From a virus, in the IMG/VR virus record IMGVR_UViG_3300038701_002052, positions 8,456-72,455 of that record: a DNA stretch of 64,000 nucleotides. One strand, 5' to 3'. The position numbers were made by a program, and so were the translations under genes. Of this stretch, positions 1 to 64,000 are shown in pieces. The notes beneath the pieces were generated by a model. The model was not told the origin of the DNA and searched no databases. It worked only from the letters and a program-made list of their open reading frames with translations. Each line of letters starts with the position of its first letter. The first letter of the stretch is position 1.

Positions 1-1
1 T

Positions 2-784
2 CCCGGTGATCCCATTCCGCTTGAGCCGGAGCTGTTCGGCAGGGCGTGGGACATCTACAACCGATACGGCGGCGGGACACTTGAGGAGCAGCGATCGGCG
101 CTTGAACAGCTTCTGGATCCGGCGTCACGAGCCATTGATGATGCGAAGGTTACCGCCCAGTCGTTGTTTGACGGGTCGCGCAGAAACCAGGAGCTGAATG
201 ACCAGGCGGTCACGGCGGAGGCACGCAGACAGCTCACGCGGACCACGAACAACCAGGCGCTCGAGAACATGCGGAAGTCGCTTGGCAGGATCGGTGCCGG
301 CAATGCCGCCAAGGGATTCGTCGGTGGCGGTTCCGCGGTGGACCAGGCCCGCCTTGGCCAGCGTTCCGCCGCCTTCCAGAATGCCGCCACGGCCACCACG
401 GCGGACGACATCCGTTCCGCATCCGAGGTCGCCGCGATTCTTTCGAACAACGACAACCGTATGCTCACCAACCTGGGTCTTCCGCTGGAGCAGGCCGAGC
501 GCAGCGTGTCCAATGTCGGGCTCGTGGACCAGTCGCTCATCAACCGGTTGAATCTCGGTCAGTCCGTGTTCAACCAGTTCCGCCTGCCTGTCCAGGCTTA
601 CGAGGCGAAGGACCTGCCCAACACCATTCCAAACACGGCCTACTCACAGGCGGTGTCATCACTGGGCAACGGCCTTGGAAGTCTGTTGACCAACTACGGG
701 CTCAGCCAGACAGCCGATCCACTTTCATCGATCAAGACCACACCGATAGTGGCCTCGGCGATGAATACAAATGACCTCGCCTGA
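2..784 (+). CDS. Putative internal virion/ejection protein, 5'-truncated by the window edge; paralog of 784..1947
   Basis: Frame is open from position 2 (PGDPIPLEPELFGRAWDIYN...). Ala/Asn/Gln-rich, shares blocks with the next ORF, and lies upstream of the giant virion protein. Confidence 0.6.
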   Translation, partial: PGDPIPLEPELFGRAWDIYNRYGGGTLEEQRSALEQLLDPASRAIDDAKVTAQSLFDGSRRNQELNDQAVTAEARRQLTRTTNNQALENMRKSLGRIGAGNAAKGFVGGGSAVDQARLGQRSAAFQNAATATTADDIRSASEVAAILSNNDNRMLTNLGLPLEQAERSVSNVGLVDQSLINRLNLGQSVFNQFRLPVQAYEAKDLPNTIPNTAYSQAVSSLGNGLGSLLTNYGLSQTADPLSSIKTTPIVASAMNTNDLA

Positions 785-1947
785 TGCCTCAAGCAGCCAC
801 CAGTATCTACAACAACACGCTTCCTGACGCTCAAGGCGTGGGCGGCACAGGGTTGACGGCCGGTGGTGTGGCGGGCGCGGTCGGAGGTGTCGCGCTGAAC
901 ACGGCGACGAACTTCCTTTCCGGTTACCTTCAGGACAGGGCGCTCCGGGACGCGGCGAATGCGAATGCCGCTGCCACGAACGCGCTCAACAACAACAACC
1001 TCCAGTACTTCCTGCAGTCTCGTGGTGCCACGGGTTCGGCGCTGCTTCCTGAATACGCACTGGACGCGGACGGCAACCCGGTGGAGCCGCAGTTGTTCGA
1101 TGACGCCTATTCCCTGTTCCAGTCGATCACGGGAAGGTCTCCAGAGGAGTCGGACCAGCGGTTCCGGGACGCGCTGAGCGGTTATCAGGAATCCATTTCA
1201 GCAGGCACTCAGGCGGTCGGGGATCTCTTCAGTGGGGACATGCTCCGCCGTGAGCAGCAGTCCATTCTGGGGGTCAACAACCAGCGCAGGCAGGGGATCA
1301 ATGCAAGCCGCAACTCGAGGCTTCAGGCACTCTCCCAGACACTCGACGAGATCGACAAGGTCCAGGAGCAGCGTGGTTTCCGGAACTCCGCCTCAGGCAG
1401 TCGTAATCTCGCGTTCAACGCACTCCGGGACACGAACAACCAGTCCGCCACGGAACGCGCCACGGCGGACCTGACCACGGCTGCCGAGCTTCAGGCTGCC
1501 AGCCAGAATGATTTCAACCGACGTCTCCAATACATCAACGAGCCGTCTGTCCAGGCCAACCGCATCGCGGCCGGTGACAACCTCCTGCCGGCTGCCCTGA
1601 TAGGGAACTTCAACCAGGCGTCCAGCGTCTTCGACAACTTCCGCATCCCGGCCCAGTACTTCGAGGCGAGAGGGCTGCCGGAAATCGTTCCGTCGTTCGG
1701 AGTGGCGAATGAGATCGGATCCACGGGTAACGAGCTGGGTGCGTTGGTGGCCAACTACACCATCGATGGGAACACATCAAAGCTTCAGGACTATTGGACC
1801 AATGTGATCGGCGGAAACATCAACCACAACGGGGCCAGGGGGGATAGTGGCAGAAACCGATTCCGTGACTGGGTTGAGAGCCTGACCAATTCCGGCGTCG
1901 ATGCCATCAACAACTCCGACCTCAATCCGACCAACCAGACACCCTGA
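784..1947 (+). CDS. Putative DNA ejection/pilot protein
   Basis: Gly/Ala-rich N-terminus (GGVAGAVGGVA) followed by a Q/N/A coiled coil, typical of podovirus pilot proteins. Coupled to neighbours by TGATG overlaps. Confidence 0.6.
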   Translation: MPQAATSIYNNTLPDAQGVGGTGLTAGGVAGAVGGVALNTATNFLSGYLQDRALRDAANANAAATNALNNNNLQYFLQSRGATGSALLPEYALDADGNPVEPQLFDDAYSLFQSITGRSPEESDQRFRDALSGYQESISAGTQAVGDLFSGDMLRREQQSILGVNNQRRQGINASRNSRLQALSQTLDEIDKVQEQRGFRNSASGSRNLAFNALRDTNNQSATERATADLTTAAELQAASQNDFNRRLQYINEPSVQANRIAAGDNLLPAALIGNFNQASSVFDNFRIPAQYFEARGLPEIVPSFGVANEIGSTGNELGALVANYTIDGNTSKLQDYWTNVIGGNINHNGARGDSGRNRFRDWVESLTNSGVDAINNSDLNPTNQTP

Positions 1948-3185
1948 TGGCCAACTCCGCATTTGACGTACTGAACAGATGGTTTGAGCAGAAGCGCGCT
2001 GACAAGCGGCAGGATCAGCTTCTGTCCGCCGAGCGTGCCTTCATCCTGCAGCGTGAGCGCGACCAGCGTGCCTACCGTGATGACTCACAGCGGGCCATGG
2101 ACAAGGTCAACACCGATTACGCCAACAAGCTGTCCGGTGAGATCGAGGATCTCTACGAGGAGTTTGACCAGATCCACAACCGCGTCGGCATCGAGATAAA
2201 ACGTGAGGCGATGACGCGCATCGCGAACACCTACAAGGACAGGTTCAAGGCCGCGATCGGGGCGAACGGGAACGTCATTCCCGATGCGTTCAACAAGATC
2301 CTGGAGAGCCAGGACGATGGCATTTTCCAGGAATACAACGACACCCTGATCCGGCTGGAAGAATCAGGCGGCAACAGCGAACTCGCCAACCGGCTCCGGT
2401 TCCTTCAGCGCCGCATCCAGAACCACGAATCGACCTTCCGCGACACGGTCCGCACCATTCAGGACAAGTCTGGTCTCGAGGTTTCAGGAGGTTCGCCGCT
2501 GGCATCAACCGTCGGCTCGACCGAGATGAGCGACCGGGAGCTCGAGGAGGGGGTTGTATCGTCAGTCGGGTCAGCGGGTGGCCCATCATCAGATTCAGAC
2601 GCCTTGTCTTCGGTTACTGGAGACGGCGGCGGTGAAAAGCTCTTTTCCTACGAGGGGACGCCACTGCAGGCCATTTTCCAGAACGTTGGCAAGGCGGCTT
2701 CAGGCCCAGTGGGTTACATCAAGGATCAGCTCGCCCCGATGAAGGGGGCTGTTTCTTCCGTTGTTCAGGCCGCCAACCCACTCACTGGGGTGGGGCCGCT
2801 GGGGCTTCCCGCGCCGAACCCGGTTCCTCCGCTTGTTGGTAATCCGCCCATCAGCAGGAACAACCTTGCTTCGCCTGAGACTGGGGCACCTGAGTTGTTC
2901 AATGCGACTGCCCCGATCGGCGGGGTGGAAGCGATTCAGAAATACGCCCAACCTCAACCTTCCCCTGACGAGCTGGCCCGTGCCATGGCGGTCAGGGTTC
3001 TCGGGAGTGCGGACCCCGCTTTTCTGGACTCCCTTCAGGCGTTCGCATCCTCCCGGTATGGGCTGACCCCGGACCAGTCGGTCCAGTTGATGTTCGGGGC
3101 GGACAAGGGGGACCCTGAGGCGACACGGAAGCTCCACGAGATCCGAAGCGCCTACGGGGCGAGCCCATCACCCGTGGCCCGGTAG
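1947..3185 (+). CDS. Putative internal virion protein
   Basis: 412 aa, coiled-coil N-half and Pro/Gly-rich C-half; lies between the pilot-like genes and the giant protein. Confidence 0.5.
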   Translation: MANSAFDVLNRWFEQKRADKRQDQLLSAERAFILQRERDQRAYRDDSQRAMDKVNTDYANKLSGEIEDLYEEFDQIHNRVGIEIKREAMTRIANTYKDRFKAAIGANGNVIPDAFNKILESQDDGIFQEYNDTLIRLEESGGNSELANRLRFLQRRIQNHESTFRDTVRTIQDKSGLEVSGGSPLASTVGSTEMSDRELEEGVVSSVGSAGGPSSDSDALSSVTGDGGGEKLFSYEGTPLQAIFQNVGKAASGPVGYIKDQLAPMKGAVSSVVQAANPLTGVGPLGLPAPNPVPPLVGNPPISRNNLASPETGAPELFNATAPIGGVEAIQKYAQPQPSPDELARAMAVRVLGSADPAFLDSLQAFASSRYGLTPDQSVQLMFGADKGDPEATRKLHEIRSAYGASPSPVAR

Positions 3186-3220
3186 ACCTGTCCGCAGCAC
3201 GAATCTGGCAAGCAAACTGA

Positions 3221-6200
3221 ATGGCAAACTCCATTGTCAATTTACACCGGCAGAAATTCCCGAATGACGGCAGGTCGGACGAGGAACTGACTCTAGTCTA
3301 CTCCAAGCGCCTAGGTGGCCGTGACGGGCTCCCTCAGGACTTCCTGGACGACCTGAGGTCCATCAATCGCGGGATTGACCTGGCGACGCGTCCAAGCCTC
3401 GCAGGCGAGTTCAAGGGGGCGGTGTCGAGCGGTGTGGACCGGGCACAGGCCCAGCTCTACGACACGGTTGCCCTGGGTGCGAACAAGCTGGGGCTCGAAT
3501 CGGTCCAGGCTTACGCGGACCGTGGGCGTGAGCGCAATCTGGCGGAGGCCGGTGAGAACGTCCGGTCGGTGCATTCGATCGAGGAGGTCGAGGATTTCAA
3601 GGACTTCGCCTACTGGTTTGCCGGCGTGGTCGGAGAGAACGCGCCCCAGCTCGCAGGCACGCTTGGAACCGCGGCGGCGGCGACAGGTGGTGCGGTGGTG
3701 GCAGGTGCTTCCGCTCCGGTCGTGGCAACGGCGGGCCTCATAGGTGGTGCGGCGGCGGGCTTCACCCAGACCCAGAATTTCGGCGACCTTCGTGACGAGG
3801 GGATCGACGAGGACACGGCAGGCAACACGGCGATCGCGACCGGCTTCCTGAGTTCCCTGCTCGAGGCCATCCCGGTCATGAAGGCCATCTCCCCTTACAC
3901 GCGCACCCTCGGCAAGGAGCCTGTCAAGGACGTGGTGATGGAGCTGATGAAGAAGATCCCGTCCAACGCGCTCGTCGAGGGCGGGACGGAGGTCGGTCAG
4001 GAGTTCGTCACCATGGTCGGCGAGACGCTCGCCCACCGGAAGACGGACCCTGACTACGAGATCCCGGACAAGGAGTTCTCATCCCGCATCATCAATGCGG
4101 GTGTGGCTGGTGCCGCTCTCGGTGGGGCGCTGGGTCCGGTCGAGGTGGCGGGCGATGTCTATCGTGGAAGCACGGGCCGCAGGAAGGACCCGGACCCGGA
4201 CCTCCCGCCTGCCGACAAGGCGACAGATGCATTCTTCGGCAATCTGGGACAGGACGAACAGGCCACCATCAAGGAGATGGCAGGGCGGTCCAATGACGGC
4301 GGGATCACCTTCGAGGAGGCGACGTGGCTGAGGGACAACCCGGAGCGCCGTGATTACCTCGTCTCTGTTGGTGGCAATCCGGACAACGTCCACCAGCCGG
4401 TCAGCAATCCGGTCTCGGAGCCACCTGCCCAGCAGCCGGTGGCCCCTGCTCCTGCTCCTGCTCAGCCAGCACCGCAACCCGTTGAAGTTGCTGCTCCACA
4501 GCCACAGCCACAGCCCGTGGTGGCTCCGGTTGTCACCCCTGCCCCTGCCCCTGCCCCCACGCGCACGGAAAGCCTTCAGCATCTCCAGCGGTTCGTGGCA
4601 CCTCGTGAGGTTTCCTACACACCTCCCCAGACCAAGGCCCCATCGGACGATGTCGCCAGCACGGTGCTCAAGACGCGGGTGGACGGGCGTGTGTTTGAGA
4701 CCCCGTCGGTGGTCAGGGCCATTGCGGCCAAGTTTTCAGCGAACGAGCCTTTGACTCCTGGTGAACAGGAAATCGTGGACGGCTTCAGTCCGGAGCAGAA
4801 CGAGCAGTTCACCAACATGCTCATCCAGGCCGGTGCGCCCAAGGCGATCAGGACAGGACTGGATACGCGTACGCTCGAGGAGGCGGAGACGGTGAAGAAG
4901 CAGGGCGTGAAGGCGGGCGAGGATGCCGTCGAGGGGACACGTCTTCGCGGGTTCACGCCCTTCCCGCTCAAGGTTGGGTTCAAGCTCCGCAGCGGTGAGG
5001 TGGTGGAGGGACTGGACCACACGGTCCACAGTCCCGAGCTGGACGAGATCCTTTCGGACGATTCCTCCAAGCCTTCATCCGGTTCCGCACCGTCCAAGAC
5101 CCACCGCTACGTCTTTTTCGAGGACACGGCACAGACGGCGGACCCGAAGTCGAAGGTGGTGGCACTGCCGGTCTATCGTCGCACACGGGGAGGCAGGCGG
5201 ATCGGGCGTGTCGGTGTTCCTGCCGGGGTCCCTCACAAATCCAACGAGAAGTCCGTGGCGATCTCCAAGCTGATGAAGGAGCGGAACGCGGACGGTTCCA
5301 CCCGATTCGTGCCGCTTGCCATCCGGAATGCTCACGACGTGGTGGACGCCCACGACCCTTCATCCGTCCAGTATTTCTCGCGATCTGACTTTGATTCCCT
5401 CGCCGACGCGGAACTCCGCGAGATCGGGGCGATCCAGCGCGGTGCCGAGGCTTCCAGGTTCCAGCAGCGAGGTTTTGACGAGTCCGGCAACGTGATCGAG
5501 GGACGCACTGTTTCCGGGCTGGACAGGGAATCGGACCTATCGTCCGACGACCCGATCACCCGCTTGCAGGCGACTGTTGAAGAAATACTTGGAGATTCCA
5601 TCGGGTCTCCGGTTGACATCAGCACAGCCCGTGAGATGGTGCTTGAGTTCATGGCTTCCGGCCCCGAGGAAGCCGCCATGGTTCGGGAGCTTTACGCGGA
5701 GCTTCTCAGCACAGCCATGGAGGACCCGCTGTTCTCGGAATCGATCAGAAACGACCCGTCCCTCGCGATAGACCAGATAGAAGCACATGCAGCAAAACTC
5801 GTCTCCAATTACTCGGAAGCAGCCGGAATGGGTTCGGCAGATGTTAAGAGACTCCTTGAGGGAGACAATGGCCATGCCTCGCCAGGAACTTCCGAAGTCC
5901 AGCCCGGAGATACACGAGATGATCCGGGATCTCTTCGTGGAGAAGGGACTCATAAGCGACTCCAGCCAGGAGTAGCATTCTCGATCCCGGTCGGTGACAG
6001 CCCGCGCATGAGCGGGGCCAGGGTCATCGATCTCTTCTCGCGCATCCTCAGATCCGCCACGGCCAACGGGATCAACGTCCGTGTCTTCCAGCAGCGATTC
6101 GACGCACTCACGTCGGAATTCCTCTCACGGGAAGGTGGTGCTTTTGACAACGCCTCGAACACGATCGCGCTTGTCCTGCACGACATCCAGAACCCGAACC

Positions 6201-9200
6201 TTGGCAACATCCGTGTCCTGCTCCACGAGATCGCCCACCACGTCTTCCGCAACGAGCCTGCCCGCATACGTGAGGTCATGGCGGCATCGATCGACGCGTT
6301 GGGTCGCGACGCGCTGAAGATCAACCCGGAGGCCAACCGATCCACGTCGGGGCTTGACCCAGAGGAGATCCTCGTTGAGACGGCTGCCCAGTCGATCGAT
6401 CCCGCGACAGCCCGCAGCCTGGTTCAGCGGCTGCTTGATTTCCTCAAGGGCGTTTATTTGCGGGCCTCGCTTGAGATCCAGTCCTTGTTACATCGAACGG
6501 GCGTTCGTGACATCAACCCGCACTACGCCCAGGAGTACGCGGACCTCCGATTGCGCCAGCTCGCGTTCAGCGGAGATGTCCCATCGGTCTTCAAGTGGTT
6601 CATGGGCGGCGACCCGAAGCCGGAACAACGGATTGAATACCTCACACCGACATCAGAATCATGGATCCGGGCCAGATTCAACCCGGCAACCGGACGCATG
6701 GAGACCGTGGGAGCGATCCCGTTCACCGCGGAAGATGCTGTTTTCAACACGGAATCAGCACGCTTCTCCATTCCTTCAGAGAACGCCATATCGCCCGACC
6801 AGGGAACCGCGCAGGCCGTTCCTGAAGTGGCCGCGCTCCGCAAGGTGTCAGGAGTCCTGAAGCGGTGGTTTGAATCATTTGACGGGTCCGGAGAGAACCA
6901 GACGGCGGACGGTAAACCGCTTTCCGATTACCAGGGTTTACTGAGATCCGTGCTGCCGAAGCGCATGCAGGACCCGGAGGTGGTGGAAGCTTCGAAGAGC
7001 GAGGCGCTGAAACGGCTTGGAAAGCAGCCGGTCGGTCCTGAGGTCCGGCTGGAGTCACTTCCGGAGTTCCCGCGCAAGAACGCCGCCAGACAGGCGTTGA
7101 TCCTCCTCAACCGCATACGCAAGGCGATCACGAAAAATGTCGGTAATCAGCGGTTCGAGGAGCAGAAGATCCGCAACCGCATGGAGCGTCGGGTTGCCCG
7201 TGAGGATCGACTGATCACCGCCCACACGGACGCGGATGAGGTTTCGTCCTACATCATCGAGGAGATCCGGAATGATTTCTCGGGGCTCAAGGCGGACGGC
7301 AAGGCGTTCCGAACGGCGACAGGCAAGATCACCAAGCTGTCCCAGATGATCGGCAAGCTGGACGCCAGCCTTGAAGGGGACCAGGTGCCTGCGGAATACC
7401 AGAAGGCGGCACAACGTGTCCTTGATCACCTCACCAGGACCAAGAAGTCGCGCATCGAGCTGTTTGACATCATGGACTTTCTGGTGTCACAGGGCGTGGA
7501 CTGGCACTCCGTCCCACTTGACGCCGCTCGCAGGCTTATCACCACGGCTGCATCGAGCTTTCCGGAACTGAAGGCGCTGACCACCCAGGATCAGACGGCG
7601 AATGTGCTCACGACGGCGCTGGTGCATTTCCTGCAGAAGCATTCCCACGTCGAGGCGATGATGAAGCTCCGCAAGGAGGACCTCGGGAAGCAGCGTGACG
7701 AGATGATCGCCTCGCTCAAGGCGGCACTCAAGGGCCACACGGCGGAGGTGAATCGTGCTGAGAAACTCATCCGTTCACTTCCGCGTGCCGCTGTCCACGC
7801 CGACCGGATACTCCAGAAGATCAAGCAGATCCACGAGGACCAGCGGGCTGATCATGCACGTCTCCAGCAGATCCTGAATCTCCAGTCGGTCTGGGTTTCC
7901 GGGGAACCGGTCCTGGAGGAGGAGATCCAGCGCCTTGAATCCATGATGGGGGCGGTCGGGAAGGAATTCAACGCGGTTGAGGGCGAGACCTATCCGGTCC
8001 CTGACGGCAAGGGCGGGTTCCGCATGGCGGAGTTCCACTACCCGAAGGAGAAGAAGGAGAGCGCCGCGCTGATACGCGACATGAAGGCCATGTCGGAATG
8101 GCTGGACACCATGGAGCCGGGTGACCTGCGGCGAGGTTCGGACCGCTACAACCAGGTGCTCAACGCCTACGAGAAGATCAGGGACAATTCCGTGGTCTAC
8201 AAGGCGCTGATCAACCGCGATTCGTGGATCATCAGGTTTGCCGGGTCACTGGTCGACAAGCTGGACCTGATCGGCAACCCATCCGCACAGGCCGCGGCAC
8301 GCAAGGTCCGTCGTTATGCGGCTTTTGTAAGCTCGGTTCACGAGAAGTTCGGACTGGTTCGGGGACGCCGGTGGGCCACCCTCGAGGCGGAGGCCATGAA
8401 GGCGGCTGGATTCCCACGCGGCGGTCTTGATGAGTTTCGCAGGACGTGGTTCAACCGCGCCTTCCATTTCTTCGCCCGCAACAAGGAGATCCTGATCGAT
8501 CACCCGGATCTTGCAGATGCCTACAGCGAGGCGTTCAAGCGTGCCCGCAGGCACTACATGGACGATCCCTCCACCCGTGCCATCGCGGCAGATGACAAGA
8601 AGTGGGCGGCGATGAGGCGCTATTGGGAATACACGGCGGAGACGTCAGACGCCGCGGTCGGGCTTTCGGAACGCAACGGCATCAAGGTGGACGACAAGGA
8701 ACGCCTCGGCATGTATCGGGACGTCATCGGCGCACCGCTCTTCGAGGTCATGCGGGCACCCAGTGACCTGCTCCACAATCTGGCGGACCGGATGAAGAAG
8801 CGTTGGACGGATCACCCGCTCACAAAGGCGTACGCCGGATCACTCGTCGAGGGCGGTATTGAAACACTGGACCAGTCACTTGCACAACATCTCGGAGGTG
8901 GTGTCTGGGAGGATTTTGTCGGATCGGTCGCGGAGATGTCCGGACGTGCCGGCTTCCATGGACCGGCCGGACCTGATGGCACACGCGACATTCTCCGCAC
9001 CACGGCCGTCAAGGCGGCCTATCGCATCTCGGGTGGATCGGTTTCGAGGTTCATACAGGCGCTCCACCAGGCGGGCTCCGGCGAGTCCACGACTGAATCG
9101 GTGGAGGATTACGCGGTTGATGTCCTGTCGACGCTCAACGACTGGTTCCGCTCCATCCACGGCATGAGTGTGGACCGGTCGGAAAAGGACGGGTTCTCGA

Positions 9201-11461
9201 TCACGGCAGCACAGCCGCTGATGAACGCCCGCCTCTCGGAATCCTTCCCGGAGCAGTGGGTCACCCACCGGACCTACGGTGTCCGGGACCTGAACAATCT
9301 CCTGCACACCATGGGCTACAACATCGCCTTTGGCCGCAACCTGGAGGGGATTCTTCATGACTTCAGCGTCGCGGACGCAGAGATTAAGGAGCGTGTCCTC
9401 AAACACAAGGTCGAGGTGGTGGATCGCGCTCAGGCCACCGGCAAGACCGGAAAGGCGCTCCGTGCCGAGATGGTCCGGCTGGCAGGCGGTGAGGCGGAAT
9501 TCAAGCGTGGTGAGAACGCGATCAGGGACGTGAAGCTGATCAATGAGCAGCGCCGGTCCTTCGCCGCGTTCATCAACTCGAACCATACGTCGGTCGACTG
9601 GGGGTTGGTGAATGAGGGGATCTCGGGAATGGTGGGCGCGGCGGTCCAGGGCCTCAAGACGGCTCTCGTGGACACGTCGACGGCCTTCAAGCCGATCATG
9701 GAATACGGGTTCTCCCGAACCTCCATCATGATGAGCCTTTCCATTCTGAAGGGCATCGGCGCGAACACGGCCAACTCGGCCGCGAACGCACTCCCCTTCA
9801 TCGCCGCGGAGGGAGACAGGTTCCAGCGTGACCTTTCAGACATGTCCGTCGCGGCGGGATTTGTCGACGCGGACAACGACCTCTCCGTCAAGGAGACCAT
9901 GGTCGGTGAGATGCACAGCGTGCCTCAGGCTCAGGACACGGGGCGTGCGTCCGCATTGAGCGAGAAGGCACGCCTTGCAATGCGCGGGGCCAGGACCGTG
10001 CTCTCGGTGGGGATCGGCAAAAGCTCCGGGGCTTCGAGGTCTGCAAAGCTGCAGGCTCCGTTCACGTTCATCTCCAAGACGATCAACCTCGCCGCCATCC
10101 AGGGGGCGTTCAAGATCTATGGCAATCTGGTGATGAAGATGGTGGAGGCATTCGAGTCCAACCCGTCCTTCGCCGCCGATCCGGACTTCGAGTTCACCGC
10201 GGAACAGCTCGGGTTCAGGAACACGTTCTTCGGGCTGCTTCGCGACAAGGACACCTACGCCTACCTGAGCCAGAGGTTTCAGGACGAGATGGGCATGACG
10301 CTCGAGACGGCGGCTCGCGAGGCCATGCGACGCAATGCCGGCAAGTCGCTCAAGACGCTCTTCACGCCGCGTGATCTGGCCCGCATCGGCAACATCGCCA
10401 TGACGGACCTGACCCAGGAGTCGTCCGCGACCACCACGCCGTCATCCTTCCTCTCCAACCCGGCCCTCCATGCCATGCTGCCACTGCTCAACTGGGCCAT
10501 CCGGCAGACGGTCTCGGTGTCCAAGTCGTTTTCAACGCCTGGTGGCGGGAGGTGGGACGCCGCAGCAATCCGCAAGGGATTCCTCGGCATGGCCTTTGGC
10601 GCGATTCCGATCGGCCTGCTCTACTCGGTGCTGGTGGACGAATTCGAGAAGGAGGTTCTCGGCAAGAAGGCCAACGTGCTCGACTTCGGAGGCAACCCGT
10701 TCTTCGCCATGGTCGACAAGCTGGCCCGTGTGGGCACGTTCGGACTGGCCGGTGACGCGGTCAACTCGATGATCAACCTCGACACGGCACGCCCGTTCTC
10801 GATCGATTCGCGTGTGTTCGCCGTCTCCTCGTTCATGTCCATGCTCAACACGGTCGGGACCGGCATCCAGCAGGGTGCGGCCTCGTGGGAGACGGTGGGA
10901 CGTCCCCTCGCCATGTCGCTTGGCGGAGCAGGCTACCTGTCCAACTTCCAGATCATCAACAACACGTTCGGACTGGACAACGAGGAGGCCCGCGTCAACT
11001 CGCGCATCAACGTCAACAACCACCTCCGAGCAGCCGGTCGCGAGGTGGGAATGGAGGTCCGCACCTACCGCGGTGGTGGGATCACCCCGTCCAAGACCCG
11101 CGTCCATGTCAAGGCCATGCTCCTTGCCGCCATGGGAGACGACCATAAGGCGTTCTTCGAGGCTTACAAGCGGGGTGTCGAGGCGTCCATCAAGACCGGC
11201 AAGACGCGGTCGGAGGCCGAGGAGTCGATCAAGCGGTCATTCCAGGGCTACCACCCGATGCGGTCCATCTTCCGCACCCCGCCGACGGAGCGTGACATCA
11301 GGAACGTCCTGCAGGCCATGGACGACACCGGACGTGAGGACGTGCTCGAGGCCATGAGGCTCATTGACATCTACACGAACCGGCTCGGGATCAAGACATT
11401 CACCCCGAAACGTGAACGCTCACGCACGTCGCTTTCAACATACGTCAGATCCGGTTTTTGA
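3221..11461 (+). CDS. Giant internal virion (ejection) protein with a zincin-like HEXXH metallopeptidase motif
   Basis: 2746 aa. Gly/Ala hydrophobic N-terminal segments, Pro/Gln linker, LLHEIAHHVF at 6224-6238, hydrophobic C-terminal region; position fits a podovirus ejection module. Confidence 0.7.
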   Translation: MANSIVNLHRQKFPNDGRSDEELTLVYSKRLGGRDGLPQDFLDDLRSINRGIDLATRPSLAGEFKGAVSSGVDRAQAQLYDTVALGANKLGLESVQAYADRGRERNLAEAGENVRSVHSIEEVEDFKDFAYWFAGVVGENAPQLAGTLGTAAAATGGAVVAGASAPVVATAGLIGGAAAGFTQTQNFGDLRDEGIDEDTAGNTAIATGFLSSLLEAIPVMKAISPYTRTLGKEPVKDVVMELMKKIPSNALVEGGTEVGQEFVTMVGETLAHRKTDPDYEIPDKEFSSRIINAGVAGAALGGALGPVEVAGDVYRGSTGRRKDPDPDLPPADKATDAFFGNLGQDEQATIKEMAGRSNDGGITFEEATWLRDNPERRDYLVSVGGNPDNVHQPVSNPVSEPPAQQPVAPAPAPAQPAPQPVEVAAPQPQPQPVVAPVVTPAPAPAPTRTESLQHLQRFVAPREVSYTPPQTKAPSDDVASTVLKTRVDGRVFETPSVVRAIAAKFSANEPLTPGEQEIVDGFSPEQNEQFTNMLIQAGAPKAIRTGLDTRTLEEAETVKKQGVKAGEDAVEGTRLRGFTPFPLKVGFKLRSGEVVEGLDHTVHSPELDEILSDDSSKPSSGSAPSKTHRYVFFEDTAQTADPKSKVVALPVYRRTRGGRRIGRVGVPAGVPHKSNEKSVAISKLMKERNADGSTRFVPLAIRNAHDVVDAHDPSSVQYFSRSDFDSLADAELREIGAIQRGAEASRFQQRGFDESGNVIEGRTVSGLDRESDLSSDDPITRLQATVEEILGDSIGSPVDISTAREMVLEFMASGPEEAAMVRELYAELLSTAMEDPLFSESIRNDPSLAIDQIEAHAAKLVSNYSEAAGMGSADVKRLLEGDNGHASPGTSEVQPGDTRDDPGSLRGEGTHKRLQPGVAFSIPVGDSPRMSGARVIDLFSRILRSATANGINVRVFQQRFDALTSEFLSREGGAFDNASNTIALVLHDIQNPNLGNIRVLLHEIAHHVFRNEPARIREVMAASIDALGRDALKINPEANRSTSGLDPEEILVETAAQSIDPATARSLVQRLLDFLKGVYLRASLEIQSLLHRTGVRDINPHYAQEYADLRLRQLAFSGDVPSVFKWFMGGDPKPEQRIEYLTPTSESWIRARFNPATGRMETVGAIPFTAEDAVFNTESARFSIPSENAISPDQGTAQAVPEVAALRKVSGVLKRWFESFDGSGENQTADGKPLSDYQGLLRSVLPKRMQDPEVVEASKSEALKRLGKQPVGPEVRLESLPEFPRKNAARQALILLNRIRKAITKNVGNQRFEEQKIRNRMERRVAREDRLITAHTDADEVSSYIIEEIRNDFSGLKADGKAFRTATGKITKLSQMIGKLDASLEGDQVPAEYQKAAQRVLDHLTRTKKSRIELFDIMDFLVSQGVDWHSVPLDAARRLITTAASSFPELKALTTQDQTANVLTTALVHFLQKHSHVEAMMKLRKEDLGKQRDEMIASLKAALKGHTAEVNRAEKLIRSLPRAAVHADRILQKIKQIHEDQRADHARLQQILNLQSVWVSGEPVLEEEIQRLESMMGAVGKEFNAVEGETYPVPDGKGGFRMAEFHYPKEKKESAALIRDMKAMSEWLDTMEPGDLRRGSDRYNQVLNAYEKIRDNSVVYKALINRDSWIIRFAGSLVDKLDLIGNPSAQAAARKVRRYAAFVSSVHEKFGLVRGRRWATLEAEAMKAAGFPRGGLDEFRRTWFNRAFHFFARNKEILIDHPDLADAYSEAFKRARRHYMDDPSTRAIAADDKKWAAMRRYWEYTAETSDAAVGLSERNGIKVDDKERLGMYRDVIGAPLFEVMRAPSDLLHNLADRMKKRWTDHPLTKAYAGSLVEGGIETLDQSLAQHLGGGVWEDFVGSVAEMSGRAGFHGPAGPDGTRDILRTTAVKAAYRISGGSVSRFIQALHQAGSGESTTESVEDYAVDVLSTLNDWFRSIHGMSVDRSEKDGFSITAAQPLMNARLSESFPEQWVTHRTYGVRDLNNLLHTMGYNIAFGRNLEGILHDFSVADAEIKERVLKHKVEVVDRAQATGKTGKALRAEMVRLAGGEAEFKRGENAIRDVKLINEQRRSFAAFINSNHTSVDWGLVNEGISGMVGAAVQGLKTALVDTSTAFKPIMEYGFSRTSIMMSLSILKGIGANTANSAANALPFIAAEGDRFQRDLSDMSVAAGFVDADNDLSVKETMVGEMHSVPQAQDTGRASALSEKARLAMRGARTVLSVGIGKSSGASRSAKLQAPFTFISKTINLAAIQGAFKIYGNLVMKMVEAFESNPSFAADPDFEFTAEQLGFRNTFFGLLRDKDTYAYLSQRFQDEMGMTLETAAREAMRRNAGKSLKTLFTPRDLARIGNIAMTDLTQESSATTTPSSFLSNPALHAMLPLLNWAIRQTVSVSKSFSTPGGGRWDAAAIRKGFLGMAFGAIPIGLLYSVLVDEFEKEVLGKKANVLDFGGNPFFAMVDKLARVGTFGLAGDAVNSMINLDTARPFSIDSRVFAVSSFMSMLNTVGTGIQQGAASWETVGRPLAMSLGGAGYLSNFQIINNTFGLDNEEARVNSRINVNNHLRAAGREVGMEVRTYRGGGITPSKTRVHVKAMLLAAMGDDHKAFFEAYKRGVEASIKTGKTRSEAEESIKRSFQGYHPMRSIFRTPPTERDIRNVLQAMDDTGREDVLEAMRLIDIYTNRLGIKTFTPKRERSRTSLSTYVRSGF

Positions 11462-11498
11462 TCGACAAATGTTACCCGTAACTTAGTATTTGCACAAA

Positions 11499-13925
11499 AT
11501 GAGGTTAGTCTACGCATGGGTGGCAGCCGCCATCCTCATCACATGCTCCTCGGCTCTCGGGCAGGGGTCGGTCTATTACGTCGACTCCAAGGTCAAGCTC
11601 AAGGAGCTGAACCCCCAGGTCGGTCGCGGGCTGTCCTTCAGCCGTCCGGTCCTGCTCTACGATCCTGCTGACATCAACTCCTACGGGTTCTACATCGCGA
11701 CCAACTCCGTTGCCGGGGTTGATGACGACGCAATCATCCGGTCAGCCCACACGGACACCTACTCATGGGTCAGGATCGACACGGTCCCGCTGGCCAGTGA
11801 TTCGGTTAAGGGCAAGTTCCGGCTCTTCAGCGCCCCATCGGACCCGAATGATCCGGTCGGCTATGACAAGGAGGACACCGACGCGCTCATCGACGCCCTG
11901 CCGGTCAGTCTCGACGAGCAGGCCGATGTGGACGCCAGCGCGGGTACGACAAACCAGTTCCTGATCAAGCGAAACGTCGCCGGAGTGACTCAATACACGC
12001 CGGTCACCCCGAGGATGATCGACGCGGCTGCTCTTTACGGTGTCGACATGACCGGGGCAACGGACTCGACGGCGCGGCTGCAACACGCGATCGACTCACA
12101 CAAGACGGTGTTTCTTCCGTCCGGCACGGTCACCATCTCGAACACCATAACCCTCTACACTGACACGAAGCTGATCGGGGCTGGTCGAGACGAGGTCACC
12201 ATCACCAACTCCAACAGCTCGGTGTTTGCGTTTGTCTTGAGCACCTCGACCGACACCCCGCTTTCGGACGTTGATTCAAACTTCATTCTCGAAGGTGTGA
12301 CGATCGGATCGAAGAACGGGCTGCGTATAAACACCACTTCAGATTTCGCGGCCCGGCACCCGATCAAGGGAGTGGCAATACGCCACGTCAGTTTCCTCGG
12401 CTCTTACGGATCTGGTGAAGACGCGGACTATGAAACGGACGACGTCCCGACGATCGCGGAACTTCAGGCATTCGGCACCGGGCTTCAGTTCGTGAAAGTG
12501 TTCGACGCGGACGTGAGGAATTGCCTGTTCCAAAGGCTGGGGATCGGAACCTACCTGTTCGGCTCGGACATAAACACGTTCGAAAACAACCGCTACAACG
12601 TGAACGCAAACCATGTTTACACGACGAGGGACACGTCGACTGGAACATGGGGGTATGGTAACAAGTGGATCAATTCCGACATCCTTCAGAACAAGCGCGT
12701 TCGTGGGGTATGGATCGAGGATAACCGGCACACGCTGATTCAGGGGAACTATTTCGAAAATCATAATTATGGGTCATCCTTGTATCTGTACACGACCAAT
12801 GACATCGGGACGAAGATCTTCGCCAACCGCTTCGACAACACGGGCAACGCGACGCCCGCCATAGATATCAACCCTAAACATTCCTTCCAGTATTCGGGCA
12901 ACACCTGGAACGTCTCCACACCGCTCTCCACATTCCTGATCGGGTCAAACTCGTGGGCTCAGACGGCCCCCTCACAGATCATGGCATCATTCCGCGACAA
13001 CGGTCCAGAGACCGGGCACCCGGTGATCAACTACCCGCAGGTGGTCACCAACCAGGTTGACCCGTATCTCTTCTCGGCGATGAACCCGCAGCAGGTCGGG
13101 GGCTCTGGCGGTGCTTCATGGCCCTGGAACGTGTCATCCGCCACGGGGCGGCACGCGATCCAGACAAGCACTGGCAACCTGATCGTTTCCTTCTACCCGC
13201 TCATCTCGGATCGCGCATTCAGGGTCGACTTCACCGCTCGCGACATCTCTGGAGCGGCGGCTGATTACGCGGAGATCAAATACTTTGGAACCAGCACGAA
13301 CACGCTATTGTCGGAAACGATCGGATTCACGGACACGAACGAGGTTCAGACAATCAGTCGATGGATCGAGCTTCCCGCATCTGAAATTGCCGATGGCCGG
13401 TTACAGATCGAGTTCCTGAATGATCGTGCCGAGCTGGAGCGCATCCGGTTGACCCCGGTCTCTGGTTCGGAGTCAGTCATTCAAGGCGCTCAGACTTTTT
13501 ATCCACGAGCTGGTTCTCCGGCGATGACACTATCCGGCCGCAGCGCCGCCTACGCGTTCGACCCCACCGCATTTGAGGATGTTTCAGGGGTGCTACAAGT
13601 GCCTCGGGACTGGAAGGCGGTGAAGCTGAGGCTGCTTTATGCAAACCCATCCACGACCGCAGCCGATATTCTGTGGGCCATCTATTGGGACGAGCGATCG
13701 GTTGCGGACGACCTGACGACATCCGGCTCTGGGTACGAGCTGCTCACATCCGACGCGGGGACAACCGCCGACCTTTTGCGGGTGACCGCATACACGGCGA
13801 TCATCGATATTGACCCATCGAAGTTGCAATTCGTCCGCATAGCAAGAGGTGGGAGTGACGCACGAGACACGCTGAACGCGTCCGATGCTGAGCTGATCGC
13901 CGTTGAAATTTTGAGATACGAATGA
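11499..13925 (+). CDS. Tailspike-like right-handed beta-helix (pectate-lyase-3-like) protein with a signal-peptide-like N-terminus
   Basis: YGVDMTGATDSTARLQHAIDSHKTVFLPSGTVTI beta-helix entry motif and Asn-ladder repeats. N-terminus MRLVYAWVAAAILITCSSALG. ATG at 11499; TTG at 11490 is also possible. Confidence 0.7.
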   Translation: MRLVYAWVAAAILITCSSALGQGSVYYVDSKVKLKELNPQVGRGLSFSRPVLLYDPADINSYGFYIATNSVAGVDDDAIIRSAHTDTYSWVRIDTVPLASDSVKGKFRLFSAPSDPNDPVGYDKEDTDALIDALPVSLDEQADVDASAGTTNQFLIKRNVAGVTQYTPVTPRMIDAAALYGVDMTGATDSTARLQHAIDSHKTVFLPSGTVTISNTITLYTDTKLIGAGRDEVTITNSNSSVFAFVLSTSTDTPLSDVDSNFILEGVTIGSKNGLRINTTSDFAARHPIKGVAIRHVSFLGSYGSGEDADYETDDVPTIAELQAFGTGLQFVKVFDADVRNCLFQRLGIGTYLFGSDINTFENNRYNVNANHVYTTRDTSTGTWGYGNKWINSDILQNKRVRGVWIEDNRHTLIQGNYFENHNYGSSLYLYTTNDIGTKIFANRFDNTGNATPAIDINPKHSFQYSGNTWNVSTPLSTFLIGSNSWAQTAPSQIMASFRDNGPETGHPVINYPQVVTNQVDPYLFSAMNPQQVGGSGGASWPWNVSSATGRHAIQTSTGNLIVSFYPLISDRAFRVDFTARDISGAAADYAEIKYFGTSTNTLLSETIGFTDTNEVQTISRWIELPASEIADGRLQIEFLNDRAELERIRLTPVSGSESVIQGAQTFYPRAGSPAMTLSGRSAAYAFDPTAFEDVSGVLQVPRDWKAVKLRLLYANPSTTAADILWAIYWDERSVADDLTTSGSGYELLTSDAGTTADLLRVTAYTAIIDIDPSKLQFVRIARGGSDARDTLNASDAELIAVEILRYE

Positions 13926-16900
13926 GATACCTGCTTTCCATCCTTCTTTTCTGGTCAGTCTCGGCTTCGCAGGCACAGGTCGTGACCGCGATCCCGAAGG
14001 CGCTGATGCAGCTCCGAACGACGGGGACCAACGGGAACCGCGTCGAGGCCATGTGGGTGCAGCTCACGCCGCCACAGACCAACGAGGTGTTCGTCAATGT
14101 CCGCATCTCAGGAGGGGGCGCGAATGCCTTTGGAGACGGCAGTGGCGAGATCAACACCTTTCTCCGGTTCGCACCGGGTCAGGAGCGTCGGAAGCTGATC
14201 CTGCTTGAGAACGGGACGGGTGCGGAGTCGGGCAGCATCTCGGTCGCCTTGTTGGAAGGGTCGAATTACACGCTTGGGGACCGGACCACGGAGAACCCGC
14301 CGTGGGACCGCACCGGCACAGGGGACGCCATCCCGACCGTCACCGCACCGACGATCTCGCTCCTGACACCGTCGGACAGCGCGACGGCAGACACGGAATG
14401 GGCGGTTCCCTTTACATCGTCCTACACGTCGTCCGGCGAACACCGCATCGGCTCGATCGCGTATCAGGTTTTCAATGCCGGTTCAACCAAGGTCGCCGAT
14501 GTCGCGGCGGACATGATCGAGAGTGGGTATGCCGCGACGGCCACCCTCGCCACCTCGGGCACCTACACGGCGAAGGCGGTGCTCTACTACACCGATGAGA
14601 ACGGTGTGGACCAGACTGTAGAGTCATCAACCATCTCGATCACGGCGACGGACCCGAGTATCACCACGTCCATCACCAGCCCTGCCGATGCGGCGACTCT
14701 GACCGTTGATGTCGCGACGTCGGTGCAGGTGTCCGCGTCAGCCAGCAGTGGCGGCATCACCCAGGTGGAGTTGTTCGAGGACGGCGTCTCGGTCTTCGTG
14801 GACGGGGCCAGCCCGTTCAACATCCCATACACTCCGACATCGCTTGGCGCTCACAACCTGACCGTCACGGCAACCCGCACGTTGGGAGGGACCGCGTCGG
14901 ATTCGATAGACATCGTCTGCATCCCGGCGGCGAACCAGGCACCAACCGCGGAGCTTTCCTTCGATGCGGCATCTTCGGATGCGGAATTCCCGACGCTCGA
15001 TCTCCGGTTTGACTACGTGGTGAGCGATGCCGACGGCACGGTGGATCAGATTGAATTACGCATGGAGGGGTCGATCATTCAGACACTCTCCAGCGGACCC
15101 TATACGACCGGAACCCTGACGTTCAACGGCGTCTCCCCGGCGATGGTCACGGACCGCGGCTATGTCTTCGACATCATCGCGACCGATGACGATGCGGCCA
15201 CCACCACGAGCAGCTACGCCAACGTCGTGACCACGACCGCCTCGACGCCCGCCTACACGTTCACGGGGCCTGGCGACGGATCGGCGGAGGTCGGGCAGAC
15301 GATCACGCTGACATCCAACCAGGCAAACGGCACGGCTGACTCGCTCCTCTACGAGAAGGTGTCCGGGCCGGGCACGATCACCTTCGGAACCGCGACGGCG
15401 ATCTCGACCACCGCGAGCTTTGACACTGCTGGTATCTACGTCGTCCGCGTGACCAGCACGAAGGGCGCGACGAGCTACGTAAGGGAGGGGACTTACACCA
15501 TCACCGCGCTTCCCTATCAGTTCACGGGACCGGCTGACCTGACACTCGTGGTCGACGAATCCGGCACGCTCACGGCGACGGAGGCCAACGGACCGGCCGA
15601 TTCCTACGCGTGGGCCAAGACTGCTGGCACAGGCACGGTGACGTTCGGGACATCGACGGCCATCTCGACGAGTGTCTCCGTCGACACGGCGGGCACGTTC
15701 ACGATCACGGTGACCGCCACCAAGGACGGCACGCCCTATGTACGCACGGTCACACTGACCATCACGGCGGCCGACACCTATCCGGAGCCCGGAGACCCGC
15801 CCACACCGGACGCGGTCAACAACATCACGCTTCCGGTCCTCGTGTTCGACCACGACGACCAGACGGACGGCATCGCATCCAAGACGGTCACCTTCAAGAC
15901 CGATTCAACCTTCGCGCAGGCTTCCGGCACGGTGATGGAGCTGAACGTTCCGAACCTCCATCACGGAAACACGCTTTCATTCAGGATCAACGGCGGGACA
16001 GAGCGGCTGATCCGCGACACCACGGCGACCGTCGACCATAACGCGCTCAACAATCACGGCACGGCGGACGGCTATCTTGGTGACTTCTCATTCAAGGTGC
16101 TGCGCGTGCCGATCACGGACGGCGTGATCGTCGCGGGATCGAACACCATCACGTTCACCTTCCGTGCGCCGTGGTCGGCGGGATTCACATCCACCGGCAT
16201 CACCTACGATCAGGGGCACTTTCAGACGGCGGGCTACCGCATCGTCTATTTCAACTTCCTGGAGACTGACGGCGACCGGCTGCTTGATTCGTCTGACTTC
16301 GTCGTCACGGATTACACCGCGTTCACCGCACCCGCAGGCGGGACGGCGGCGACCGGGCAGACGCTATGGGAGAATGACACCATCCTGACCTCGAACCCGA
16401 ACAACCAGGCGGCGAAGCGCACCGCGTGTTTCGACTGCCACGGATCGGGCGCACCTCTTCATTACTTCCATTTCGAGAACGACGTCATCATCGCCCGCTC
16501 GCGATTTCATGGCCTGACCACGCAGCAGGGCACCGACATCGCGGCCTACATCCGCAGCCTGACACCGGCCCAGACGTCGACGAATGCCCGTCCTTGGTCG
16601 CTCCCCTACCAGCCAGGCCCGAACCTCGCGAACCTCACGACGCATGAATGGGCGGCGGGCGAGATGAAGGCGCATGCGATCGTTCCGGACCTGAAGATCC
16701 CGGACGTGCTCGCCAACTCCGACGCACACCGGACGGAGATCTACGGCGCGACGATCGAGAACTCGGACCTCACGTTCTCAAACTCGACCGACAGCGAATG
16801 GCAGACCCGCATACACTTCCAGCTTCCTTCCTACCAGCAGTGGGTGGCGGACTTCCACCCGAAGGAGTTCATGGGTTCGCGCACCTCATGGAACGCGTCG

Positions 16901-17875
16901 AACCTGAAGCGCGAGCATGACCAGTTCCGGGCCAAGTTCACCAGCGCCGCGAGCAACTCTTCCGCGATCTACGACTGGCGGGAGCTTGACCTTTACAGCT
17001 ACCGATTCATTGAGAACGAGATGCGGACCTACTTCTCGACGATGTATTTCCAGGCCGACGAATTCGCCTACCCCTACAGCGTCAAGAAGCTGGCTTCAGT
17101 GCTCGCGCTGGACATGGAGATGACGTGGAACCTGTCGAGCGTGGATCTGTATTCATCCGTCGCGTGGGACCATTCCCGCGAGTATCCGAGAGCCGCCACG
17201 TTCTTCAATACTTCGCCGCTTCAAAGCCACGTCGCCACCGGCTACACAGGGCACGCGGTCGGCAACCGCACCGACGCCAGCAAGCGTTTCCTGGACGTCG
17301 GCTGGTATGCCGTCCAGATGTATGTCAACCCCTGGATGGGAGGGGACAACCGATTCCTCGACAGCGGGCGCGGCTACTTCTACGGCGCGTCATCAGATTG
17401 GTTGAGCAAGATCCCCGGAGGTGGCGAGCCTGAGAGCCTGTTCGCGCTGATGCACCAATTGAATGTCTGCATGATGCGAATGAGTCAGCAGGACCAGAAC
17501 GTGAACAACAGGAGCGGCGGGGCCTACCTCCCCCACTTCAACCCGCAGGTCTTGAGCGACAACCAATGGCTGGCGAATGCCGACAAGGGCGACGCGACCG
17601 ACAAGCTCGCGATCATGCTCGCCGCCGTGGAAAACTTCATCGACTTCCTCGACACCATACCCGTCGCCACATGGCAGACCGCCAGCGTCGTCAGCAGCAT
17701 GACCAGCGGTGCCTCCTCGACCGGGTTCCGCGACGATTCCAAACAGCTCTCGATCTGCTACATGCTCCTCCACAACCTCAAAAACAACTGGGGCGTCTCG
17801 ACCAGCCACGCGACCTACGTCCGCGCACGCGACAAGTTCGCCCTGATCTGGCCTTCACAAGCAACATGGCCATGA
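13922..17875 (+). CDS. Exported multi-Ig/PKD-like repeat protein with a single CXXCH haem-c motif
   Basis: Signal peptide MRYLLSILLFWSVSASQA; Thr-rich Ig-like repeats (ITSPADAATL...VELFEDG); CFDCH at 16427-16441 followed by RSRFHGL...IAAYIRSL...RPWSLPYQPGP. Confidence 0.65.
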   Translation: MRYLLSILLFWSVSASQAQVVTAIPKALMQLRTTGTNGNRVEAMWVQLTPPQTNEVFVNVRISGGGANAFGDGSGEINTFLRFAPGQERRKLILLENGTGAESGSISVALLEGSNYTLGDRTTENPPWDRTGTGDAIPTVTAPTISLLTPSDSATADTEWAVPFTSSYTSSGEHRIGSIAYQVFNAGSTKVADVAADMIESGYAATATLATSGTYTAKAVLYYTDENGVDQTVESSTISITATDPSITTSITSPADAATLTVDVATSVQVSASASSGGITQVELFEDGVSVFVDGASPFNIPYTPTSLGAHNLTVTATRTLGGTASDSIDIVCIPAANQAPTAELSFDAASSDAEFPTLDLRFDYVVSDADGTVDQIELRMEGSIIQTLSSGPYTTGTLTFNGVSPAMVTDRGYVFDIIATDDDAATTTSSYANVVTTTASTPAYTFTGPGDGSAEVGQTITLTSNQANGTADSLLYEKVSGPGTITFGTATAISTTASFDTAGIYVVRVTSTKGATSYVREGTYTITALPYQFTGPADLTLVVDESGTLTATEANGPADSYAWAKTAGTGTVTFGTSTAISTSVSVDTAGTFTITVTATKDGTPYVRTVTLTITAADTYPEPGDPPTPDAVNNITLPVLVFDHDDQTDGIASKTVTFKTDSTFAQASGTVMELNVPNLHHGNTLSFRINGGTERLIRDTTATVDHNALNNHGTADGYLGDFSFKVLRVPITDGVIVAGSNTITFTFRAPWSAGFTSTGITYDQGHFQTAGYRIVYFNFLETDGDRLLDSSDFVVTDYTAFTAPAGGTAATGQTLWENDTILTSNPNNQAAKRTACFDCHGSGAPLHYFHFENDVIIARSRFHGLTTQQGTDIAAYIRSLTPAQTSTNARPWSLPYQPGPNLANLTTHEWAAGEMKAHAIVPDLKIPDVLANSDAHRTEIYGATIENSDLTFSNSTDSEWQTRIHFQLPSYQQWVADFHPKEFMGSRTSWNASNLKREHDQFRAKFTSAASNSSAIYDWRELDLYSYRFIENEMRTYFSTMYFQADEFAYPYSVKKLASVLALDMEMTWNLSSVDLYSSVAWDHSREYPRAATFFNTSPLQSHVATGYTGHAVGNRTDASKRFLDVGWYAVQMYVNPWMGGDNRFLDSGRGYFYGASSDWLSKIPGGGEPESLFALMHQLNVCMMRMSQQDQNVNNRSGGAYLPHFNPQVLSDNQWLANADKGDATDKLAIMLAAVENFIDFLDTIPVATWQTASVVSSMTSGASSTGFRDDSKQLSICYMLLHNLKNNWGVSTSHATYVRARDKFALIWPSQATWP

Positions 17876-18516
17876 CGGATTACATCACGGAAATCGCCAC
17901 GTCTCTCATCGGCCTCGCCGGCGTGACCGTGACGGCGTGGTTTGGATACAAGAAGGTCAGGACCGCCAACATTGAGACCTCCCAGGCAAAGAGCGAGCTG
18001 CAGTTCCAGTCCCACGCATTGTCACTCACGGACTTTCTGGGGGAGTGGGGGGAGATCCACCACGAACTGGAAGACCTGATGAAGAACTCAGAGGTGGACA
18101 GGTTCCTGATATTGAGGGCGTGGAACGGACTGGCTTCACCAAGGTGGACGACCGCCGTGTTCCAATACCGCATAGGCAGCCACAAGCCGGAATCCTACAT
18201 CCACTTCGAACTGGATGCGGACTACGTCGAGCGTCTCAAGCAGGTTGTTCATTCGGGGTCCATATCGTTCACCACCTCTGAGATAAGCGACAGCGCCATC
18301 AAGGACGTCTATGCGATGGAGGGGGTCAAAAGCTCCGCGTGGTTCCTCATCGACAAGTCAGCCGGACCTGTGGCTGGATCCGCCGCGATATCCTACTGCT
18401 CGTTCGCCTCTCATTCCGAAGACAGGATCAAACCCGAGACGATGACGAGGTGCCGCATGGTCGTGGGTCGCCTCAAGGGTGCTGCGATGCGAATGATGGA
18501 AAGTAGATCAAGCTGA
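17872..18516 (+). CDS. Membrane-anchored protein (one N-terminal TM plus a GAF-like soluble domain); holin/antiholin-like candidate
   Basis: ATG overlaps the upstream stop (ATGA at 17872). TM segment IATSLIGLAGVTVTAWFGY; located in the lysis position. Confidence 0.45.
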   Translation: MTDYITEIATSLIGLAGVTVTAWFGYKKVRTANIETSQAKSELQFQSHALSLTDFLGEWGEIHHELEDLMKNSEVDRFLILRAWNGLASPRWTTAVFQYRIGSHKPESYIHFELDADYVERLKQVVHSGSISFTTSEISDSAIKDVYAMEGVKSSAWFLIDKSAGPVAGSAAISYCSFASHSEDRIKPETMTRCRMVVGRLKGAAMRMMESRSS

Positions 18517-18698
18517 TGAAGACCTTCCCACTGCTCATGTTGATCGCGCTGGCTGTCTCCGGATGTGCCACGAACACGCGCACGGTCAACGCAATCACCC
18601 CCGGCTCCGAGATGCGCGACACCGTCGTGATCAGGAAGCAGGGCAACACCACGTTCATCTACAAGGACAAGACTTATGGGAATACCCGCAATCGCTGA
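18516..18698 (+). CDS. Small lipoprotein (o-spanin-like candidate)
   Basis: Lipobox in MKTFPLLMLIALAVSG-C; 60 aa; within the membrane-protein cassette. Confidence 0.55.
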   Translation: MKTFPLLMLIALAVSGCATNTRTVNAITPGSEMRDTVVIRKQGNTTFIYKDKTYGNTRNR

Positions 18699-19134
18699 GC
18701 TGGTCAGCATGTTCGGTGGCGCGATCGTCACCGGTGCCATGACATTCTGGGCCAGGAAACAGGAGTCCGACCGTCAGGACATCATGCAGAAGCACGAGCT
18801 GGAGATGGCCAGGCTCGACAAGCAGGCCGTCATGGTCAAGGAGGCGCGTGAGAGCGCGACCATGGGTAAGAGCTGGGTCCGCCGGGCCATCGCGCTCATG
18901 ATCGTCACGGGCTACATCTTCGGGACCAAGGTCGTGCCGGTCTTCTGGCCGGACGTGCCGGTCGCGGTGAGCTATTCCGTGATCGACCCCAAGACCTTCT
19001 TCGGGCCGGAACGCGAGCTGGTGGAATGGGTCGTGGTCAACGGCATCGCCATCACCCCGCTCGATTCCTCCATGCTATTCGCCATCATCGGCATGTTCTT
19101 CGGCTACGAGGTTGTCAGAAAGGCCCACCGATGA
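18676..19134 (+). CDS. Holin-like membrane protein (resembles the GTA 3TM holin family)
   Basis: N-terminal hydrophobic helix, coiled coil, SWVRRAIALMIV, C-terminal IIGMFFGYEVVRK. Confidence 0.55.
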   Translation: MGIPAIAELVSMFGGAIVTGAMTFWARKQESDRQDIMQKHELEMARLDKQAVMVKEARESATMGKSWVRRAIALMIVTGYIFGTKVVPVFWPDVPVAVSYSVIDPKTFFGPERELVEWVVVNGIAITPLDSSMLFAIIGMFFGYEVVRKAHR

Positions 19135-19352
19135 GTTCACTCAATGATGAGAATGGAAAGCCGTCCTCGATGCGCCTCATGGCGGTCACGGCACTCTGGA
19201 TGAGCTTCGCGCTCGCCATCATCGCCTCGCTCAAGCCCGACCCCTCGGGCAACGGCTTCTGGCTGTCCCTGTCCTTCGTCGGGTTCGCCTTCACCGGCAA
19301 GTCCGCCCAGAAGTTCCTGGAGATGATGCCGGGACGGAATGATCCGAAATAG
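19131..19352 (+). CDS. Small 2-TM protein, holin-like
   Basis: MSSLNDENGKPSSMRLM, two hydrophobic helices, basic C-terminus; ATG overlaps the upstream stop. Confidence 0.5.
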   Translation: MSSLNDENGKPSSMRLMAVTALWMSFALAIIASLKPDPSGNGFWLSLSFVGFAFTGKSAQKFLEMMPGRNDPK

Positions 19353-19424
19353 AGACTTGTCACGCCGTAGTTACGTGTTACATTGCACCTGCTAGGACGG
19401 TGATGGTTCATGATGTGTGTTCAT

Positions 19425-19467
19425 GACCGGCCCGCGGATTCAACCCCGACGGGCCGGTCTTCTTTTT
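19425..19467 (+). terminator. Rho-independent terminator
   Basis: 10-bp stem GACCGGCCCG/CGGGCCGGTC followed by TTCTTTTT. Confidence 0.7.
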
Positions 19468-19508
19468 ATCCCCTCTTTACGTTTGCGCCCGCACCTGATC
19501 GGTGGTAG

Positions 19509-20027
19509 ATGTTAGCCAAACTTATGGGTAACACTCCAGCCGTCGCGATCATCGGACCAGGGCACTGTGGCAAGGACACCGCCGCGGACATCATCAGCAG
19601 GCTCACCGGATTCCGGTTCCTGGGGTCCACCTCATGGCATGTGAAGGAGTTTGTCGCCCACCGCATGGGGATCAATGCCATGACCGCATGGGAGACCCGC
19701 AGGACACGGCGCAAGGACTGGCGCAGACATGTGGATTCCTACCGGGAGGGCGATCCTGCCCGCATCGTCCGCGAGATGGTGTCGGACGGGGCGGCGATCA
19801 TCACCGGCATCCGCACCCACCCGGAGCTGTCGGAATCCCTCGATGACGGGCTCATAGGCCCTGTCATCTGGATCAGCCGGGACAACTCCCCTGATCCCAC
19901 CAACGAACTTACCACCCGCGACGCAGACCACACGGTGTTCAACACCGGCACGATCGAGGACCTCAAGGACAAGCTGAGGGTGCTGCTCGCGGACATTGGT
20001 CTTTATGGGAAAAAAGCGAACCGATGA
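19509..20027 (+). CDS. Deoxynucleoside monophosphate kinase-like P-loop protein
   Basis: IIGPGHCGKDTAADII Walker A; IITGIR...E and a C-terminal FNTGTIEDL motif typical of phage dNMP kinases. Confidence 0.7.
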   Translation: MLAKLMGNTPAVAIIGPGHCGKDTAADIISRLTGFRFLGSTSWHVKEFVAHRMGINAMTAWETRRTRRKDWRRHVDSYREGDPARIVREMVSDGAAIITGIRTHPELSESLDDGLIGPVIWISRDNSPDPTNELTTRDADHTVFNTGTIEDLKDKLRVLLADIGLYGKKANR

Positions 20028-21129
20028 GGAGATCATCGCAGCCCTTCAGAACGCGAAGGGCAACCGCACGAAGGCCGCGCAGTCGCTCGGCATAGGGCGC
20101 TCCACCTTCGTTGAACGGCTTGGCCGCGTCGATCCGGACATCTGGAAGGCGGCGGCACCGATACCACCGACCCACCACTCCCCGCGCACCACGGTGCTCT
20201 ATGACGGCGATGGGAACGTGCTGCTCGAGTGGCGGAAGCTGGAGGAGACCGCGAAGGTCATGGACGGGTTCGTCAACAGCCTCTGTGAGCGCGTGAAGGG
20301 AAAGGGGCGTGCCCCTGTCAGGAAACCGCGCAAGACCGACTCCGAGGACATTCTCTTCGAGATCGACGTGGCAGACCCGCATATCGGCATGTATGCCTGT
20401 GCCGAGGAGACACGCGACCGTGACTACAACTGCGAGATCGCCACCCGGCAGGTCATCGACGGCGTGGACGCGCTGCTCATGCGGCACAACCGTCCCGACG
20501 AGATCGTGCTCACCTTCCTGGGTGACACCGCCCACTCCGACTCCCGCAACAACCAGACCGAGAAGTCGAAGAACATCCTCGACGTCGACACCCGCTACCA
20601 TCGCGTCGCGGACCACCTGACCAAGGTTGCCACTGATGCGGTGGACATGTGCGCCAGAGCCGCCTCCAGGGTCCGTGTCGTGGTCGTGGAGGGCAATCAC
20701 GACTGGCACAGCTCCGTGTGGCTTGCACGCGTCCTGTCCGCCTTCTACAGGGCCTGTCCGAACGTGGTGGTCGAACTGTCCCACTCACCCCGCAAACACC
20801 TCGTATGGGGCGATACGCTGCTTGTATGGGCACACGGGGACCAGGTCCGCATGAACCGGTGGAACGGCGTCATCACCACGGAATTCCGGAAGGAATGGGG
20901 GAGCACGCGGTTCCACCACCTCAAGCTCGGCCACGTCCACCACCAGAAGAAGATCCCACCCATGGTCATCAACGAGGACACCGGCCTCCTGATCGAATAC
21001 CTCTCACCTTCCTGCCCCTCCGATGCCTGGCATGCCGGGGCGGGATACATCGGATCACAACGCGGACTCACCGCGTTCGAATACCACAAGAAAGCGGGGC
21101 TCCTCGCCAGATACAACCACTGGACATGA
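20005..21129 (+). CDS. Calcineurin-like metallophosphoesterase with an N-terminal Fis-like HTH
   Basis: GNRTKAAQSLGIGRST HTH; DPHIG, GDTAH, GNHD, AHGD and GHVHH metal-binding motifs. Confidence 0.8.
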   Translation: MGKKRTDEEIIAALQNAKGNRTKAAQSLGIGRSTFVERLGRVDPDIWKAAAPIPPTHHSPRTTVLYDGDGNVLLEWRKLEETAKVMDGFVNSLCERVKGKGRAPVRKPRKTDSEDILFEIDVADPHIGMYACAEETRDRDYNCEIATRQVIDGVDALLMRHNRPDEIVLTFLGDTAHSDSRNNQTEKSKNILDVDTRYHRVADHLTKVATDAVDMCARAASRVRVVVVEGNHDWHSSVWLARVLSAFYRACPNVVVELSHSPRKHLVWGDTLLVWAHGDQVRMNRWNGVITTEFRKEWGSTRFHHLKLGHVHHQKKIPPMVINEDTGLLIEYLSPSCPSDAWHAGAGYIGSQRGLTAFEYHKKAGLLARYNHWT

Positions 21130-21365
21130 ACAACTGCAGCAACTGCGTCCATTCCTTCTCATACGGCCACCCACTTGTCATCCAATGCTCCAGTCTCGCC
21201 GTGGCAAGAGACAGCGGGCTGGAGCTGCCCGAGGCGTGCAAGGCTGTCTACACGAAGGACTTTTCGTGCATACATCACGAACTGAAACAACCACCGCCCT
21301 ACTTCGTTGGCACCGACCCACACAGTGATGACGCTTTCCACTACTCCATGTGTTACCCATCATGA
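21126..21365 (+). CDS. Small Cys-rich hypothetical protein
   Basis: ATGA overlap with the upstream gene; CxxC...C...C pattern. Confidence 0.45.
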   Translation: MNNCSNCVHSFSYGHPLVIQCSSLAVARDSGLELPEACKAVYTKDFSCIHHELKQPPPYFVGTDPHSDDAFHYSMCYPS

Positions 21366-21682
21366 AATCCCTCCCATCCCCCATCCGAATCCACTACGAG
21401 ACCTATGACGTGATCGAGCTGGATCCGGTGGAGTCGGCACAGATCCAACGCAGCGGTGAATACATCGGTACACACAAGTTGCTACGGGTCTGCATGAACG
21501 ACTCGGACCTTGCAGTGCTGAACACCCTGATCCACGAGATCAATCACGCCATCCACTGGCATTACAGACTCGAGAGCGCCTCGGAAGAGGAGGACATGGT
21601 CTGCCGTCAAAGCTCCGCGTGGACCCAGGTCTACAAGGACAACCCCCATCTGGTGAAATGGATACTCAGCATCGTGAAATGA
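21362..21682 (+). CDS. Small HEXXH metallopeptidase-like phage protein
   Basis: LNTLIHEINHAI followed by EEDMV. Confidence 0.6.
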   Translation: MKSLPSPIRIHYETYDVIELDPVESAQIQRSGEYIGTHKLLRVCMNDSDLAVLNTLIHEINHAIHWHYRLESASEEEDMVCRQSSAWTQVYKDNPHLVKWILSIVK

Positions 21683-22032
21683 AGTCATGGAAACCACCTT
21701 TTCTCAACCTGAAGCTTTCAAGATTCCGATCATGGGCGGCCGTGTTGCGGCGCGAGGGGAGGATACAGTCGAAGTGGGGGTTGATGATCCATTTGATCAC
21801 TGCGCTCCTGAGGGGTCGGACCGTGCCTCGGGAGGTGTGGCGGGCGAGGATGAGGAAGTGCCCGAAATGCCCCCTGTTCGACCCCGCCATGAAACGCTGC
21901 CGGCCGCACGATGAATCACCGCTCGGCTGTGGCTGCTACGTGCCCTTCCTCGCGCTCATGAGTCCGGGTTGCTGGGGGCGGGATCGACTGACGGAGGCGG
22001 ATCCTGAGTTTGGCTGGGGGTCATATCCGTGA
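21679..22032 (+). CDS. Cys-rich hypothetical protein
   Basis: RMRKCPKCP...C...CGC...CW; ATGA overlap. Confidence 0.5.
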   Translation: MKSWKPPFLNLKLSRFRSWAAVLRREGRIQSKWGLMIHLITALLRGRTVPREVWRARMRKCPKCPLFDPAMKRCRPHDESPLGCGCYVPFLALMSPGCWGRDRLTEADPEFGWGSYP

Positions 22033-22035
22033 CCG

Positions 22036-22070
22036 GGAGGCTGGTGATCATTGCCCGGCCTCCTTTATTT
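22036..22070. terminator. Terminator between convergent operons
   Basis: GGAGGCTGG/CCGGCCTCC stem followed by TTTATTT, at the +/- strand convergence. Confidence 0.55.
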
Positions 22071-22260
22071 GACAGTTCTCCAAAATACGTTCGGCTTCCT
22101 CTACAACCTCACGACAATCGAAAGCATTGTGGATCACAAGTGCCTCGGAATACGCTCCCCCTGTTACAGGGTCATACCACTCAACCCTAGGCCCGCACTG
22201 ACACATGGCCCCCTCAAGGTTGTGAGGTTTTTCATCGTTGATTGGGTAAACGTGCATCAT
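22048..22260 (-). CDS. Hypothetical phage protein
   Basis: 70 aa, HVYPIND..H...CQCGP motif; last gene of the leftward operon. Confidence 0.6.
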   Translation of the reverse strand: MMHVYPINDEKPHNLEGAMCQCGPRVEWYDPVTGGAYSEALVIHNAFDCREVVEEAERILENCQIKEAGQ

Positions 22261-22272
22261 TGATAAAAAGCG

Positions 22273-22518
22273 TCAGTTCCCTGCCTCGATGACAAGCGCG
22301 GTTCGCTCGGCCACGCGACCACTGGAAAGCACCTTCCAGCCGCCATCGTCATCTAACAATTCATGTGTTTGCACCTCTACTGAAGTTATCGGTATGACGC
22401 AGACACCATCACCTTCAAGAGGGTGGGTGCATTTTGACTTGTCAATGCACACTTGCATACGCCCATGACCCTCCCTGATCAGCTTCCCGAGTAGTTTGTG
22501 TAGCTTTGCTGTTGTCAT
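22273..22518 (-). CDS. Hypothetical protein
   Basis: ATG at 22518 (MTTAKLHK) coupled to the upstream stop. Confidence 0.55.
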   Translation of the reverse strand: MTTAKLHKLLGKLIREGHGRMQVCIDKSKCTHPLEGDGVCVIPITSVEVQTHELLDDDGGWKVLSSGRVAERTALVIEAGN

Positions 22519-22676
22519 GATTCCTCCTTTCCTCCATTCCAACGATCCAGGATCACTGATACTAAAGCCAATATACTGACAAAGGTTCCCGCCAGGCGAA
22601 ACCAGTCCGAATCAGGCATTGAGGTCAGTATCCCCACACATGCCGCCGCCGCCCAGATGTGTTGTTTTGTATTCAT
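22515..22676 (-). CDS. Small membrane protein, 53 aa
   Basis: MNTKQHIWAAAACVGILTSMPDSDWFRLAGTFVSILALVSVILDRW...; translated by hand, coupled to the next gene. Confidence 0.45.
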   Translation of the reverse strand: MNTKQHIWAAAACVGILTSMPDSDWFRLAGTFVSILALVSVILDRWNGGKEES

Positions 22677-22883
22677 GTGTTAAATTGAATTCCCGTCCAG
22701 GTCGCTGACGCGTGCAGGGCAGCCGGAGGTTTCCAGCCCCTCACCCTCACCTCACGCCCCCTCGATGCGGGAAATTGTGTCATGGCCGTCTCCGCTTCCT
22801 GACCCAGTCTCGGATCGCCCTGATCCCGTCCGGAATGGCGGAGATCAGCAGGCAGAATTCAGACAGTAGAATCAGTATCTGCA

Positions 22884-23282
22884 TCACGGTTTCGGCCTTG
22901 CCTTCATCACGCGGATCGTCTCGGCAGCCAGCGGCTTGAACACAGACTCCCAGTCAGGACTCCGCCGCGCACTGCTCCACTTCCCGTTCCGCCAGAACTT
23001 CTCCACCCGCTGACGTTCACTCCAGATGGACGGGTTCACCCCGCAGCCCGCAAGGAAGGAGATCACCTTGCCGAACGGGATCGGGTCCCACGTCATGGCC
23101 TGGGAGATCGCGATCACGTCGAAACGGTCGAGCCGGCTTCGCAACGCCACCACATCGACAAAGTCCATGTAGCCAAGCTTCCGCTGGGTGTGGTTGCAGG
23201 CCATGATGAAGAACGCGGCCGGCGTGAACCAGTTGATCCACCCCAGCACGTTCGACGCGATCCTTCGACGTGGTTTCTTCAT
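22884..23282 (-). CDS. Hypothetical protein
   Basis: Starts MKKPRRRIASN with an ATGA overlap. Confidence 0.55.
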   Translation of the reverse strand: MKKPRRRIASNVLGWINWFTPAAFFIMACNHTQRKLGYMDFVDVVALRSRLDRFDVIAISQAMTWDPIPFGKVISFLAGCGVNPSIWSERQRVEKFWRNGKWSSARRSPDWESVFKPLAAETIRVMKARPKP

Positions 23283-23449
23283 TTGTGATGAAGGTGGGAG
23301 AGTGTGAACATGACACCAGCGCCAATGCTGGCGTGGCCCAAAAATCCCGAGTTGAACACGGAGAGCAGCAACGCCACACCTGTCAAGACGGCCGCCGCCC
23401 AGAAAAAGAACCTGCACTCACCGCATTCCGGTATCCTTGGTTTCTTCAT
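23279..23449 (-). CDS. Small membrane protein
   Basis: MKKPRIPECGEC followed by two hydrophobic stretches. Confidence 0.45.
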   Translation of the reverse strand: MKKPRIPECGECRFFFWAAAVLTGVALLLSVFNSGFLGHASIGAGVMFTLSHLHHK

Positions 23450-23453
23450 GGTT

Positions 23454-23573
23454 CTACCACCACTTGCTGATGAAGTGCCAGGCCACCCAGCCCACCGCAA
23501 ACATAATGGCCAGATTTAAGATGAACGCCCCGATGAGCATGGCGCTGAACACGCTGTCTTTCGTTGGTTTCAT
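23454..23573 (-). CDS. Small single-TM protein, 39 aa
   Basis: MKPTKDSVFSAMLIGAFILNLAIMFAVGWVAWHFISKWW; overlaps the glycosyltransferase stop. Confidence 0.45.
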   Translation of the reverse strand: MKPTKDSVFSAMLIGAFILNLAIMFAVGWVAWHFISKWW

Positions 23574-24244
23574 GATTCTTTCTCGTTCAGGTATTTGTCA
23601 CCACACCAGTGTTCAACATAAGCGTCCTTCGAATGCCTCGGGGCGTTCATGGTCACCGGGAGCTTCTCGGCATGGCCGGCCGCGAGGGACCAGCAATACT
23701 GCTCGACCAGCGGATCGGCGGAGGAGCGATGGCGCTCGAACGCCTCCCGATACCCGTCCACCACCAGGCGTCGATAGCCCGCAGCCGGGAACCACATGAC
23801 CCCCGCGCAACCCATGACGTGGCACTCCTTGTCGAGCACACGCTCCGCAAACCGGTTCTCCGCGATGTGCATCGGCGTCCTGAGCTTCTTGAGGACCATG
23901 GACGGGTCCTTCATCAACACCGCGTCCGCATCCAGATAGAGCAGGTCCCCGCCGAGCAGTGGTAGCGCCGCGAGCAGCAGCGCACCCTTGAGGTCGAAGT
24001 TCCTGCCCTGCCCTGCGGTCACCACCCCGTCACCGTCAATGCTGTCACGTATCAGTGACTCGTCCGGCGTGACGCACAGCTCCGCGTCGAAATTGCATAC
24101 GTGGCTGCTCCCGTAGAGCCCGCCTGTGATCAGCACGCGCTTCGCCTGGGGCACGGCATCCTCCACCGCCTCGGCCCAGTCGTTCAGCATGGACCAGAAC
24201 GTCGGGTCGGAGCCGAAACACACCGTCGCCACGATCATTGGCAT
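23570..24244 (-). CDS. GT-A fold nucleotide-diphospho-sugar transferase-like protein
   Basis: LLYLDADAVL DXD motif, AGVMWF, EQYCW and a C-terminal HWCG. Confidence 0.65.
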   Translation of the reverse strand: MPMIVATVCFGSDPTFWSMLNDWAEAVEDAVPQAKRVLITGGLYGSSHVCNFDAELCVTPDESLIRDSIDGDGVVTAGQGRNFDLKGALLLAALPLLGGDLLYLDADAVLMKDPSMVLKKLRTPMHIAENRFAERVLDKECHVMGCAGVMWFPAAGYRRLVVDGYREAFERHRSSADPLVEQYCWSLAAGHAEKLPVTMNAPRHSKDAYVEHWCGDKYLNEKES

Positions 24245-24477
24245 TCCTTCCTGCCTATGGTGAACACATCGTTCTTCATGCTTTCAAAAGTGTCCTTCAT
24301 GAACCCGACACCGGCCTCCAGCTCCTCGAGCGAGGGAAAGGTTTCCGAGACCTCTCTCATGGTGAAGACCGACTTGCCGGGAACCGCGCTCATGTCCACG
24401 ATCTCGCCGATGAACCACCCCTCATCCCCGTCACCGTCCAGGCGGCGGACCACCCTGTATGCCAGATCGAAATTCAT
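24235..24477 (-). CDS. Hypothetical protein
   Basis: ORF coupled to neighbours in the leftward operon. Confidence 0.5.
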   Translation of the reverse strand: MNFDLAYRVVRRLDGDGDEGWFIGEIVDMSAVPGKSVFTMREVSETFPSLEELEAGVGFMKDTFESMKNDVFTIGRKECQ

Positions 24478-25076
24478 CCAAGGCTCTTTGGTTTCTCATC
24501 ACCGGTGATGGTCTTCTTGAAGTAACTGCTGGATGCGGTGTGAAACACGATCACCCCCTCTGGGTTCATGAAGCCAGGAGCCGCGAAGCTGCCGGCACTC
24601 TCAAGGTCACTGACCATCCGTTCAATCCTTGAGGCACTGAACTCGCCCTTCCAGATGATCGGAACCACACCGCAGCACGCAGGGCGTTTGTCATTATCGG
24701 ACCAAGAGTGGGTGTTGAAGAGGCTGAAACGTTTTTCTTTCAATCCGTAACCTCTCTGGATGCCACTCCCCCACCACTCCCCGAAATGCCGTCCCGGACC
24801 AAGCTTTGAAAGCTCCTTGGCGTTTTCACTGACCCACGAAGCGAACCCGAAGTTGTCAGCATGGGTTGAAATGAACCTGTTGCGCGAACCTGGGTAGAGC
24901 CACATTCCGAAATCACCCTCAATCGGGTGGAGGTGTTCACACGGGGCGTCCTTCGAGATGTATATCTGGGCGTTGGTCCCGTCGATATTCTCGGTGACGA
25001 CGCATTCACGAGACAGTCTTGGAATCTTTCCGAACCCCTCGAACGTGACTGTTGTATCAGGTGGATTGACCATCAT
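24474..25076 (-). CDS. RNA ligase (Rnl2-like nucleotidyltransferase) homolog with the motif I Lys replaced by Asn
   Basis: FEGFGKIPRL..VVTENIDGTNA, GSRNR, FGEWWG, EGVIV...FKK; the codon at 24987-24989 is AAT. Confidence 0.7.
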   Translation of the reverse strand: MMVNPPDTTVTFEGFGKIPRLSRECVVTENIDGTNAQIYISKDAPCEHLHPIEGDFGMWLYPGSRNRFISTHADNFGFASWVSENAKELSKLGPGRHFGEWWGSGIQRGYGLKEKRFSLFNTHSWSDNDKRPACCGVVPIIWKGEFSASRIERMVSDLESAGSFAAPGFMNPEGVIVFHTASSSYFKKTITGDEKPKSLG

Positions 25077-25324
25077 TGTAGCCTGAACTTACGGCTGACT
25101 TTGGTTTTTGCAACCGGTTCCTTGTTCTTTTTCACATAGCTCACCAGCTCCCGCAGAAACTCCGCGAAATCCGCCTCACCCACACGCACCTGGGCGTTCA
25201 GGATCGTGCTCGCCATCTGGCCGCTCCAGCGCATGCCGGCGAGGAAGGCCGTCCGGAAGCACGCCTCTTCAAACCCCGGATCGTTCCGGTGGTTCGAGAT
25301 CGCCTGGTCAATGTCGGGGTTCAT
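25073..25324 (-). CDS. Hypothetical protein
   Basis: Coupled ORF. Confidence 0.5.
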   Translation of the reverse strand: MNPDIDQAISNHRNDPGFEEACFRTAFLAGMRWSGQMASTILNAQVRVGEADFAEFLRELVSYVKKNKEPVAKTKVSRKFRLQ

Positions 25325-25327
25325 GGG

Positions 25328-25918
25328 TCAGTTGAAAAACTGTCCGAGGTTTGGTGGTGAGAAGTTCGGACCCTTCATGATCTTGCCGTCCTCACGCAGC
25401 ACCGGCTTCCCGTCCTCACCAAGCTTGGACATGTTGGACCGATGGACCTCCGCGAATGCTTCGTCGAAGATGGTGGATATCGGAAGCTGGCAGGCCCCCG
25501 CCTTGAATCCCCACGAGCTGGTGATAGATCGGATCGCCATGGCGAGATCGGAAAGCTCCGCGTGGATTGTCGGATGGAAGCCCCTCTCCAACGTGATGGA
25601 CGCCATCCGTGACGCGTCGTGCAGGTTGATGAACCCAATCTGCGGTGCCTTCACATTCCAGTTGTCCCCGGTGTCAAAATACGAATCAAACCCGAACGCC
25701 AGCAACGCGCCGTTCGTGACATAGAGCAGGTCGCACAACCCGTCCAGAGCCTCCACCTGGTCAAAGACCGAGATCGCGTTGAACAGCTCTCGGGTCTCCT
25801 CACGGATCAGCTCGGCACGCAGCCGGCGTATCTGGTGTTCATTCTCGTTGTTCACCCGCCCCACGCCGAATGCCTCGTGAAACTCGCGCACCATCGCGAT
25901 CGTCGGTTCAGTTTTCAT
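25328..25918 (-). CDS. MazG-like/PRA-PH-family NTP pyrophosphohydrolase
   Basis: VREFHEAFG, LIREETREL, EALDGLCDLLYV, AFAEVHRSNMSK...DGKIMKG. Confidence 0.85.
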   Translation of the reverse strand: MKTEPTIAMVREFHEAFGVGRVNNENEHQIRRLRAELIREETRELFNAISVFDQVEALDGLCDLLYVTNGALLAFGFDSYFDTGDNWNVKAPQIGFINLHDASRMASITLERGFHPTIHAELSDLAMAIRSITSSWGFKAGACQLPISTIFDEAFAEVHRSNMSKLGEDGKPVLREDGKIMKGPNFSPPNLGQFFN

Positions 25919-26087
25919 GTTCTATCTTAATTCCAGCTTTTTCGCATTTTTCCAGTATGGAGTTTAAGAACGCCACAAACTCTTCAGCCTCTTCCCTGTA
26001 TTCACCAATGACCAACCCATCAAAACCAAACCCTTTCAAAGAGGGGTGAGCCTGATCCGTGTAATGCTTGATTACAAATTTTCCCAT
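25908..26087 (-). CDS. Hypothetical protein (cassette-like, lower GC)
   Basis: MGKFVIKHYTDQAHPSLKGFGFDGL... Confidence 0.45.
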   Translation of the reverse strand: MGKFVIKHYTDQAHPSLKGFGFDGLVIGEYREEAEEFVAFLNSILEKCEKAGIKIEHEN

Positions 26088-26170
26088 AGTTCCTCCATGG
26101 CGCACTCTTTCAAGTCGCACTTGTAGAATGTTACATTTATTCAGTTTTCATGCTTCTCATTATAATGAAT

Positions 26171-26205
26171 CCATAACCAGTCAGTCGTGTGAACACTTCG
26201 CGTCA
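26171..26205 (+). repeat. Short attC-like repeat, copy 1
   Basis: CCATAAC-CAGTCAGTCGTGTGAACACTTCGCGTCA; related copies at 26536 and 27005. Confidence 0.6.
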
Positions 26206-26507
26206 GGCTTAGAATACCGATCAATGAACGACTTTAAGCAGTCGTCTTTCTGCGAGTAGTGTCCGCCATCTGCAATATCGTAATAGCGGTCGATCACACA
26301 CCATTTGCCCTTGTTTTCTCCGACCTCCACCTTGTTGAGATAGAAGCGGAGACCATTCGGGTGAACCCATTCCCGGTCTCGTTCGATGTCACTGGTGACG
26401 TGAGGGTCGGGATACAGCTTCCCTTGAACAGGGTTGAATCCACAAGCCACGCAAGACGCTTGTGGTGGCTGGCCACCAGGCTTAGTTGTATTACTTTTCG
26501 TTTTCAT
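26181..26507 (-). CDS. Hypothetical protein (cassette-like)
   Basis: Its stop lies inside the attC-like repeat; AT-richer than the core genes. Confidence 0.5.
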   Translation of the reverse strand: MKTKSNTTKPGGQPPQASCVACGFNPVQGKLYPDPHVTSDIERDREWVHPNGLRFYLNKVEVGENKGKWCVIDRYYDIADGGHYSQKDDCLKSFIDRYSKPDAKCSHD

Positions 26508-26535
26508 GATGTTGCTGTTGTTGTTATTGATTAGT

Positions 26536-26570
26536 GCCCAACCGGTCAGTCGTGTGAACGTTGCACGTCA
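26536..26570 (+). repeat. Short attC-like repeat, copy 2
   Basis: GCCCAAC-CGGTCAGTCGTGTGAACGTTGCACGTCA. Confidence 0.6.
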
Positions 26571-26582
26571 CACACTTCCACG

Positions 26583-26795
26583 TTATCTGGCAAAAGAATC
26601 AAGCATCTTAGCGATTGCGGCATGCTTCATCCTATTCACCAGTTCGGTGACTTGGGGATCTTTCTTCAGCTCCCGCCTTACTTGGCGTTTCAGATCTTCT
26701 GTGATTTCGTCGGCGATAATGGACGCGATAGTGACGCCATCTAGGCCATCTAGGCAATCCAGGCTATTTAGGTCTATTTCAGTTTTTAGTATCAT
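26583..26795 (-). CDS. Hypothetical protein (cassette-like)
   Basis: 70 aa ORF between the repeats. Confidence 0.45.
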   Translation of the reverse strand: MILKTEIDLNSLDCLDGLDGVTIASIIADEITEDLKRQVRRELKKDPQVTELVNRMKHAAIAKMLDSFAR

Positions 26796-27175
26796 GGTCG
26801 TTTATCTTGAACGTTAGCCCTATCGTGATGCCGCACTAGTATTGCGTGCTGCTTGTCTGCGCTCACCACGATCCGTCTTAGTCGTTCCGGCGTTGGCAGG
26901 TCGTTTCCGAGCTGCGCTAGAGTGCCGTCCACGCCGACGATGAAATACTGAACGAGACCCCCGTATAATCCGTAACCAATCCTTCCTCGTAAATCATCAG
27001 GAAGGGCTAACAAGTCGTGTGAACGTTGCACGTTATGCTGAGAAGTGGTGGCAGAGAGCGGGAATCGCACCCGATTTCTCGAACAGTCCAGATCGTGCCA
27101 TTGCCTAGGTAGCCGTATCCAGCTCTGTCGTTTGTTCCGACTTTCACGGATCTGCCGTGTAAATTGAAATTGCAT
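26792..27175 (-). CDS. Hypothetical, probably a chimeric ORF reading through an attC-like repeat
   Basis: Ends ANVQDKRP (attC-arm-like) and crosses the repeat at 27005-27038. Confidence 0.3.
   Translation of the reverse strand: MQFQFTRQIRESRNKRQSWIRLPRQWHDLDCSRNRVRFPLSATTSQHNVQRSHDLLALPDDLRGRIGYGLYGGLVQYFIVGVDGTLAQLGNDLPTPERLRRIVVSADKQHAILVRHHDRANVQDKRP
27005..27038 (+). repeat. Short attC-like repeat, copy 3 (both R boxes present)
   Basis: GGCTAAC-AAGTCGTGTGAACGTTGCAC-GTTATGC. Confidence 0.6.
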
Positions 27176-27181
27176 GACAAG

Positions 27182-27358
27182 TCAGTGGCAAGAACGATTC
27201 GCGTACGATGCTTCAGCGTTCGGCTCAGAAACGTAGAGCATGTGAATCGCCGCCAGGTGCTCTACGCCATTCCATCGGCGCACGGTGATTTCAGGCTTGG
27301 TTTGTGGCTCAGTGGTCAACACCCATTCTTGCAGAATGGCATGCATATCTATCTTCAT
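27182..27358 (-). CDS. Hypothetical protein, 58 aa
   Basis: Translated by hand: MKIDMHAILQEW...EPNAEASYANRSCH; the C-terminus comes from an attC-like arm. Confidence 0.4.
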   Translation of the reverse strand: MKIDMHAILQEWVLTTEPQTKPEITVRRWNGVEHLAAIHMLYVSEPNAEASYANRSCH

Positions 27359-27549
27359 ATCATCACCTCGCGTGCTTTCATTGATCTCTCCACCACGCCC
27401 ATGTCCACCTGATCCACCTTGCCGGTGGCCTCGTGGAACCGGGAAGCCACCTTGACGGCCTCCGCAGGGGATCCCGCGATCACGGGCACCAGATACGCCT
27501 TCGGGTCGTTCAGCCGGTCGTGGATCGCCTCTGCCAGATACAGGTTCAT
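27355..27549 (-). CDS. Hypothetical protein
   Basis: MNLYLAEAIH...; coupled to neighbours. Confidence 0.5.
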   Translation of the reverse strand: MNLYLAEAIHDRLNDPKAYLVPVIAGSPAEAVKVASRFHEATGKVDQVDMGVVERSMKAREVMI

Positions 27550-27974
27550 TTCTCTTCCTTCTTCTCCTGCCATTGTGCCTTGCCTATCATCGAGAGGTCA
27601 TACCCGTCCGGGTAGTCGATGATGATCGTCGTTCCTTCCTCTTCACCCTTGTGCGTCTTTTCCTGCTCGACCGTGAATCTGATGGACGCTTCTGAGTCAT
27701 CGTGTATCGCGCCAGCGTAGCACAGGGCGTCGAGTAGAAACTTGCTTCCACCGAAGGCGGCGTCTTTGTCGAGAAGGCGTTTGCGGCTTTGAACAAAGCA
27801 GACAACAGGCAATCCTGCGCGTCCCTCTTCATTCGTGTACGGTCCGCCCAGTGGGATGTCCTCGAAAGAAGGTCGTTCATCGACGGGGGTAGATAGCCAG
27901 GGATACGAATGACGATTCTTGTCGGCATCAGAAGTTCGCCGCTTCCGCGGTGTTGATGGTTTCTCGGGTTTCAA
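27546..27974 (-). CDS. RusA-like Holliday junction resolvase, C-terminal catalytic part
   Basis: RKRLLDKDAAFGGSKFLLDALCYAGAIHDDS matches the RusA DxD(N)..K...D...G...DD pattern. Confidence 0.6.
   Translation of the reverse strand: MKPEKPSTPRKRRTSDADKNRHSYPWLSTPVDERPSFEDIPLGGPYTNEEGRAGLPVVCFVQSRKRLLDKDAAFGGSKFLLDALCYAGAIHDDSEASIRFTVEQEKTHKGEEEGTTIIIDYPDGYDLSMIGKAQWQEKKEEK
27587..27928 (-). CDS. Overlapping ORF resembling the RusA-like N-terminal part
   Basis: IRIPGYLPPSMNDLL..HW.R..K; ATG coupled to the dnaB stop (TGATG). Confidence 0.45.
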   Translation of the reverse strand: MPTRIVIRIPGYLPPSMNDLLSRTSHWADRTRMKRDAQDCLLSALFKAANAFSTKTPPSVEASFYSTPCATLARYTMTQKRPSDSRSSRKRRTRVKRKERRSSSTTRTGMTSR

Positions 27975-30432
27975 AACGGGTATGCTTCTTGAAAAAGGTC
28001 AGCGGTATCAGGCCGGTCGCGCCATCACGCTGCTTCTCGATCAGGAGATCAACGGCGTGGACGTCGTCATGGTCGGCACTGTCGGGGCGGTGGAGGAAGC
28101 CGATCAGATCCGCGTCCTGCTCGATCGATCCGCTGTTATGGACAACTATGCCATTCGTAACGAAATTGTTTGTTCCTGGAACGCTTAGATCGCAAACAGA
28201 ACACTCACCAGGAACGGCATCCACGCTCCTTAGACGCCCCCAACCAAGCTCCGAACATGACATATATGGGGAGTTTTTGATCGATTGAATCATGTGGTTT
28301 TTAAGAAGCTCCTCCATGGATTTCTTACACACAGACTTAAATCCGCCTGACTTCCTCTTCTGGAACCTCATGTATCGGTTTCCGGTAATCTCGCTTGCAA
28401 GCTCTACGAATATGGATGGCGCTGGGTCTATGTATCTCGGGCTTGGTGACCTGAGGCGACCAAACCTGTCCAGATTCGAGCAAATCACTTCCATTTTCTC
28501 GTTATCCTCAACACACACCCTCACTTCCCATATATCGCTATAGTAACCAACCGTTGATCGAATTCCACAGGTAAGCAAAAGCCACGAAACCTGATTGGCA
28601 AGTAATTCACTGACGGTGGAGTATTTAGCACACCCCCTAGTAACGGTTCCGTCCGCTTCCCATAACCCCGAAAGAAGCTCGCGGTGCGATTCGTTTGATG
28701 TTCCAAGATAGTCACTTGGTATGAATTTTGAATGAGCGGTGCATCCGTCTAGCCCTAGGCTCCGAAGCCATGTCATGACAGGGTTTTGGAGACACCCGCT
28801 TCTTTTACCGTTGGACAGATATGCGTCAAAAACATTATCGCTCGGCTGGTTCTTCCTGATGTTCACACTGACACCAAACTCGGACACAGATGCAACCACT
28901 TCTTCATGGAGTTCTCTCCTGTATATCAACCCAGGCGTTCCGGACATACTGCCGTTGCCTATCAACCACCCCAGTAGCTTGGCGTGCCTGACGTGGCCTC
29001 TGTTAGCATGGGGTATCACCCTTGGCGACGCTATCACATCCCTTCCCGGTTTAAGCTGATTGACCTGCTTCCACCCTGAACCTGTAAGAACAAGATGTTT
29101 TGCGGTCGCTGAAAACGACCCGAATTGAGTGTTGACCCTGAATACCTTGTTATACCTCTTTGGGATAAACTCACACTTCCTTATTACAGTGACATCCCTG
29201 TCCAGTGAAACAACCCGATCGGGCCGACTCCCAATCCGAACCGGTCCAGTTGGTGTGTAAACCCACTCCTGCTCCGGAAGACACTCCCGGAGATCGCTCA
29301 ACCTCGGCTTGCGGTTCTTCTCCTTCTCCACGTCGCGGCTGAGCTGGCTGAGTGCGATCACCGGGACGTCCAGCTCCTTGCTCATCTCCTTCAGTCCGGA
29401 CGAGATGATCCCAACCTCCTCGGTCCGGCTCATGTTCTTGCGTCCGACACCATTGGCAAGCTGCAGGTAGTCGATCAGGATCAACCGGGTCCCGTTCTTC
29501 TGCTTCTCACGGCGTGCCCTGGAACGCATCTGGGCGATGGTCAGGCCGGGGCTGTCGTCGATCATGATCGGGTAGTTGCTCAGCCTGCCGGCCGCGCCCG
29601 TCATGCGGACATAGTCCCGCTCCGTGCAGAGACCGTTCCGCAGATCCATCATGTTCACCCGAGCCATCGACAGCACCACCCGCTGGATCAGGTTGCCCTT
29701 GCTCATCTCGAGTGAGAACACATGGCAGTGAGACCCCTTCTCCATGACCGACTCGACGATGTTCATCGCAAGAGACGTCTTCCCCATCGCCGGCCTCGCG
29801 GCGAGGATGTAGAGCTTGCCGGGGTGGAGCCCTCCCGTGATGCGGTCCAGCTTGCTGAAACCGGTGCTGAGCCCGTTCACGCCACCGTCCGCATGGGTCG
29901 CCGCCTCGATGTATTCCAATGCGCTGATGACCTCGTCCTTGATCGAGAACGTCGATTCCTTGTGGACCGCCTTCCCCACCGACCCGACCCGCTCCTCGAT
30001 CATGGACACCAGGTCCGACGTGGAAGCCTCCCGGTCGTCGATCTTTTCCGTGATCTCCGCCACCGCCGACCTGAGGTCGCGCCTCACCCAGCAGTCCACC
30101 ACCATGTTCAACCAGTACTTCAGGTTGAGCGCCGATGGCACCGAATCCAAACACTCGCTCAGATAGACGATCCCGCCGACCTGCGAAAGCAACGAGGATC
30201 CCAGCATCTCAGCGACCACCGTCTCCAGAGAGACCGGCTTGCCCGCCCTGCTCATCCTCTGGAGCAGCTTGAACAGCTCCTTGTGGCGGATGTCGAACAT
30301 CAGCTCGGCCGGGTCGGGGTGGACCGCCTCCACCTGGGCCATGCACATGCCGCAATCCAGGATCAGGCAGCCGATCAACGCACGCTCGGCATTCTCGTTG
30401 TGAGTGGGGGGAGATGTTGCTTCTTTTGACAT
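27928..30432 (-). CDS. dnaB: Replicative DNA helicase DnaB with an intein
   Basis: AERALIG, ILAARPAMGKTSLA, FSLEM, LILIDYLQL, SQLSRDVE..PRLSDLRE|intein|SGSIEQDAD. Confidence 0.95.
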   Translation of the reverse strand: MSKEATSPPTHNENAERALIGCLILDCGMCMAQVEAVHPDPAELMFDIRHKELFKLLQRMSRAGKPVSLETVVAEMLGSSLLSQVGGIVYLSECLDSVPSALNLKYWLNMVVDCWVRRDLRSAVAEITEKIDDREASTSDLVSMIEERVGSVGKAVHKESTFSIKDEVISALEYIEAATHADGGVNGLSTGFSKLDRITGGLHPGKLYILAARPAMGKTSLAMNIVESVMEKGSHCHVFSLEMSKGNLIQRVVLSMARVNMMDLRNGLCTERDYVRMTGAAGRLSNYPIMIDDSPGLTIAQMRSRARREKQKNGTRLILIDYLQLANGVGRKNMSRTEEVGIISSGLKEMSKELDVPVIALSQLSRDVEKEKNRKPRLSDLRECLPEQEWVYTPTGPVRIGSRPDRVVSLDRDVTVIRKCEFIPKRYNKVFRVNTQFGSFSATAKHLVLTGSGWKQVNQLKPGRDVIASPRVIPHANRGHVRHAKLLGWLIGNGSMSGTPGLIYRRELHEEVVASVSEFGVSVNIRKNQPSDNVFDAYLSNGKRSGCLQNPVMTWLRSLGLDGCTAHSKFIPSDYLGTSNESHRELLSGLWEADGTVTRGCAKYSTVSELLANQVSWLLLTCGIRSTVGYYSDIWEVRVCVEDNEKMEVICSNLDRFGRLRSPSPRYIDPAPSIFVELASEITGNRYMRFQKRKSGGFKSVCKKSMEELLKNHMIQSIKNSPYMSCSELGWGRLRSVDAVPGECSVCDLSVPGTNNFVTNGIVVHNSGSIEQDADLIGFLHRPDSADHDDVHAVDLLIEKQRDGATGLIPLTFFKKHTRFETRETINTAEAANF
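28135..29283 (-). mobile_element. Intein (383 aa) with a LAGLIDADG homing endonuclease
   Basis: Starts CLPEQEWV and ends NFVTNGIVVHN before Ser; LLGWLIGNGS and LLSGLWEADG blocks; visibly AT-richer than the extein. Confidence 0.92.
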
Positions 30433-30550
30433 TGCGTATCTGAAAGTTTCACCGGGCTACCGCTGCCGTCGGGGACCACACAACCAACTGTTCTGATGAG
30501 CCCTGTAACCAACCCCGACCGTTTCACCCGGTGAATAAATGCTTCGTGTT

Positions 30551-30766
30551 TCAGTTTTCCGACCTGCCCAGCTTCTCGTCGATGAGCGCGATGGCCGCGT
30601 GGCATTCCGTGTCGATAGCGGTCAGGTGCCTTGCAACGTCCTCGGGTATCTCCACCTCGTTGCCGTCATCATCGACGCCGCACACCTTCAGGAACTGCCG
30701 TATCGAGCAGAACACGCTTCGCCCGTGGTTCAGGTCGTGGTCCTCCGGATTGATTTCAACTATCAT
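30551..30766 (-). CDS. Hypothetical protein
   Basis: 71 aa ORF in the operon. Confidence 0.5.
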   Translation of the reverse strand: MIVEINPEDHDLNHGRSVFCSIRQFLKVCGVDDDGNEVEIPEDVARHLTAIDTECHAAIALIDEKLGRSEN

Positions 30767-30786
30767 GGTTTCTTGTTTTCAGAAAT

Positions 30787-30969
30787 TTATGTTCGTGGTG
30801 TTCTGTGCCTTGGATCCATCATCCACACCAAAACACCAGCAGCCAATCCCAGCAGCGCCGGAATGATCGACCTGCACCCACTGGCCACAATAACCCCGGT
30901 TCCTATCAAATTGACACCAACCGCGAAACCGATCTTTCCTTGTATGTTTTCAATGTCTTTGTCGTTCAT
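30787..30969 (-). CDS. Small membrane protein
   Basis: Two hydrophobic segments. Confidence 0.4.
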   Translation of the reverse strand: MNDKDIENIQGKIGFAVGVNLIGTGVIVASGCRSIIPALLGLAAGVLVWMMDPRHRTPRT

Positions 30970-30984
30970 AGATCGCCCTTCTTT

Positions 30985-31368
30985 TCAGCCTTTATGTGGT
31001 GCATCGGGAAGTGGCATCCAGTGGGTTGGTTGCGACCCTGGAAAATGACCAGAAGGCCCCCACGCACCACCGCCATGGTCCTTGTAGTAACGCATGATGG
31101 CTATATCGCCTTCCCGTAAAACCAGAACAAACACATCCTTCGGAGCCGACTCGATCGGAAGCCAGCCTTGGCGGGTGTTCGAGCCCGGTTCTGAATCCAC
31201 TGCCGATTCCAACCTCCGAGCGCACTGGTGGAGTTCGCGTCCGGTGACTTTCAGATACTCCGCTCGTCGGGTGTTGCCTGCCTCCTCGATTCGCAATTTC
31301 AGAAGCTCAACTTTCTTGTCCAGTAGCCGGACCTCTTCCCGGATGGCCTCTTTCAGTTCCTCACTCAT
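30985..31368 (-). CDS. Hypothetical protein with a DUF551-like C-terminus
   Basis: GWLPIESAPKD...PTHWMPLP. Confidence 0.6.
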   Translation of the reverse strand: MSEELKEAIREEVRLLDKKVELLKLRIEEAGNTRRAEYLKVTGRELHQCARRLESAVDSEPGSNTRQGWLPIESAPKDVFVLVLREGDIAIMRYYKDHGGGAWGPSGHFPGSQPTHWMPLPDAPHKG

Positions 31369-31574
31369 AGATCACCCTTCTTTTCCACCTTCACGCTTGA
31401 TCCTTCACCCTTACCGACTCGCCCCAGCATCTGCTCCACCTCGACCACGTCGGGAAGGCATCTCGAGCAGAAATCAGATCCGTTGTCGGTGTCCCTGAAA
31501 AACAGGGTCCGGTGGTTGCCGCACATGCAGCAATTTCCGTGGGTTATCTCGCCGTGGTTCAATTTGTGGATCAT
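31365..31574 (-). CDS. Small zinc-finger protein
   Basis: CCMCG...FCSRC. Confidence 0.5.
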   Translation of the reverse strand: MIHKLNHGEITHGNCCMCGNHRTLFFRDTDNGSDFCSRCLPDVVEVEQMLGRVGKGEGSSVKVEKKGDL

Positions 31575-32224
31575 GGTGCCTTTCTCTGTAGCCGCCGTCC
31601 GGCCGCAAGGTCCTCGTCATTGAAGACCGGTTCGTTCACGTTGGTCTTGAACTCCATGACAGCCACCTCGCGTGGGTCACCCACCGCGGACGACATGTCA
31701 TAGTAGTTCGGGAAATTGCTTGGCCGGAACAGCGTGGTCGGATTGAAGTGGTTCACCATGTCAGGGTCACCGCCCCAGCGGTCCCACATGAACTCGACCA
31801 TCCGCATCACGCCCTTCTCGTCCACCTCGTCGTCCTCACCGATCCGGGCCAGGATCGAGGTGATGTAGATGTCACGGTCACGGAACCTCCGCCCGGACAG
31901 CTTGGAGATCCGATCGATGATCCTCACCGCCAGCGCCCTGTCCTCATCACTCATGGACTCCTTAACAGAAGGGCAGGCGGTCCGGACATGAATCCCGCGT
32001 CCGTCCTTGCGGCAGGACAGGAGCCTCATCCCGCCCAGCTTGCGGACAGAGGCGTCCAGCGCGGCCTCCTCACAGATGTTCATTCCAAGGATCATGGTTC
32101 TCTCGTCACGCCACTGGTGGTTGCCCTTGTCGAGCGATCCCACCGCCCCCCATACCATCTTGTCCAGCGGGGACAGATCTGTTCTGGTATAGATGTGCAT
32201 GGGGAGGGTGAGTGATCGCTTCAT
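31571..32224 (-). CDS. Phage replication protein with a conserved phage C-terminal (Phg_2220_C-like) domain
   Basis: WGGDPDMVNHFNPTTLFRPSNFPNYY; located upstream of dnaB. Confidence 0.7.
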   Translation of the reverse strand: MKRSLTLPMHIYTRTDLSPLDKMVWGAVGSLDKGNHQWRDERTMILGMNICEEAALDASVRKLGGMRLLSCRKDGRGIHVRTACPSVKESMSDEDRALAVRIIDRISKLSGRRFRDRDIYITSILARIGEDDEVDEKGVMRMVEFMWDRWGGDPDMVNHFNPTTLFRPSNFPNYYDMSSAVGDPREVAVMEFKTNVNEPVFNDEDLAAGRRLQRKAP

Positions 32225-32234
32225 CGGTCATGGA

Positions 32235-32918
32235 TCAGAATGGGACCTCGTCGTCATCAATCGGTGGCTGTGGTGAGGTTCGAGCCTTGGGGTCCGGACC
32301 TGCAGCACCCTCGCCGAGAAACGCCTTGTACTCGTCCGATTCCCTGATCGTGTTCTGAACCCACTCCGGCATGTCGTCAGGGAAGACGCCGCCGTTGTCC
32401 GTGATGTCGGTGATGGAATACATCCTCGACTTGTTGACCTGGGGTGGAACCTCCGTGCCCTTCATCAGGCTGGAGATGTTGATGATCTCCTCGGTCTTCC
32501 GCATCGTTCCGTCACGGCCCTTGAACTCCTTGTGGCCGATCGTGATCTGACACGACTTCCCGAGCACGGCGCTCAGCTTGAACGCCATCGCCTCCTCCTC
32601 GGTCATCTTCTTGCCGCGCCACGAATCCAACGCCTTCCGGAGATTCGCCTTCGGGTTGGTGGAGAGCCGGTATCGCTTGCTGACAGCCTTCGGAAGCGTG
32701 ACCACCTTGCCGTCCTCCCCTTCCTTGTCGAAGGTCTCGTGGGGCAGCTCCCAGGAGATGACGATCTGATGGTTCTCATCGTCGGCACCGGTGCGTTCGT
32801 TGGTGTACCACCTGGTCCCGATGTCAAAGATCGCGTAACAGGTCGCCAGGTAGGTTCCCTCCGGGACCGGCTCGAAACCGCCAGCCCCGCCCTTGTTGGT
32901 TGCAATGATGTCACTCAT
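32235..32918 (-). CDS. SSB-like phage replication/recombination protein
   Basis: FEPVPEGTYLATC...IFDIG, KRYRLS..PKANLRKALDSWRG, acidic DDDEVPF tail. Confidence 0.65.
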   Translation of the reverse strand: MSDIIATNKGGAGGFEPVPEGTYLATCYAIFDIGTRWYTNERTGADDENHQIVISWELPHETFDKEGEDGKVVTLPKAVSKRYRLSTNPKANLRKALDSWRGKKMTEEEAMAFKLSAVLGKSCQITIGHKEFKGRDGTMRKTEEIINISSLMKGTEVPPQVNKSRMYSITDITDNGGVFPDDMPEWVQNTIRESDEYKAFLGEGAAGPDPKARTSPQPPIDDDEVPF

Positions 32919-33172
32919 GCGCTTGGAGCGGTTTGACTGGTTGCCTTGCCGGGGAGCTTCCCACCCATCCAGACACGGACGGTTCCCTTGCCCTTGACCG
33001 GACGCGTGCTTGTCTGGTGGCCACGGCCGTTGATCGCCGAGCGCAGCCCGTTGACCTTCTCCGCCTCCACCTCGACCGAATCACCCGCCTTCATCTGCGT
33101 CGCCAGAAGTGTCATCTGGCCCCGAGGTTCGGGGAGTATCCCGCTTTCTATTGTATATGCTGTTTCACTCAT
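32915..33172 (-). CDS. Hypothetical protein
   Basis: Coupled ORF. Confidence 0.5.
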   Translation of the reverse strand: MSETAYTIESGILPEPRGQMTLLATQMKAGDSVEVEAEKVNGLRSAINGRGHQTSTRPVKGKGTVRVWMGGKLPGKATSQTAPSA

Positions 33173-33197
33173 CGTGCTTGTGCTTGTTGTTTTCTCT

Positions 33198-33416
33198 TCA
33201 GACCGTGATCGCCTTCTGAACCCTCAGAAGCTCGTTCAACGTATAGTGGATCACCCGTTTGTTGGGCGCGACGGGGTGGGCTCTTCCTGCCTGCCGCAGG
33301 AACCGGAGGGTTGATCGGGGGATGCCGATTCTGGCTGCCCCGTCCCGCTCGTTGAAGAACCCGGCTGGAACTCTTGAGCTGCGGCTCGCTCCGACCTCTC
33401 TTTGTTGAGTCTCCAT
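33198..33416 (-). CDS. Excisionase/MerR-like winged-HTH protein
   Basis: FFNERDGAARIGIPRSTLRFLRQAG...IHYTLNEL. Confidence 0.55.
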   Translation of the reverse strand: METQQREVGASRSSRVPAGFFNERDGAARIGIPRSTLRFLRQAGRAHPVAPNKRVIHYTLNELLRVQKAITV

Positions 33417-33437
33417 TGCAACTTCCTCCTCCGGACC

Positions 33438-34241
33438 TCAAAGCTTCTTCTCATGGTCAGACGTAACTACGGCTAGATGATCGAACTCGCCACGATTAAG
33501 CCGGTTGTTGAAATGGAAAAGTGCGACTGTCTTGGCGTCACTCAATCGGCAGCTTCCACTGACGAGCCCCTTGCCGCCGATTTTCTCAACCGAACACAAG
33601 CCACCCTCCGTTGGCTTGATGTGGTAGAGCGCCTCCACGATAGCGGGATTGGTTTTTTTAGAAGTGACCCTGCACAGCCAACCCACGACCAACCGAGCTC
33701 CCCATACCGGATCCGACCAAATAATCTGAAGCCTGCCTCGGTCGATAGTTACGGTTTCACGCTCACTGAAAGTGACCCAGTCAAGGCCGAACCCTTGTGA
33801 TTTTAAATGTTTGATTATTGTGCTACGCGCCTCACACAAGTTGATCTTGTGCTTGTTGTTCACGGTGACAGTGATACGTCCGTGTCCGTCAGGACTGACA
33901 GTGCTTTCAGCTATCTCTGCCGCGGTGTGCAAATCCCCTGAACAGGCCACATCAAAAGCGATCGAGTCCCTTTCCTTAAGCCAGAGCCTTTCCTTGAGCC
34001 ACAGCCTTTCAATCGTCTCATCCCGCAACTTTAAAAGCGATACTCCCCTCAGAATTTCCTCAATGGAGCTTGAGTTGAACTTAGAGCCCTCTTTATTGAC
34101 CACGTCCCCTTTTCCAAGATCCGTGATGTAGCGCGACACGCAATACGTCACGAGGTCCTTCTCACTGATCCCCAGCTTCTTGCATGCCTCGTCGAGAATC
34201 GGACCTATCGCATCTCCCTGTTGGTGTGAATTCGTGCTCAT
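33438..34241 (-). CDS. Cro-position regulator candidate (RHH-like N-terminus plus an unknown domain)
   Basis: ILDEACKKLGISEKDLVTYCVSRYI; first gene of the leftward operon, divergent from 34359. Confidence 0.4.
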   Translation of the reverse strand: MSTNSHQQGDAIGPILDEACKKLGISEKDLVTYCVSRYITDLGKGDVVNKEGSKFNSSSIEEILRGVSLLKLRDETIERLWLKERLWLKERDSIAFDVACSGDLHTAAEIAESTVSPDGHGRITVTVNNKHKINLCEARSTIIKHLKSQGFGLDWVTFSERETVTIDRGRLQIIWSDPVWGARLVVGWLCRVTSKKTNPAIVEALYHIKPTEGGLCSVEKIGGKGLVSGSCRLSDAKTVALFHFNNRLNRGEFDHLAVVTSDHEKKL

Positions 34242-34302
34242 GTTCAAGTAACCGAACCGTAGCACTGTATTACACCGATACAAGTGGAAATTTCGATTTA
34301 TT

Positions 34303-34330
34303 TTGATTACCGGAAGCCAGCGGTTAATAT
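34303..34330 (+). promoter_or_regulatory. Sigma70-like promoter of the repressor candidate
   Basis: TTGATT-N16-TAATAT. Confidence 0.45.
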
Positions 34331-34358
34331 GGGTAGTCCGGGGAGTAGACAGAAGCAG

Positions 34359-34616
34359 ATGAACACGAACAAAAATACAGACCCAGAAGAGAGCCCGTTA
34401 AAGCAGACGAAAAAACGACTGATCACCAGCGTTGAGTTTCCCGACGAACTCGCCGAGAAGATTCAACTCGCGATCCGTGTGACCGGGAAGACCAAGAAGG
34501 ACATCATTCTCGATGCGCTCAAGGCTCACCTGCCTGAAATACTGGCGTCGGGTGAGACTGAGCTGGCTGCCTTGAAAGCGGAGATTCAGAAAATGACCAG
34601 CAAAGACAGATCATGA
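34359..34616 (+). CDS. Ribbon-helix-helix repressor candidate
   Basis: ITSVEFPDELAEKIQLAIRVTGKTKKDIILDALKAHL. Confidence 0.65.
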   Translation: MNTNKNTDPEESPLKQTKKRLITSVEFPDELAEKIQLAIRVTGKTKKDIILDALKAHLPEILASGETELAALKAEIQKMTSKDRS

Positions 34617-34785
34617 CCAGGTCCTTCTGACTGACCCCCAGCAATGCCGCCGCGTTTTTCAATGAAGCACCCATGCTGGAATGCCCTGACTCCCCGGTAA
34701 CCCTTGATACGTTCTTCATAATCACTCCTGAATCATTACATGAACCCTGGGACAATTGCTGTCCTACCTTCACCAATAAAAGGCC

Positions 34786-35016
34786 ATGAAAATCTTTTTC
34801 GCAATAACAATTGTAGTCACACTCATCTTTTCCCCGTGGGAGGAACAATTCCAGACCAGACCACCAAGGACCGTCATCAGTCCGATATGGGACGCACCGG
34901 TCGCCTCGGAACTTCGAATTGATGTCATCGCCGTCGAGTGGGTCGGGCTGGGGCTCATCTACCTGGCCTTGTCCGGCAGGAAACCAAGACCCGCCGACGG
35001 GGAGGCTGTTGACTGA
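34786..35016 (+). CDS. Small 2-TM protein (lysogen-expressed/exclusion candidate)
   Basis: Two TM segments; lies between the repressor and attP. Confidence 0.45.
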   Translation: MKIFFAITIVVTLIFSPWEEQFQTRPPRTVISPIWDAPVASELRIDVIAVEWVGLGLIYLALSGRKPRPADGEAVD

Positions 35017-35280
35017 TTGTTGACCCGTTTTGAGGCCGAACTCGCTTCAATTCACTCCAATTCCTCACTCGCGCCGAATCCGGCTTTCGCCCGTAACTCG
35101 CTGAAACACCAACCCGTTAAGCCACTTCCATCACCCCACCCACCAATCCCCGTCCCGGTTTCCGGAACCGTAGGTTGTGGGTTCGATCCCCGCCCCGCGT
35201 ACCACTCCCCACCAAGGACTTGCGAAGATTCTGGAAGATGGCTAAAACTCACCCGTTGACTGATTGTTGACCCGTTTTGA
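35008..35280 (+). mobile_element. attP region: 26-bp direct arm repeats flanking a tRNA-derived core
   Basis: GTTGACTGATTGTTGACCCGTTTTGA at 35008-35033 and 35255-35280, immediately upstream of the integrase. Confidence 0.8.
35156..35204 (+). tRNA. 3' part of tRNA-Arg(CCG) serving as the attP core (not a complete tRNA)
   Basis: CGGT-TTCCGGA-ACCG anticodon arm, AGGTT variable loop, GTGGG-TTCGATC-CCCGC T arm, CCCGCGT-A-CCA end; no 5' half or D arm. Confidence 0.8.
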
Positions 35281-35293
35281 ACCAGAAGCCAAC

Positions 35294-36412
35294 ATGCTGA
35301 AGAAATTCAAGACCCGTATCGGGAAGGAAACCGTTCGAGGTGTGAAGAGGTTCACACTGAATACCACTGACCCGTCAGGGAAGCGGACTCGGAAGTTTTT
35401 CAACTCACTCAAGGAGGCCAGGGACGCTGAGAAGCTCCTGTGGCTGGACTACAACGAACACGGTGCGCGTGACCTCAACCTGTCCCACGAGGACCGCCTG
35501 AGATTCGTCACGCTCGACCGTCAATGCAGGAAGGTGGGGACCACGCTCGAGAAGGCTGTTGAGATCGGCCTGGGCTCGTTGGTGGCCCCGGATCCGATCG
35601 CCCTCAAAGAGGGCATGGACGCCTACATCCAGTCGAAGGTCAACCGGCGCTGCAGGCCCCGCACCGTCCAGACGGTCCTGTCCAGGATCCGGCAGCTCGT
35701 GGAGATGATGCCGAAGGATGCCATGTGCAGCGACGTCACACCGGCCATGCTGCGAGACATGGTCCACCGGAACGGCTGGAGCCCCATGACCATGAGGAAC
35801 CGCATGGTCGAGTACGGCGCATTCTTCAGGTGGCTCGTCCGGAACGCCCACATGGCAAACAACCCGGCCGAGCACATGGACAGGATCATTGTCGACCCCA
35901 CCCCGCCTCGCGTCCTGACACCTGAAGAGCTTCGAAGGCTGCTTGGTTGGTGCTGGGAGAACGACCGCGGCATGGCCGGCTGGATCGCGATCGGGGCGTT
36001 CTGCGGAATACGACCAGCCGAGATCAACAGGCTCCCACCACAAAACATCGATCTGAAATCGAAGGTGGTCCTGGTGGAAAGCACTAAGATCAGGGACAAC
36101 CGTTACGTCGACATCCCTGACAATGCGATCCCGTGGCTAGGCGAATTTTCAACAAAGGGATCAAGGAAGCGGTTCGAGAAGGCACGAAGAGAGACCGGGT
36201 TGCTCGATGACTGGCCACCTGACGGACTCAGGAACTCGTGCGCGAGCTACTACGCGGCGCTGTGGGGTGTCGACAAATCAAAGGATCGCCTGGGCCACAA
36301 GGGCGACTCCAGGACGTTCTTCGTCCACTACCGAGTGCCCGTGTTGAAGGATGCGGCAGAGGAATGGTTCAGGATAACACCGGAAGCGACAGGTTGCCCC
36401 ATTACCACCTAA
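35294..36412 (+). CDS. int: Tyrosine integrase
   Basis: GIRPAEI (R), STK (K), DGLRNS, LGH, HY; adjacent to attP. Confidence 0.9.
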   Translation: MLKKFKTRIGKETVRGVKRFTLNTTDPSGKRTRKFFNSLKEARDAEKLLWLDYNEHGARDLNLSHEDRLRFVTLDRQCRKVGTTLEKAVEIGLGSLVAPDPIALKEGMDAYIQSKVNRRCRPRTVQTVLSRIRQLVEMMPKDAMCSDVTPAMLRDMVHRNGWSPMTMRNRMVEYGAFFRWLVRNAHMANNPAEHMDRIIVDPTPPRVLTPEELRRLLGWCWENDRGMAGWIAIGAFCGIRPAEINRLPPQNIDLKSKVVLVESTKIRDNRYVDIPDNAIPWLGEFSTKGSRKRFEKARRETGLLDDWPPDGLRNSCASYYAALWGVDKSKDRLGHKGDSRTFFVHYRVPVLKDAAEEWFRITPEATGCPITT

Positions 36413-36420
36413 AACGTGCC

Positions 36421-36708
36421 TCATGGCATGTTATCCGCATTCTCACTTCGCATATTAACACTGTTCGACATACAGATCCGCAGTCCGAGTTCCTCCATGA
36501 TCTGCCGAGCCTCGTCTGCGACCACGCGGCTTTTGACCTTGGATCGCTCGTTTTGTCGCGATGCCTCCCGGACGATGCACTCCATGAGTAGCAGTTGATT
36601 TTCCAGCAGTGTCGCCATGCCGAAGCACACGATAGATAGCCATTCCTCATGAGTCTTGGCTGCGTCAGTCAGTTGGATTGCAAAGTTTTCAGTGCCAATG
36701 GATGCCAT
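36421..36708 (-). CDS. Hypothetical cassette protein
   Basis: ATG lies 3 nt after the attC-like site. Confidence 0.55.
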   Translation of the reverse strand: MASIGTENFAIQLTDAAKTHEEWLSIVCFGMATLLENQLLLMECIVREASRQNERSKVKSRVVADEARQIMEELGLRICMSNSVNMRSENADNMP

Positions 36709-36711
36709 AAT

Positions 36712-36807
36712 GCCGAACCAGTTCGTGCAGCCAACCCCTACCGGGCCGCGTCTTTTGTGTTGGTTGAGTCGTCAGCCGGTAGGGGCGGCTGACGAAGGTC
36801 GTTCGGC
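36712..36807 (+). mobile_element. Integron attC-like site (96 bp)
   Basis: R'' GCCGAAC ... R' GTTCGGC; arms TTCGT(G)CAGCCA(A)CCCCTACCGG and CCGGTAGGGGCGGCTGACGAA pair, leaving extrahelical G and A. Confidence 0.8.
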
Positions 36808-36810
36808 GAA

Positions 36811-37179
36811 TCAAAGATCGTGCGCTTTGAGTGCATCCACGACCTCCTTTTTGGCTCCAAGAATCTCGCGGAAGAAGTCGCTCCACTTCATTCCTTGAAG
36901 CCGCTTGTGGTGTTTCGCGCTGGAGACGAGTTCTTCTTCCGTCTCGCCGCTGGCGACCGTCTCTTCGTGGAGGTGTTCCCAATCGAGCGCATTACCGTCT
37001 TGATCGACCCATTGGCCGGGATCGTCCTTGGTGTGTCGCTTGTAGCCAAGCACGAGGAACATCTTGCCCGCTGGCGTCGAGATTCTGGCCTCGTCAGCAT
37101 TGGGGAACATCCGCCGAAAACGCCGAACAAGTCGCGGCAGGTCAACCGCTGCCCGCGGGTCAGTTTTCTGTGTTTTCAT
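36811..37179 (-). CDS. Hypothetical cassette protein
   Basis: Bounded by two attC-like sites; its N-terminus (AVDLPRLVRR) is encoded by an attC arm. Confidence 0.6.
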   Translation of the reverse strand: MKTQKTDPRAAVDLPRLVRRFRRMFPNADEARISTPAGKMFLVLGYKRHTKDDPGQWVDQDGNALDWEHLHEETVASGETEEELVSSAKHHKRLQGMKWSDFFREILGAKKEVVDALKAHDL

Positions 37180-37223
37180 AGTCTTTTGGCGCGGGCATCG
37201 GTGCCTGCGCTTTGGCGTTCTCT
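37122..37223 (+). mobile_element. Integron attC-like site (102 bp)
   Basis: R'' GCCGAAC-AAGTCGCGGCAGGTCAACCGCTGCCCGCG ... CGCGGGCATCGGTGCCTGCGCTTTGGC-GTTCTCT R'; extrahelical G, T and A. Confidence 0.8.
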
Positions 37224-37354
37224 CTTAAAACTTCTGATAGTCCACCCCTGAAAGCCGTGACTGGCTCGTTCCCCGCTGGCTCATTATCGTAGATAAATCT
37301 TTCAAGGGCGGTTAAAGGCTCTGTGGTTTTTGTATGGCTCCAGATTCGTGTCAT
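37160..37354 (-). CDS. Hypothetical cassette protein
   Basis: LTALERFIYDNEPAG; C-terminus ENAKAQAP comes from the attC arm. Confidence 0.55.
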   Translation of the reverse strand: MTRIWSHTKTTEPLTALERFIYDNEPAGNEPVTAFRGGLSEVLRENAKAQAPMPAPKDYENTEN

Positions 37355-37356
37355 GA

Positions 37357-37659
37357 TCACTCGCCCTTTCCCCAAAACCAGATTTCATCACCAGGTTCGG
37401 CTTCGATGCCCCATCCGTGAACCTCTGGGTCGTAATTGACCTGCGAACACAGACCGGCTTGCTTGGCCAGCGGTAGCACGTCCTCACTCCACTCGTCCGA
37501 GCAGAAGTGCGCCGTGTCCATGCATAGGCAATCACAGCCAGCCTCGGGGCCGCATGTACCTTGGTGTGCGGGCTCAGGAATCACGCCGTGATTTAGCACA
37601 GACATTGTCCACTCCAGTCTTTTGCGGAGGTTTTTGATTAGTTCAGTGTCGTTCATCAT
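37357..37659 (-). CDS. Hypothetical Cys/His-containing protein
   Basis: ORF in the leftward cluster. Confidence 0.5.
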   Translation of the reverse strand: MMNDTELIKNLRKRLEWTMSVLNHGVIPEPAHQGTCGPEAGCDCLCMDTAHFCSDEWSEDVLPLAKQAGLCSQVNYDPEVHGWGIEAEPGDEIWFWGKGE

Positions 37660-37940
37660 TCAAACTTGGGTGTGTTGTGAAGCTCTGTCAGCTCCCGCGT
37701 CATCCACTCGATACGGGTCCGGATCTGGTCGTTCGCGTCAGCCACCGCAGCCTCACGCGTGGCCCACAGCCACCGGACGTTGATGGGCTTGGGCGAGACG
37801 CGTCCCTCAAGAATGCAGACACCCTTGCCGCTCGTCGCCAGGGACCGGTAGATCACCTTTTCAATGCCGTCCTTCAACGCGTTCTCCGTGGTGTGGAGCG
37901 TCTGTCCTGGAATGAGTTCCCTTGCTTCCTGATTGGTCAT
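37656..37940 (-). CDS. Hypothetical protein
   Basis: First ORF of the leftward cluster. Confidence 0.5.
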   Translation of the reverse strand: MTNQEARELIPGQTLHTTENALKDGIEKVIYRSLATSGKGVCILEGRVSPKPINVRWLWATREAAVADANDQIRTRIEWMTRELTELHNTPKFE

Positions 37941-38008
37941 TTTAGTCTGAATTCACTGGTTGACGAATACCGGAAGTTAGCCCAAAGTTGGGCTAACGCA
38001 AATAAAAA

Positions 38009-38488
38009 ATGCAGCTCAAAGTAATCTCACCCACCATCACGCTCGACATCACCGGTGCCTACGCCAGCGGAGACGTTCTATTCGGACTGACAGCGATCCC
38101 CAACCGCGGCGGCTTCTCGAACGGTGTCGCCAACATGCTGCGGACGGTCACCGTGATCGACCGCTACAACCAGGCCCCCGAATTCGACCTCGTCCTCTTT
38201 GACTGCGACGCAGGCGACCCCACCCTGGCAGCCGCAAACGCCGCATGGACGCTGACAGCGGACCACGGCGAGAAGATCATCAATTTCGTCGACGTGGACG
38301 CGGCTGACTACGGCTCGATCGCCGCAACCGGCGGAGCGGTCCGCATCGCCCACTTCTCCGGCCTTCAGATCCCGATCAACACGGATACGTTGAAGATCGC
38401 AGGCATCTCCAGAGGCACTCCAAACTACGCCTCAGGATCCGCCACCACTGATTTCGTCATCCGCCTTGGCATCGACCAGAGCATCTGA
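38009..38488 (+). CDS. Beta-rich protein resembling small phage virion/decoration proteins
   Basis: AYASGDVL...VTVID...FDLVLF...AANAAWTLT pattern; core-like GC content. Confidence 0.4.
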   Translation: MQLKVISPTITLDITGAYASGDVLFGLTAIPNRGGFSNGVANMLRTVTVIDRYNQAPEFDLVLFDCDAGDPTLAAANAAWTLTADHGEKIINFVDVDAADYGSIAATGGAVRIAHFSGLQIPINTDTLKIAGISRGTPNYASGSATTDFVIRLGIDQSI

Positions 38489-38543
38489 CACCCATTTCCA
38501 ACCGGAGGAAGGCACCCCACCCGCGTTTCATACTCAGCACCCC

Positions 38544-38801
38544 ATGGACGCTTCGACCCTTCCGAATCCCCGAGTCCAGACAACCCGCCCCTCGCGAACG
38601 GCCCCTCCGGTTGGATCCCAATCTCAGCAACAGCGCGTCAGAAAATGCGCCATGTGCCCCTCCTGCGGCACCACCCAGTCAAACGTCCTGTTCGGCAGGC
38701 TGAAGAAGGACGGAACCCTAAGGCGACGGCGTCACTGCCTCGGTTGCGGGGAAAGGTTCACCACCATTGAAGTCGCGACCCAATTCCTCAAATCACGTTG
38801 A
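38544..38801 (+). CDS. NrdR-like zinc-ribbon protein (no ATP cone)
   Basis: MCPSCG...RRRRHCLGCGERFTTIE. Confidence 0.65.
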   Translation: MDASTLPNPRVQTTRPSRTAPPVGSQSQQQRVRKCAMCPSCGTTQSNVLFGRLKKDGTLRRRRHCLGCGERFTTIEVATQFLKSR

Positions 38802-39078
38802 ACTGGTCGCCAGGCCCACAACGTCAGGCAGATGGGCCATCTGGACAGCCCTCGCCTGGACCCGACTCCGCACAGGTGACCTCCTGCTCGCCTACAACCT
38901 CTTCAAGTCCGACCCCGGACAAGGCAGCTTCCTCGAGATGAAACGGGACCTGGACCGCGTGGGCATGGGTCCGGAATGGAAGACCGAGGAGGACGCAAAC
39001 ACAGCCATCGCATGCTTCAACGCCTACACGTCCCAGAAATGGGCCAAGAAGCGTGCTGTGAGGCGTAAGAATACCTGA
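38767..39078 (+). CDS. Hypothetical protein
   Basis: ORF overlapping the upstream gene. Confidence 0.45.
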   Translation: MKSRPNSSNHVELVARPTTSGRWAIWTALAWTRLRTGDLLLAYNLFKSDPGQGSFLEMKRDLDRVGMGPEWKTEEDANTAIACFNAYTSQKWAKKRAVRRKNT

Positions 39079-39375
39079 TCAAAACAACGTTGGCTGGTTC
39101 GTGTCAGAATACTCCCGGATCAGCCTCTTGCGATACGGCGTGAAGCTCTTCACCTTGACGCCTGAAACGGTCCACCCAGCCGCTTTGGGCGCTCCGGCCT
39201 CCACAAACCGATCATAGACCGACCTTGGGACCTTCTGCCCAACCAACCCGGAAAGCCACCCCCTTGAAAACGGCCATTCAACCCCAAGGATCTCCACCTG
39301 GACACGCCTGAAACCTCCCTTCGGCGTCTTTCCGGCATGCAGGTTCTCACGAGTCAATTCCACCATCTCTTCCAT
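39079..39375 (-). CDS. Hypothetical phage protein
   Basis: GGFRRVQVEILGVEWPFSRGWL motif. Confidence 0.55.
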   Translation of the reverse strand: MEEMVELTRENLHAGKTPKGGFRRVQVEILGVEWPFSRGWLSGLVGQKVPRSVYDRFVEAGAPKAAGWTVSGVKVKSFTPYRKRLIREYSDTNQPTLF

Positions 39376-39401
39376 GCCATCAAATTCCCACCTATTCTCA
39401 C

Positions 39402-39430
39402 TTGCGTCAAGACGCAGTTGCCCGTAACTT
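39402..39430 (+). promoter_or_regulatory. Sigma70-like promoter with an overlapping CCCGTAACT operator
   Basis: TTGCGT-N17-TAACTT; also contains the palindrome TGCGTC-AA-GACGCA. Confidence 0.55.
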
Positions 39431-39435
39431 GGGGT

Positions 39436-39970
39436 TGGATCATTCCGCGTGGTCCTTACATATCAGCAGGCGTTGCTGGTCTCTTCCACAGGTGTACACG
39501 GTGCGCGGGCCGGCCTTGGAAGGGGTCGCTCTCAGAGCGTAAACGCCTCCGAGTTCAGTTGGGAACCCCACTGCGGCCAACACCGCAGACCGAGTGACCT
39601 GAAACACGGCACGACGACGGGCTCGTTAAACATACCGCCTCTCCAGGTGGAGAGGATGGGGGAGTCTATAAGCTCCCCCATACCGTCGCGGCTTAACAGC
39701 CGTGAAACCTTGGTTCGGGGGAAGATCACCCCTGAGTGCGCTACAGGGCAACCGGGCGCATCTGTCCCAGCAAAGGACCGAGGTGCGGAAAGAACACTCC
39801 CAAAGTGTTCGGGACCGCCATGCAACCATACTCGTCGTTTGGACGGTTGAAACGGTGCAAAAGCGCCAAGCATGTTCACTCTCCACTGAGACTGGAGGGT
39901 GAACTGTGCCCCAGCCTGCCGAATGGAGCGGTGAAACGGGTGTTAAAGCAGACACGGCGCTTGCATAGCA
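39436..39970 (+). ncRNA. Candidate large structured ncRNA (about 530 nt)
   Basis: More than 10 hairpins plus long-range helices forming multiloops; no convincing ORF; promoter upstream and next promoter directly downstream. Confidence 0.55.
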
Positions 39971-39974
39971 CAAC

Positions 39975-40002
39975 TTGCACAACACGTAACTTGGGCTACC
40001 TT
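39975..40002 (+). promoter_or_regulatory. Sigma70-like promoter with a CACGTAACT operator in the spacer
   Basis: TTGCAC-N16-TACCTT, 10 nt before ATG 40012. Confidence 0.5.
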
Positions 40003-40011
40003 CTGGCCCAC

Positions 40012-40254
40012 ATGAGATACAACAACAGGACGAACAAGGGGCTGACGGGTACACCAACGCAGATCGAGCCGCAACCCGGCCGTACAAGTACAGGAAAGAT
40101 CAGCAGATACGAACAACTGCTCCGAAAGAAATCCCGTCAACCACTCAGCCCGCAAGAACACGCCAACCTCATCACACTGGCCGGAAAACTCGGCAAGCTG
40201 ACCAAGAAGGAGGCCGGCAGAATCCTCAAAAAGCTGCAGGCTCATACCAGATGA
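40012..40254 (+). CDS. Small basic hypothetical protein
   Basis: MRYNNRTNKG...; follows the promoter. Confidence 0.5.
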   Translation: MRYNNRTNKGLTGTPTQIEPQPGRTSTGKISRYEQLLRKKSRQPLSPQEHANLITLAGKLGKLTKKEAGRILKKLQAHTR

Positions 40255-40532
40255 ACCCAATATCAAGTCTCGGCATGTACAAAGAGACCCAAAAAGCTGA
40301 AACAAGAAGACGACAATTCCTCAAAAAGGCCGCCGACCGCGGTGAGTTCGTACAAGAAGTGGACGGCTTTGTTTACTGGCTCCCAAACGAGTCACAGAGC
40401 GGGATCATGGCGTCTCACCACCTCCGCTGGATTGCTGGTGAACTGGACCGAAGAAACGAGCAGTGGAACCGCGAGATCAACGCGGCGCTGTCACCAGTAG
40501 TAGACCCAGGGCTTGGTGTCCAACGGGAATAA
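40251..40532 (+). CDS. Hypothetical protein
   Basis: EVDGFVYWLP...HHLRWIAGELD. Confidence 0.55.
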   Translation: MNPISSLGMYKETQKAETRRRQFLKKAADRGEFVQEVDGFVYWLPNESQSGIMASHHLRWIAGELDRRNEQWNREINAALSPVVDPGLGVQRE

Positions 40533-40712
40533 AACCTCCTCCTCGCCGGACATAACCCTGGAAACGCAGGCGCGGCACTCAGCACGCCTCTTCCTGTGCT
40601 TCTGAAGCCTTCGCCACTCCTTGGGCTCAGCTCGAAGCCACCCGCCATCACGCCACAGATCAGCTTTCAAGCCCCTACACCTGCTCTTGTTGTGGTGATA
40701 CGTGCGGCTCAT
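40491..40712 (-). CDS. Small basic hypothetical protein (inverted moron)
   Basis: MSRTYHH...EPKEW...FPLDTKPWVYYW. Confidence 0.5.
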   Translation of the reverse strand: MSRTYHHNKSRCRGLKADLWRDGGWLRAEPKEWRRLQKHRKRRAECRACVSRVMSGEEEVLFPLDTKPWVYYW

Positions 40713-40777
40713 GTAAATCGACATTACACACGAATTCCCACTTGCACAACCCGTAGTTACAGGTCACATTCCCGGAC

Positions 40778-40894
40778 ATGAAACACAAGACCCTCACCCC
40801 CGGCGACTACCTGGTCTCAATCCTAGGTGGAATCTTCCTCTTCCTCATCGTCACCCAGGCCGTACAAAGCGGCTGCGCCATCATCACGCCATGA
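40778..40894 (+). CDS. Small single-TM protein
   Basis: MKHKTLTPGDYLVSILGGIFLFLIVTQAV; TTGCAC promoter and operator directly upstream. Confidence 0.45.
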   Translation: MKHKTLTPGDYLVSILGGIFLFLIVTQAVQSGCAIITP

Positions 40895-41115
40895 AACCAA
40901 ACCCTCTCAGAACCCACATCATCCAGACCGTCCAACAAAACGACCTCCAACTCTCAACAGATGAACTCATCTCCAAAACCACCAACCACTTCCGCAACGA
41001 ATACCCCCAAAGAACCATCACAGCCGCCATCCAGGAACTCTTCCAGGAACGCATCTTCTGGATCCGCAGAAACAAGGTCGCACTCGTCCACGGTGCCACA
41101 CAGAAGGCTGAGTGA
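40891..41115 (+). CDS. Small winged-helix-like hypothetical protein
   Basis: 74 aa; ATGA overlap. Confidence 0.45.
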   Translation: MKPNPLRTHIIQTVQQNDLQLSTDELISKTTNHFRNEYPQRTITAAIQELFQERIFWIRRNKVALVHGATQKAE

Positions 41116-41149
41116 GGCTATCAGATACCTCAAATACGATATGAAGTGG

Positions 41150-41233
41150 TCATAACGACCAACGAACCAATGGCTATGAATGCACAAGAAAACTCCGACG
41201 AGGTGGGTATTGATGTCCAACGCCTTGTTCGCC
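41150..41233 (-). mobile_element. Degenerate/hybrid attC-like site
   Basis: R'' GGCGAAC-AAGGCGTTGGACATCAA ... TTGGTC-GTTATGA R'; arms pair poorly. Confidence 0.5.
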
Positions 41234-41499
41234 GCTTGATGGATACCGTGGAAACTACCGCCATGGAATACCCGCCGTTCTGCAAAGATGTGAGGCATGC
41301 GTGTCTCGAACTTGAACGCCTCAACCAATGGAAAAGGGAAGGGATGCGGGTTTTGGGAGAGTGGGAATCCGTATGGGTTGCCGCTGGATCACCGGGAAGA
41401 TTGGGGCAATCCAAAGCAGAAGCGGTGCGAGAACTTATTGCCGCCCAACTACACATATCCTCCCACAGCCACAACACCGGGGAACACAATTTCAAATGA
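41176..41499 (+). CDS. Hypothetical cassette protein
   Basis: N-terminus IDVQRLVRR comes from the attC arm; ERLNQWKREGMRVLGEWE. Confidence 0.55.
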   Translation: MNAQENSDEVGIDVQRLVRRLMDTVETTAMEYPPFCKDVRHACLELERLNQWKREGMRVLGEWESVWVAAGSPGRLGQSKAEAVRELIAAQLHISSHSHNTGEHNFK

Positions 41500-41783
41500 C
41501 CCACCTCAACATGCCATCAAAATCGCTCAGAATGGCCCCTGTAAGCCGTTTTGCAACCAATGGGCGAGAACGGTGGGGCGACGGCACAGAGAGGGCACCA
41601 GGGGGGCGGGCAGAGGGCGTTAAGAATGGTTTTGACGGAATGCCACGAAGTTTAGAACGACCACATATAACATTATGCGACCTCGTCAGGCCTTCCCCCC
41701 AATGCCCCCCACCCCGGTGGTTGAGGCTCCTGGTCGACTCCTCTGACAATGTTAACCAAAATGGGTTAGGTCACACGTTTCTA

Positions 41784-41796
41784 TAAGTCGTTGATT
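41784..41796 (-). promoter_or_regulatory. IHF-consensus site
   Basis: Minus strand AATCAACGACTTA matches WATCAANNNNTTR; overlaps the palindrome GTTGATTATCAAC. Confidence 0.45.
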
Positions 41797-41884
41797 ATCA
41801 ACGGTTACCTACAGAATTGTGGGAAAATTGCTAGCAGTTGGGCGGTCAATCGTTACTAAAACAGGCCGGACCTATCCCCCTACT

Positions 41885-42600
41885 AAGTGTTCGAAATGCG
41901 GTTCGGGAACACGGTAAATGCAAAGCGTTTGCAATTCCCAACAAGCGCGGACGGTGAAGCGGTTTCGTTCTGACTACGCTTGGTTTCCATGAAACCTTCT
42001 GGGTTGTAGCTCTTGACGACTCCCCTTTGACGGTGACACGGTGATCAAAGATCCTGCGTTGCTGAATGCGGACCCTTCCGTATCCCTCTGGTTCGCAGAG
42101 GTTTCGGTTTGAGAATTCCGCAGCGGTGTAGGCCTGATGCCGGCCTAGCTGGATCGACTCCAGCCATCAGAAGCCCCAGCGAAACAATTGGGCGCGTATC
42201 TGAGTGACCCCTACCGCATGGCAGAAGTGTGAAGGAAGCACGAACGAGAGACGCGCTTATAGCATGGCGCGGCGGGGTGCGCACCCTTGCTTTCGGACGG
42301 TGAGCCAGCTAACGGGCAAACAAATTTGGTGGAAGCCTGCAATGAAACCGGGCAAGCGGAGTGCTTGAAACCTTGGCATTGTGGGTTGATTAGGTGGGCG
42401 CGTTGTGCGTCGCCACACTGGGGGAATGGTCCCCGCAATCCCTTGTGATGGACAAGGAAAGGCACGTCAGTTACAGCGGGCGAGGTTTTACGTTGTGGCA
42501 GTGTGCGTTGGTTAATGGAATTGGACCGGTATTGATTCTTTGAATCGTTATCGGTCCATGTCCATTTGTGGTGCTCTGCGGGGCATTACAAATGGGCAAT
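41885..42600 (+). ncRNA. Second candidate structured ncRNA or long structured leader (about 700 nt)
   Basis: Dense hairpins, a possible pseudoknot and a T-arm-like stem-loop; no convincing ORF. Confidence 0.45.
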
Positions 42601-42649
42601 ACGTCCAGACGTTGCCGGTCGTGATACCGGCTTTTGAATGGGAGATGCT

Positions 42650-43156
42650 ATGAACACCACACTACAGTTACGGAATGAATCCGCCATCGCGATCAGTGAC
42701 AACCCTGTTCCTGGGTGTAACCGGTTGGTTGATGCGGTTCGCGATAGGTTTGAAGACGGGGCTATGTATCGTGCTGGCAAGGCGTCGGATACGGTGACGT
42801 TCATCACGAAGAAACATTACGGGGAGATGTACGGGTTGAAGGGCGCGGCTTTGAACAAGGCGCATCGCGAGTATCTGGGGCAGTTTCGCAGGGCGACTGC
42901 TCAGTTCATCGGCGGCGAGGTTGCTGCGGGGAACATCCTGTTGCATGGAATGACAGTGAATCGTAAGACGGGCAACGGCACACTCAAGATTGCTGATGCG
43001 AAGGTGGTAGCTGCTCGTGACGCGAAGGCGTCGAGAAGGGGCCGGAAGGCTGACAAGGTGACGACGGCCGTTGACGTTGCCCGTAACTCTGGGTTGACTG
43101 ACGAGCAGATTGTGGCGCTGTTGGAAGGTGTGAAGGGGAGCGAGGTGGGCAAGTGA
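42650..43156 (+). CDS. Hypothetical protein (first gene of the early arm)
   Basis: Coupled to the downstream gene. Confidence 0.55.
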   Translation: MNTTLQLRNESAIAISDNPVPGCNRLVDAVRDRFEDGAMYRAGKASDTVTFITKKHYGEMYGLKGAALNKAHREYLGQFRRATAQFIGGEVAAGNILLHGMTVNRKTGNGTLKIADAKVVAARDAKASRRGRKADKVTTAVDVARNSGLTDEQIVALLEGVKGSEVGK

Positions 43157-43872
43157 GTGGCCTTGTATTGACCCGGCAGCATGCGGCCAAGGTGGTCAAG
43201 GTGGTCGGTGCCGGTCTGTGTTCCGGTGTTGGTGTTCCAGAGCCGGGGAAGATGTGTGTTGAGGCGGCGGTTTGCTATGCGCTGGGGTTGCCACACGGCG
43301 ATGATCCGGAGTGCGTGGGGAGTGCTGTTCGTGCTGCGAAGATCGCCCTGAACGATTTGGCTTGGAGCAGTGACAAGGCGAGGGGTTTGGGAATGATGAA
43401 GGTGGCTGTTGCTCAGCTTGGTAGCGATCAGATTGACCAGGTTGAGTTTTCGAAGCGGCTTGTGTTGAAGCAGGTGAACACGATTCTCGCCGACATGCTG
43501 GAAAGTTGTGGAATGTCTCGTGAGGCTGAGTTATGCCGGGTTGCCGTCACGCTAGAAGCGGCGAGGTCGGCGGCGGAGTCGGCGGCGTGGTCGGCGGCGG
43601 AGTCGGCGGCGTGGTCGGCGGCGAGGTCGGCGGCGAGGTCGGCGGCGGAGTCGGCGGCGGAGTCGGCGGAGTCGGCGGCGTGGTCGGCGGCGGAGTCGGC
43701 GGCGTGGTCGGCGGAGTCGGCGGCGTGGTCGGCGGCGGAGTCGGCGGCGTGGTCGGCGGAGTTGGGAGATGCTGTCTTGGTGCGCTTTGCCGGCCTCATT
43801 CTTGAGGTGTTGGTTGAGCTGGATTCCCCCGGCGTTCAATGGCTGCATTTGTGCGAGGAGGTGGAGCCATGA
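43153..43872 (+). CDS. Hypothetical protein with SAA(E/W/R) tandem repeats
   Basis: GKMCVEAAVCYALGLPHGDDPECV followed by an Ala-rich repeat. Confidence 0.65.
   Translation: MSGLVLTRQHAAKVVKVVGAGLCSGVGVPEPGKMCVEAAVCYALGLPHGDDPECVGSAVRAAKIALNDLAWSSDKARGLGMMKVAVAQLGSDQIDQVEFSKRLVLKQVNTILADMLESCGMSREAELCRVAVTLEAARSAAESAAWSAAESAAWSAARSAARSAAESAAESAESAAWSAAESAAWSAESAAWSAAESAAWSAELGDAVLVRFAGLILEVLVELDSPGVQWLHLCEEVEP
43561..43761 (+). repeat. Coding tandem repeat with 12/9-nt units (NNGTCGGCGGCG)
   Basis: GAG/TGG/AGG-TCG-GCG-GCG units. Confidence 0.85.
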
Positions 43873-44204
43873 GCGAGATCAACATCACCCGGTTGTTTCG
43901 GGAGGAATCATCGTTCGTGCCGTTCGACATCAGCAACAACGTGGCGACGTTGGGGGATGATGCTGGGAAGTTGACGTGGGGTGCGGCTGTTGAATGCGCT
44001 GAGGACGAATCGCTGTTGAACACGGAGGACTTGCGCGATGAGTTCCGAGACTACGTTCACGGCTTTGGTGCATGGGGCACGATCAGGCATGGTATCTTGA
44101 GAACCCAGTCTCGATCATCTCGTCGAGGATTAGGAAGCCGGATCAGATCATCCAGCCTTATGAGTTCGGTCATGACGCCAGCAAGAAGACGTGCCTTTGG
44201 TTGA
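43869..44204 (+). pseudogene. Hypothetical gene apparently truncated after FGAW
   Basis: Coding-like until RDYVHGFGAW, then Arg/Ser-rich out-of-frame text that overlaps the MTase fragment. Confidence 0.4.
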
Positions 44205-44425
44205 ACGGGTTGCCGTTGTTTGAGCCGACGGAGCGCATTGAGCCGAGGATGGTTGGCGGTCGACCTCGTTGGTCGAACCAGACCGACAGCGGGCAGAACA
44301 GGCTTGGTCCTTCCGAGGGGCGCGAGAAGGAGAGAAGTAGGGCCTATCAGGGGATTGCGTATGCGATGGGTTCTCAATGGGGCGCATGTAAACTGAAACT
44401 ACGGGCAATGAAAGGAACATCATGA
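44072..44425 (+). pseudogene. C-terminal fragment of a C5-cytosine DNA methyltransferase-like gene
   Basis: YLENPVSIISSRIRKPDQIIQPYEFGH..KKTCLWLNGLP...RSRAYQGIAYAMGSQWG; SAM-binding motif I and the catalytic PC are absent. Confidence 0.65.
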
Positions 44426-44664
44426 ATACTGATTATGCGTCGGTTAAATCCAGTGCGTTCGCTCTGGGTTCGGTCAACAATGGTTACTTTGGAGGTAGGA
44501 CCGAGTGCTTGTTCGCGCTGGTGGGCAACCACGTTGTGGCGGTTCACGACGGCGGGTATGCCTGTTTTGGGAACGCGAAGCCGGTTGTGGATCGATCCGA
44601 GGCGCTGTTTTACTTGGAGCGTGGATGGTTTCGCGGTGGTGAGAGAATTACTGAAAGGTTTTGA
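44422..44664 (+). CDS. Hypothetical protein
   Basis: Coupled ORF. Confidence 0.45.
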   Translation: MNTDYASVKSSAFALGSVNNGYFGGRTECLFALVGNHVVAVHDGGYACFGNAKPVVDRSEALFYLERGWFRGGERITERF

Positions 44665-44667
44665 ATC

Positions 44668-45078
44668 ATGAAACACACAATCATTCTTGCGGCGCTGTTG
44701 GCGGCCGGTTCGTGCTCTGGTGAGCCGGTTGACCGGCTGTTGGACGCCATTCGTTTTGTTGAGTCGTCGTCACGTCCTCCTCATCTGGTTCCAGATGGGG
44801 ATGGAGGGGCGAGCATCGGGCCGTTCCAGATCGGGCGGCTTTATTGGATGGACAGCGGGGTTGATGGGGAGTGGGAGGACTGCCGTGACCTTGAGTATTC
44901 GAGACGGGTTGTCCTGGCCTATTTCCGGAGATACGGGAAGGAGGCGTTGAGGGTTGGTGATTGGGAGAGGCTGGCGAGGATGCACAACGGCGGTCCTCGC
45001 GGCCATTTGAAGCAGGCCACACGGACCTATTGGTTCAAGGTGGAGAGGCGCATGCAACGTGCGGGCGAAGTCAACTGA
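44668..45078 (+). CDS. i-type lysozyme/destabilase-like muramidase with a signal peptide
   Basis: AIRFVES, DGGASIGPFQI..YWMD, LARMHNGGPRG; N-terminus MKHTIILAALLAAGSC. Confidence 0.75.
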   Translation: MKHTIILAALLAAGSCSGEPVDRLLDAIRFVESSSRPPHLVPDGDGGASIGPFQIGRLYWMDSGVDGEWEDCRDLEYSRRVVLAYFRRYGKEALRVGDWERLARMHNGGPRGHLKQATRTYWFKVERRMQRAGEVN

Positions 45079-45103
45079 AACTACGGTCAACACACAAAAC
45101 ATC

Positions 45104-46879
45104 ATGGATACAGAAACAAGCACGGAAGACATGGAAGAAACCAATGAATTCACAGGCGAGGCGACGTATTGCCCCGAGGACAACAAGCTTAGGCTTTACG
45201 TCGGCTGGGTTGAGCGTTCCGAGTATGAGAAGTTGCGGTCTGAGGGGTGGGTGGCGACGCCGAAGCAGGATTGCGACTTCGTTGCGACATGGACACCTGA
45301 TCGGGAGGACACGGCCATTGAATACGCTGGAGTGATCGGAGATGAGGACGTGTCGCCCCAGGATCGGGCCGTTGACCGCGCGGAGCGGTTTGCCGGGTAT
45401 CGTGACAAACGGCTTGGTGAGGCCGTGGGGCATGCGGACCGTTATGACGCGGGTCCGGCAGCTCATGGCTACCAATCAGAGAAGCGGGCTGAGAGGGCAG
45501 CGATGAGGCATGACCGCATGGCTGCAAGGTCGCTGTCGTCATGGGACAAGGCGGATTACTGGGTTGGGCGAACGAATGGAGTGATCAACAATGCGCTCTA
45601 CAAGTCCAGTCCTGGTGTTCGGATGGGGCGGATAAAGGAGATCGAGAAGGAGCTTCGACAGGCACAGAAGGCCGTTGATAAATACCGGGAAGACTACAAG
45701 CGTACGCAGGAGTATCTGGAGGCTCCTGACGAGTGTTTCGAATACCTGAAGAGCAAGTTCGATTACAAGGGCTGGTCGGATCGGGACATCATTGCGTCCA
45801 TACTTCAAACAATTGGCAGTTATGGCAAATACACACACCCTCGGCTGCCTGATGTGACAGGGACCTTGTATTCACTGGCCGGACGGGAAGATGATCCGAT
45901 CACTCTGAAAGAGGGACTGGAGTTGTATCTTGCCAGGCGCATCGACCCTGACAGTGAGGGTTACGCGTCGGTTGGGGCTATGAGGTGGATCAATCATTGC
46001 AACCTTCGCCTTGGGTATGAGAACCAGATGCTTGAAGCACAGGGCGGCCGGGCGGCGATGATTGAGATGGAGGTTGGCGGGAAGATTGGTGGCTACACCA
46101 TCCGCAAGGTGAACAAGTCGGCTGCTACGGGCCGTGTCGTGTCGGTCACCGTGAAAGCAAAGGGTGACCGGTGGGGCAACACAAGTGAAGGGTTTCACAT
46201 GGCCGTCATCAACATCGAGCGTCTCCCGATCGAGTCCTACACGGCACCGACCGATGAGGACAAGGCGGCGCTCAAGGCCGAGATTGCGGCTGAGAAAAAA
46301 GCCAAGCCCAAGGTGAAGCCGATCCCGTTCATCAATCCGACCATGGAGGACGCCATCAGGCTGCAGGATATCTGGAACGAGCATCGGAACAAGCATTGGG
46401 ACAGGGATCCGAAAAAGGTCCTGTCCTGTCCGCAGAAGTGGTATTCGGCGAATTCGAAGGGCAGCTATTCGCGGTGTGAAACGGTTCTTCTTACGGGTGG
46501 CGGGCTGGAGAGCCGTGAAGGCTCCGGTTTCATGAGGCGACCCGATTGCCCTGTCGTGGTCAAAGTCAGGTCCCATGATGGGGCGGTTGTTGTTATAAAT
46601 GACAAGCCTCAGAAGCCACTCCCTGGTGAGTTGTGGATCGATCCTCGCGTCGAGATGAGGGAGGATGTCGAGCGGCGCATCCTGGAGCTTCGGTCCATCA
46701 TGACCCCGAGTTATCTGAGTGACGAGATTTGGAATCACGAACTAGTTCGGAAAGGTCGGATTGTAGGGTTGGCTTACATCGACAGCATGAGCCAGTTTGG
46801 TCTCACGTCCGAGGGGAACAAGATCGCGCTGGAGCGTGCTGGAGTGAAGACAGGGCTGAAGGCTGAGGTGGCTGGATGA
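45104..46879 (+). CDS. DUF3560-like protein (N-terminal module of plasmid/phage large MTase-associated proteins)
   Basis: ATYCPEDNKLRLY, ATPKQ..F.A.WTP.RED, RAERF..Y, ADYW..R..G...ALYK..P.VR..RIKEIE. Confidence 0.7.
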   Translation: MDTETSTEDMEETNEFTGEATYCPEDNKLRLYVGWVERSEYEKLRSEGWVATPKQDCDFVATWTPDREDTAIEYAGVIGDEDVSPQDRAVDRAERFAGYRDKRLGEAVGHADRYDAGPAAHGYQSEKRAERAAMRHDRMAARSLSSWDKADYWVGRTNGVINNALYKSSPGVRMGRIKEIEKELRQAQKAVDKYREDYKRTQEYLEAPDECFEYLKSKFDYKGWSDRDIIASILQTIGSYGKYTHPRLPDVTGTLYSLAGREDDPITLKEGLELYLARRIDPDSEGYASVGAMRWINHCNLRLGYENQMLEAQGGRAAMIEMEVGGKIGGYTIRKVNKSAATGRVVSVTVKAKGDRWGNTSEGFHMAVINIERLPIESYTAPTDEDKAALKAEIAAEKKAKPKVKPIPFINPTMEDAIRLQDIWNEHRNKHWDRDPKKVLSCPQKWYSANSKGSYSRCETVLLTGGGLESREGSGFMRRPDCPVVVKVRSHDGAVVVINDKPQKPLPGELWIDPRVEMREDVERRILELRSIMTPSYLSDEIWNHELVRKGRIVGLAYIDSMSQFGLTSEGNKIALERAGVKTGLKAEVAG

Positions 46880-47520
46880 GTGCGTTCAACCGGCTGCATG
46901 AATTGCGGATGGAGAACGATGCTGTCCGGTATTCCATGGACGAGCAGCGGACCCGTTTTGAGCGCATGCGGAATCGGCATGCGAACGGCACCGCCTCGCG
47001 TGCTGTCGTGGTCCATCAGTTGTTTCAGACGCCTGTTGGTATCGTGTCCCGCATGATGGGGTTGGTTGGCGACCTTGCAGGGGCGCGTGTTCTGGAGCCA
47101 TCTGCGGGGCTTGGGCGGTTGTTGGATGGGGTTGCGGCCATGCGGCCCCATTCCGTGACCGCGGTCGAGATAGACCCGAAGTGTGCTGGTGAGCTTTACC
47201 GGCAGGACCGGGATCGCGTGAAGATACTTCAACGTGATTTCCTTTCGGTGTCACCGGACGAGACGGGGTTGTTTGACGCTGTGATCATGAACCCGCCTTT
47301 CACCATGAGGTCAGACATCCGGCATATCGAGCACGCGTTGAAGTTCGTGAATACAGGAGGCGTGCTGGTGGCGTTGTGCATGGACACGAGGCATCGAGTC
47401 GAGGCGTTGAAGGACAGGAGCGACCACTGGGAGCAGATCCCGGCGGGCGCATTCAAGGAATCAGGAACGGGCATCGCAACTGTGATGCTTAGGATCACCA
47501 ACAAAAAGGACACACAATGA
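46876..47520 (+). CDS. N6-adenine (amino) DNA methyltransferase
   Basis: QLFQTP, VLEPSAGLG (motif I), VEID, DFL, VIMNPPF (motif IV). Confidence 0.85.
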   Translation: MSAFNRLHELRMENDAVRYSMDEQRTRFERMRNRHANGTASRAVVVHQLFQTPVGIVSRMMGLVGDLAGARVLEPSAGLGRLLDGVAAMRPHSVTAVEIDPKCAGELYRQDRDRVKILQRDFLSVSPDETGLFDAVIMNPPFTMRSDIRHIEHALKFVNTGGVLVALCMDTRHRVEALKDRSDHWEQIPAGAFKESGTGIATVMLRITNKKDTQ

Positions 47521-47879
47521 GAGCAGATGATGTGATGCAGCTATTGGCCTCCAGACCATACGAGGAGGTTCGCGATGAGGAAGGCGGGGAGATTGACATT
47601 CGCCTTGTTCATGGTGGGTGGAAGCCTGCCACCTACTTCCAGGTGATCGGGTCGGAACGTGAATGTGAGAAATGCGGTGGGCATGAGGAGAGGGTTTTTG
47701 ATCTGCAGGATCGGATCAGAAAAGTTGAGGTGATTCTCAAATCTGCGCTTGAGATTATGATGGATCGTCCGAAATGCGTCACCAAGTTGATGGAGGACCC
47801 CCGTGAGGCAAATGAGTTCGATGGTTGGTGCGGGGACATTGCATGTGAATTACGTGATGCACGGAGGCAGTTGTCATGA
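47517..47879 (+). CDS. Hypothetical protein
   Basis: Coupled ORF. Confidence 0.5.
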   Translation: MRADDVMQLLASRPYEEVRDEEGGEIDIRLVHGGWKPATYFQVIGSERECEKCGGHEERVFDLQDRIRKVEVILKSALEIMMDRPKCVTKLMEDPREANEFDGWCGDIACELRDARRQLS

Positions 47880-48121
47880 GTGCCCGCACTGAACACATTC
47901 ACCACGTCCTGATCGCGTTGATGGGGGATCTGGAGAGTGACGGGTATTCCGTCGAGGAGATCAGTGAGGAGATGGTATATCTCGTCATGGCCATGTCCCA
48001 TCACCTGAAAGGCGACATGGGGCGGCCGTTCATCCGGCGCTGTGAGGATCGGATTGAAGGCGTCGAGAACGCGCTGGAATGGTTCCATCCGGAGGGGGGA
48101 GGGGTGAATGCAAACAATTGA
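47876..48121 (+). CDS. Hypothetical protein
   Basis: Coupled ORF. Confidence 0.5.
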   Translation: MSARTEHIHHVLIALMGDLESDGYSVEEISEEMVYLVMAMSHHLKGDMGRPFIRRCEDRIEGVENALEWFHPEGGGVNANN

Positions 48122-48596
48122 ACGCATTGATTCCTCTGTGTTGTTCCGCGAGATCGTGGGCAAGACGTCCCGCAGTGACAAGCTGAGGCGTCGGGTCGGT
48201 GATGTCGTCCGCAAGATGACGGGCCGTGATTCGATCTACCTGTTCGACCAGTCAGGTGTCGAGGATGGGGTGAAGATCAACGTCTATCACTTCATTCTCG
48301 ATTGCCTGGAAGGCGGGTTTGAGGAGGTGGAGATACCGGGCCGGGAATTCGCCTCCGTGGAGGCCGAGACGCCGGTGGTCAAGGTGCCCGAGGGGATGAC
48401 GCCGGGGCAGTTGAGCGAGTGGCTCAACGCCCACGAGAAGCGCATCATGAGGCGCGTTGACAACGTGGTCAGTGATCGTGTGGCGGATCGTTACGAGATC
48501 ATGCAGGCACTCCGCGAGGAGGTGGTGAACATCGTGTCGGTGGCGTTCAGCGGAGTCGCTGAGACGCTCAATGAAATGCTGTCAGGAAACAAATAG
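48108..48596 (+). CDS. Hypothetical protein
   Basis: Coupled ORF. Confidence 0.5.
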   Translation: MQTIERIDSSVLFREIVGKTSRSDKLRRRVGDVVRKMTGRDSIYLFDQSGVEDGVKINVYHFILDCLEGGFEEVEIPGREFASVEAETPVVKVPEGMTPGQLSEWLNAHEKRIMRRVDNVVSDRVADRYEIMQALREEVVNIVSVAFSGVAETLNEMLSGNK

Positions 48597-48610
48597 AAGG
48601 GTAAGTGATC

Positions 48611-49012
48611 ATGAAATACAAAGTGACGATGATGCGTGAGGAGAAACGATTGCACGTATTCGAAGTGGAGGCTGAGGATAGCGTCGATGCTGCCGACAAG
48701 GCACTCACCTTGTCCAGCAATCACGATTACCGCGAAGACCGCGTTTGGTATTCTGATGAATACGTGGAGGAGGTCAAGTTGGACGAAACTGACCCGCCTA
48801 TCCGCTACTACGCCGTGACTGGACGGGTTACTGGAGATGATGAGGAAACTACATACTGTTTTGAATGCCGGTCCCGCGACGAGGCTGTTGAGGCATTCAC
48901 AAAGGTGATGACGGAGGGGGTCCACATGTTTGAGATCTTGGAACTATACGGAGAGTTTTGTACCCACATCTCCTCCGTCCTCTCCTCCTCGTCACCCATA
49001 GGAATCGACTGA
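48611..49012 (+). CDS. Hypothetical acidic protein
   Basis: Two similar small domains (F/V-E-x-x-S...A). Confidence 0.5.
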   Translation: MKYKVTMMREEKRLHVFEVEAEDSVDAADKALTLSSNHDYREDRVWYSDEYVEEVKLDETDPPIRYYAVTGRVTGDDEETTYCFECRSRDEAVEAFTKVMTEGVHMFEILELYGEFCTHISSVLSSSSPIGID

Positions 49013-49048
49013 AACAGCCAAACAACAGAAATACACACCATGAAAATA
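48966..49048 (+). repeat. 83-bp direct repeat, copy 1
   Basis: Matches 49495-49577 with 2 mismatches. Confidence 0.9.
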
Positions 49049-49270
49049 GGGATCAGGAAGATAAAAGACGGATTGTTCCGGACTTACTACGACCTGGGTG
49101 GGGGTGAAACCACCATCCCGTTCAAGACATACGAGGAAGCGGCGTTGCTCAAGGAAGGCTTGGAACGCGCTGTTGAAGAATTAGAATCAATTCGTCGCAC
49201 AAAGGCGCTTAAGGAAAGGCTCTACCACCAATCCAAAGAGCAGGGATTTCGGCTCACTTCGGCATCCTGA
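49040..49270 (+). CDS. Hypothetical protein
   Basis: Inside the repeat-flanked segment. Confidence 0.5.
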   Translation: MKIGIRKIKDGLFRTYYDLGGGETTIPFKTYEEAALLKEGLERAVEELESIRRTKALKERLYHQSKEQGFRLTSAS

Positions 49271-49291
49271 CAGTTTTTTCTAGTTTACATT

Positions 49292-49489
49292 ATGAACATG
49301 GAAGATACGCCAAGAGACCAACAGGAATGCTTACTGCGCGACTTCTTGAGAAGAATGCTAGGCGCAACTGGCGACAAACGGGAAGTGGAACGAGCCGTGA
49401 ATGCCCTGAATGACAGCCTGTATGGACACGGATTTGACTTGAGTATGAGATATGACCACCGAGACGGGAGCGCTGACATTGTGGGGTAA
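49292..49489 (+). CDS. Hypothetical protein
   Basis: Inside the repeat-flanked segment. Confidence 0.45.
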   Translation: MNMEDTPRDQQECLLRDFLRRMLGATGDKREVERAVNALNDSLYGHGFDLSMRYDHRDGSADIVG

Positions 49490-49494
49490 CATCT

Positions 49495-49577
49495 ACATCT
49501 CCTCCGTCCTCTCCTCCTCGTCACCCATAGGAATCGACTGAAACAACCAAACAACAGAAATATACACCATGAAAATA
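49495..49577 (+). repeat. 83-bp direct repeat, copy 2
   Basis: Matches 48966-49048. Confidence 0.9.
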
Positions 49578-50117
49578 CACAAGAAGATCGCCATTGAGAA
49601 AGCCGTATCCAAGGACAAGACCCGCTCCGCTATCTGCGAACCATACCTGGACGTGTCAGACAAGAACAATCCGGTCATGGTCGCAACGAACGGCTGGATC
49701 ATGTCCGTGGTTCCCGTCGAGGTTCAGGACGATGACGAGAGTGGTTATGTGAGTAAGGAAGCCTTGGCGGCTGCCCGGAAAAGCGCCGTGATGGATGAGT
49801 GCGAGATCAGGCTCAACGGCAAGGCCGAGATACCGTCATCTGGAATGGTGATGGGGCGCGAGGGTCTGGCTGGCGAGAGTCGATACCCGAACTGGCGGCA
49901 GGTGATGCCTGATTACGACGAGAAGGACAAGGGTTTCACGGTGATCGCCTTGAACGCGAAAATGCTGCTCGATCTCGCGCTCAGCATGGGACACGAGTGG
50001 GTCAAGCTCGTCATCAAGGATTCGAACAGCCCGATAGGGGTTTCACCGAGCCCTACAGACCGGTCCTATGTCCCCACGAACGCGAAGGGTGTGATCATGC
50101 CCATATACCTGAAGTAA
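49569..50117 (+). CDS. DNA polymerase III beta-clamp-like protein (shortened)
   Basis: SKDKTR..I, MVATNGW, RYPNWRQVMP, IALNAKML, SPI...GVIMPI. Confidence 0.65.
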   Translation: MKIHKKIAIEKAVSKDKTRSAICEPYLDVSDKNNPVMVATNGWIMSVVPVEVQDDDESGYVSKEALAAARKSAVMDECEIRLNGKAEIPSSGMVMGREGLAGESRYPNWRQVMPDYDEKDKGFTVIALNAKMLLDLALSMGHEWVKLVIKDSNSPIGVSPSPTDRSYVPTNAKGVIMPIYLK

Positions 50118-50321
50118 CAACCCTCAACCCCGCCGTGTGCGGGCATGGTCGCCGGGGAGAGCATATTGGCAAGGTGAACTCCGGATGCGTCGGGCCGGCA
50201 CGCCCACGATAGGCGCTGACGGGAACAATTGGACAACAAATCGACCCTTAGAAATCGAGCGTTGTTCTGAGACGAACCCGGCGACCATTCCCCCACACGG
50301 CACAAATGAAAGACATCAAGA

Positions 50322-50513
50322 ATGGACATCGATGAGCTTAAACGCAAAGCCGACGCGAAAGGTGTGGACGTGCTGGTCTCGGTGGTCTCAGGAACCTGCA
50401 AGGCCGTGATGCCTGAGCACCGGAAAACCGTTGTAACTGAACAGGACGAATTTGGCATTTACTACACCGATGAACATGTTGCCTACGTCCGCATGCCGAA
50501 GGTATCAGTATGA
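50322..50513 (+). CDS. Hypothetical protein
   Basis: Small ORF in the early arm. Confidence 0.45.
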   Translation: MDIDELKRKADAKGVDVLVSVVSGTCKAVMPEHRKTVVTEQDEFGIYYTDEHVAYVRMPKVSV

Positions 50514-50692
50514 CAGCTAAGAAAAATAAACCGCGCAAGTATAGGCCCTCGCGCAACTGTAAAGGATGCGGCTGTATTGTGCGGGACCGATTGGAGCAAA
50601 TAACCGAATGGTATGGGGTATTGCACCGCGGCACCTGCGGATGTGGCCGTGTGGTTGATCAAGGGTACGGATGGGAACCCGCTGCACCATAG
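50510..50692 (+). CDS. Small zinc-finger protein
   Basis: CKGCG...CGCG. Confidence 0.45.
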   Translation: MTAKKNKPRKYRPSRNCKGCGCIVRDRLEQITEWYGVLHRGTCGCGRVVDQGYGWEPAAP

Positions 50693-50732
50693 CTCGAAAA
50701 GTTGAAAAACCGTTTTTAGAACCGTTTGAATC

Positions 50733-50918
50733 ATGAAAGACATCACGAAAAGCACATTCCACTCAGAACGCTACAAGGACGGATTCATCCAATCCCATTA
50801 CGAAGGGATTGGTGAACGTTCCGTTGTCCGCGTCATCCTCGGCGACGGGGAGATCAGGGACGCCAAGTCCATCCGGGGTGCCAAGGCCATGATCACCCGA
50901 ACCATACCAAAGCGATGA
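50733..50918 (+). CDS. Hypothetical protein
   Basis: KSIRGAKAMIT motif. Confidence 0.5.
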   Translation: MKDITKSTFHSERYKDGFIQSHYEGIGERSVVRVILGDGEIRDAKSIRGAKAMITRTIPKR

Positions 50919-51103
50919 ATACCAATCGCGTGAAAGCTGTCTCTGGATCACCTATTGAGCTTGTCCTGCTCGATTGTGGGAAACACTGGGGACGCACGGC
51001 TGGTCGATGCCGAAAATGCGCTTATGCGGGCCTTCATTCAGGTGAACGGAACCGTTCTCTCGTCAACGCCATCCGACGATTGGAAGACACAGGCATCAAC
51101 TGA
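50915..51103 (+). CDS. Hypothetical protein
   Basis: Coupled ORF. Confidence 0.4.
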   Translation: MNTNRVKAVSGSPIELVLLDCGKHWGRTAGRCRKCAYAGLHSGERNRSLVNAIRRLEDTGIN

Positions 51104-51112
51104 CAAAACATC

Positions 51113-51772
51113 ATGACATACGAAGAACTTGAATCGAGGATCGGGAAGCAGGACAAGGATTTATGGCACCAACACACAAACGGTGGTGGTTGGGTTCATG
51201 GATCAGCCACTGTTGGTGAATCAGCGTTTATTGGCGTAAATGCTATCGTGTGGGGAGTGGTCGCAGGCGACGCGTGGGTCGCAGGCGACGCGAGGGTCGC
51301 AGGCAACGCGAGGGTCGAAGGCAACGCGAGGGTCGAAGGCAACGCGAGGGTCGAAGGCAACGCGTGGGTCGCAGGCAACGCGAGGGTCGAAGGCGACGCG
51401 AGGATTGCAGGCAACGCGAGGGTCGCAGGCAACGCGAGGGTCGAAGGCAACGCGTGGGTCGAAGGCGACGCGAGGATTGCAGGCGACGCGAGGGTCGAAG
51501 GCAACGCGAGGGTCGCAGGCAACGCGAGGATTGCAGGCAACGCGACGGTCGAAGGCGACGCGTGGGACAAACCAGTGCTTTATGTTTTGGATTCTCGTGG
51601 ACATGGATGTAGCAACACAAAACACGGATGGTTGAGAATTGGGTGCGAGTGTCACACATTCGACGAATGGGTTTCCAGGTTTGACGCAATCGCGAGAAAA
51701 CATGGTCTGAGTGACGATGAAATGATTGAGTACAAGTCCATCGTGGAACTTTTCAAGAAGATCGGTAAGTGA
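51113..51772 (+). CDS. Hexapeptide-repeat (left-handed beta-helix-like) protein
   Basis: WHQHTNGGGWV followed by (V-A/E-G-N/D-A-R/W)n and IGCECHT..EW. Confidence 0.8.
   Translation: MTYEELESRIGKQDKDLWHQHTNGGGWVHGSATVGESAFIGVNAIVWGVVAGDAWVAGDARVAGNARVEGNARVEGNARVEGNAWVAGNARVEGDARIAGNARVAGNARVEGNAWVEGDARIAGDARVEGNARVAGNARIAGNATVEGDAWDKPVLYVLDSRGHGCSNTKHGWLRIGCECHTFDEWVSRFDAIARKHGLSDDEMIEYKSIVELFKKIGK
51259..51565 (+). repeat. Coding 18-bp tandem repeat
   Basis: GTCG(C/A)AGGC(A/G)ACGCG(A/T)GG units, about 17 copies. Confidence 0.9.
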
Positions 51773-51787
51773 CCAACGGCGGGCATC

Positions 51788-52024
51788 ATGAAACGAATCA
51801 ACAACAACAAGGACAGGGCGCAACGTGCGTTGCACTCCGTCAATGAATACAAGGCGTATTGTGGTGAGACCGTATCGGATCGCGTTGAGACGGTCACGGA
51901 CCTGCTATGCGACCTGATGCACCTGTGCGATCGGCTGGGTGTTGATTTTGACACGCGGGTCGTGAGCGCACGCTTTCACCATGACGAAGAGATCAGGGAA
52001 GAGAACGAAGATGCAACAAACTGA
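51788..52024 (+). CDS. Hypothetical protein
   Basis: VTDLLCDLMHLCD motif. Confidence 0.6.
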   Translation: MKRINNNKDRAQRALHSVNEYKAYCGETVSDRVETVTDLLCDLMHLCDRLGVDFDTRVVSARFHHDEEIREENEDATN

Positions 52025-52033
52025 ACACACACC

Positions 52034-52519
52034 ATGAAACTCATCACCAAAGACGGCCACGAGATCACGAGAATCGCCGAGATGCTTCCGTCATCGTCCT
52101 ACGTCAACGAAATCACCGTCGATCTGGATGGACGGATCACGGACATTGACTGTCAGGATTCTGACCCTCGGTTCGACCAGATCGAGCTGGAGGCCGCTGA
52201 TGGACAGCGCTGGTTCGTCCACCCCGTGACCGACTGCACCATTCTTGAAAAGGACCTCCTCCTCGTCCCTGACGAATGGAACGAAGGTGACCCGGTCCCA
52301 CCCGACGCGAAAGCTCCTGTTGTCGACACCTCCCGCTACGACAAGATCGTGGCGGAATGCCGGGACGAATGGGCGTCGTTTGACGAGATCGACATTGACG
52401 CGCTGCCGGTGATCAGTGAAGGGGACGACAATGGCTGCTACGTCCAGGCGTGGGCATGGGTCAGCTTCGACGGCGTCGAAGGACTCGACAAGGAAGCCGA
52501 GGAGGAGGATATTGACTGA
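52034..52519 (+). CDS. Hypothetical acidic protein
   Basis: IDIDALPVISEGDDNGCYVQAWAWV. Confidence 0.6.
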   Translation: MKLITKDGHEITRIAEMLPSSSYVNEITVDLDGRITDIDCQDSDPRFDQIELEAADGQRWFVHPVTDCTILEKDLLLVPDEWNEGDPVPPDAKAPVVDTSRYDKIVAECRDEWASFDEIDIDALPVISEGDDNGCYVQAWAWVSFDGVEGLDKEAEEEDID

Positions 52520-52542
52520 ACCGTGAACAGAAAGAACACACT

Positions 52543-52836
52543 ATGAAAACAGGTCGAAAACAGACAGTAGTATTCACTGACCACCTCAGGGATCGATCAG
52601 GCGAGGTCACGGTATGGACCGAACGCGTCAATGCGGAATGGCACCCCTACGGCGCGAAAGCGGTTGTATGGATTAGGGTCTGGTTCGAAGGAAAGATGAT
52701 TCGCAGAACATGCGGATCGGCGTTAGGGACGACCGAAAGGCACGCAATCTCCAACGCCCGTCAAAGCGCAATCGGTGCGGCAAGAAATGCTGGTGTGCTG
52801 GCAGCCCGCGATCAGGACGGATGGGAGCCCAAGTAA
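52543..52836 (+). CDS. Hypothetical protein
   Basis: A/C-rich leader followed by ATG. Confidence 0.5.
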   Translation: MKTGRKQTVVFTDHLRDRSGEVTVWTERVNAEWHPYGAKAVVWIRVWFEGKMIRRTCGSALGTTERHAISNARQSAIGAARNAGVLAARDQDGWEPK

Positions 52837-52853
52837 TTAATCTTCCGAATTTT

Positions 52854-53465
52854 ATGAACACCTCTACCAGTCTAAATACCTCCGCAATCGACAAGTTGAC
52901 CGGGACGCTCCCGGTGTACCTGAAATACGATCGCGAGATCAACCCTCAGCCCGCCTACCTTGAGATAGACGAGGACGGCTACGTGTCCGCAGATAGCAAC
53001 AGCGAAATTGGCAATGGCGTGCCTGCGAGCGTGTGGAACGGCCTTACGCTTCGAATCCATATTCCCAACCATTTGACGGCCCGAGGTATTCAGGGGTTGG
53101 TCACTGACCTGTTACCCCTCCTCGAACGCCTCCACACAGGCAACGAAATAGCGTGGAATGGAAACAACTGGACCGGGAAACTCACGGACGACGCCTTAGA
53201 AGCTGAAACAGAGATACTGCAATTCATCGATCGAAACTCCACCGATTACGAATCATCCGAGATTTGGGACGCCTGCGATTGGCTCCAGTCTGAAACCCCG
53301 GAATCGCTCGGAATCACCTCCACCACCACCGATGAGCAACTTCAGACCATCGCTGACAAAATCACCGAGGAGACAGAGCCGCTGACATGCGTCCTCGGCG
53401 TGGTCGAATACCTGCAAACCATACGCGATCTAATTGGAAGCGAAGACGAACCCGATGAAGACTAA
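52854..53465 (+). CDS. Hypothetical phage protein
   Basis: PQPAYLEID...EIGNGVPASVWNG. Confidence 0.6.
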   Translation: MNTSTSLNTSAIDKLTGTLPVYLKYDREINPQPAYLEIDEDGYVSADSNSEIGNGVPASVWNGLTLRIHIPNHLTARGIQGLVTDLLPLLERLHTGNEIAWNGNNWTGKLTDDALEAETEILQFIDRNSTDYESSEIWDACDWLQSETPESLGITSTTTDEQLQTIADKITEETEPLTCVLGVVEYLQTIRDLIGSEDEPDED

Positions 53466-53495
53466 CCACCCACCAATTCAACAATCACTCAAACC

Positions 53496-54020
53496 ATGAA
53501 CCAATACACACTTCCAACACCTCCCGTTTCTGGGAACTTCACAGACCAGGAAGACTTCGCGAAAAGCGTCAACTCTGCCGTGCGAAAAATGATTATCGAC
53601 CAGCGGGACGGAGGTGCGAATGACTGTTTCGGTGAGGTTCAGTGTGGGCTTGGCGGTGGCTACGCCGTCGACCTCAGCAATGAAGATGGTAACTATTTTT
53701 TTCACCCAATCGAGCGGGTCGTGATGCTGGTTAAACCCGAAAAAGAATATCCATCATTCGCGGAACTCATAAACGACAGGTGGTTAACAACCGCACAGGA
53801 AGAGCAGGAGGGATGGGAATGCGATATCGACCTGTCCGAAGTGCCGGTTGAATATGTTTTTGAAACGATCCCCGAAGCCGAGGCATGGCTGAAAGACCAG
53901 CTCGCCATGGAAGAGGATGGCCGTGCGGCTCACAAGGAACACCTCGATGAACTCACCCATGACAGGGAAGCCTACAAACACATGACACCAGAGGAACGTG
54001 ACGCGCACGACAATTTGTAA
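53496..54020 (+). CDS. Hypothetical acidic protein
   Basis: Long ORF with an A/C-rich leader. Confidence 0.55.
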   Translation: MNQYTLPTPPVSGNFTDQEDFAKSVNSAVRKMIIDQRDGGANDCFGEVQCGLGGGYAVDLSNEDGNYFFHPIERVVMLVKPEKEYPSFAELINDRWLTTAQEEQEGWECDIDLSEVPVEYVFETIPEAEAWLKDQLAMEEDGRAAHKEHLDELTHDREAYKHMTPEERDAHDNL

Positions 54021-54025
54021 GGCAT

Positions 54026-54241
54026 ATGAAAGAAATCGCAAAATTCGAATCTGAAAAAGCACTCCAAGCCTTCGTGAAAAAGAACGGCATGAGATTCGCA
54101 AACGCCTGCATTGACAACGACCTTGAAGACGAGGTGGGGTGGATCAAAGCTGCGCGGAGTCGGGGTCTGGCTGTGGTGTGGCTCGCAGACTATACGCTGG
54201 GCAAGGGTGCTTATCTCGCTTTCCATCGAAGATCTCCATAA
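54026..54241 (+). CDS. Hypothetical protein
   Basis: Small ORF. Confidence 0.45.
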   Translation: MKEIAKFESEKALQAFVKKNGMRFANACIDNDLEDEVGWIKAARSRGLAVVWLADYTLGKGAYLAFHRRSP

Positions 54242-54251
54242 TGCTTTACCC

Positions 54252-54518
54252 ATGAAACTCAACTGGACCGAATCCCGAACTGACGACTCCCGCATTTCCG
54301 TGGACGATGGTGTGATCACGGTCTACGCCGCTGAAGACGACCTTCCGGATCAATTCACCCTCCGTGAAATTGCTGAATCCTACGCCGCGGACTACGATCA
54401 CAGTGGCAACGATGAGACCTTCACCGTCGCCGAAATCGAGGACCTGGATGACGGCGAAACCCACCGCTTCGCCTTTGACGGAAACGGTCATTTCGAGTGG
54501 GACACAGACCGGCGCTGA
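54252..54518 (+). CDS. Hypothetical acidic protein
   Basis: MKLNWTES... Confidence 0.5.
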   Translation: MKLNWTESRTDDSRISVDDGVITVYAAEDDLPDQFTLREIAESYAADYDHSGNDETFTVAEIEDLDDGETHRFAFDGNGHFEWDTDRR

Positions 54519-54531
54519 CCCCCACCCTACA

Positions 54532-54593
54532 GCCTCTCCAACTATCAATCCAAAGCGAATCAATAGCTGGTTGATAGTTGAGTCGGTTGAGGC
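54532..54593. other. Long imperfect inverted repeat upstream of the recombinase-2 operon
   Basis: CAACTATCAA (54539-54548) / TTGATAGTTG (54571-54580), with outer GCCTC/GAGGC. Confidence 0.55.
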
Positions 54594-54644
54594 ATGAACC
54601 TTGCCCTTGCATTTCCGGATAACCTGAGTTACGGGTAATGCACG

Positions 54645-55022
54645 ATGCCGAAGCTTGGATTTGAAATCACCGTTCCCGACGATGAGCTTGAGAAGGCCCT
54701 GGAGTCGGACGAGATCTACCTCGACCTGACCTACCGCCTTGAGACCATCATCAAGGAGAGGGTCGTGAAGGCGGGTGGATGGGAGTCCACCGAGGCGTAT
54801 CGCCGGATGAAGCACCGGGTTGACATGGCGAAGGAGCGCCTTGACAAGTGCATCGAGCAGTTCGAGAAGAAGAAGGCATGGCACCTAGATCGCAAGAAGA
54901 GCTACACGCGTGTCTTGAAGCTGCGGGAAGGGAGAAAGATGGTGATCGCCCAGCGCCTTCAGGCCCAGATCCTGAAGCGTAAGGATGCCCCGCAGAAATA
55001 CCGTGAAAAAGGAACCACATGA
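54645..55022 (+). CDS. Basic coiled-coil hypothetical protein
   Basis: Operator 5 nt upstream; coupled to the recombinase. Confidence 0.55.
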   Translation: MPKLGFEITVPDDELEKALESDEIYLDLTYRLETIIKERVVKAGGWESTEAYRRMKHRVDMAKERLDKCIEQFEKKKAWHLDRKKSYTRVLKLREGRKMVIAQRLQAQILKRKDAPQKYREKGTT

Positions 55023-56110
55023 ACACATTGATCCGCCGTAACAACGGCTACTATTACGCTAGACTGGACGGGGAGGGAGGGACAAGGTATCTCTCGATGA
55101 AGACCCGTAACAAAGAGACGGCGAAGAAACGCGCCGCCAGTGCCGGCATTGACGAGATGAACGAGGCATCCAGGGCGGGGTCGCTCCGCGGACGTGCCTT
55201 CTCCACGCTCAACACCGGCCGCGTTTCCAGTCTCGTTGAGGCTCGTGACATGTGGGTCGATTGGTTGGACGCGAGTGGATCAAAGTCCGGCAAGACCGTG
55301 CTGAACTACAGCCAGCTCGTCGATGGGTTCCTGAAGGACACCGGGCTTGGTAAACGTCCGGCATCGGACCTCAATGCTGATCGCATCAACGGCTGGATCA
55401 ACAACCCGGAATGGGGGGCCAAGCGCACCACGCGACTTTCCGCGCTGGCGGCGTTGAGGAAGTGGGTCGAGTGGATGGGGGTCATGGGCATGGTGCCCGC
55501 TGGCATCGGGAAGATGTGCTACGTCGACGTGAGGTCCCTGCCCCACGCTCAGAAGGAGTCCATCCCCCACCGACCGATCACCCATGAGGAATATATGGCG
55601 CTGCTCACCGTGCTGGATGGTAAGCGCAATCCGTTCTACGCCATCGCGGCGAGGCTCGCGTGGGAGTCCGGGTTGCGGCTCTCCGACACGGCCACCCTCG
55701 AGTGGGACAGCTTTCATTGGGATGAATCAGGAGGCAGTCATCTGGTGGTGTGGACGCGCAAGCGGTCACGGCGCATCAACGTCCCCATGACGGACGAGCT
55801 GTGCGACATCTACGACATGATCCCCCAGGAGGTGTCAGATGGCAGGTTCTGCTTCCCTGATGAGGCACAGGCTGTCATGAAAAACCAGTCCGCCAAGCTG
55901 TCCACGTTCTTCGGGCGTGCGTTCAAGGAGGCGGACATTCCGGGCGCGTCCTTCCATTGCCTGCGGACGTCATTCGCCCAGCGCATGCGCCGCGAGGGGC
56001 GGCCGGACCAATGGATCGCACTGATCCTCGGCCACACGGACCACGCCACCACCCAGGGCTACCTGAATGCCGATCCGAAACCGGTCAAGAAGACGAAAGG
56101 TGGGAAATGA
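55019..56110 (+). CDS. Second tyrosine recombinase
   Basis: SGLRLSD (R), TRK, FHCLRTS (HxxR), LGH, TQGY; N-terminal YYAR arm-binding-like segment. Confidence 0.9.
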   Translation: MNTLIRRNNGYYYARLDGEGGTRYLSMKTRNKETAKKRAASAGIDEMNEASRAGSLRGRAFSTLNTGRVSSLVEARDMWVDWLDASGSKSGKTVLNYSQLVDGFLKDTGLGKRPASDLNADRINGWINNPEWGAKRTTRLSALAALRKWVEWMGVMGMVPAGIGKMCYVDVRSLPHAQKESIPHRPITHEEYMALLTVLDGKRNPFYAIAARLAWESGLRLSDTATLEWDSFHWDESGGSHLVVWTRKRSRRINVPMTDELCDIYDMIPQEVSDGRFCFPDEAQAVMKNQSAKLSTFFGRAFKEADIPGASFHCLRTSFAQRMRREGRPDQWIALILGHTDHATTQGYLNADPKPVKKTKGGK

Positions 56111-56114
56111 AATT

Positions 56115-56705
56115 ATGAAACAACCAACGACTCGAGAGAACAACCCGGATAGCCAGCTCGCTTTGGCTGAAGCTCGTGGTTCGGAGAACTATGTTTCATT
56201 TCTAATATGCTTCCGAACTACCGCAGAAATATACAGGAACGGACTGCCGCTCGGCGTGGTGAGAGATGGAAGATTCGAGCCACACGAGTACACGCTGCCA
56301 GATGGCTCGAAGCGGGAGGTAGCACTGGACACCGCGCTTGCGGCGCAAGTAATCAAAGCTGTGAACTCGATGTGTCCGACGAGCGACTTAGGTATGCCAG
56401 CCCTCCGACCAGAAAAGATTATGACACCAGAAACGAAATCACCACCAGAAACGCCAACCGAAGCCCCAGCGGGTAAGGGTTTGGCATCACCGCCTTGTTC
56501 TCCGTTGGTTGAAAATCTGGCGGCGAAAGGAGTATTCAAGGGATTCCACGGCCTAGAGGGATTGGTAAACTCTCAAGAGTTTTGGGACAAGCAACCTTAC
56601 GGAACTCGCCTCTACTACGGCGATGAGATCGGGGATTACTTGCACCGCTCGATTCTCGAAACAGCCGTCGAGATTTTGAAGGAGAACGAGAAAGGTCATC
56701 GATGA
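56115..56705 (+). CDS. Probable fusion of two cassette ORFs reading through an attC-like site
   Basis: Internal attC at 56374-56503 with an internal ATG (MTPETKS); both termini derive from attC arms. Confidence 0.5.
   Translation: MKQPTTRENNPDSQLALAEARGSENYVSFLICFRTTAEIYRNGLPLGVVRDGRFEPHEYTLPDGSKREVALDTALAAQVIKAVNSMCPTSDLGMPALRPEKIMTPETKSPPETPTEAPAGKGLASPPCSPLVENLAAKGVFKGFHGLEGLVNSQEFWDKQPYGTRLYYGDEIGDYLHRSILETAVEILKENEKGHR
56374..56503 (-). mobile_element. attC-like site (130 bp; R' core mutated to GTC)
   Basis: GGAGAAC-AAGGCGGT(G)ATGCCA(A)ACCCT ... AGGGCTGGCATACC..GTCGGAC. Confidence 0.7.
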
Positions 56706-56811
56706 GCCGCTATAGCAGACACAACCCCGAAGAACCAACCAGGCACGACTGGACGGCAGGCGGACGAAAGCCGGAAGCGCAAGGCTCATTCGCTGCACCG
56801 TCTGGTTCGGC
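56681..56811 (-). mobile_element. attC-like site (131 bp)
   Basis: GCCGAAC-CAGACGGT(G)CAGCG(A)ATGAGCC ... GGCTCATCGATGACCTTTCTC-GTTCTCC. Confidence 0.8.
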
Positions 56812-56998
56812 GCGGTGGAGTGTCAGTCTGGACTGCGACTGTCCGAAATGCGGGAAGCATGTGAACCTGCTCGACGCTCCCGACTTCTGGGATGGGAGAA
56901 CGCTCAACATCCCGGAACACGGGACGGAAAACAGCGATAACTTAGAAGTGCGATGCCCGGAATGCGACCATGAGTTCAATGTATGCTGCGAATGGTGA
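56702..56998 (+). CDS. Zinc-finger cassette protein
   Basis: CPKCG...CPECD; starts inside the attC loop. Confidence 0.55.
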   Translation: MSRYSRHNPEEPTRHDWTAGGRKPEAQGSFAAPSGSARWSVSLDCDCPKCGKHVNLLDAPDFWDGRTLNIPEHGTENSDNLEVRCPECDHEFNVCCEW

Positions 56999-57318
56999 AA
57001 ATACGTGATTATCAGGCGGTGACAGTGCTCGAAGAATGCGCGAGGACTGAATTAGATGGTGCCAGTTTGCTCACAGGGCCAAGAGATGTGGCGGGTCAAT
57101 TCTCGCTGGAATACCTCGCGGCTGCGTTGTTGCGAGGGGCCGAAGCGATCGAGCAGTGCGAATCTGAGAACAGTGTGACCCGTAACGTTGCCGGACTGTG
57201 TTGCATACTGGAATCCAAAGCGGCGGACTCCATGTTCAGCGGTGAGGTTGTGGCTGACATGTTCAACACGGTGCTAAGCGGGCATTCCGCTGAATCCACC
57301 GCTTCCAAATTCCTGTAA
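56983..57318 (+). CDS. Hypothetical protein
   Basis: ORF in the cassette-like region. Confidence 0.4.
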   Translation: MLRMVKIRDYQAVTVLEECARTELDGASLLTGPRDVAGQFSLEYLAAALLRGAEAIEQCESENSVTRNVAGLCCILESKAADSMFSGEVVADMFNTVLSGHSAESTASKFL

Positions 57319-57331
57319 CAGAAACCAAGAA

Positions 57332-57547
57332 ATGAAGCCAACTGAAATAATGGTGTGGACCGGAGAGAGCTGTCCGGATTGTGGTGATGAGCTGCAGGCG
57401 GTCGGTGACAATGACGGGTTTTATGACGGCTCGGAATGCGTGTGTGCTCGTTGCTCATTCCGCTCGGCGATGACTGTCCATGAAGACGGTTCAACGTGCG
57501 TTCAGGAGCCGTGTTATGATGGTGCAAGGAGAGGGGTCACGAAATGA
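57332..57547 (+). CDS. Small zinc-ribbon protein
   Basis: CPDCG...CVCARC. Confidence 0.55.
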   Translation: MKPTEIMVWTGESCPDCGDELQAVGDNDGFYDGSECVCARCSFRSAMTVHEDGSTCVQEPCYDGARRGVTK

Positions 57548-57801
57548 AGAAAGACGATGGTCTCCGTTGGATGTGCCGACTTGTTCGGTGGGTGTCCGCA
57601 TGGGCATGGAGTCACGAGATACGGAAAGCAAAGGACTTCGAGCGGGTCAGGGACGACAAGTGGCGGTATCGCGTGGCGCTGGAAAACGTCATTGAAAGCG
57701 CGACCCCAAGAAAGCGGGACAACCCGAAAATGCACGCAGCATGGAAAGCTGCCGATGCCGCGCTTTATCCACCGGACGAACAAACTGACACATCGAAATG
57801 A
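57544..57801 (+). CDS. Hypothetical protein
   Basis: Coupled ORF; ends inside a degenerate attC. Confidence 0.5.
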   Translation: MKKDDGLRWMCRLVRWVSAWAWSHEIRKAKDFERVRDDKWRYRVALENVIESATPRKRDNPKMHAAWKAADAALYPPDEQTDTSK

Positions 57802-57843
57802 AGCGAAGCGAAATGCAGGTTGATGACCAGCGCCTTGCCCACC
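57771..57843 (-). mobile_element. Degenerate attC-like site
   Basis: ACCGGAC-GAACAAACTGACACATC ... GATGACCAGCGCCTT-GCCCACC; resembles the arm at 41212-41233. Confidence 0.4.
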
Positions 57844-57986
57844 TCTGCGAAACGATCAAGGTGTGGTGGGAGGAGCACAGATTCGACACGGCAGGTGACT
57901 ATGGTGAATGGAATGTCTACGACAGTGAACCGTCATTCGTGGAGGAAGCCAAAGCCGTGGTTGGCGACTGGGAATCTCAAAGCTGA
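57798..57986 (+). CDS. Hypothetical protein
   Basis: Starts inside the attC-like loop. Confidence 0.5.
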   Translation: MKRSEMQVDDQRLAHLCETIKVWWEEHRFDTAGDYGEWNVYDSEPSFVEEAKAVVGDWESQS

Positions 57987-58002
57987 AAAAAGGTGACTAC
58001 TT

Positions 58003-58206
58003 ATGAAATACTCAAAATCTGAAATTCAGACACTCGTCGACAATTGTCATGGATGGAATGCGACCAAGCCGATCAGCGATGAGGATTTGCGGTCCTACAC
58101 GGACGGGGCTTATTACGGCGATTACTTCGACGACGAAGGACGCTACCTCGGCCCTGATGATAATGGCGTTGAGCCGGCGTTTGATTTTGGTTTGATTCCG
58201 AGGTAA
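58003..58206 (+). CDS. Hypothetical protein
   Basis: YFDDEGRYLGPDDNGVEP. Confidence 0.55.
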   Translation: MKYSKSEIQTLVDNCHGWNATKPISDEDLRSYTDGAYYGDYFDDEGRYLGPDDNGVEPAFDFGLIPR

Positions 58207-58228
58207 TGGACGCGAAACACCACCTAAA

Positions 58229-58567
58229 ATGAACATCGAAAAACTAATTCACCGCCGTGCCGAGAGACACGTTTCGGATCTGCTGGAATGCGAAGCAGAA
58301 GAAAAACTAAAGATGAAGGCGGTTAAAGTCGAAATGAACATCATCGAAATCTCAGTGTATGACGGCAACCCTGCAACCTCTGGCCCTTGTGCATGGCCTG
58401 ACACCTTCAGTGGCGAGCTGACCGACGGAAAAATCAGCGCATCCGCCGAACGCAAAATTTTGACGCAGGCTCGTAAATGCGGGGAATACAGCAAAGGAGA
58501 CCGGCTCTGGCTGATCGCCCGCGATGAAGACGGGATTAACGTCGCGGAAACCACCATCCGCCTGTGA
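58229..58567 (+). CDS. Hypothetical protein
   Basis: ORF. Confidence 0.45.
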   Translation: MNIEKLIHRRAERHVSDLLECEAEEKLKMKAVKVEMNIIEISVYDGNPATSGPCAWPDTFSGELTDGKISASAERKILTQARKCGEYSKGDRLWLIARDEDGINVAETTIRL

Positions 58568-58758
58568 GCCTCCCCGAACCCCGGGACGCGCTTCTAGTGG
58601 CAGGCAGGGAAAACCCGGACCTTCTTGATGAATACTGCGACGTTGAGAGCGAAATAAACCACACCTTCCAAAACGGGAGGTCTTTAAATAGCATTCGAGA
58701 AGCCATCAGGAACGGGGAACCCCCAAAGGTTGCCATCGGCGGTGATTGGAACATGTAA
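58564..58758 (+). CDS. Hypothetical protein
   Basis: Coupled ORF. Confidence 0.4.
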   Translation: MSLPEPRDALLVAGRENPDLLDEYCDVESEINHTFQNGRSLNSIREAIRNGEPPKVAIGGDWNM

Positions 58759-58825
58759 CCCCTCGTGAGGTGACCCGTAACTCGGGCTTGCATCGCGTGC
58801 CGTGTCCTGACAGAATCGCCTCCTG

Positions 58826-59485
58826 GTGGATTACAGGACCGTAGATGCAGCATTGGAGAAGACGGGCGGGGACAGGCGCACCGCCGCGATCATGCTTGAT
58901 GTCGGGGAGCGTGAGCTTTCCGAGTTCATCGGCCACACGAAGGAGCTGAGCGTCAAGTGGGCGAGGTCGGAACGCTGGGCCACCCCACCTGACCGGTCGT
59001 CCACTGACCGTCCGTCCCATCCGGCCATACGGAATCCCCCCGAGATCGTCATCGACGAGAAGGAGCTTGGTTTCGTGAACGCGTCCAAGGCGGTAGGGCT
59101 GGACAAGGTGGATGTCGAGCGACAGGTCGCCCACGCACGCCTTGCGGCCCAGTTCCCCGGCCAGTTGCTCCAGTCGGTCGGTGGTGGGATGATCAGCAAC
59201 CTGAGCCAGGCTCAGAAGCTGGCGGACATGGCGGCGGAACGCCTGATGAGGGATGATTACGATGGCGAGGTGCCTGACGAGCGCACCAAGGCCCGCACGG
59301 CGGATCAGGACTTCTACGTCAAGGTGTTCGGCCAGTATCCCGTCGTCGCCAAGACCCTTTCGGAACTGCAGATGAACGCGGCGAAGATCGCCGAGATGCG
59401 GCGCAACGCCGAGCGTGAGGAGCGCGGGCCGGCACAGACGCTCGCATTCGGGACACTCTCGAGGGTCGAGGAGGATGGCGAATGA
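58826..59485 (+). CDS. Putative terminase small subunit (Fis-like HTH plus helical domain)
   Basis: VDAALEKTGGDRRTAAIMLDV; lies directly upstream of terL. Confidence 0.5.
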   Translation: MDYRTVDAALEKTGGDRRTAAIMLDVGERELSEFIGHTKELSVKWARSERWATPPDRSSTDRPSHPAIRNPPEIVIDEKELGFVNASKAVGLDKVDVERQVAHARLAAQFPGQLLQSVGGGMISNLSQAQKLADMAAERLMRDDYDGEVPDERTKARTADQDFYVKVFGQYPVVAKTLSELQMNAAKIAEMRRNAEREERGPAQTLAFGTLSRVEEDGE

Positions 59486-59636
59486 TCTTCCTGACGGATC
59501 CACGACCCGCCAATGATGACGAGCCACCGGTCCAGGAGATCGGCATGTGCTCGTGTTGCGGCACACGCAGCGAGGTCCTTCATGTGGTGGGGGCGGGTGA
59601 TGGCATCTGCATCTCCTGTCTGCAGATGTTTCTCGA

Positions 59637-61217
59637 GTGAGTGACCCGCAGGATTTCGACCCGTCCAAGCCGTGGGAGCCTGACCAGGGTCCTTCGCAGC
59701 GCAAGGCGTTCCATGACTCCACCCCGATGCTCCTGCTCGAGGGCATGAAGGGGTCGGGCAAGACCAACGTCGCGCTCGACAAGGTGGTCCGTCATCAGGT
59801 GGAGAACCCGAACGCGCTTTCACTCATCATCTCCCCCACGGCGGCGGGTGGCAAGCTGGGTGTGCTCGACGAGCTGGAGCGCATCGTCCTGCCAAAGTGG
59901 AAATACGGGAATCGAGACTACACGGGCGGGCAGTTCGGCCCGTTGCTTGATCGGGGTATCGGGCTCCAGTTCACCGACCCCAAGGAGGACAGCAAGACCA
60001 AGGACATGACACTGCGGGTCCGGTCGCTTCACGAGCAGTCGACCAATCCCGACAAGTGGGGGAAGGTCGTCTTCAAGTCCATCCCTCACGCCCACCTGGT
60101 CAAGGAGCGCATCTACGCGATCTCGCCGTCGCAGGTCATGGTCGACGAGATCACGAACACCTCGGGTCCGGAGTATCTCACCCACCCAGCGGCACAGCTT
60201 GGGCGTCGTGCCGGCATTGCCGGGGTTCAGCAGTTCATCGGCACCTGCAACCCGGCCGGCCCGAGCCATTGGGTCTATGACCGCTGGCACCGGATTCCGT
60301 TTGACGAGGACGGGAAATACAAGGACAAGGCCAGCAGGAACTACCGGTTCATCTTCATCCCGGTCACGGAGAATGTCCACCGGATGCCTCCTGGTTACGC
60401 TGAGAATCTGGAAGCAATCTTCTCATCGAACCGCGTCGAGTATCAGAGAATGGTTGAGGGGTTGTGGGTCGACATGCAGGATGGGAATTCAATCTTCGTC
60501 GATTCGTATGTTGATGAACTCCATGTCATGGGCGACGCGGGCAAGGGCACTGGAATCATCCCACTCAAGGGGCACACGGTCTATGTAGGCATGGATCCGG
60601 GAGTGGCGAACTTCTGTGCGTCCTTCCTGCAGCGGGTCAATGTCGGGGACTCCTATGTCTGGTTGCAGTTCGACGAGCTGAACTACGTCGGCAAGCGCAC
60701 GCCTTATGACAAGGTTTGTGCGGACATGGCCGACGTGCTGGACTACTGGTCGGAGAAGGTCGGCGAGGAGCTTCCATGCCGCTTCATCGCCGACGCGGAT
60801 GCCTTCACCCGTCGGAACACCAGCGGCGGCTTCGAGGCTGCCGAGATCGAGTCACACATCAACAACCGAATCACCTCCCGTGGCCTGTCCATACGACGTG
60901 CCAGGCTGGAAAAATGCCCCAAGGGAAAGGGGTCGGTCGCCACCCGCGTCCGCATTCTTCAGGATCTTCTCATTCAGGAGCGGTATCTTCTGTCCGCCAT
61001 GTGCCCCAAGACACGGGACATGTTCATGTACCTGAAATCCAAACTGCCGAAGGAAGGGGTCTACAGCCCCGATGACGGCTTTCTTCCCATGCGCTCGCCG
61101 CAGCTTCACCAGTTCGACTCCACCACCTACCCCATACTTAAGATAGAAAACTCGGTCGTCTCCACGAGCACAGGCTCGGTCACGCCCCGTGTTTATGCTT
61201 GCGGCGGGTCACGCTGA
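59637..61217 (+). CDS. terL: Terminase large subunit
   Basis: EGMKGSGKT Walker A, VMVDEIT Walker B, TCNPAGPSHWV, YVGMDPG nuclease motif. Confidence 0.9.
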   Translation: MSDPQDFDPSKPWEPDQGPSQRKAFHDSTPMLLLEGMKGSGKTNVALDKVVRHQVENPNALSLIISPTAAGGKLGVLDELERIVLPKWKYGNRDYTGGQFGPLLDRGIGLQFTDPKEDSKTKDMTLRVRSLHEQSTNPDKWGKVVFKSIPHAHLVKERIYAISPSQVMVDEITNTSGPEYLTHPAAQLGRRAGIAGVQQFIGTCNPAGPSHWVYDRWHRIPFDEDGKYKDKASRNYRFIFIPVTENVHRMPPGYAENLEAIFSSNRVEYQRMVEGLWVDMQDGNSIFVDSYVDELHVMGDAGKGTGIIPLKGHTVYVGMDPGVANFCASFLQRVNVGDSYVWLQFDELNYVGKRTPYDKVCADMADVLDYWSEKVGEELPCRFIADADAFTRRNTSGGFEAAEIESHINNRITSRGLSIRRARLEKCPKGKGSVATRVRILQDLLIQERYLLSAMCPKTRDMFMYLKSKLPKEGVYSPDDGFLPMRSPQLHQFDSTTYPILKIENSVVSTSTGSVTPRVYACGGSR

Positions 61218-61222
61218 CCGAT

Positions 61223-61489
61223 ATGTTACCCAAAACTATGGTTACCTCAGAGCATACGGCACGCTTCTCGGCGGTCGCGGACAAGGAACTCATCGACATC
61301 CTCCGCAGGAAGGACATCGGTGACGAGTGCGTCCTGACCGTGACGTTCCGCATCAACGAGGTGACCGATGACCACGTTTCCGGTGTCATGGTCGACGCCA
61401 TCCCTGAAGGCTACGAGGAGGACGCTGACGAACCCGTGCCCGGTGAGGATGTCAGCGTGGCCGTGCTTTCCACCGTCCCCGAGGAGTGA
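61223..61489 (+). CDS. Hypothetical acidic protein
   Basis: Lies between terL and the portal. Confidence 0.55.
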   Translation: MLPKTMVTSEHTARFSAVADKELIDILRRKDIGDECVLTVTFRINEVTDDHVSGVMVDAIPEGYEEDADEPVPGEDVSVAVLSTVPEE

Positions 61490-61788
61490 ATTCCAGGCAG
61501 TCCATCAAGCAGGTTCTGATACGCCAATGGTTCGAGGAGATCGGGAAGTCCCGGAAGCTCAACCGCCGATGGGGGGATGATGACGTGTTCCGCCTCTGTC
61601 ACAAGACCGGCCTGCAGCCCGAGGAGCTGGCGGACATGATCTGGTCGGGCCGTTCGCTGCGGAAGGCTCCTGCCGGTGGCTGGTCCGGCCCCGTCTCGCT
61701 CCACCTCACCCACTTTGACCAGTACGTCGACCACGTCCGGCTCGGATCGCCGATCCGGCCCATTGTCCCCGCTTTCGCCATAGACTGA
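61486..61788 (+). CDS. Hypothetical protein
   Basis: Coupled ORF. Confidence 0.55.
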   Translation: MNSRQSIKQVLIRQWFEEIGKSRKLNRRWGDDDVFRLCHKTGLQPEELADMIWSGRSLRKAPAGGWSGPVSLHLTHFDQYVDHVRLGSPIRPIVPAFAID

Positions 61789-64000
61789 TGCATACGAAAT
61801 TCCCGGAGATTCTCCGCAAGACCGGATCCACCAACGAGCGTCTCAAGGAGGTGCTGACCTCGGTCGCACCTGACGCGCAGGAAGGTCCGATGCCGGACGA
61901 GGACTCGCCTCTGATGAAGGACGTCCGGAACCGAAAGCGGCTCGAGGACTCCATCGCCAGCAAGACCCACGAGGGGATGTCGCGCAGTCTCCGGAATGCC
62001 GCGCCCTACTCCGCGGCGGACATGGCCTACGACACGGACACCATCACGCGTGACCGCTACCCGCTCTCGCTCTACGCCAAGGGGAAGATCACCGTGGACC
62101 GGTGCCGGGAGATGCTCGGCCCCACCACGTCGTCCACCTACCAGAAATACACACGCAGGACCGAGGGCCAGGCCGGGGACAAGGTCCATCTTCCCGCCTT
62201 CGTCGAGGCTCCGGTCAACCTGGTCAAGTCCTTCGTCAACCGGCGCTGGGCACCCCAGAAGGTGAAGTTTGAGAACCTCTTTCCCTACCTCCGTTACGAG
62301 CCCCGCACCACCGGACCCGTCGCGGAGCTGAAGGCGGACGCCGTCTCCCAGATCATGGAGATCATGGCGGATAATTTCGGCTACCGTCACAGCGACAGCC
62401 AGGCGGTTCTCGGCGGCTTGCTCTACTCCCACTCGATCGACTTTGTTGCGCGGGCATGGACCTGCGACATGGGATATGACATCGAGGACGTTGTGGAGGA
62501 GATCATGGAAGGAAAGGACACGTCCGAGTCCTTCAAGCTCAAGAGCCGCGTGGTGCGCGAGGGTGTCGAGTTCGCCTCCCCTCACCCGTCCCGCGTCTAC
62601 AGCGACACGAACTACCCGCTGTCCATGATCAACTTCGACCACGGTCCGCAGTACATCGGGTTCTGGGACGTGAAGCGGTATTCGGACGTCTACCACGATC
62701 CGGATTTCTTCAACGTCGACAACATCGGGACAGGTGACCGGCTCTGGGACCTGTTCGGCAGCTACCCGGAATACTTCTCGACCTACATGTCCACGATACG
62801 TGAGCCGGTGAGGACCACGGTCGACCCGTCACTGGACAACGATCGCAAGTCCACGGTCGGGTTCTACTCGATCGAGAAGGAGGACGAGTCCATCCTGGTG
62901 ACCGAGCATTACGAGCGGATCATCCCGCTGGAATACGGCATCGGTGACTACCCCCACCCGATCTGGGTCCACTTCACCATCGCCTCGGACGATCGCATCG
63001 TCTTTGCGGAGTTCCTTCCTTCACGTCCGGCATGCTACCTGGGGATCAACGAGCACGACGGTCGCGAGCGCACCGCCTCGTTCGCCATGGACCTGCTCCC
63101 GTTCCAGGACCACGCCACGAACATCGCCACCCACTCACTCCGCCTGCTCGCGTTGGAGATCTTCAAGGTCATCGAGATCAATGCCGACCGCCTGTATTCC
63201 CCGAACGGGAAGCAGGACGAGGCGGCGAAGGCGCTCGAGGAGATCAGGGGATTTCTCAAGTCGGACGACTTCTTCAAGAACCCGTGCGTCCTGACCATCG
63301 AGTCCAGCCTCGAGAAGCTCAAGGAGCTGGCGGGCGGCGCGGCGCTGGGAGATCTCATCAAGATCCATGAGGTCAAGGTGACCGGTTCCATCGCGGCCGG
63401 CATCACGGCCATGGGCCAGCTCATCTCGCTTGCGGAACGCCTCACGGCCATGAGCCCCGCCGAGCAGGGACAGCCCGCACCGCGTGAGATCTCAGCCCGT
63501 GAGGTGACCGCCATCGAGGGGACCACCTCGTCGGTCTACAATTCCATCTCGGACGCGATCGACAATTTCCGCTCCGCCAAGAAGCGCATCCTCCACGACT
63601 CATGGCTCGCCTACGGTCAGCCGGAGTTCGAGGTGGCAGTGGCGGCACGCTACCCCGAGAACGTGATCACGGACGCCGGGTTCGAGATCGTCCAGGGCGA
63701 GGGTGAGATCGTGGACCCGAACGGGGCGCGACGCCACACCATCAAGGGGCGCAAGACCAACCTGCAGTTCCCGATGGTCTACTCGTCGAGGGACGGGTCG
63801 GAACGCGCATCCAATCCCGAGATGGCCGCGACGCTCGCACAGCTCACCCAGTTCATCTTCCAGGAGCCGACCGGTTCCGTCCTGCAGGCCATGGGCAAGC
63901 CCCGCCTGTTCGAGCTGATGAACACGGTGGTCCGCCTGTCCGATGCGGGATTTGATCTCAACCTCAAGCTGGAGCCCGGTGAGGATCCGTCCTTCGGCCA
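61788..64000 (+). CDS. Probable portal protein, 3'-truncated by the window edge (absent from the ORF track)
   Basis: ATG in TGATG at 61788: MHTKFPEILRKTG...SQIMEIMADNFGYRH...; no in-frame stop seen in the parts translated; position follows terL. Confidence 0.65.
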   Translation, partial: MHTKFPEILRKTGSTNERLKEVLTSVAPDAQEGPMPDEDSPLMKDVRNRKRLEDSIASKTHEGMSRSLRNAAPYSAADMAYDTDTITRDRYPLSLYAKGKITVDRCREMLGPTTSSTYQKYTRRTEGQAGDKVHLPAFVEAPVNLVKSFVNRRWAPQKVKFENLFPYLRYEPRTTGPVAELKADAVSQIMEIMADNFGYRHSDSQAVLGGLLYSHSIDFVARAWTCDMGYDIEDVVEEIMEGKDTSESFKLKSRVVREGVEFASPHPSRVYSDTNYPLSMINFDHGPQYIGFWDVKRYSDVYHDPDFFNVDNIGTGDRLWDLFGSYPEYFSTYMSTIREPVRTTVDPSLDNDRKSTVGFYSIEKEDESILVTEHYERIIPLEYGIGDYPHPIWVHFTIASDDRIVFAEFLPSRPACYLGINEHDGRERTASFAMDLLPFQDHATNIATHSLRLLALEIFKVIEINADRLYSPNGKQDEAAKALEEIRGFLKSDDFFKNPCVLTIESSLEKLKELAGGAALGDLIKIHEVKVTGSIAAGITAMGQLISLAERLTAMSPAEQGQPAPREISAREVTAIEGTTSSVYNSISDAIDNFRSAKKRILHDSWLAYGQPEFEVAVAARYPENVITDAGFEIVQGEGEIVDPNGARRHTIKGRKTNLQFPMVYSSRDGSERASNPEMAATLAQLTQFIFQEPTGSVLQAMGKPRLFELMNTVVRLSDAGFDLNLKLEPGEDPSFG

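Follow-up and report, generated by a model that had tools for sequence, protein, structure and literature searches.

Phages are known to carry arrays of attC sites without an integron integrase (IntI). A survey of 10,705 phage genomes by Qi et al. described such arrays, termed CALINs, in 17 of them and included attC x attI1 assays (Qi et al. 2023, PMC9892861). In bacteria, a taxon-specific attC type has been recognised in the sedentary integrons that Planctomycetota have on their chromosomes (Ghaly et al. 2021, PMC8352920). Two further systems are close to the one described here: the PeSL cassettes of T4-type phages, which consist of promoter-plus-terminator motifs and are thought to recombine by homology (PMC2839356, PMC4122927), and attG, that is, the insertion of cassettes outside att sites, which was described in bacterial genomes with IntI supplied (bioRxiv 10.1101/2022.09.11.507474).

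The DNA analysed here, a 64-kb stretch that we call the window, is part of a 77-kb viral record of a temperate phage from an algae-associated metagenome. The initial annotation of the window had proposed a phage cassette-shuffling system, an interpretation which our results support, and had not known of a description of this in tailed phages; the published phage CALINs are such a description. We estimate a probability of about 70% that the hairpins are genuine attCs of the type found in the chromosomal integrons of Planctomycetota and neighbouring phyla, in two IntI-less arrays of a temperate phage, that a host IntI moves the cassettes and that the hairpin also couples translation.

Planctomycetota-type attCs in two phage clusters

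Our covariance model (R1, from alignment A2) was built on 12 attCs located beside IntI in two Planctomycetota MAGs and contained no phage sequences. With filters off and both strands of the window searched, R1 gave full-length matches at exactly 36712-36807 (attC 1; 59.1 bits, E 4e-14) and 37122-37223 (attC 2; 27.0 bits, E 2.6e-5), both with the attC bottom strand on the minus strand, and at 56378-56503 (attC 3; 27.0 bits, E 2.6e-5) and 56681-56811 (attC 4; 40.1 bits, E 6.8e-9), both with the bottom strand on the plus strand; these E-values are rough, as the calibration was shortened. No opposite-strand match was present at the four sites, the next best match in the window had an E-value of 0.27, and sites at about 27.0-27.2 kb reached only 8 bits (E 3-4). 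Both the attC architecture claimed earlier for these four places and the covariance check suggested for it, here with R1 as a surrogate for the standard attC models, are borne out, with one strand matched at each site. The same result bears on the possibility that the hairpins are unrelated to integrons and represent PeSL-type boundary elements, terminators or MITE-like palindromes. Like PeSLs (PMC2839356), the sites lie at gene junctions and delimit shuffled modules; however, a model built on host attCs only detects them strand-specifically and with E-values down to 4e-14, their stems are not followed by a T-run, and members of this family make up canonical arrays next to intI, so that a non-integron origin is highly improbable. 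Rfam and tRNA scans of the window gave no matches.

The consensus for attC boxes is RYYYAAC for R' and GTTRRRY for R'' (PMC5027507). The boxes of the window (GCCGAAC, AGAGAAC and GGAGAAC, with GTTCGGC) agree with this consensus except at one position; the IntI-adjacent host attCs share the departure, which would make it a property of this attC type. The R' box of attC 3 is degenerate, with GAGC in place of GAAC. As noted earlier, the L'' arm has an extrahelical base and there is a further bulge, with the bulged G of the top strand corresponding to a C on the bottom strand; the extrahelical base is C and not the usual G, as in the host attCs. On the bottom strand of attC 1 (R' GCCGAAC, R'' GTTCGGC), the 3' arm carries an additional C and, facing a G, TT; the spacers have lengths of 4 nt and 3 nt, and about 30 nt form the loop. 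This geometry matches that of the attCaadA7 bottom strand printed in the supplement of PMC9892861.

Folding into long hairpins had been proposed for all four sites. In a single-stranded DNA fold test against 200 shuffles, this held for attC 1 (z -4.5/-4.85) and attC 2 (z -4.1/-3.9), which none of the 200 reached, but not, by free energy, for attC 3 and attC 4 (z +2.1 to -0.4), whose values are unremarkable because their loops are long (up to about 80 nt in cluster 2). In an alignment of 19 phage attCs (A3), which includes three of the four window sites and leaves out 37122-37223, pairing is seen in 89% of the cells and compensatory changes in 14 of 17 pairs; no shuffle out of 500 reached this, and pairing in slid controls was 26-49%. 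The outer boxes carry the conserved triplets AAC (R') and GTT (R''), whose pairing is A-U in 19 of 19 attCs, A-U or G-U in 18 and 1, respectively, and C-G in 19 of 19. The site left out, attC 2, is itself kept with compensatory changes in the related phage loci L003, L004, L008 and L012, and the phage stems are maintained in this way even where this places a constraint on two coding regions.

Integron integrases in host arrays and their absence from the phage

Arrays of this attC family are found directly beside IntI genes in MAGs of Planctomycetota and Abditibacteriaceae. IntI or fragments thereof were detected in four of five MAGs with this attC type (428 and 327 bits in two, fragments in two) and not found in the fifth. 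One Abditibacteriaceae array (L052) has four attCs upstream of intI (428 bits) and on the intI strand; this array is independent of the R1 training set, yet R1 matches it. Six attCs lie upstream of an intI fragment in L054 and six upstream of a partial intI in L055. The Rhodopirellula array lies directly upstream of its intI fragment. The best phage site, attC 1, scores as high (59 bits) as the host attCs. The phage terminase had no relative among the five MAGs carrying this attC type; Pirellulales of macroalgae are obvious candidate hosts.

No IntI was found in the 77-kb phage record, and the same holds for five viral records of relatives, of which two are at least 96% complete. The attCs of the two clusters are separated by 315 nt and 178 nt; without IntI, each cluster of at least two attCs is a CALIN by definition, as had been suggested earlier, and the phage does not contain a complete integron, that is, an intI with the IntI-specific domain plus an attI. 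The window does encode two phage tyrosine recombinases, both on the plus strand: integrase 1 (35264-36412, PF00589), which is convergent with the cassette genes, and recombinase 2 (55019-56110, phrog_1), which lies directly upstream of cluster 2. Neither is an IntI, as they score only 23.6 and 17.1 bits with the TIGR02249 profile (cut-off 265 bits). Binding of folded attCs is known to require an IntI-specific block. The alignment shows this block (KYP..W.W.FP...RHH) in the host IntIs and its absence from recombinase 2; in recombinase 1 none is visible in the sequence, and the alignment there is poor. These results agree with the earlier claim that the IntI-specific insertion is missing from both proteins. 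They also argue against one of these enzymes, instead of a host IntI, recombining the hairpins. A phage enzyme would fit the location of both clusters beside a recombinase gene and the identical layout of L008, where a recombinase gene also adjoins the cluster. However, accessory genes are common beside phage integrases anyway, and with scores far below the IntI threshold and the block in neither protein (clearly so for recombinase 2), we consider this explanation quite improbable. As a probe, integrase 1 found no near relatives in viral contigs and, in metagenome contigs, only one relative of 30% identity, which lacked an attC.

It might also be argued that the attC clusters are host DNA misassembled onto the phage or chromosome flanking a prophage, as the 77-kb record is a linear metagenomic contig and 87% complete. 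However, both clusters are flanked on each side by phage genes (DnaB-type helicase/primase, exonuclease and terminase), 96% of the words sampled from this stretch recur at high depth in an independent metagenome of a different study, and the same inverted arrangement occurs in several other viral contigs; an assembly artefact is hardly credible.

Inverted genes and breakpoints at the attC boxes

In six host arrays the ORFs are opposite to the attC bottom strand, which is the canonical arrangement. In every phage locus examined the bottom strand carries the ORFs, with each attC ahead of its gene, confirming the inverted orientation recognised earlier; the canonical cassette, a top-strand ORF followed by its attC, occurs in neither the window clusters nor the related phage loci. 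In cluster 1 the genes are on the minus strand. A 71-aa ORF (37160-37375), for which no homologue was found elsewhere, owes its last 18 codons, after ...LREN, to attC 2, whose 5' arm and loop supply them. The 122-aa cassette ORF (36811-37179), which has 15 protein homologues, travels together with attC 2 on its upstream side and the box TTCGCCGAAC on its downstream side. Neither a significant fold match for its model (AF2 pLDDT 83.6) in the PDB or AlphaFold clusters (AFDB) nor a relative of the family in 185,579 species genomes was found. RLVRRF is retained in this family also in L010, which has lost the box. An antisense ORF (36820-37251), the choice of a GC3-based gene caller, was ruled out by the 15 homologues of the minus-strand ORF and by the absence of a long antisense ORF in L003. 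The 95-aa cassette ORF (36421-36708) has no Pfam or PHROG match and no relatives in viral contigs; it ends in ...ADN|MP*, and a GGATAAC box lies 9 nt ahead of its stop codon. On the plus strand this is a lone R-type box, GTTATCC (36430-36436), which lies 18 nt from the stop codon of the integrase, is of a type also present in the host attC Pla1 and probably marks the left boundary of the array. A BLASTN search of the region against 50,697 phage records gave no match.

Stop and start codons had been described as often lying inside the attCs, and coding sequence does extend into three of the four sites. The loop of attC 2 holds the stop codon of the 71-aa ORF (37160) and the start codon of the 122-aa ORF (37179), with the 3' arm coding for AVDLPRLVRR, and attC 4 has an ATGA stop/start overlap at 56702-56705 and codes for the first 36 residues of a 98-aa zinc-ribbon ORF (56702-56998, plus strand). 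Most homologues of this protein in 12 other viral contigs align only from about residue 36, the end of the attC, and lack an attC. By contrast, attC 3 lies within a continuous reading frame, which joins two ORFs to give a single one of 212 aa, and attC 1 is fully intergenic, between the stop codon of the 122-aa ORF and the start codon of the 95-aa ORF. Two degenerate sites listed in the initial annotation gave no R1 match (E>10) and no fold. One, at 41150-41233 (plus strand), is a relic that lacks the L' arm but still has both the R' and R'' boxes, the loop and the L'' arm; 41140-41240 aligns over 75 nt, at about 80% identity (z 27), with an arm-deleted attC of phage locus L005, and the relic codes for the N-terminus (..IDVQRLVRRL) of an ORF at 41146-41499. 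The other, at 57771-57843 (plus strand), is a weak remnant comprising only a 19-nt piece of the L'' arm (57760-57850, z 6). One mutated R' box and two relics indicate that the system is in partial decay.

At least six different contexts contain the 122-aa gene together with the attC upstream of it, and homology breaks exactly at the AAC/GTT box, so that the gain and loss of genes between relatives ends where the initial annotation had predicted. On the bottom strand the breaks fall at the AAC of the 5' box, an indirect sign of possible recombination of the folded strand by IntI. Identities inside versus outside the box are 97% versus 15% for the window and L004, 90% versus 15% for the window and L005, 93% versus 15% for L004 and L005, 100% versus 20% (upstream) for L003 and L008, and 78% versus 33% for L012 and L017. 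Three variants end in ..QPN (CAG CCG AAC) and then continue into three different tails. Downstream genes that are unrelated to each other read the 3' arm of the attC, between them in all three frames, which indicates that the conserved unit is the DNA and not a peptide. The idea that the GTTCGGC box merely represents codons of a conserved RLVRR peptide was rejected as the whole story, since the arm is also read in the two other frames.

Excised circles and cassette-deletion joints, which had been proposed as a check, were not found in Logan contigs of two metagenomes, a result at contig level. In the second metagenome, unitigs end at both attCs or right beside them; these breaks may be due to strain variation and are not evidence of recombination. 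The missing joints, the six viral records without IntI, the mutated R' box and in-frame translation of attC 3, the two relic sites and the start and stop codons in loops would all be expected if the attCs were fossils of a past host integron that now serve, without recombination, only as RNA or DNA hairpins organising expression through coupling or transcript stability. We regard such a purely fossil state as unlikely, because the attC-plus-gene unit is present in at least six neighbourhoods with breaks exactly at the box, the stems are kept by compensatory changes even across two coding constraints, and attC 1 equals the host attCs in score.

In the sense of the gene, a phage cassette reads from the C of the R' box through the attC hairpin and the ORF to the next RYYYAA. 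Each array adjoins a phage tyrosine recombinase gene, and each gene lies on the recombinogenic bottom strand after its own attC, usually with its start codon in the attC loop; the preceding ORF extends across the 5' arm and ends in the loop or shortly after it, giving overlapping stop and start codons. Under the reading that we prefer, the integron integrase of the host would cut out and insert cassettes on the folded bottom strand at AA|C, and small accessory genes would thereby move between phages with common hosts. The same hairpin in the mRNA may couple the translation of neighbouring genes. If host IntI does act in this way, and does so today, it would explain, by a site-specific mechanism, the mosaic boundaries that have long been noted in phage genomes and would link the SOS response to the exchange of phage accessory genes.

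Relation to known integron and phage systems

The SOS response induces both IntI and prophages. A broader and more tentative proposal, which we consider possible but somewhat short of probable, is that phages of Planctomycetota and neighbouring phyla keep a pool of 'antisense' cassettes of their own, in which the attC comes first and the bottom strand carries the gene; the SOS-induced IntI of the host would shuffle them between phage genomes, and the attC would serve as both coupling hairpin and source of protein termini. Such cassettes would be silent in a host integron and expressed only in the phage, and integron recombination would drive phage mosaicism at gene boundaries.

Cassette insertion of the attG kind would explain the presence of a cassette array at a plain GTT in the 3' end of a phage gene. 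The flanking ORFs read ..N|.. in the same frame, which suggests an ancestral ..LREN-MP* terminus and an insertion of this type. PeSLs resemble the present sites in being conserved stem-loops at gene boundaries, with modules shuffled between related phages. Unlike PeSLs, the sites described here are homologous to attCs: they have AAC/GTT boxes and one arm with bulges, and the breaks fall at one nucleotide position. The Planctomycetota integrons share with the phage sites the order GCCGAAC/CAGAAC, GAxx, ..TCAGCC.., ..GGCTG-C-A.. and GTTCGGC/GTTCTG, as well as an extrahelical C on the L'' arm. However, the host arrays lie beside intI and consist of top-strand ORFs that are each followed by an attC, whereas the phage arrays lack intI and have their genes inverted.

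The phage CALINs of PMC9892861 are alike in having at least two close attCs in a phage without IntI, small accessory genes flanked by these sites, an N6_N4 DNA methyltransferase gene by an attC (here in L004, where it adjoins one) and a host IntI as the presumed enzyme. They differ from the arrays described here, in which the ORFs are on the bottom strand, the attC comes before the gene, the arms are translated, the attCs are of the Planctomycetota type and an exchange of cassettes from phage to phage is supported by breakpoints. Earlier reports of integron sites in phages are recent and few, and describe cassettes of the usual orientation. In the present case, an uncultivated phage lineage carries attCs of the type of its presumed host, the genes of every phage locus examined are on the recombinogenic strand with the attC ahead and partly translated, and one gene-plus-attC unit has moved between at least six contexts in phages, the breaks coinciding exactly with the crossover box.

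attC sites and their host counterparts

The attC sites of the window belong to an attC family used beside the integron integrase, IntI. A covariance model, R1, was built from 12 aligned host sites (alignment A2) lying beside IntI in two Planctomycetota MAGs, with phage sequence excluded. Scanned with filters off, the window gave four full-length matches: attC 1 (36712-36807, minus strand, 59.1 bits), attC 4 (56681-56811, plus strand, 40.1 bits), attC 2 (37122-37223, minus strand, 27.0 bits) and attC 3 (56378-56503, plus strand, 27.0 bits). The initial annotation had named these same four, to within four bases, as its main attC sites. Beyond them the window held no R1 match below an E-value of 0.27 (E-values are rough owing to a shortened calibration), and the opposite strand at the four sites gave none. 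As an independent check, R1 matched four sites upstream of an intact Abditibacteriaceae IntI on a contig outside the model, all on the intI strand. When 19 phage sites were aligned to R1, 89% of cells paired, with both-side changes at 14 of 17 pairs, although this alignment was fitted to R1 and hence is biased towards it; none of 500 shuffles reached these values, and slid controls paired at 26-49%. On either strand, attC 1 and attC 2 fold as single-stranded DNA much more stably than dinucleotide-shuffled sequences (z -3.9 to -4.85; 0 of 200 shuffles). No folding-energy excess over shuffles was found for the other four named sites (the pair at 56.4-56.8 kb, 41150-41233 and 57771-57843).

The arm-end pattern also occurs in MAGs of Rhodopirellula, other Planctomycetota, Abditibacteriaceae and Verrucomicrobiota. 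These five MAGs were searched with the IntI model TIGR02249 at a cut-off of 265 bits, and full IntIs were found in the Abditibacteriaceae (428 bits) and Verrucomicrobiota (327 bits) MAGs; those of a Planctomycetota MAG were partial and lay at contig ends. On the Rhodopirellula contig L054 intI is split into two frames (224 and 102 bits), probably as a pseudogene or through a sequencing frameshift. Directly upstream of this intI fragment (7.2-8.1 kb) lie six hairpins with the same motifs (1.9-6.0 kb), including the ..TCAGCC../..GGCTG-C-A.. inner stem of attC 1; the intervening ORFs occupy the opposite strand, and among them is a HicA/HicB pair, identified by visual inspection of the translations. 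Positions 1870-8070 of L054 look like a chromosomal integron. A second Planctomycetota contig has a partial intI with six or more of these sites upstream. The arm ends AGAACGAYCAAG ... CTTGTTCGG are closely similar across MAGs assigned to three phyla (Abditibacteriaceae loci L052, L043, L040 and L032; Verrucomicrobiota locus L037; Planctomycetota loci L033 and L036); either the attC type is shared between phyla or some contigs are mis-binned.

Breakpoints of the 122-aa cassette

In cluster 1, the intergenic space that separates the stop of one ORF, of 122 aa (36811-37179, minus strand), from the start of the next, of 95 aa (36421-36708, minus strand), is taken up entirely by attC 1; attC 2 overlaps the 3' end of a 71-aa ORF and the 5' end of the 122-aa ORF. 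The 122-aa ORF is real: it has 15 homologues, whose identities range from 52 to 100%, and the 100% match is the product of the window itself. Its protein has a confident AlphaFold model (pLDDT 83.6; a helix, a three-stranded sheet and three helices), with no significant fold match in the PDB or AlphaFold clusters.

Comparison of contexts for several of the homologues shows that this single cassette has been transferred from one context to another, the breaks lying at the crossover box. From the ORF stop, five different contexts share T(G/A)A..TCGCCGAAC, beyond which the sequences are wholly different. Over 40 nt on either side of the box end, identity was 97% (before) and 15% (after) between the window and the viral locus L004, 90 and 15% between the window and L005, 93 and 15% between L004 and L005, and 78 and 33% between L012 and L017. 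In a second branch of the family the box lies within the ORF (CAG CCG AAC, ..QPN), and three members run into three unrelated tails. Upstream, the window and loci L003, L004, L008 and L012 all retain the junction hairpin despite unrelated upstream genes, with compensatory changes in the inner and middle stems; the 5'-arm GAAC marks the start of similarity (between L003 and L008, 100% in the 20 nt after and 20% before). Further copies in viral contigs were found by the two-arm-end pattern, and in these the unrelated downstream genes between them use every reading frame of the 3' arm; the conserved unit is therefore DNA, not peptide. The 5' arm is always in one frame for unrelated upstream ORFs (L003, L004, L012, L021, L022, L026 and window 37217-37223), reading ..E/Q-N-D-Q.. 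(in the window, ..E-N-A-K..), Asn being encoded by the R'-box AAC, and no stop-codon constraint accounts for this frame preference.

The 95-aa ORF ends ..GAT AAC/ATG CCA TGA and the 71-aa ORF reads ..GAG AAC/GCC... Joining the two at AAC gives an in-frame ..LREN-MP*, 18 nt from the integrase stop, which would be the expected remnant of a two-cassette insertion at a plain GTT site. Cassette insertion outside att sites has been reported for bacteria (10.1101/2022.09.11.507474). Searches with the integrase and the 71-aa ORF as probes found no empty-site sister phage, and contig-level metagenome data yielded no joints indicative of present-day recombination.

Cluster 2, relic sites and phage setting

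In cluster 2, attC 4 has an ATGA stop/start overlap and codes for the N-terminal 36 residues of a zinc-ribbon protein, whose homologues in 12 other viral contigs mostly match from about residue 36 only and lack the attC. At attC 3 the R' box is mutated (GAGC), and in-frame read-through fuses two ORFs. The site at 41150-41233 is a relic unable to fold: over 75 nt it shares about 80% identity (z 27) with an L005 variant that has lost the L' arm but retains the R' box, loop, L'' arm and R'' box. Such an attC, its R' box abutting the loop, precedes different genes in two different phages (window 41146-41499; L005 3560-3660); either this deletion derivative has itself spread or it is old. The site at 57771-57843 retains just 19 nt of arm. 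GTTCGG and AGAAC stand back to back (GGTTCGGAGAAC) at 56150-56190, within the first ORF past the second recombinase, and the zinc-ribbon homologue in the viral locus L058 has a similar GGTTCGGAGAA upstream; both may be scars of cassette loss.

The source record is a linear IMG/VR viral contig of 77,266 bp (87% complete by CheckV), of which the window covers bases 8456-72455. Phage genes flank the attC region on both sides: an exonuclease (19996-21129), a DnaB-type helicase/primase (27928-30432) and a large terminase (59637-61217). Two tyrosine recombinases are encoded as well (35264-36412 and 55019-56110). The product of a small ORF just past the cassette cluster (38466-38801) contains an NrdR-like zinc ribbon (PF22811, E 1.4e-12). 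Scans of the window found no tRNAs and no Rfam families. No IntI was found in the record, whose two tyrosine recombinases are of ordinary type, or in five related viral records, two of them at least 96% complete. In an algae metagenome obtained independently in a different study, 96% of sampled words of this stretch are present at high depth. In the second of the two algae metagenomes (run X2) the summed word depth of the phage is about 3000 (window 35000-39000), with unitigs ending at or beside attC 1 (36708/36740) and attC 2 (37131), which may reflect strain-level variation at cassette borders.

Cassette orientation and known systems

In a canonical integron the intI strand is the attC bottom strand, and R1 is oriented as the intI strand. 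ORFs lie on the strand opposite R1, the canonical arrangement, in six host arrays, whereas they lie on the R1 strand in both clusters of the window and in L003, L004, L008, L012, L021, L022 and L026, and mostly so, by rough ORF calls, in L019. The phage cassettes thus have the reverse orientation to those of the host arrays. In the sense of the gene, a phage cassette consists of the attC, a start codon usually in the attC loop, the gene and an RYYYAA end, an order that matches the breakpoints, and the attC arms are translated.

The geometry fits the bottom-strand assignment of R1: the extra bases lie on the 3' (L'') arm, the bulged base being C, not G. This placement agrees with the definition in PMC5027507 and is likewise seen in the bottom strand of attCaadA7 (PMC9892861). 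The latter paper describes neither the inverted, attC-first, partly translated layout nor the breakpoints between phages, and a limited literature search found no account of such a layout elsewhere; phage CALINs, clusters of attC sites without an integron integrase, have already been published there, with positive attC x attI1 assays.

Follow-up and report, generated by a model that had tools for sequence, protein, structure and literature searches.

As far as we know, few RNAs of bacteria and phages exceed ~400 nt and have an intricate, conserved fold, and those that are known have proved to be ribozymes, ribonucleoprotein scaffolds, and, most recently, RNA-only cages. Smaller phage RNAs also bear on the locus described here. 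The pRNA of phi29-like podoviruses (~170 nt, located at the genome end) is strongly divergent in sequence among relatives with its fold preserved, while the P4 CI and P1/P7 c4 RNAs are short (under ~100 nt) and act through defined complementary repeats, with heteroimmune alleles swapped as cassettes (P1/P7, P4). Among the large RNAs, ROOL and GOLLD are often phage- or prophage-borne. Both are reported to form RNA-only homo-oligomers (PMC12286853).

Here we analyzed a 64,000-nt stretch (the window) that covers most of the length of a 77-kb IMG/VR virus record, and found that the gap around 39.4-40.0 kb very probably holds a structured RNA element on the + strand that is both genuine and conserved. 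Our main reading, to which we assign a probability of roughly 0.6, is that this element is an uncatalogued structured non-coding RNA of ~535 nt (~39437-39970, + strand) that is transcribed from a promoter-like site (P1), stable, and trans-acting; judged from the sequences searched, it appears confined to a small lineage of temperate phages. By analogy the RNA seems closest in kind to ROOL and GOLLD, though it is a member of neither: like them it is a large, many-helix, phage-borne non-coding RNA with no associated protein partner identified, but it matches neither model at E values up to 10, no shared conserved blocks were noted, and it sits in an early control region between divergent small genes. 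With P4 CI and P1/P7 c4 it has in common that a non-coding transcript (predicted here) heads the early operon of a temperate element and that alleles differ between close relatives, but ~500 nt are structurally constrained in our case and no target complementarity was found. As with phi29 pRNA, a phage-encoded structured RNA diverges strongly in sequence among relatives with its fold kept, but nothing ties the window RNA to packaging genes, TerL being located 20 kb away.

A strongly folded non-coding gap

The record's phage is temperate, and two "algae metagenome" runs, both DNA runs and both possible sources, contain the same DNA as the window; no RNA run that contains it was listed. The RNA lies in a 636-nt gap between a divergent small gene of 98 aa (39079..39375, - strand; called as a gene on the contig, codon-usage score +0.18) and a downstream gene of 80 aa (40012..40254, + strand, starting at ATG 40012), both of which are conserved neighbors of the RNA. 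A tyrosine integrase is encoded 3 kb to the left, and the gap occupies the lysogeny/early control region. The 80-aa protein is basic, with a predicted three-helix C-terminal part (AlphaFold pLDDT >90, residues 30-79), and fold and atlas searches returned neither a recognizable family nor a significant fold match for it or for the 98-aa protein. The nearest genomic relatives of the integrase (24-27% identity) are nearly all Verrucomicrobiota, mostly Opitutae MAGs, a weak hint that the host may possibly belong to the Verrucomicrobiota. The attP site (window 35158-35204) includes a tRNA-Arg(CCG) 3' half, and since a 40-nt stretch of it (35163-35202) had no exact match in 185,579 species genomes, the host is probably outside the sequenced species representatives. 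Elsewhere in the window, a DnaB-type helicase (27928-30432, - strand) is split by an intein with a LAGLIDADG domain (Pfam), and the structural region holds a single ORF of 2746 aa (3221-11461, + strand).

The two flanking orphan genes served as the route to relatives. HMMER matches to the 80-aa protein (P0011 and P0013) led to contigs L064 (SRR33375164) and L065 (SRR33375167), and a cluster look-up led to L067 (SRR33375161), a 17.9-kb contig; all three are Logan assemblies from public metagenomes. These relatives are syntenic with the window phage, with integrase DNA ~70% identical and the leftward gene 40-79% identical at the protein level (the 98-aa protein is 40% identical to the product of L067 8373-8696, and that L067 gene is 79% identical to L064 2426-2713), and they have in common a layout of a small leftward gene, a gap of ~600-850 nt, and a small rightward gene. 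Within the gap, blastn aligned the window with L065 at 70% identity over 243 nt (E 1e-18) and, for L067, found a 22/22 match and extended the homology to 39543. Over 39543-39911, the window is 69-70% identical to both contigs.

Further searches covered several sets. No homolog was found by blastn with all three alleles against 50,697 phage records, nor in IMG/VR with four RNA patterns or in scans with the 80-aa protein, TerL, and a small-protein alignment; the scan with the 98-aa protein yielded only one 25-residue match, in contig L002. Among genomes of possible hosts, BLAST in 401 genomes titled Opitutae returned only short chance matches in a transposase-like gene, a covariance model of the RNA core (R1, described below) had no match over 151 genomes of a single order in this class, and a profile of the 98-aa protein found no homolog in 401 Verrucomicrobiota genomes. 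An nhmmer search over 500 kb of integrase-linked loci found no RNA homolog, word-based protein searches returned the window's own proteins only, and an integrase search yielded one 65% relative (L005) whose contig ends before the RNA. In the sets searched so far, the RNA appears to form a small family.

We folded every 500-nt segment of the 77-kb genome on both strands and regressed the energy on composition. Segment 39421-39920 on the + strand was the top folding outlier of the genome (residual -42.8 kcal/mol, 4.4 SD), with the next-best segment outside the gap far behind (residual -27). The folding energy of 39430-39990 is -239 kcal/mol on the + strand, which corresponds to a z-score of -4.8 against dinucleotide shuffles (-3.7 on the - strand), so that stability is clearly beyond shuffles in the comparison that an earlier note on this DNA had proposed. 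A 200-nt z-scan confined the excess structure to ~39500-39910, and the homologous gaps in relatives gave folding z-scores of -5.5 and -4.9.

A second large structured gap lies at window 41787-42637 (z = -5.7 on the + strand), at the turn of the cumulative GC skew (~42 kb), even though every gene between 40 and 49 kb lies on the + strand. In L067, a syntenic 744-nt gap (13040-13783) precedes a 30%-identical protein and is without nucleotide similarity to window 41787-42637. This second gap may represent an origin of replication or another RNA; comparison with the gap at 39.4-40.0 kb led us to reject it as a paralog of the RNA.

The ORFs that overlap the gap at 39.4-40.0 kb, several of them 115-172 aa long, all have negative codon-usage scores typical of shadow frames, and none has a Pfam match. 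One gene caller starts the downstream gene at ATG 39820 and IMG at 40012; in an exhaustive HMMER search, the alignment of the homolog P0011 starts with its residue 1 opposite the Met at 40012, P0013 aligns inside the same 80-aa gene region, and neither extends upstream of 40012. Indels of 1, 2, and 4 nt run throughout the gap in the alignment of the window with L067, and recoded readings under alternative genetic codes gave no convincing ORF. Codon-level conservation of an overlapping ORF, which the earlier note had named as evidence that would count against its proposal, was not seen, the scores being shadow-like and the indels frame-breaking. We see no sign of coding in the gap.

Architecture and covariation

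Comparison with Rfam 15 by cmscan gave no match at the gathering score anywhere in the window. At E values up to 10, the region 39200-40200 had four chance-level matches only, all to unrelated families, and at E values up to 1 there were none in L064 and L067. The earlier assessment that this is an undescribed RNA, distinct from GOLLD, ROOL, RNase P, tmRNA, and group I/II introns, agrees with this lack of an Rfam match in the window and its homologs. We accordingly rejected ROOL (RF03087), GOLLD (RF01998), HEARO, raiA, OLE, and other Rfam 15 families for want of a covariance-model match. A retron msr/msd or a DGR template RNA was rejected because the 77-kb record (~87% complete) has no reverse transcriptase (PF00078), in a search in which control genomes matched. 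An OMEGA/TnpB guide RNA was rejected since the record has no PF07282 match and the neighbors are proteins of 80-107 aa, this being a search with the TnpB model only. A type III toxin-antitoxin RNA or CRISPR-like array was set aside because the gap has no tandem repeats, only short and irregular ones (copies of UGAAAC, for instance, are spaced 103, 145, and 84 nt apart).

The RNA would begin with a 5'-terminal hairpin (39437..39455, + strand; GGAUCAU / GUGGUCC, pair probability 0.92). A hairpin of different sequence is found at the same place in L067, with 4 compensatory pairs, and in L064 the hairpin is 8 bp long and differs in sequence from both. The 5' domain that follows (39456..39623, + strand) includes three blocks of 17-22 nt that are invariant between the window and L067, namely a 22-nt block at 39457-39478, ACGCCTCCGAGTTCAGT, and CGACGACGGGCTCGTTAAAC, and the two-sequence consensus of the window with L067 has 50 pairs in this domain, 11 of them compensatory and 0 broken; a MAFFT alignment of the domain that includes L064 is unreliable. 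Next comes the conserved structured core (39624..39916, + strand), which comprises 14 helices with 71 modeled base pairs in 293 nt, including a multi-helix junction closed by 39707-39714 / 39777-39784. The 3' part (39917..39970, + strand, with a putative 3' end) holds a terminal stem-loop formed by GAGCG 39926-39930 and CGCUU 39958-39962, with an inner stem of GUGUU 39940-39944 and GACAC 39951-39955, and an equivalent stem-loop of different sequence is present in L065 and L067.

For the core, a sequence-based alignment of the window with L065 gave a consensus of 71 pairs, 12 of which changed on both sides and 0 of which were broken. The covariance model R1 (39624-39916), built from this consensus, matches the window, L065, L067, and L064, which is every known copy, and the much more divergent L064 copy is matched at full length (26 bits, E 4e-7). 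When three or four sequences are considered, pairing holds in 97.4-98.1% of cells (the L064 row being fitted to R1). The homolog collection and covariation analysis proposed in the earlier note yielded 22 compensatory pairs among the 71. The distinct alleles number only three and come from related phages, which leaves formal covariation statistics (R-scape) without power. As controls, shuffles gave ~9 +/- 2 compensatory pairs, with 0 of 500 reaching 22, and partners slid by 1-3 columns gave 1-5. The full-length two-sequence consensus energy is -138.6, whereas column-shuffled alignments gave -76.7 +/- 6.6 (z = -9.4). A search of the unpaired columns revealed no conserved 5-nt pseudoknot.

All of the sequence features listed in the earlier note are present where it had placed them, and covariation in homologs backs the helices CCTCTCC/GGAGAGG, ATGGGGGAG/CTCCCCCAT, GAACACT/AGTGTTC, and GGTGC/GCGCC, the helix CCTTGGTTC/GGACCGAGG (with covariation in 6 of 7 pairs), the 12-bp stem at 39874-39904, and CTGCGG/CCGCAG. 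The proposed long-range helix CGACGG/CCGTCG is not kept in L067. The idea that four copies of UGAAAC act as tertiary modules did not hold up either: their count is at chance level, with 49.5% of 636-nt genome windows holding some hexamer at least four times, they are absent as conserved copies in the homologs, and the genome-wide excess of TGAAAC is largely due to ATGAAAC at gene starts.

Promoter-like sites, borders, and exchange between phages

The promoter-like site P1 (39401..39436, + strand) consists of TTGCGT (39402-39407), a 17-nt spacer, and TAACTT (39425-39430), followed after 6 nt by the first hairpin of the RNA. In L064 and L067 we found TTGCGT-N17-TTACCT, then 6-7 nt, then a hairpin, so three alleles with unrelated hairpin sequences agree in the -35 box, in a spacer of 17 nt, and in a distance of 6-7 nt to the hairpin. 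Relative to a shared CCCGTAWCTTGGGG motif, the P1 register of L064 and L067 is shifted ~11 nt from that of the window because the window has a 10-nt insertion in the spacer; since the promoter register and the first hairpin moved together, we take this arrangement to mark a true start site, the hairpin being 5'-terminal. The window's TTGCGT-N17-TAACTT fails a strict sigma-70 scan, the consensus used being of E. coli type. The earlier claim that the RNA has its own promoter is thus borne out by the inter-phage comparison as far as a promoter-like site is concerned, and fails in its strict sigma-70 form.

A second promoter-like site, P2 (39975..40011, + strand), comprises TTGCAC (39975-39980), a 16-nt spacer, and TACCTT (39997-40002), and ends 9 nt before ATG 40012 in the window. 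In L064 and L065 it reads TTGACA or TTGACT, a 17-nt spacer, and TACATG or TACCTG, ending 8 nt before the ATG. Scored against the E. coli consensus, both P1 and P2 are weak. No Shine-Dalgarno sequence precedes the downstream gene in any allele, and with P2 ending 8-9 nt upstream of the ATG, the mRNA would be leaderless or almost so. A third copy of this promoter class, P3 (window 40742-40780), has TTGCAC-N17-CACATT and ends 7 nt before ATG 40778. The motif class CTTGC..AAC.CGTA has only three copies in the genome, which are P1, P2, and the one before ATG 40778, suggesting that the RNA is co-regulated with the first early genes. Leaderless expression seems to apply to the early genes here, and the spacer element AAC.CGTA, conserved across the early promoter-like sites, could be an operator. 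A CCCGTAACT-like motif occurs in 23 copies within 3 mismatches vs. 15 expected, among them window 11475, 35090, 39421, 39983, 43080, 54623 (- strand), 57179, and 58774, several at gene junctions.

Comparison among the relatives also bears on the 3' border. The mosaic block that differs between L064 (2770-3302) and L067 (8753-9300) forms a unit of 533-548 nt, in agreement with the length of ~530 nt and the end point proposed earlier, and the stretch that is invariant between L065 and L067 ends at about L065 nt 336; from these two borders, the 3' end of the RNA would fall at ~39960-39972. No intrinsic terminator was found 3' of the RNA, so read-through into the early genes may occur, which would favor a role as a leader. 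P1 transcripts would then extend across the structure and into the early operon to its right (the 80-aa gene and replication genes), and the fold, acting in cis as a 5' leader, would control elongation, termination, stability, or translation of the operon. The RNA is indeed on the early-gene strand and directly upstream, it also heads the operon in L064 and L067, and P1 belongs to the motif class common to P2 and P3. We nevertheless consider such a leader unlikely, as P2 intervenes between the RNA and the first ORF at the same short distance from the ATG in all alleles, and with no Shine-Dalgarno sequence the downstream gene seems built for leaderless expression; moreover, the mosaic block stops before P2, and the 14-helix core is far larger than any antitermination or attenuation element that we know of.

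Two pairs of contigs were compared across the RNA. L064 and L067 share 93% identity through P1, and beyond the RNA their alignable blocks are 77-91% identical. Their RNA blocks are unalignable by BLAST, yet both fit model R1, with the swap beginning at the -10/TSS of P1. L065 and L067 differ at 1 of ~336 positions in the RNA segment vs. 67 of ~940 beyond it (Fisher P 4e-7), the single difference in the RNA core being a change from U-G to C-G. Taken together, the block swap and the near-identity suggest that the RNA behaves like a module under constraint that phages exchange as a unit, although the near-identity of L065 and L067 could reflect recent exchange instead of purifying selection.

Such replacement between phages with 93% identical flanks, as in heteroimmune alleles, and a location 3 kb from the integrase, within the lysogeny/early control region, would fit an immunity regulator akin to P4 CI or P1/P7 c4, in which a processed small RNA would pair with targets and silence early genes. 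A word-7 BLAST of the gap against the genome, with short seeds beyond its reach, revealed no extended complementarity other than the gap's own hairpin arms, and the constraint extends over the whole 500 nt, beyond what a short antisense loop involves; on this evidence we regard an immunity RNA of this type as improbable.

Strand, molecule, and proposed role

Both strands of the gap fold better than shuffles, which would suit hairpins formed in single-stranded DNA at a replication or priming, packaging, or recombination site. On the + strand, however, the model holds ~23 G-U cells vs. 5 unpaired cells, in line with the earlier remark on G-U pairs, and the same cells would be A-C mismatches on the other strand. 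The homologs carry GAAA tetraloops where the window has other loops, as well as C(UUCG)G loops, while the window's own hairpin loops contain no GNRA or UNCG motifs. The G-U cells and the GNRA/UUCG tetraloops lead us to read the hairpins as RNA instead of DNA, with the + strand favored, and a promoter-like site at a fixed distance from the first hairpin, together with a GC-skew turn that is 2 kb away at ~42 kb, likewise makes a single-stranded DNA element very improbable. Unannotated protein-coding genes, despite the overlapping ORFs and the caller's start at ATG 39820, and chance structure in a non-functional spacer deserve almost no credence, given codon scores, missing family matches, indels, and recoded readings that all speak against coding, protein homology that begins only at 40012, and 22 compensatory pairs and a z-score of -9.4 that chance cannot account for.

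We therefore return to the reading of a stable, P1-transcribed, trans-acting non-coding RNA, which is favored by its size, its multi-domain conserved fold, its 5' hairpin, the separate P2, and its module-like exchange, features that would suit an RNA which is stable and serves its own function. Transcription would proceed rightward from the early-class promoter P1 and produce a transcript consisting of the 5'-terminal hairpin, the 5' domain, the 14-helix, 293-nt core, and the 3' stem-loop. This RNA would end just before P2, which would drive the next, leaderless gene. As a stable trans-acting molecule, it might, early in infection, form part of a complex of RNA and protein or of RNA alone, as a scaffold or as a decoy, and the exchange of cassettes between near-identical phages would fit a specificity determinant. 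The free-standing, trans-acting nature of the RNA, taken as a separate claim, we hold tentatively and at somewhat less than even odds.

A bolder and more doubtful proposal is that these RNAs represent a new class of large phage RNA, acting as a free-standing RNA-only or RNA-protein assembly or as a decoy of a host system, in which the sequence is a swappable specificity cassette. If this is true, such a cassette would be replaced wholesale among near-identical phages with the 14-helix architecture kept. The analysis adds a candidate RNA class from a poorly sampled phage lineage, and defines for it a promoter-like site, borders, and three divergent alleles that can be synthesized for probing or cryo-EM. 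Finally, the cassette-like replacement within 93% identical flanks hints that RNA, not protein, may carry specificity in the control region of these phages.
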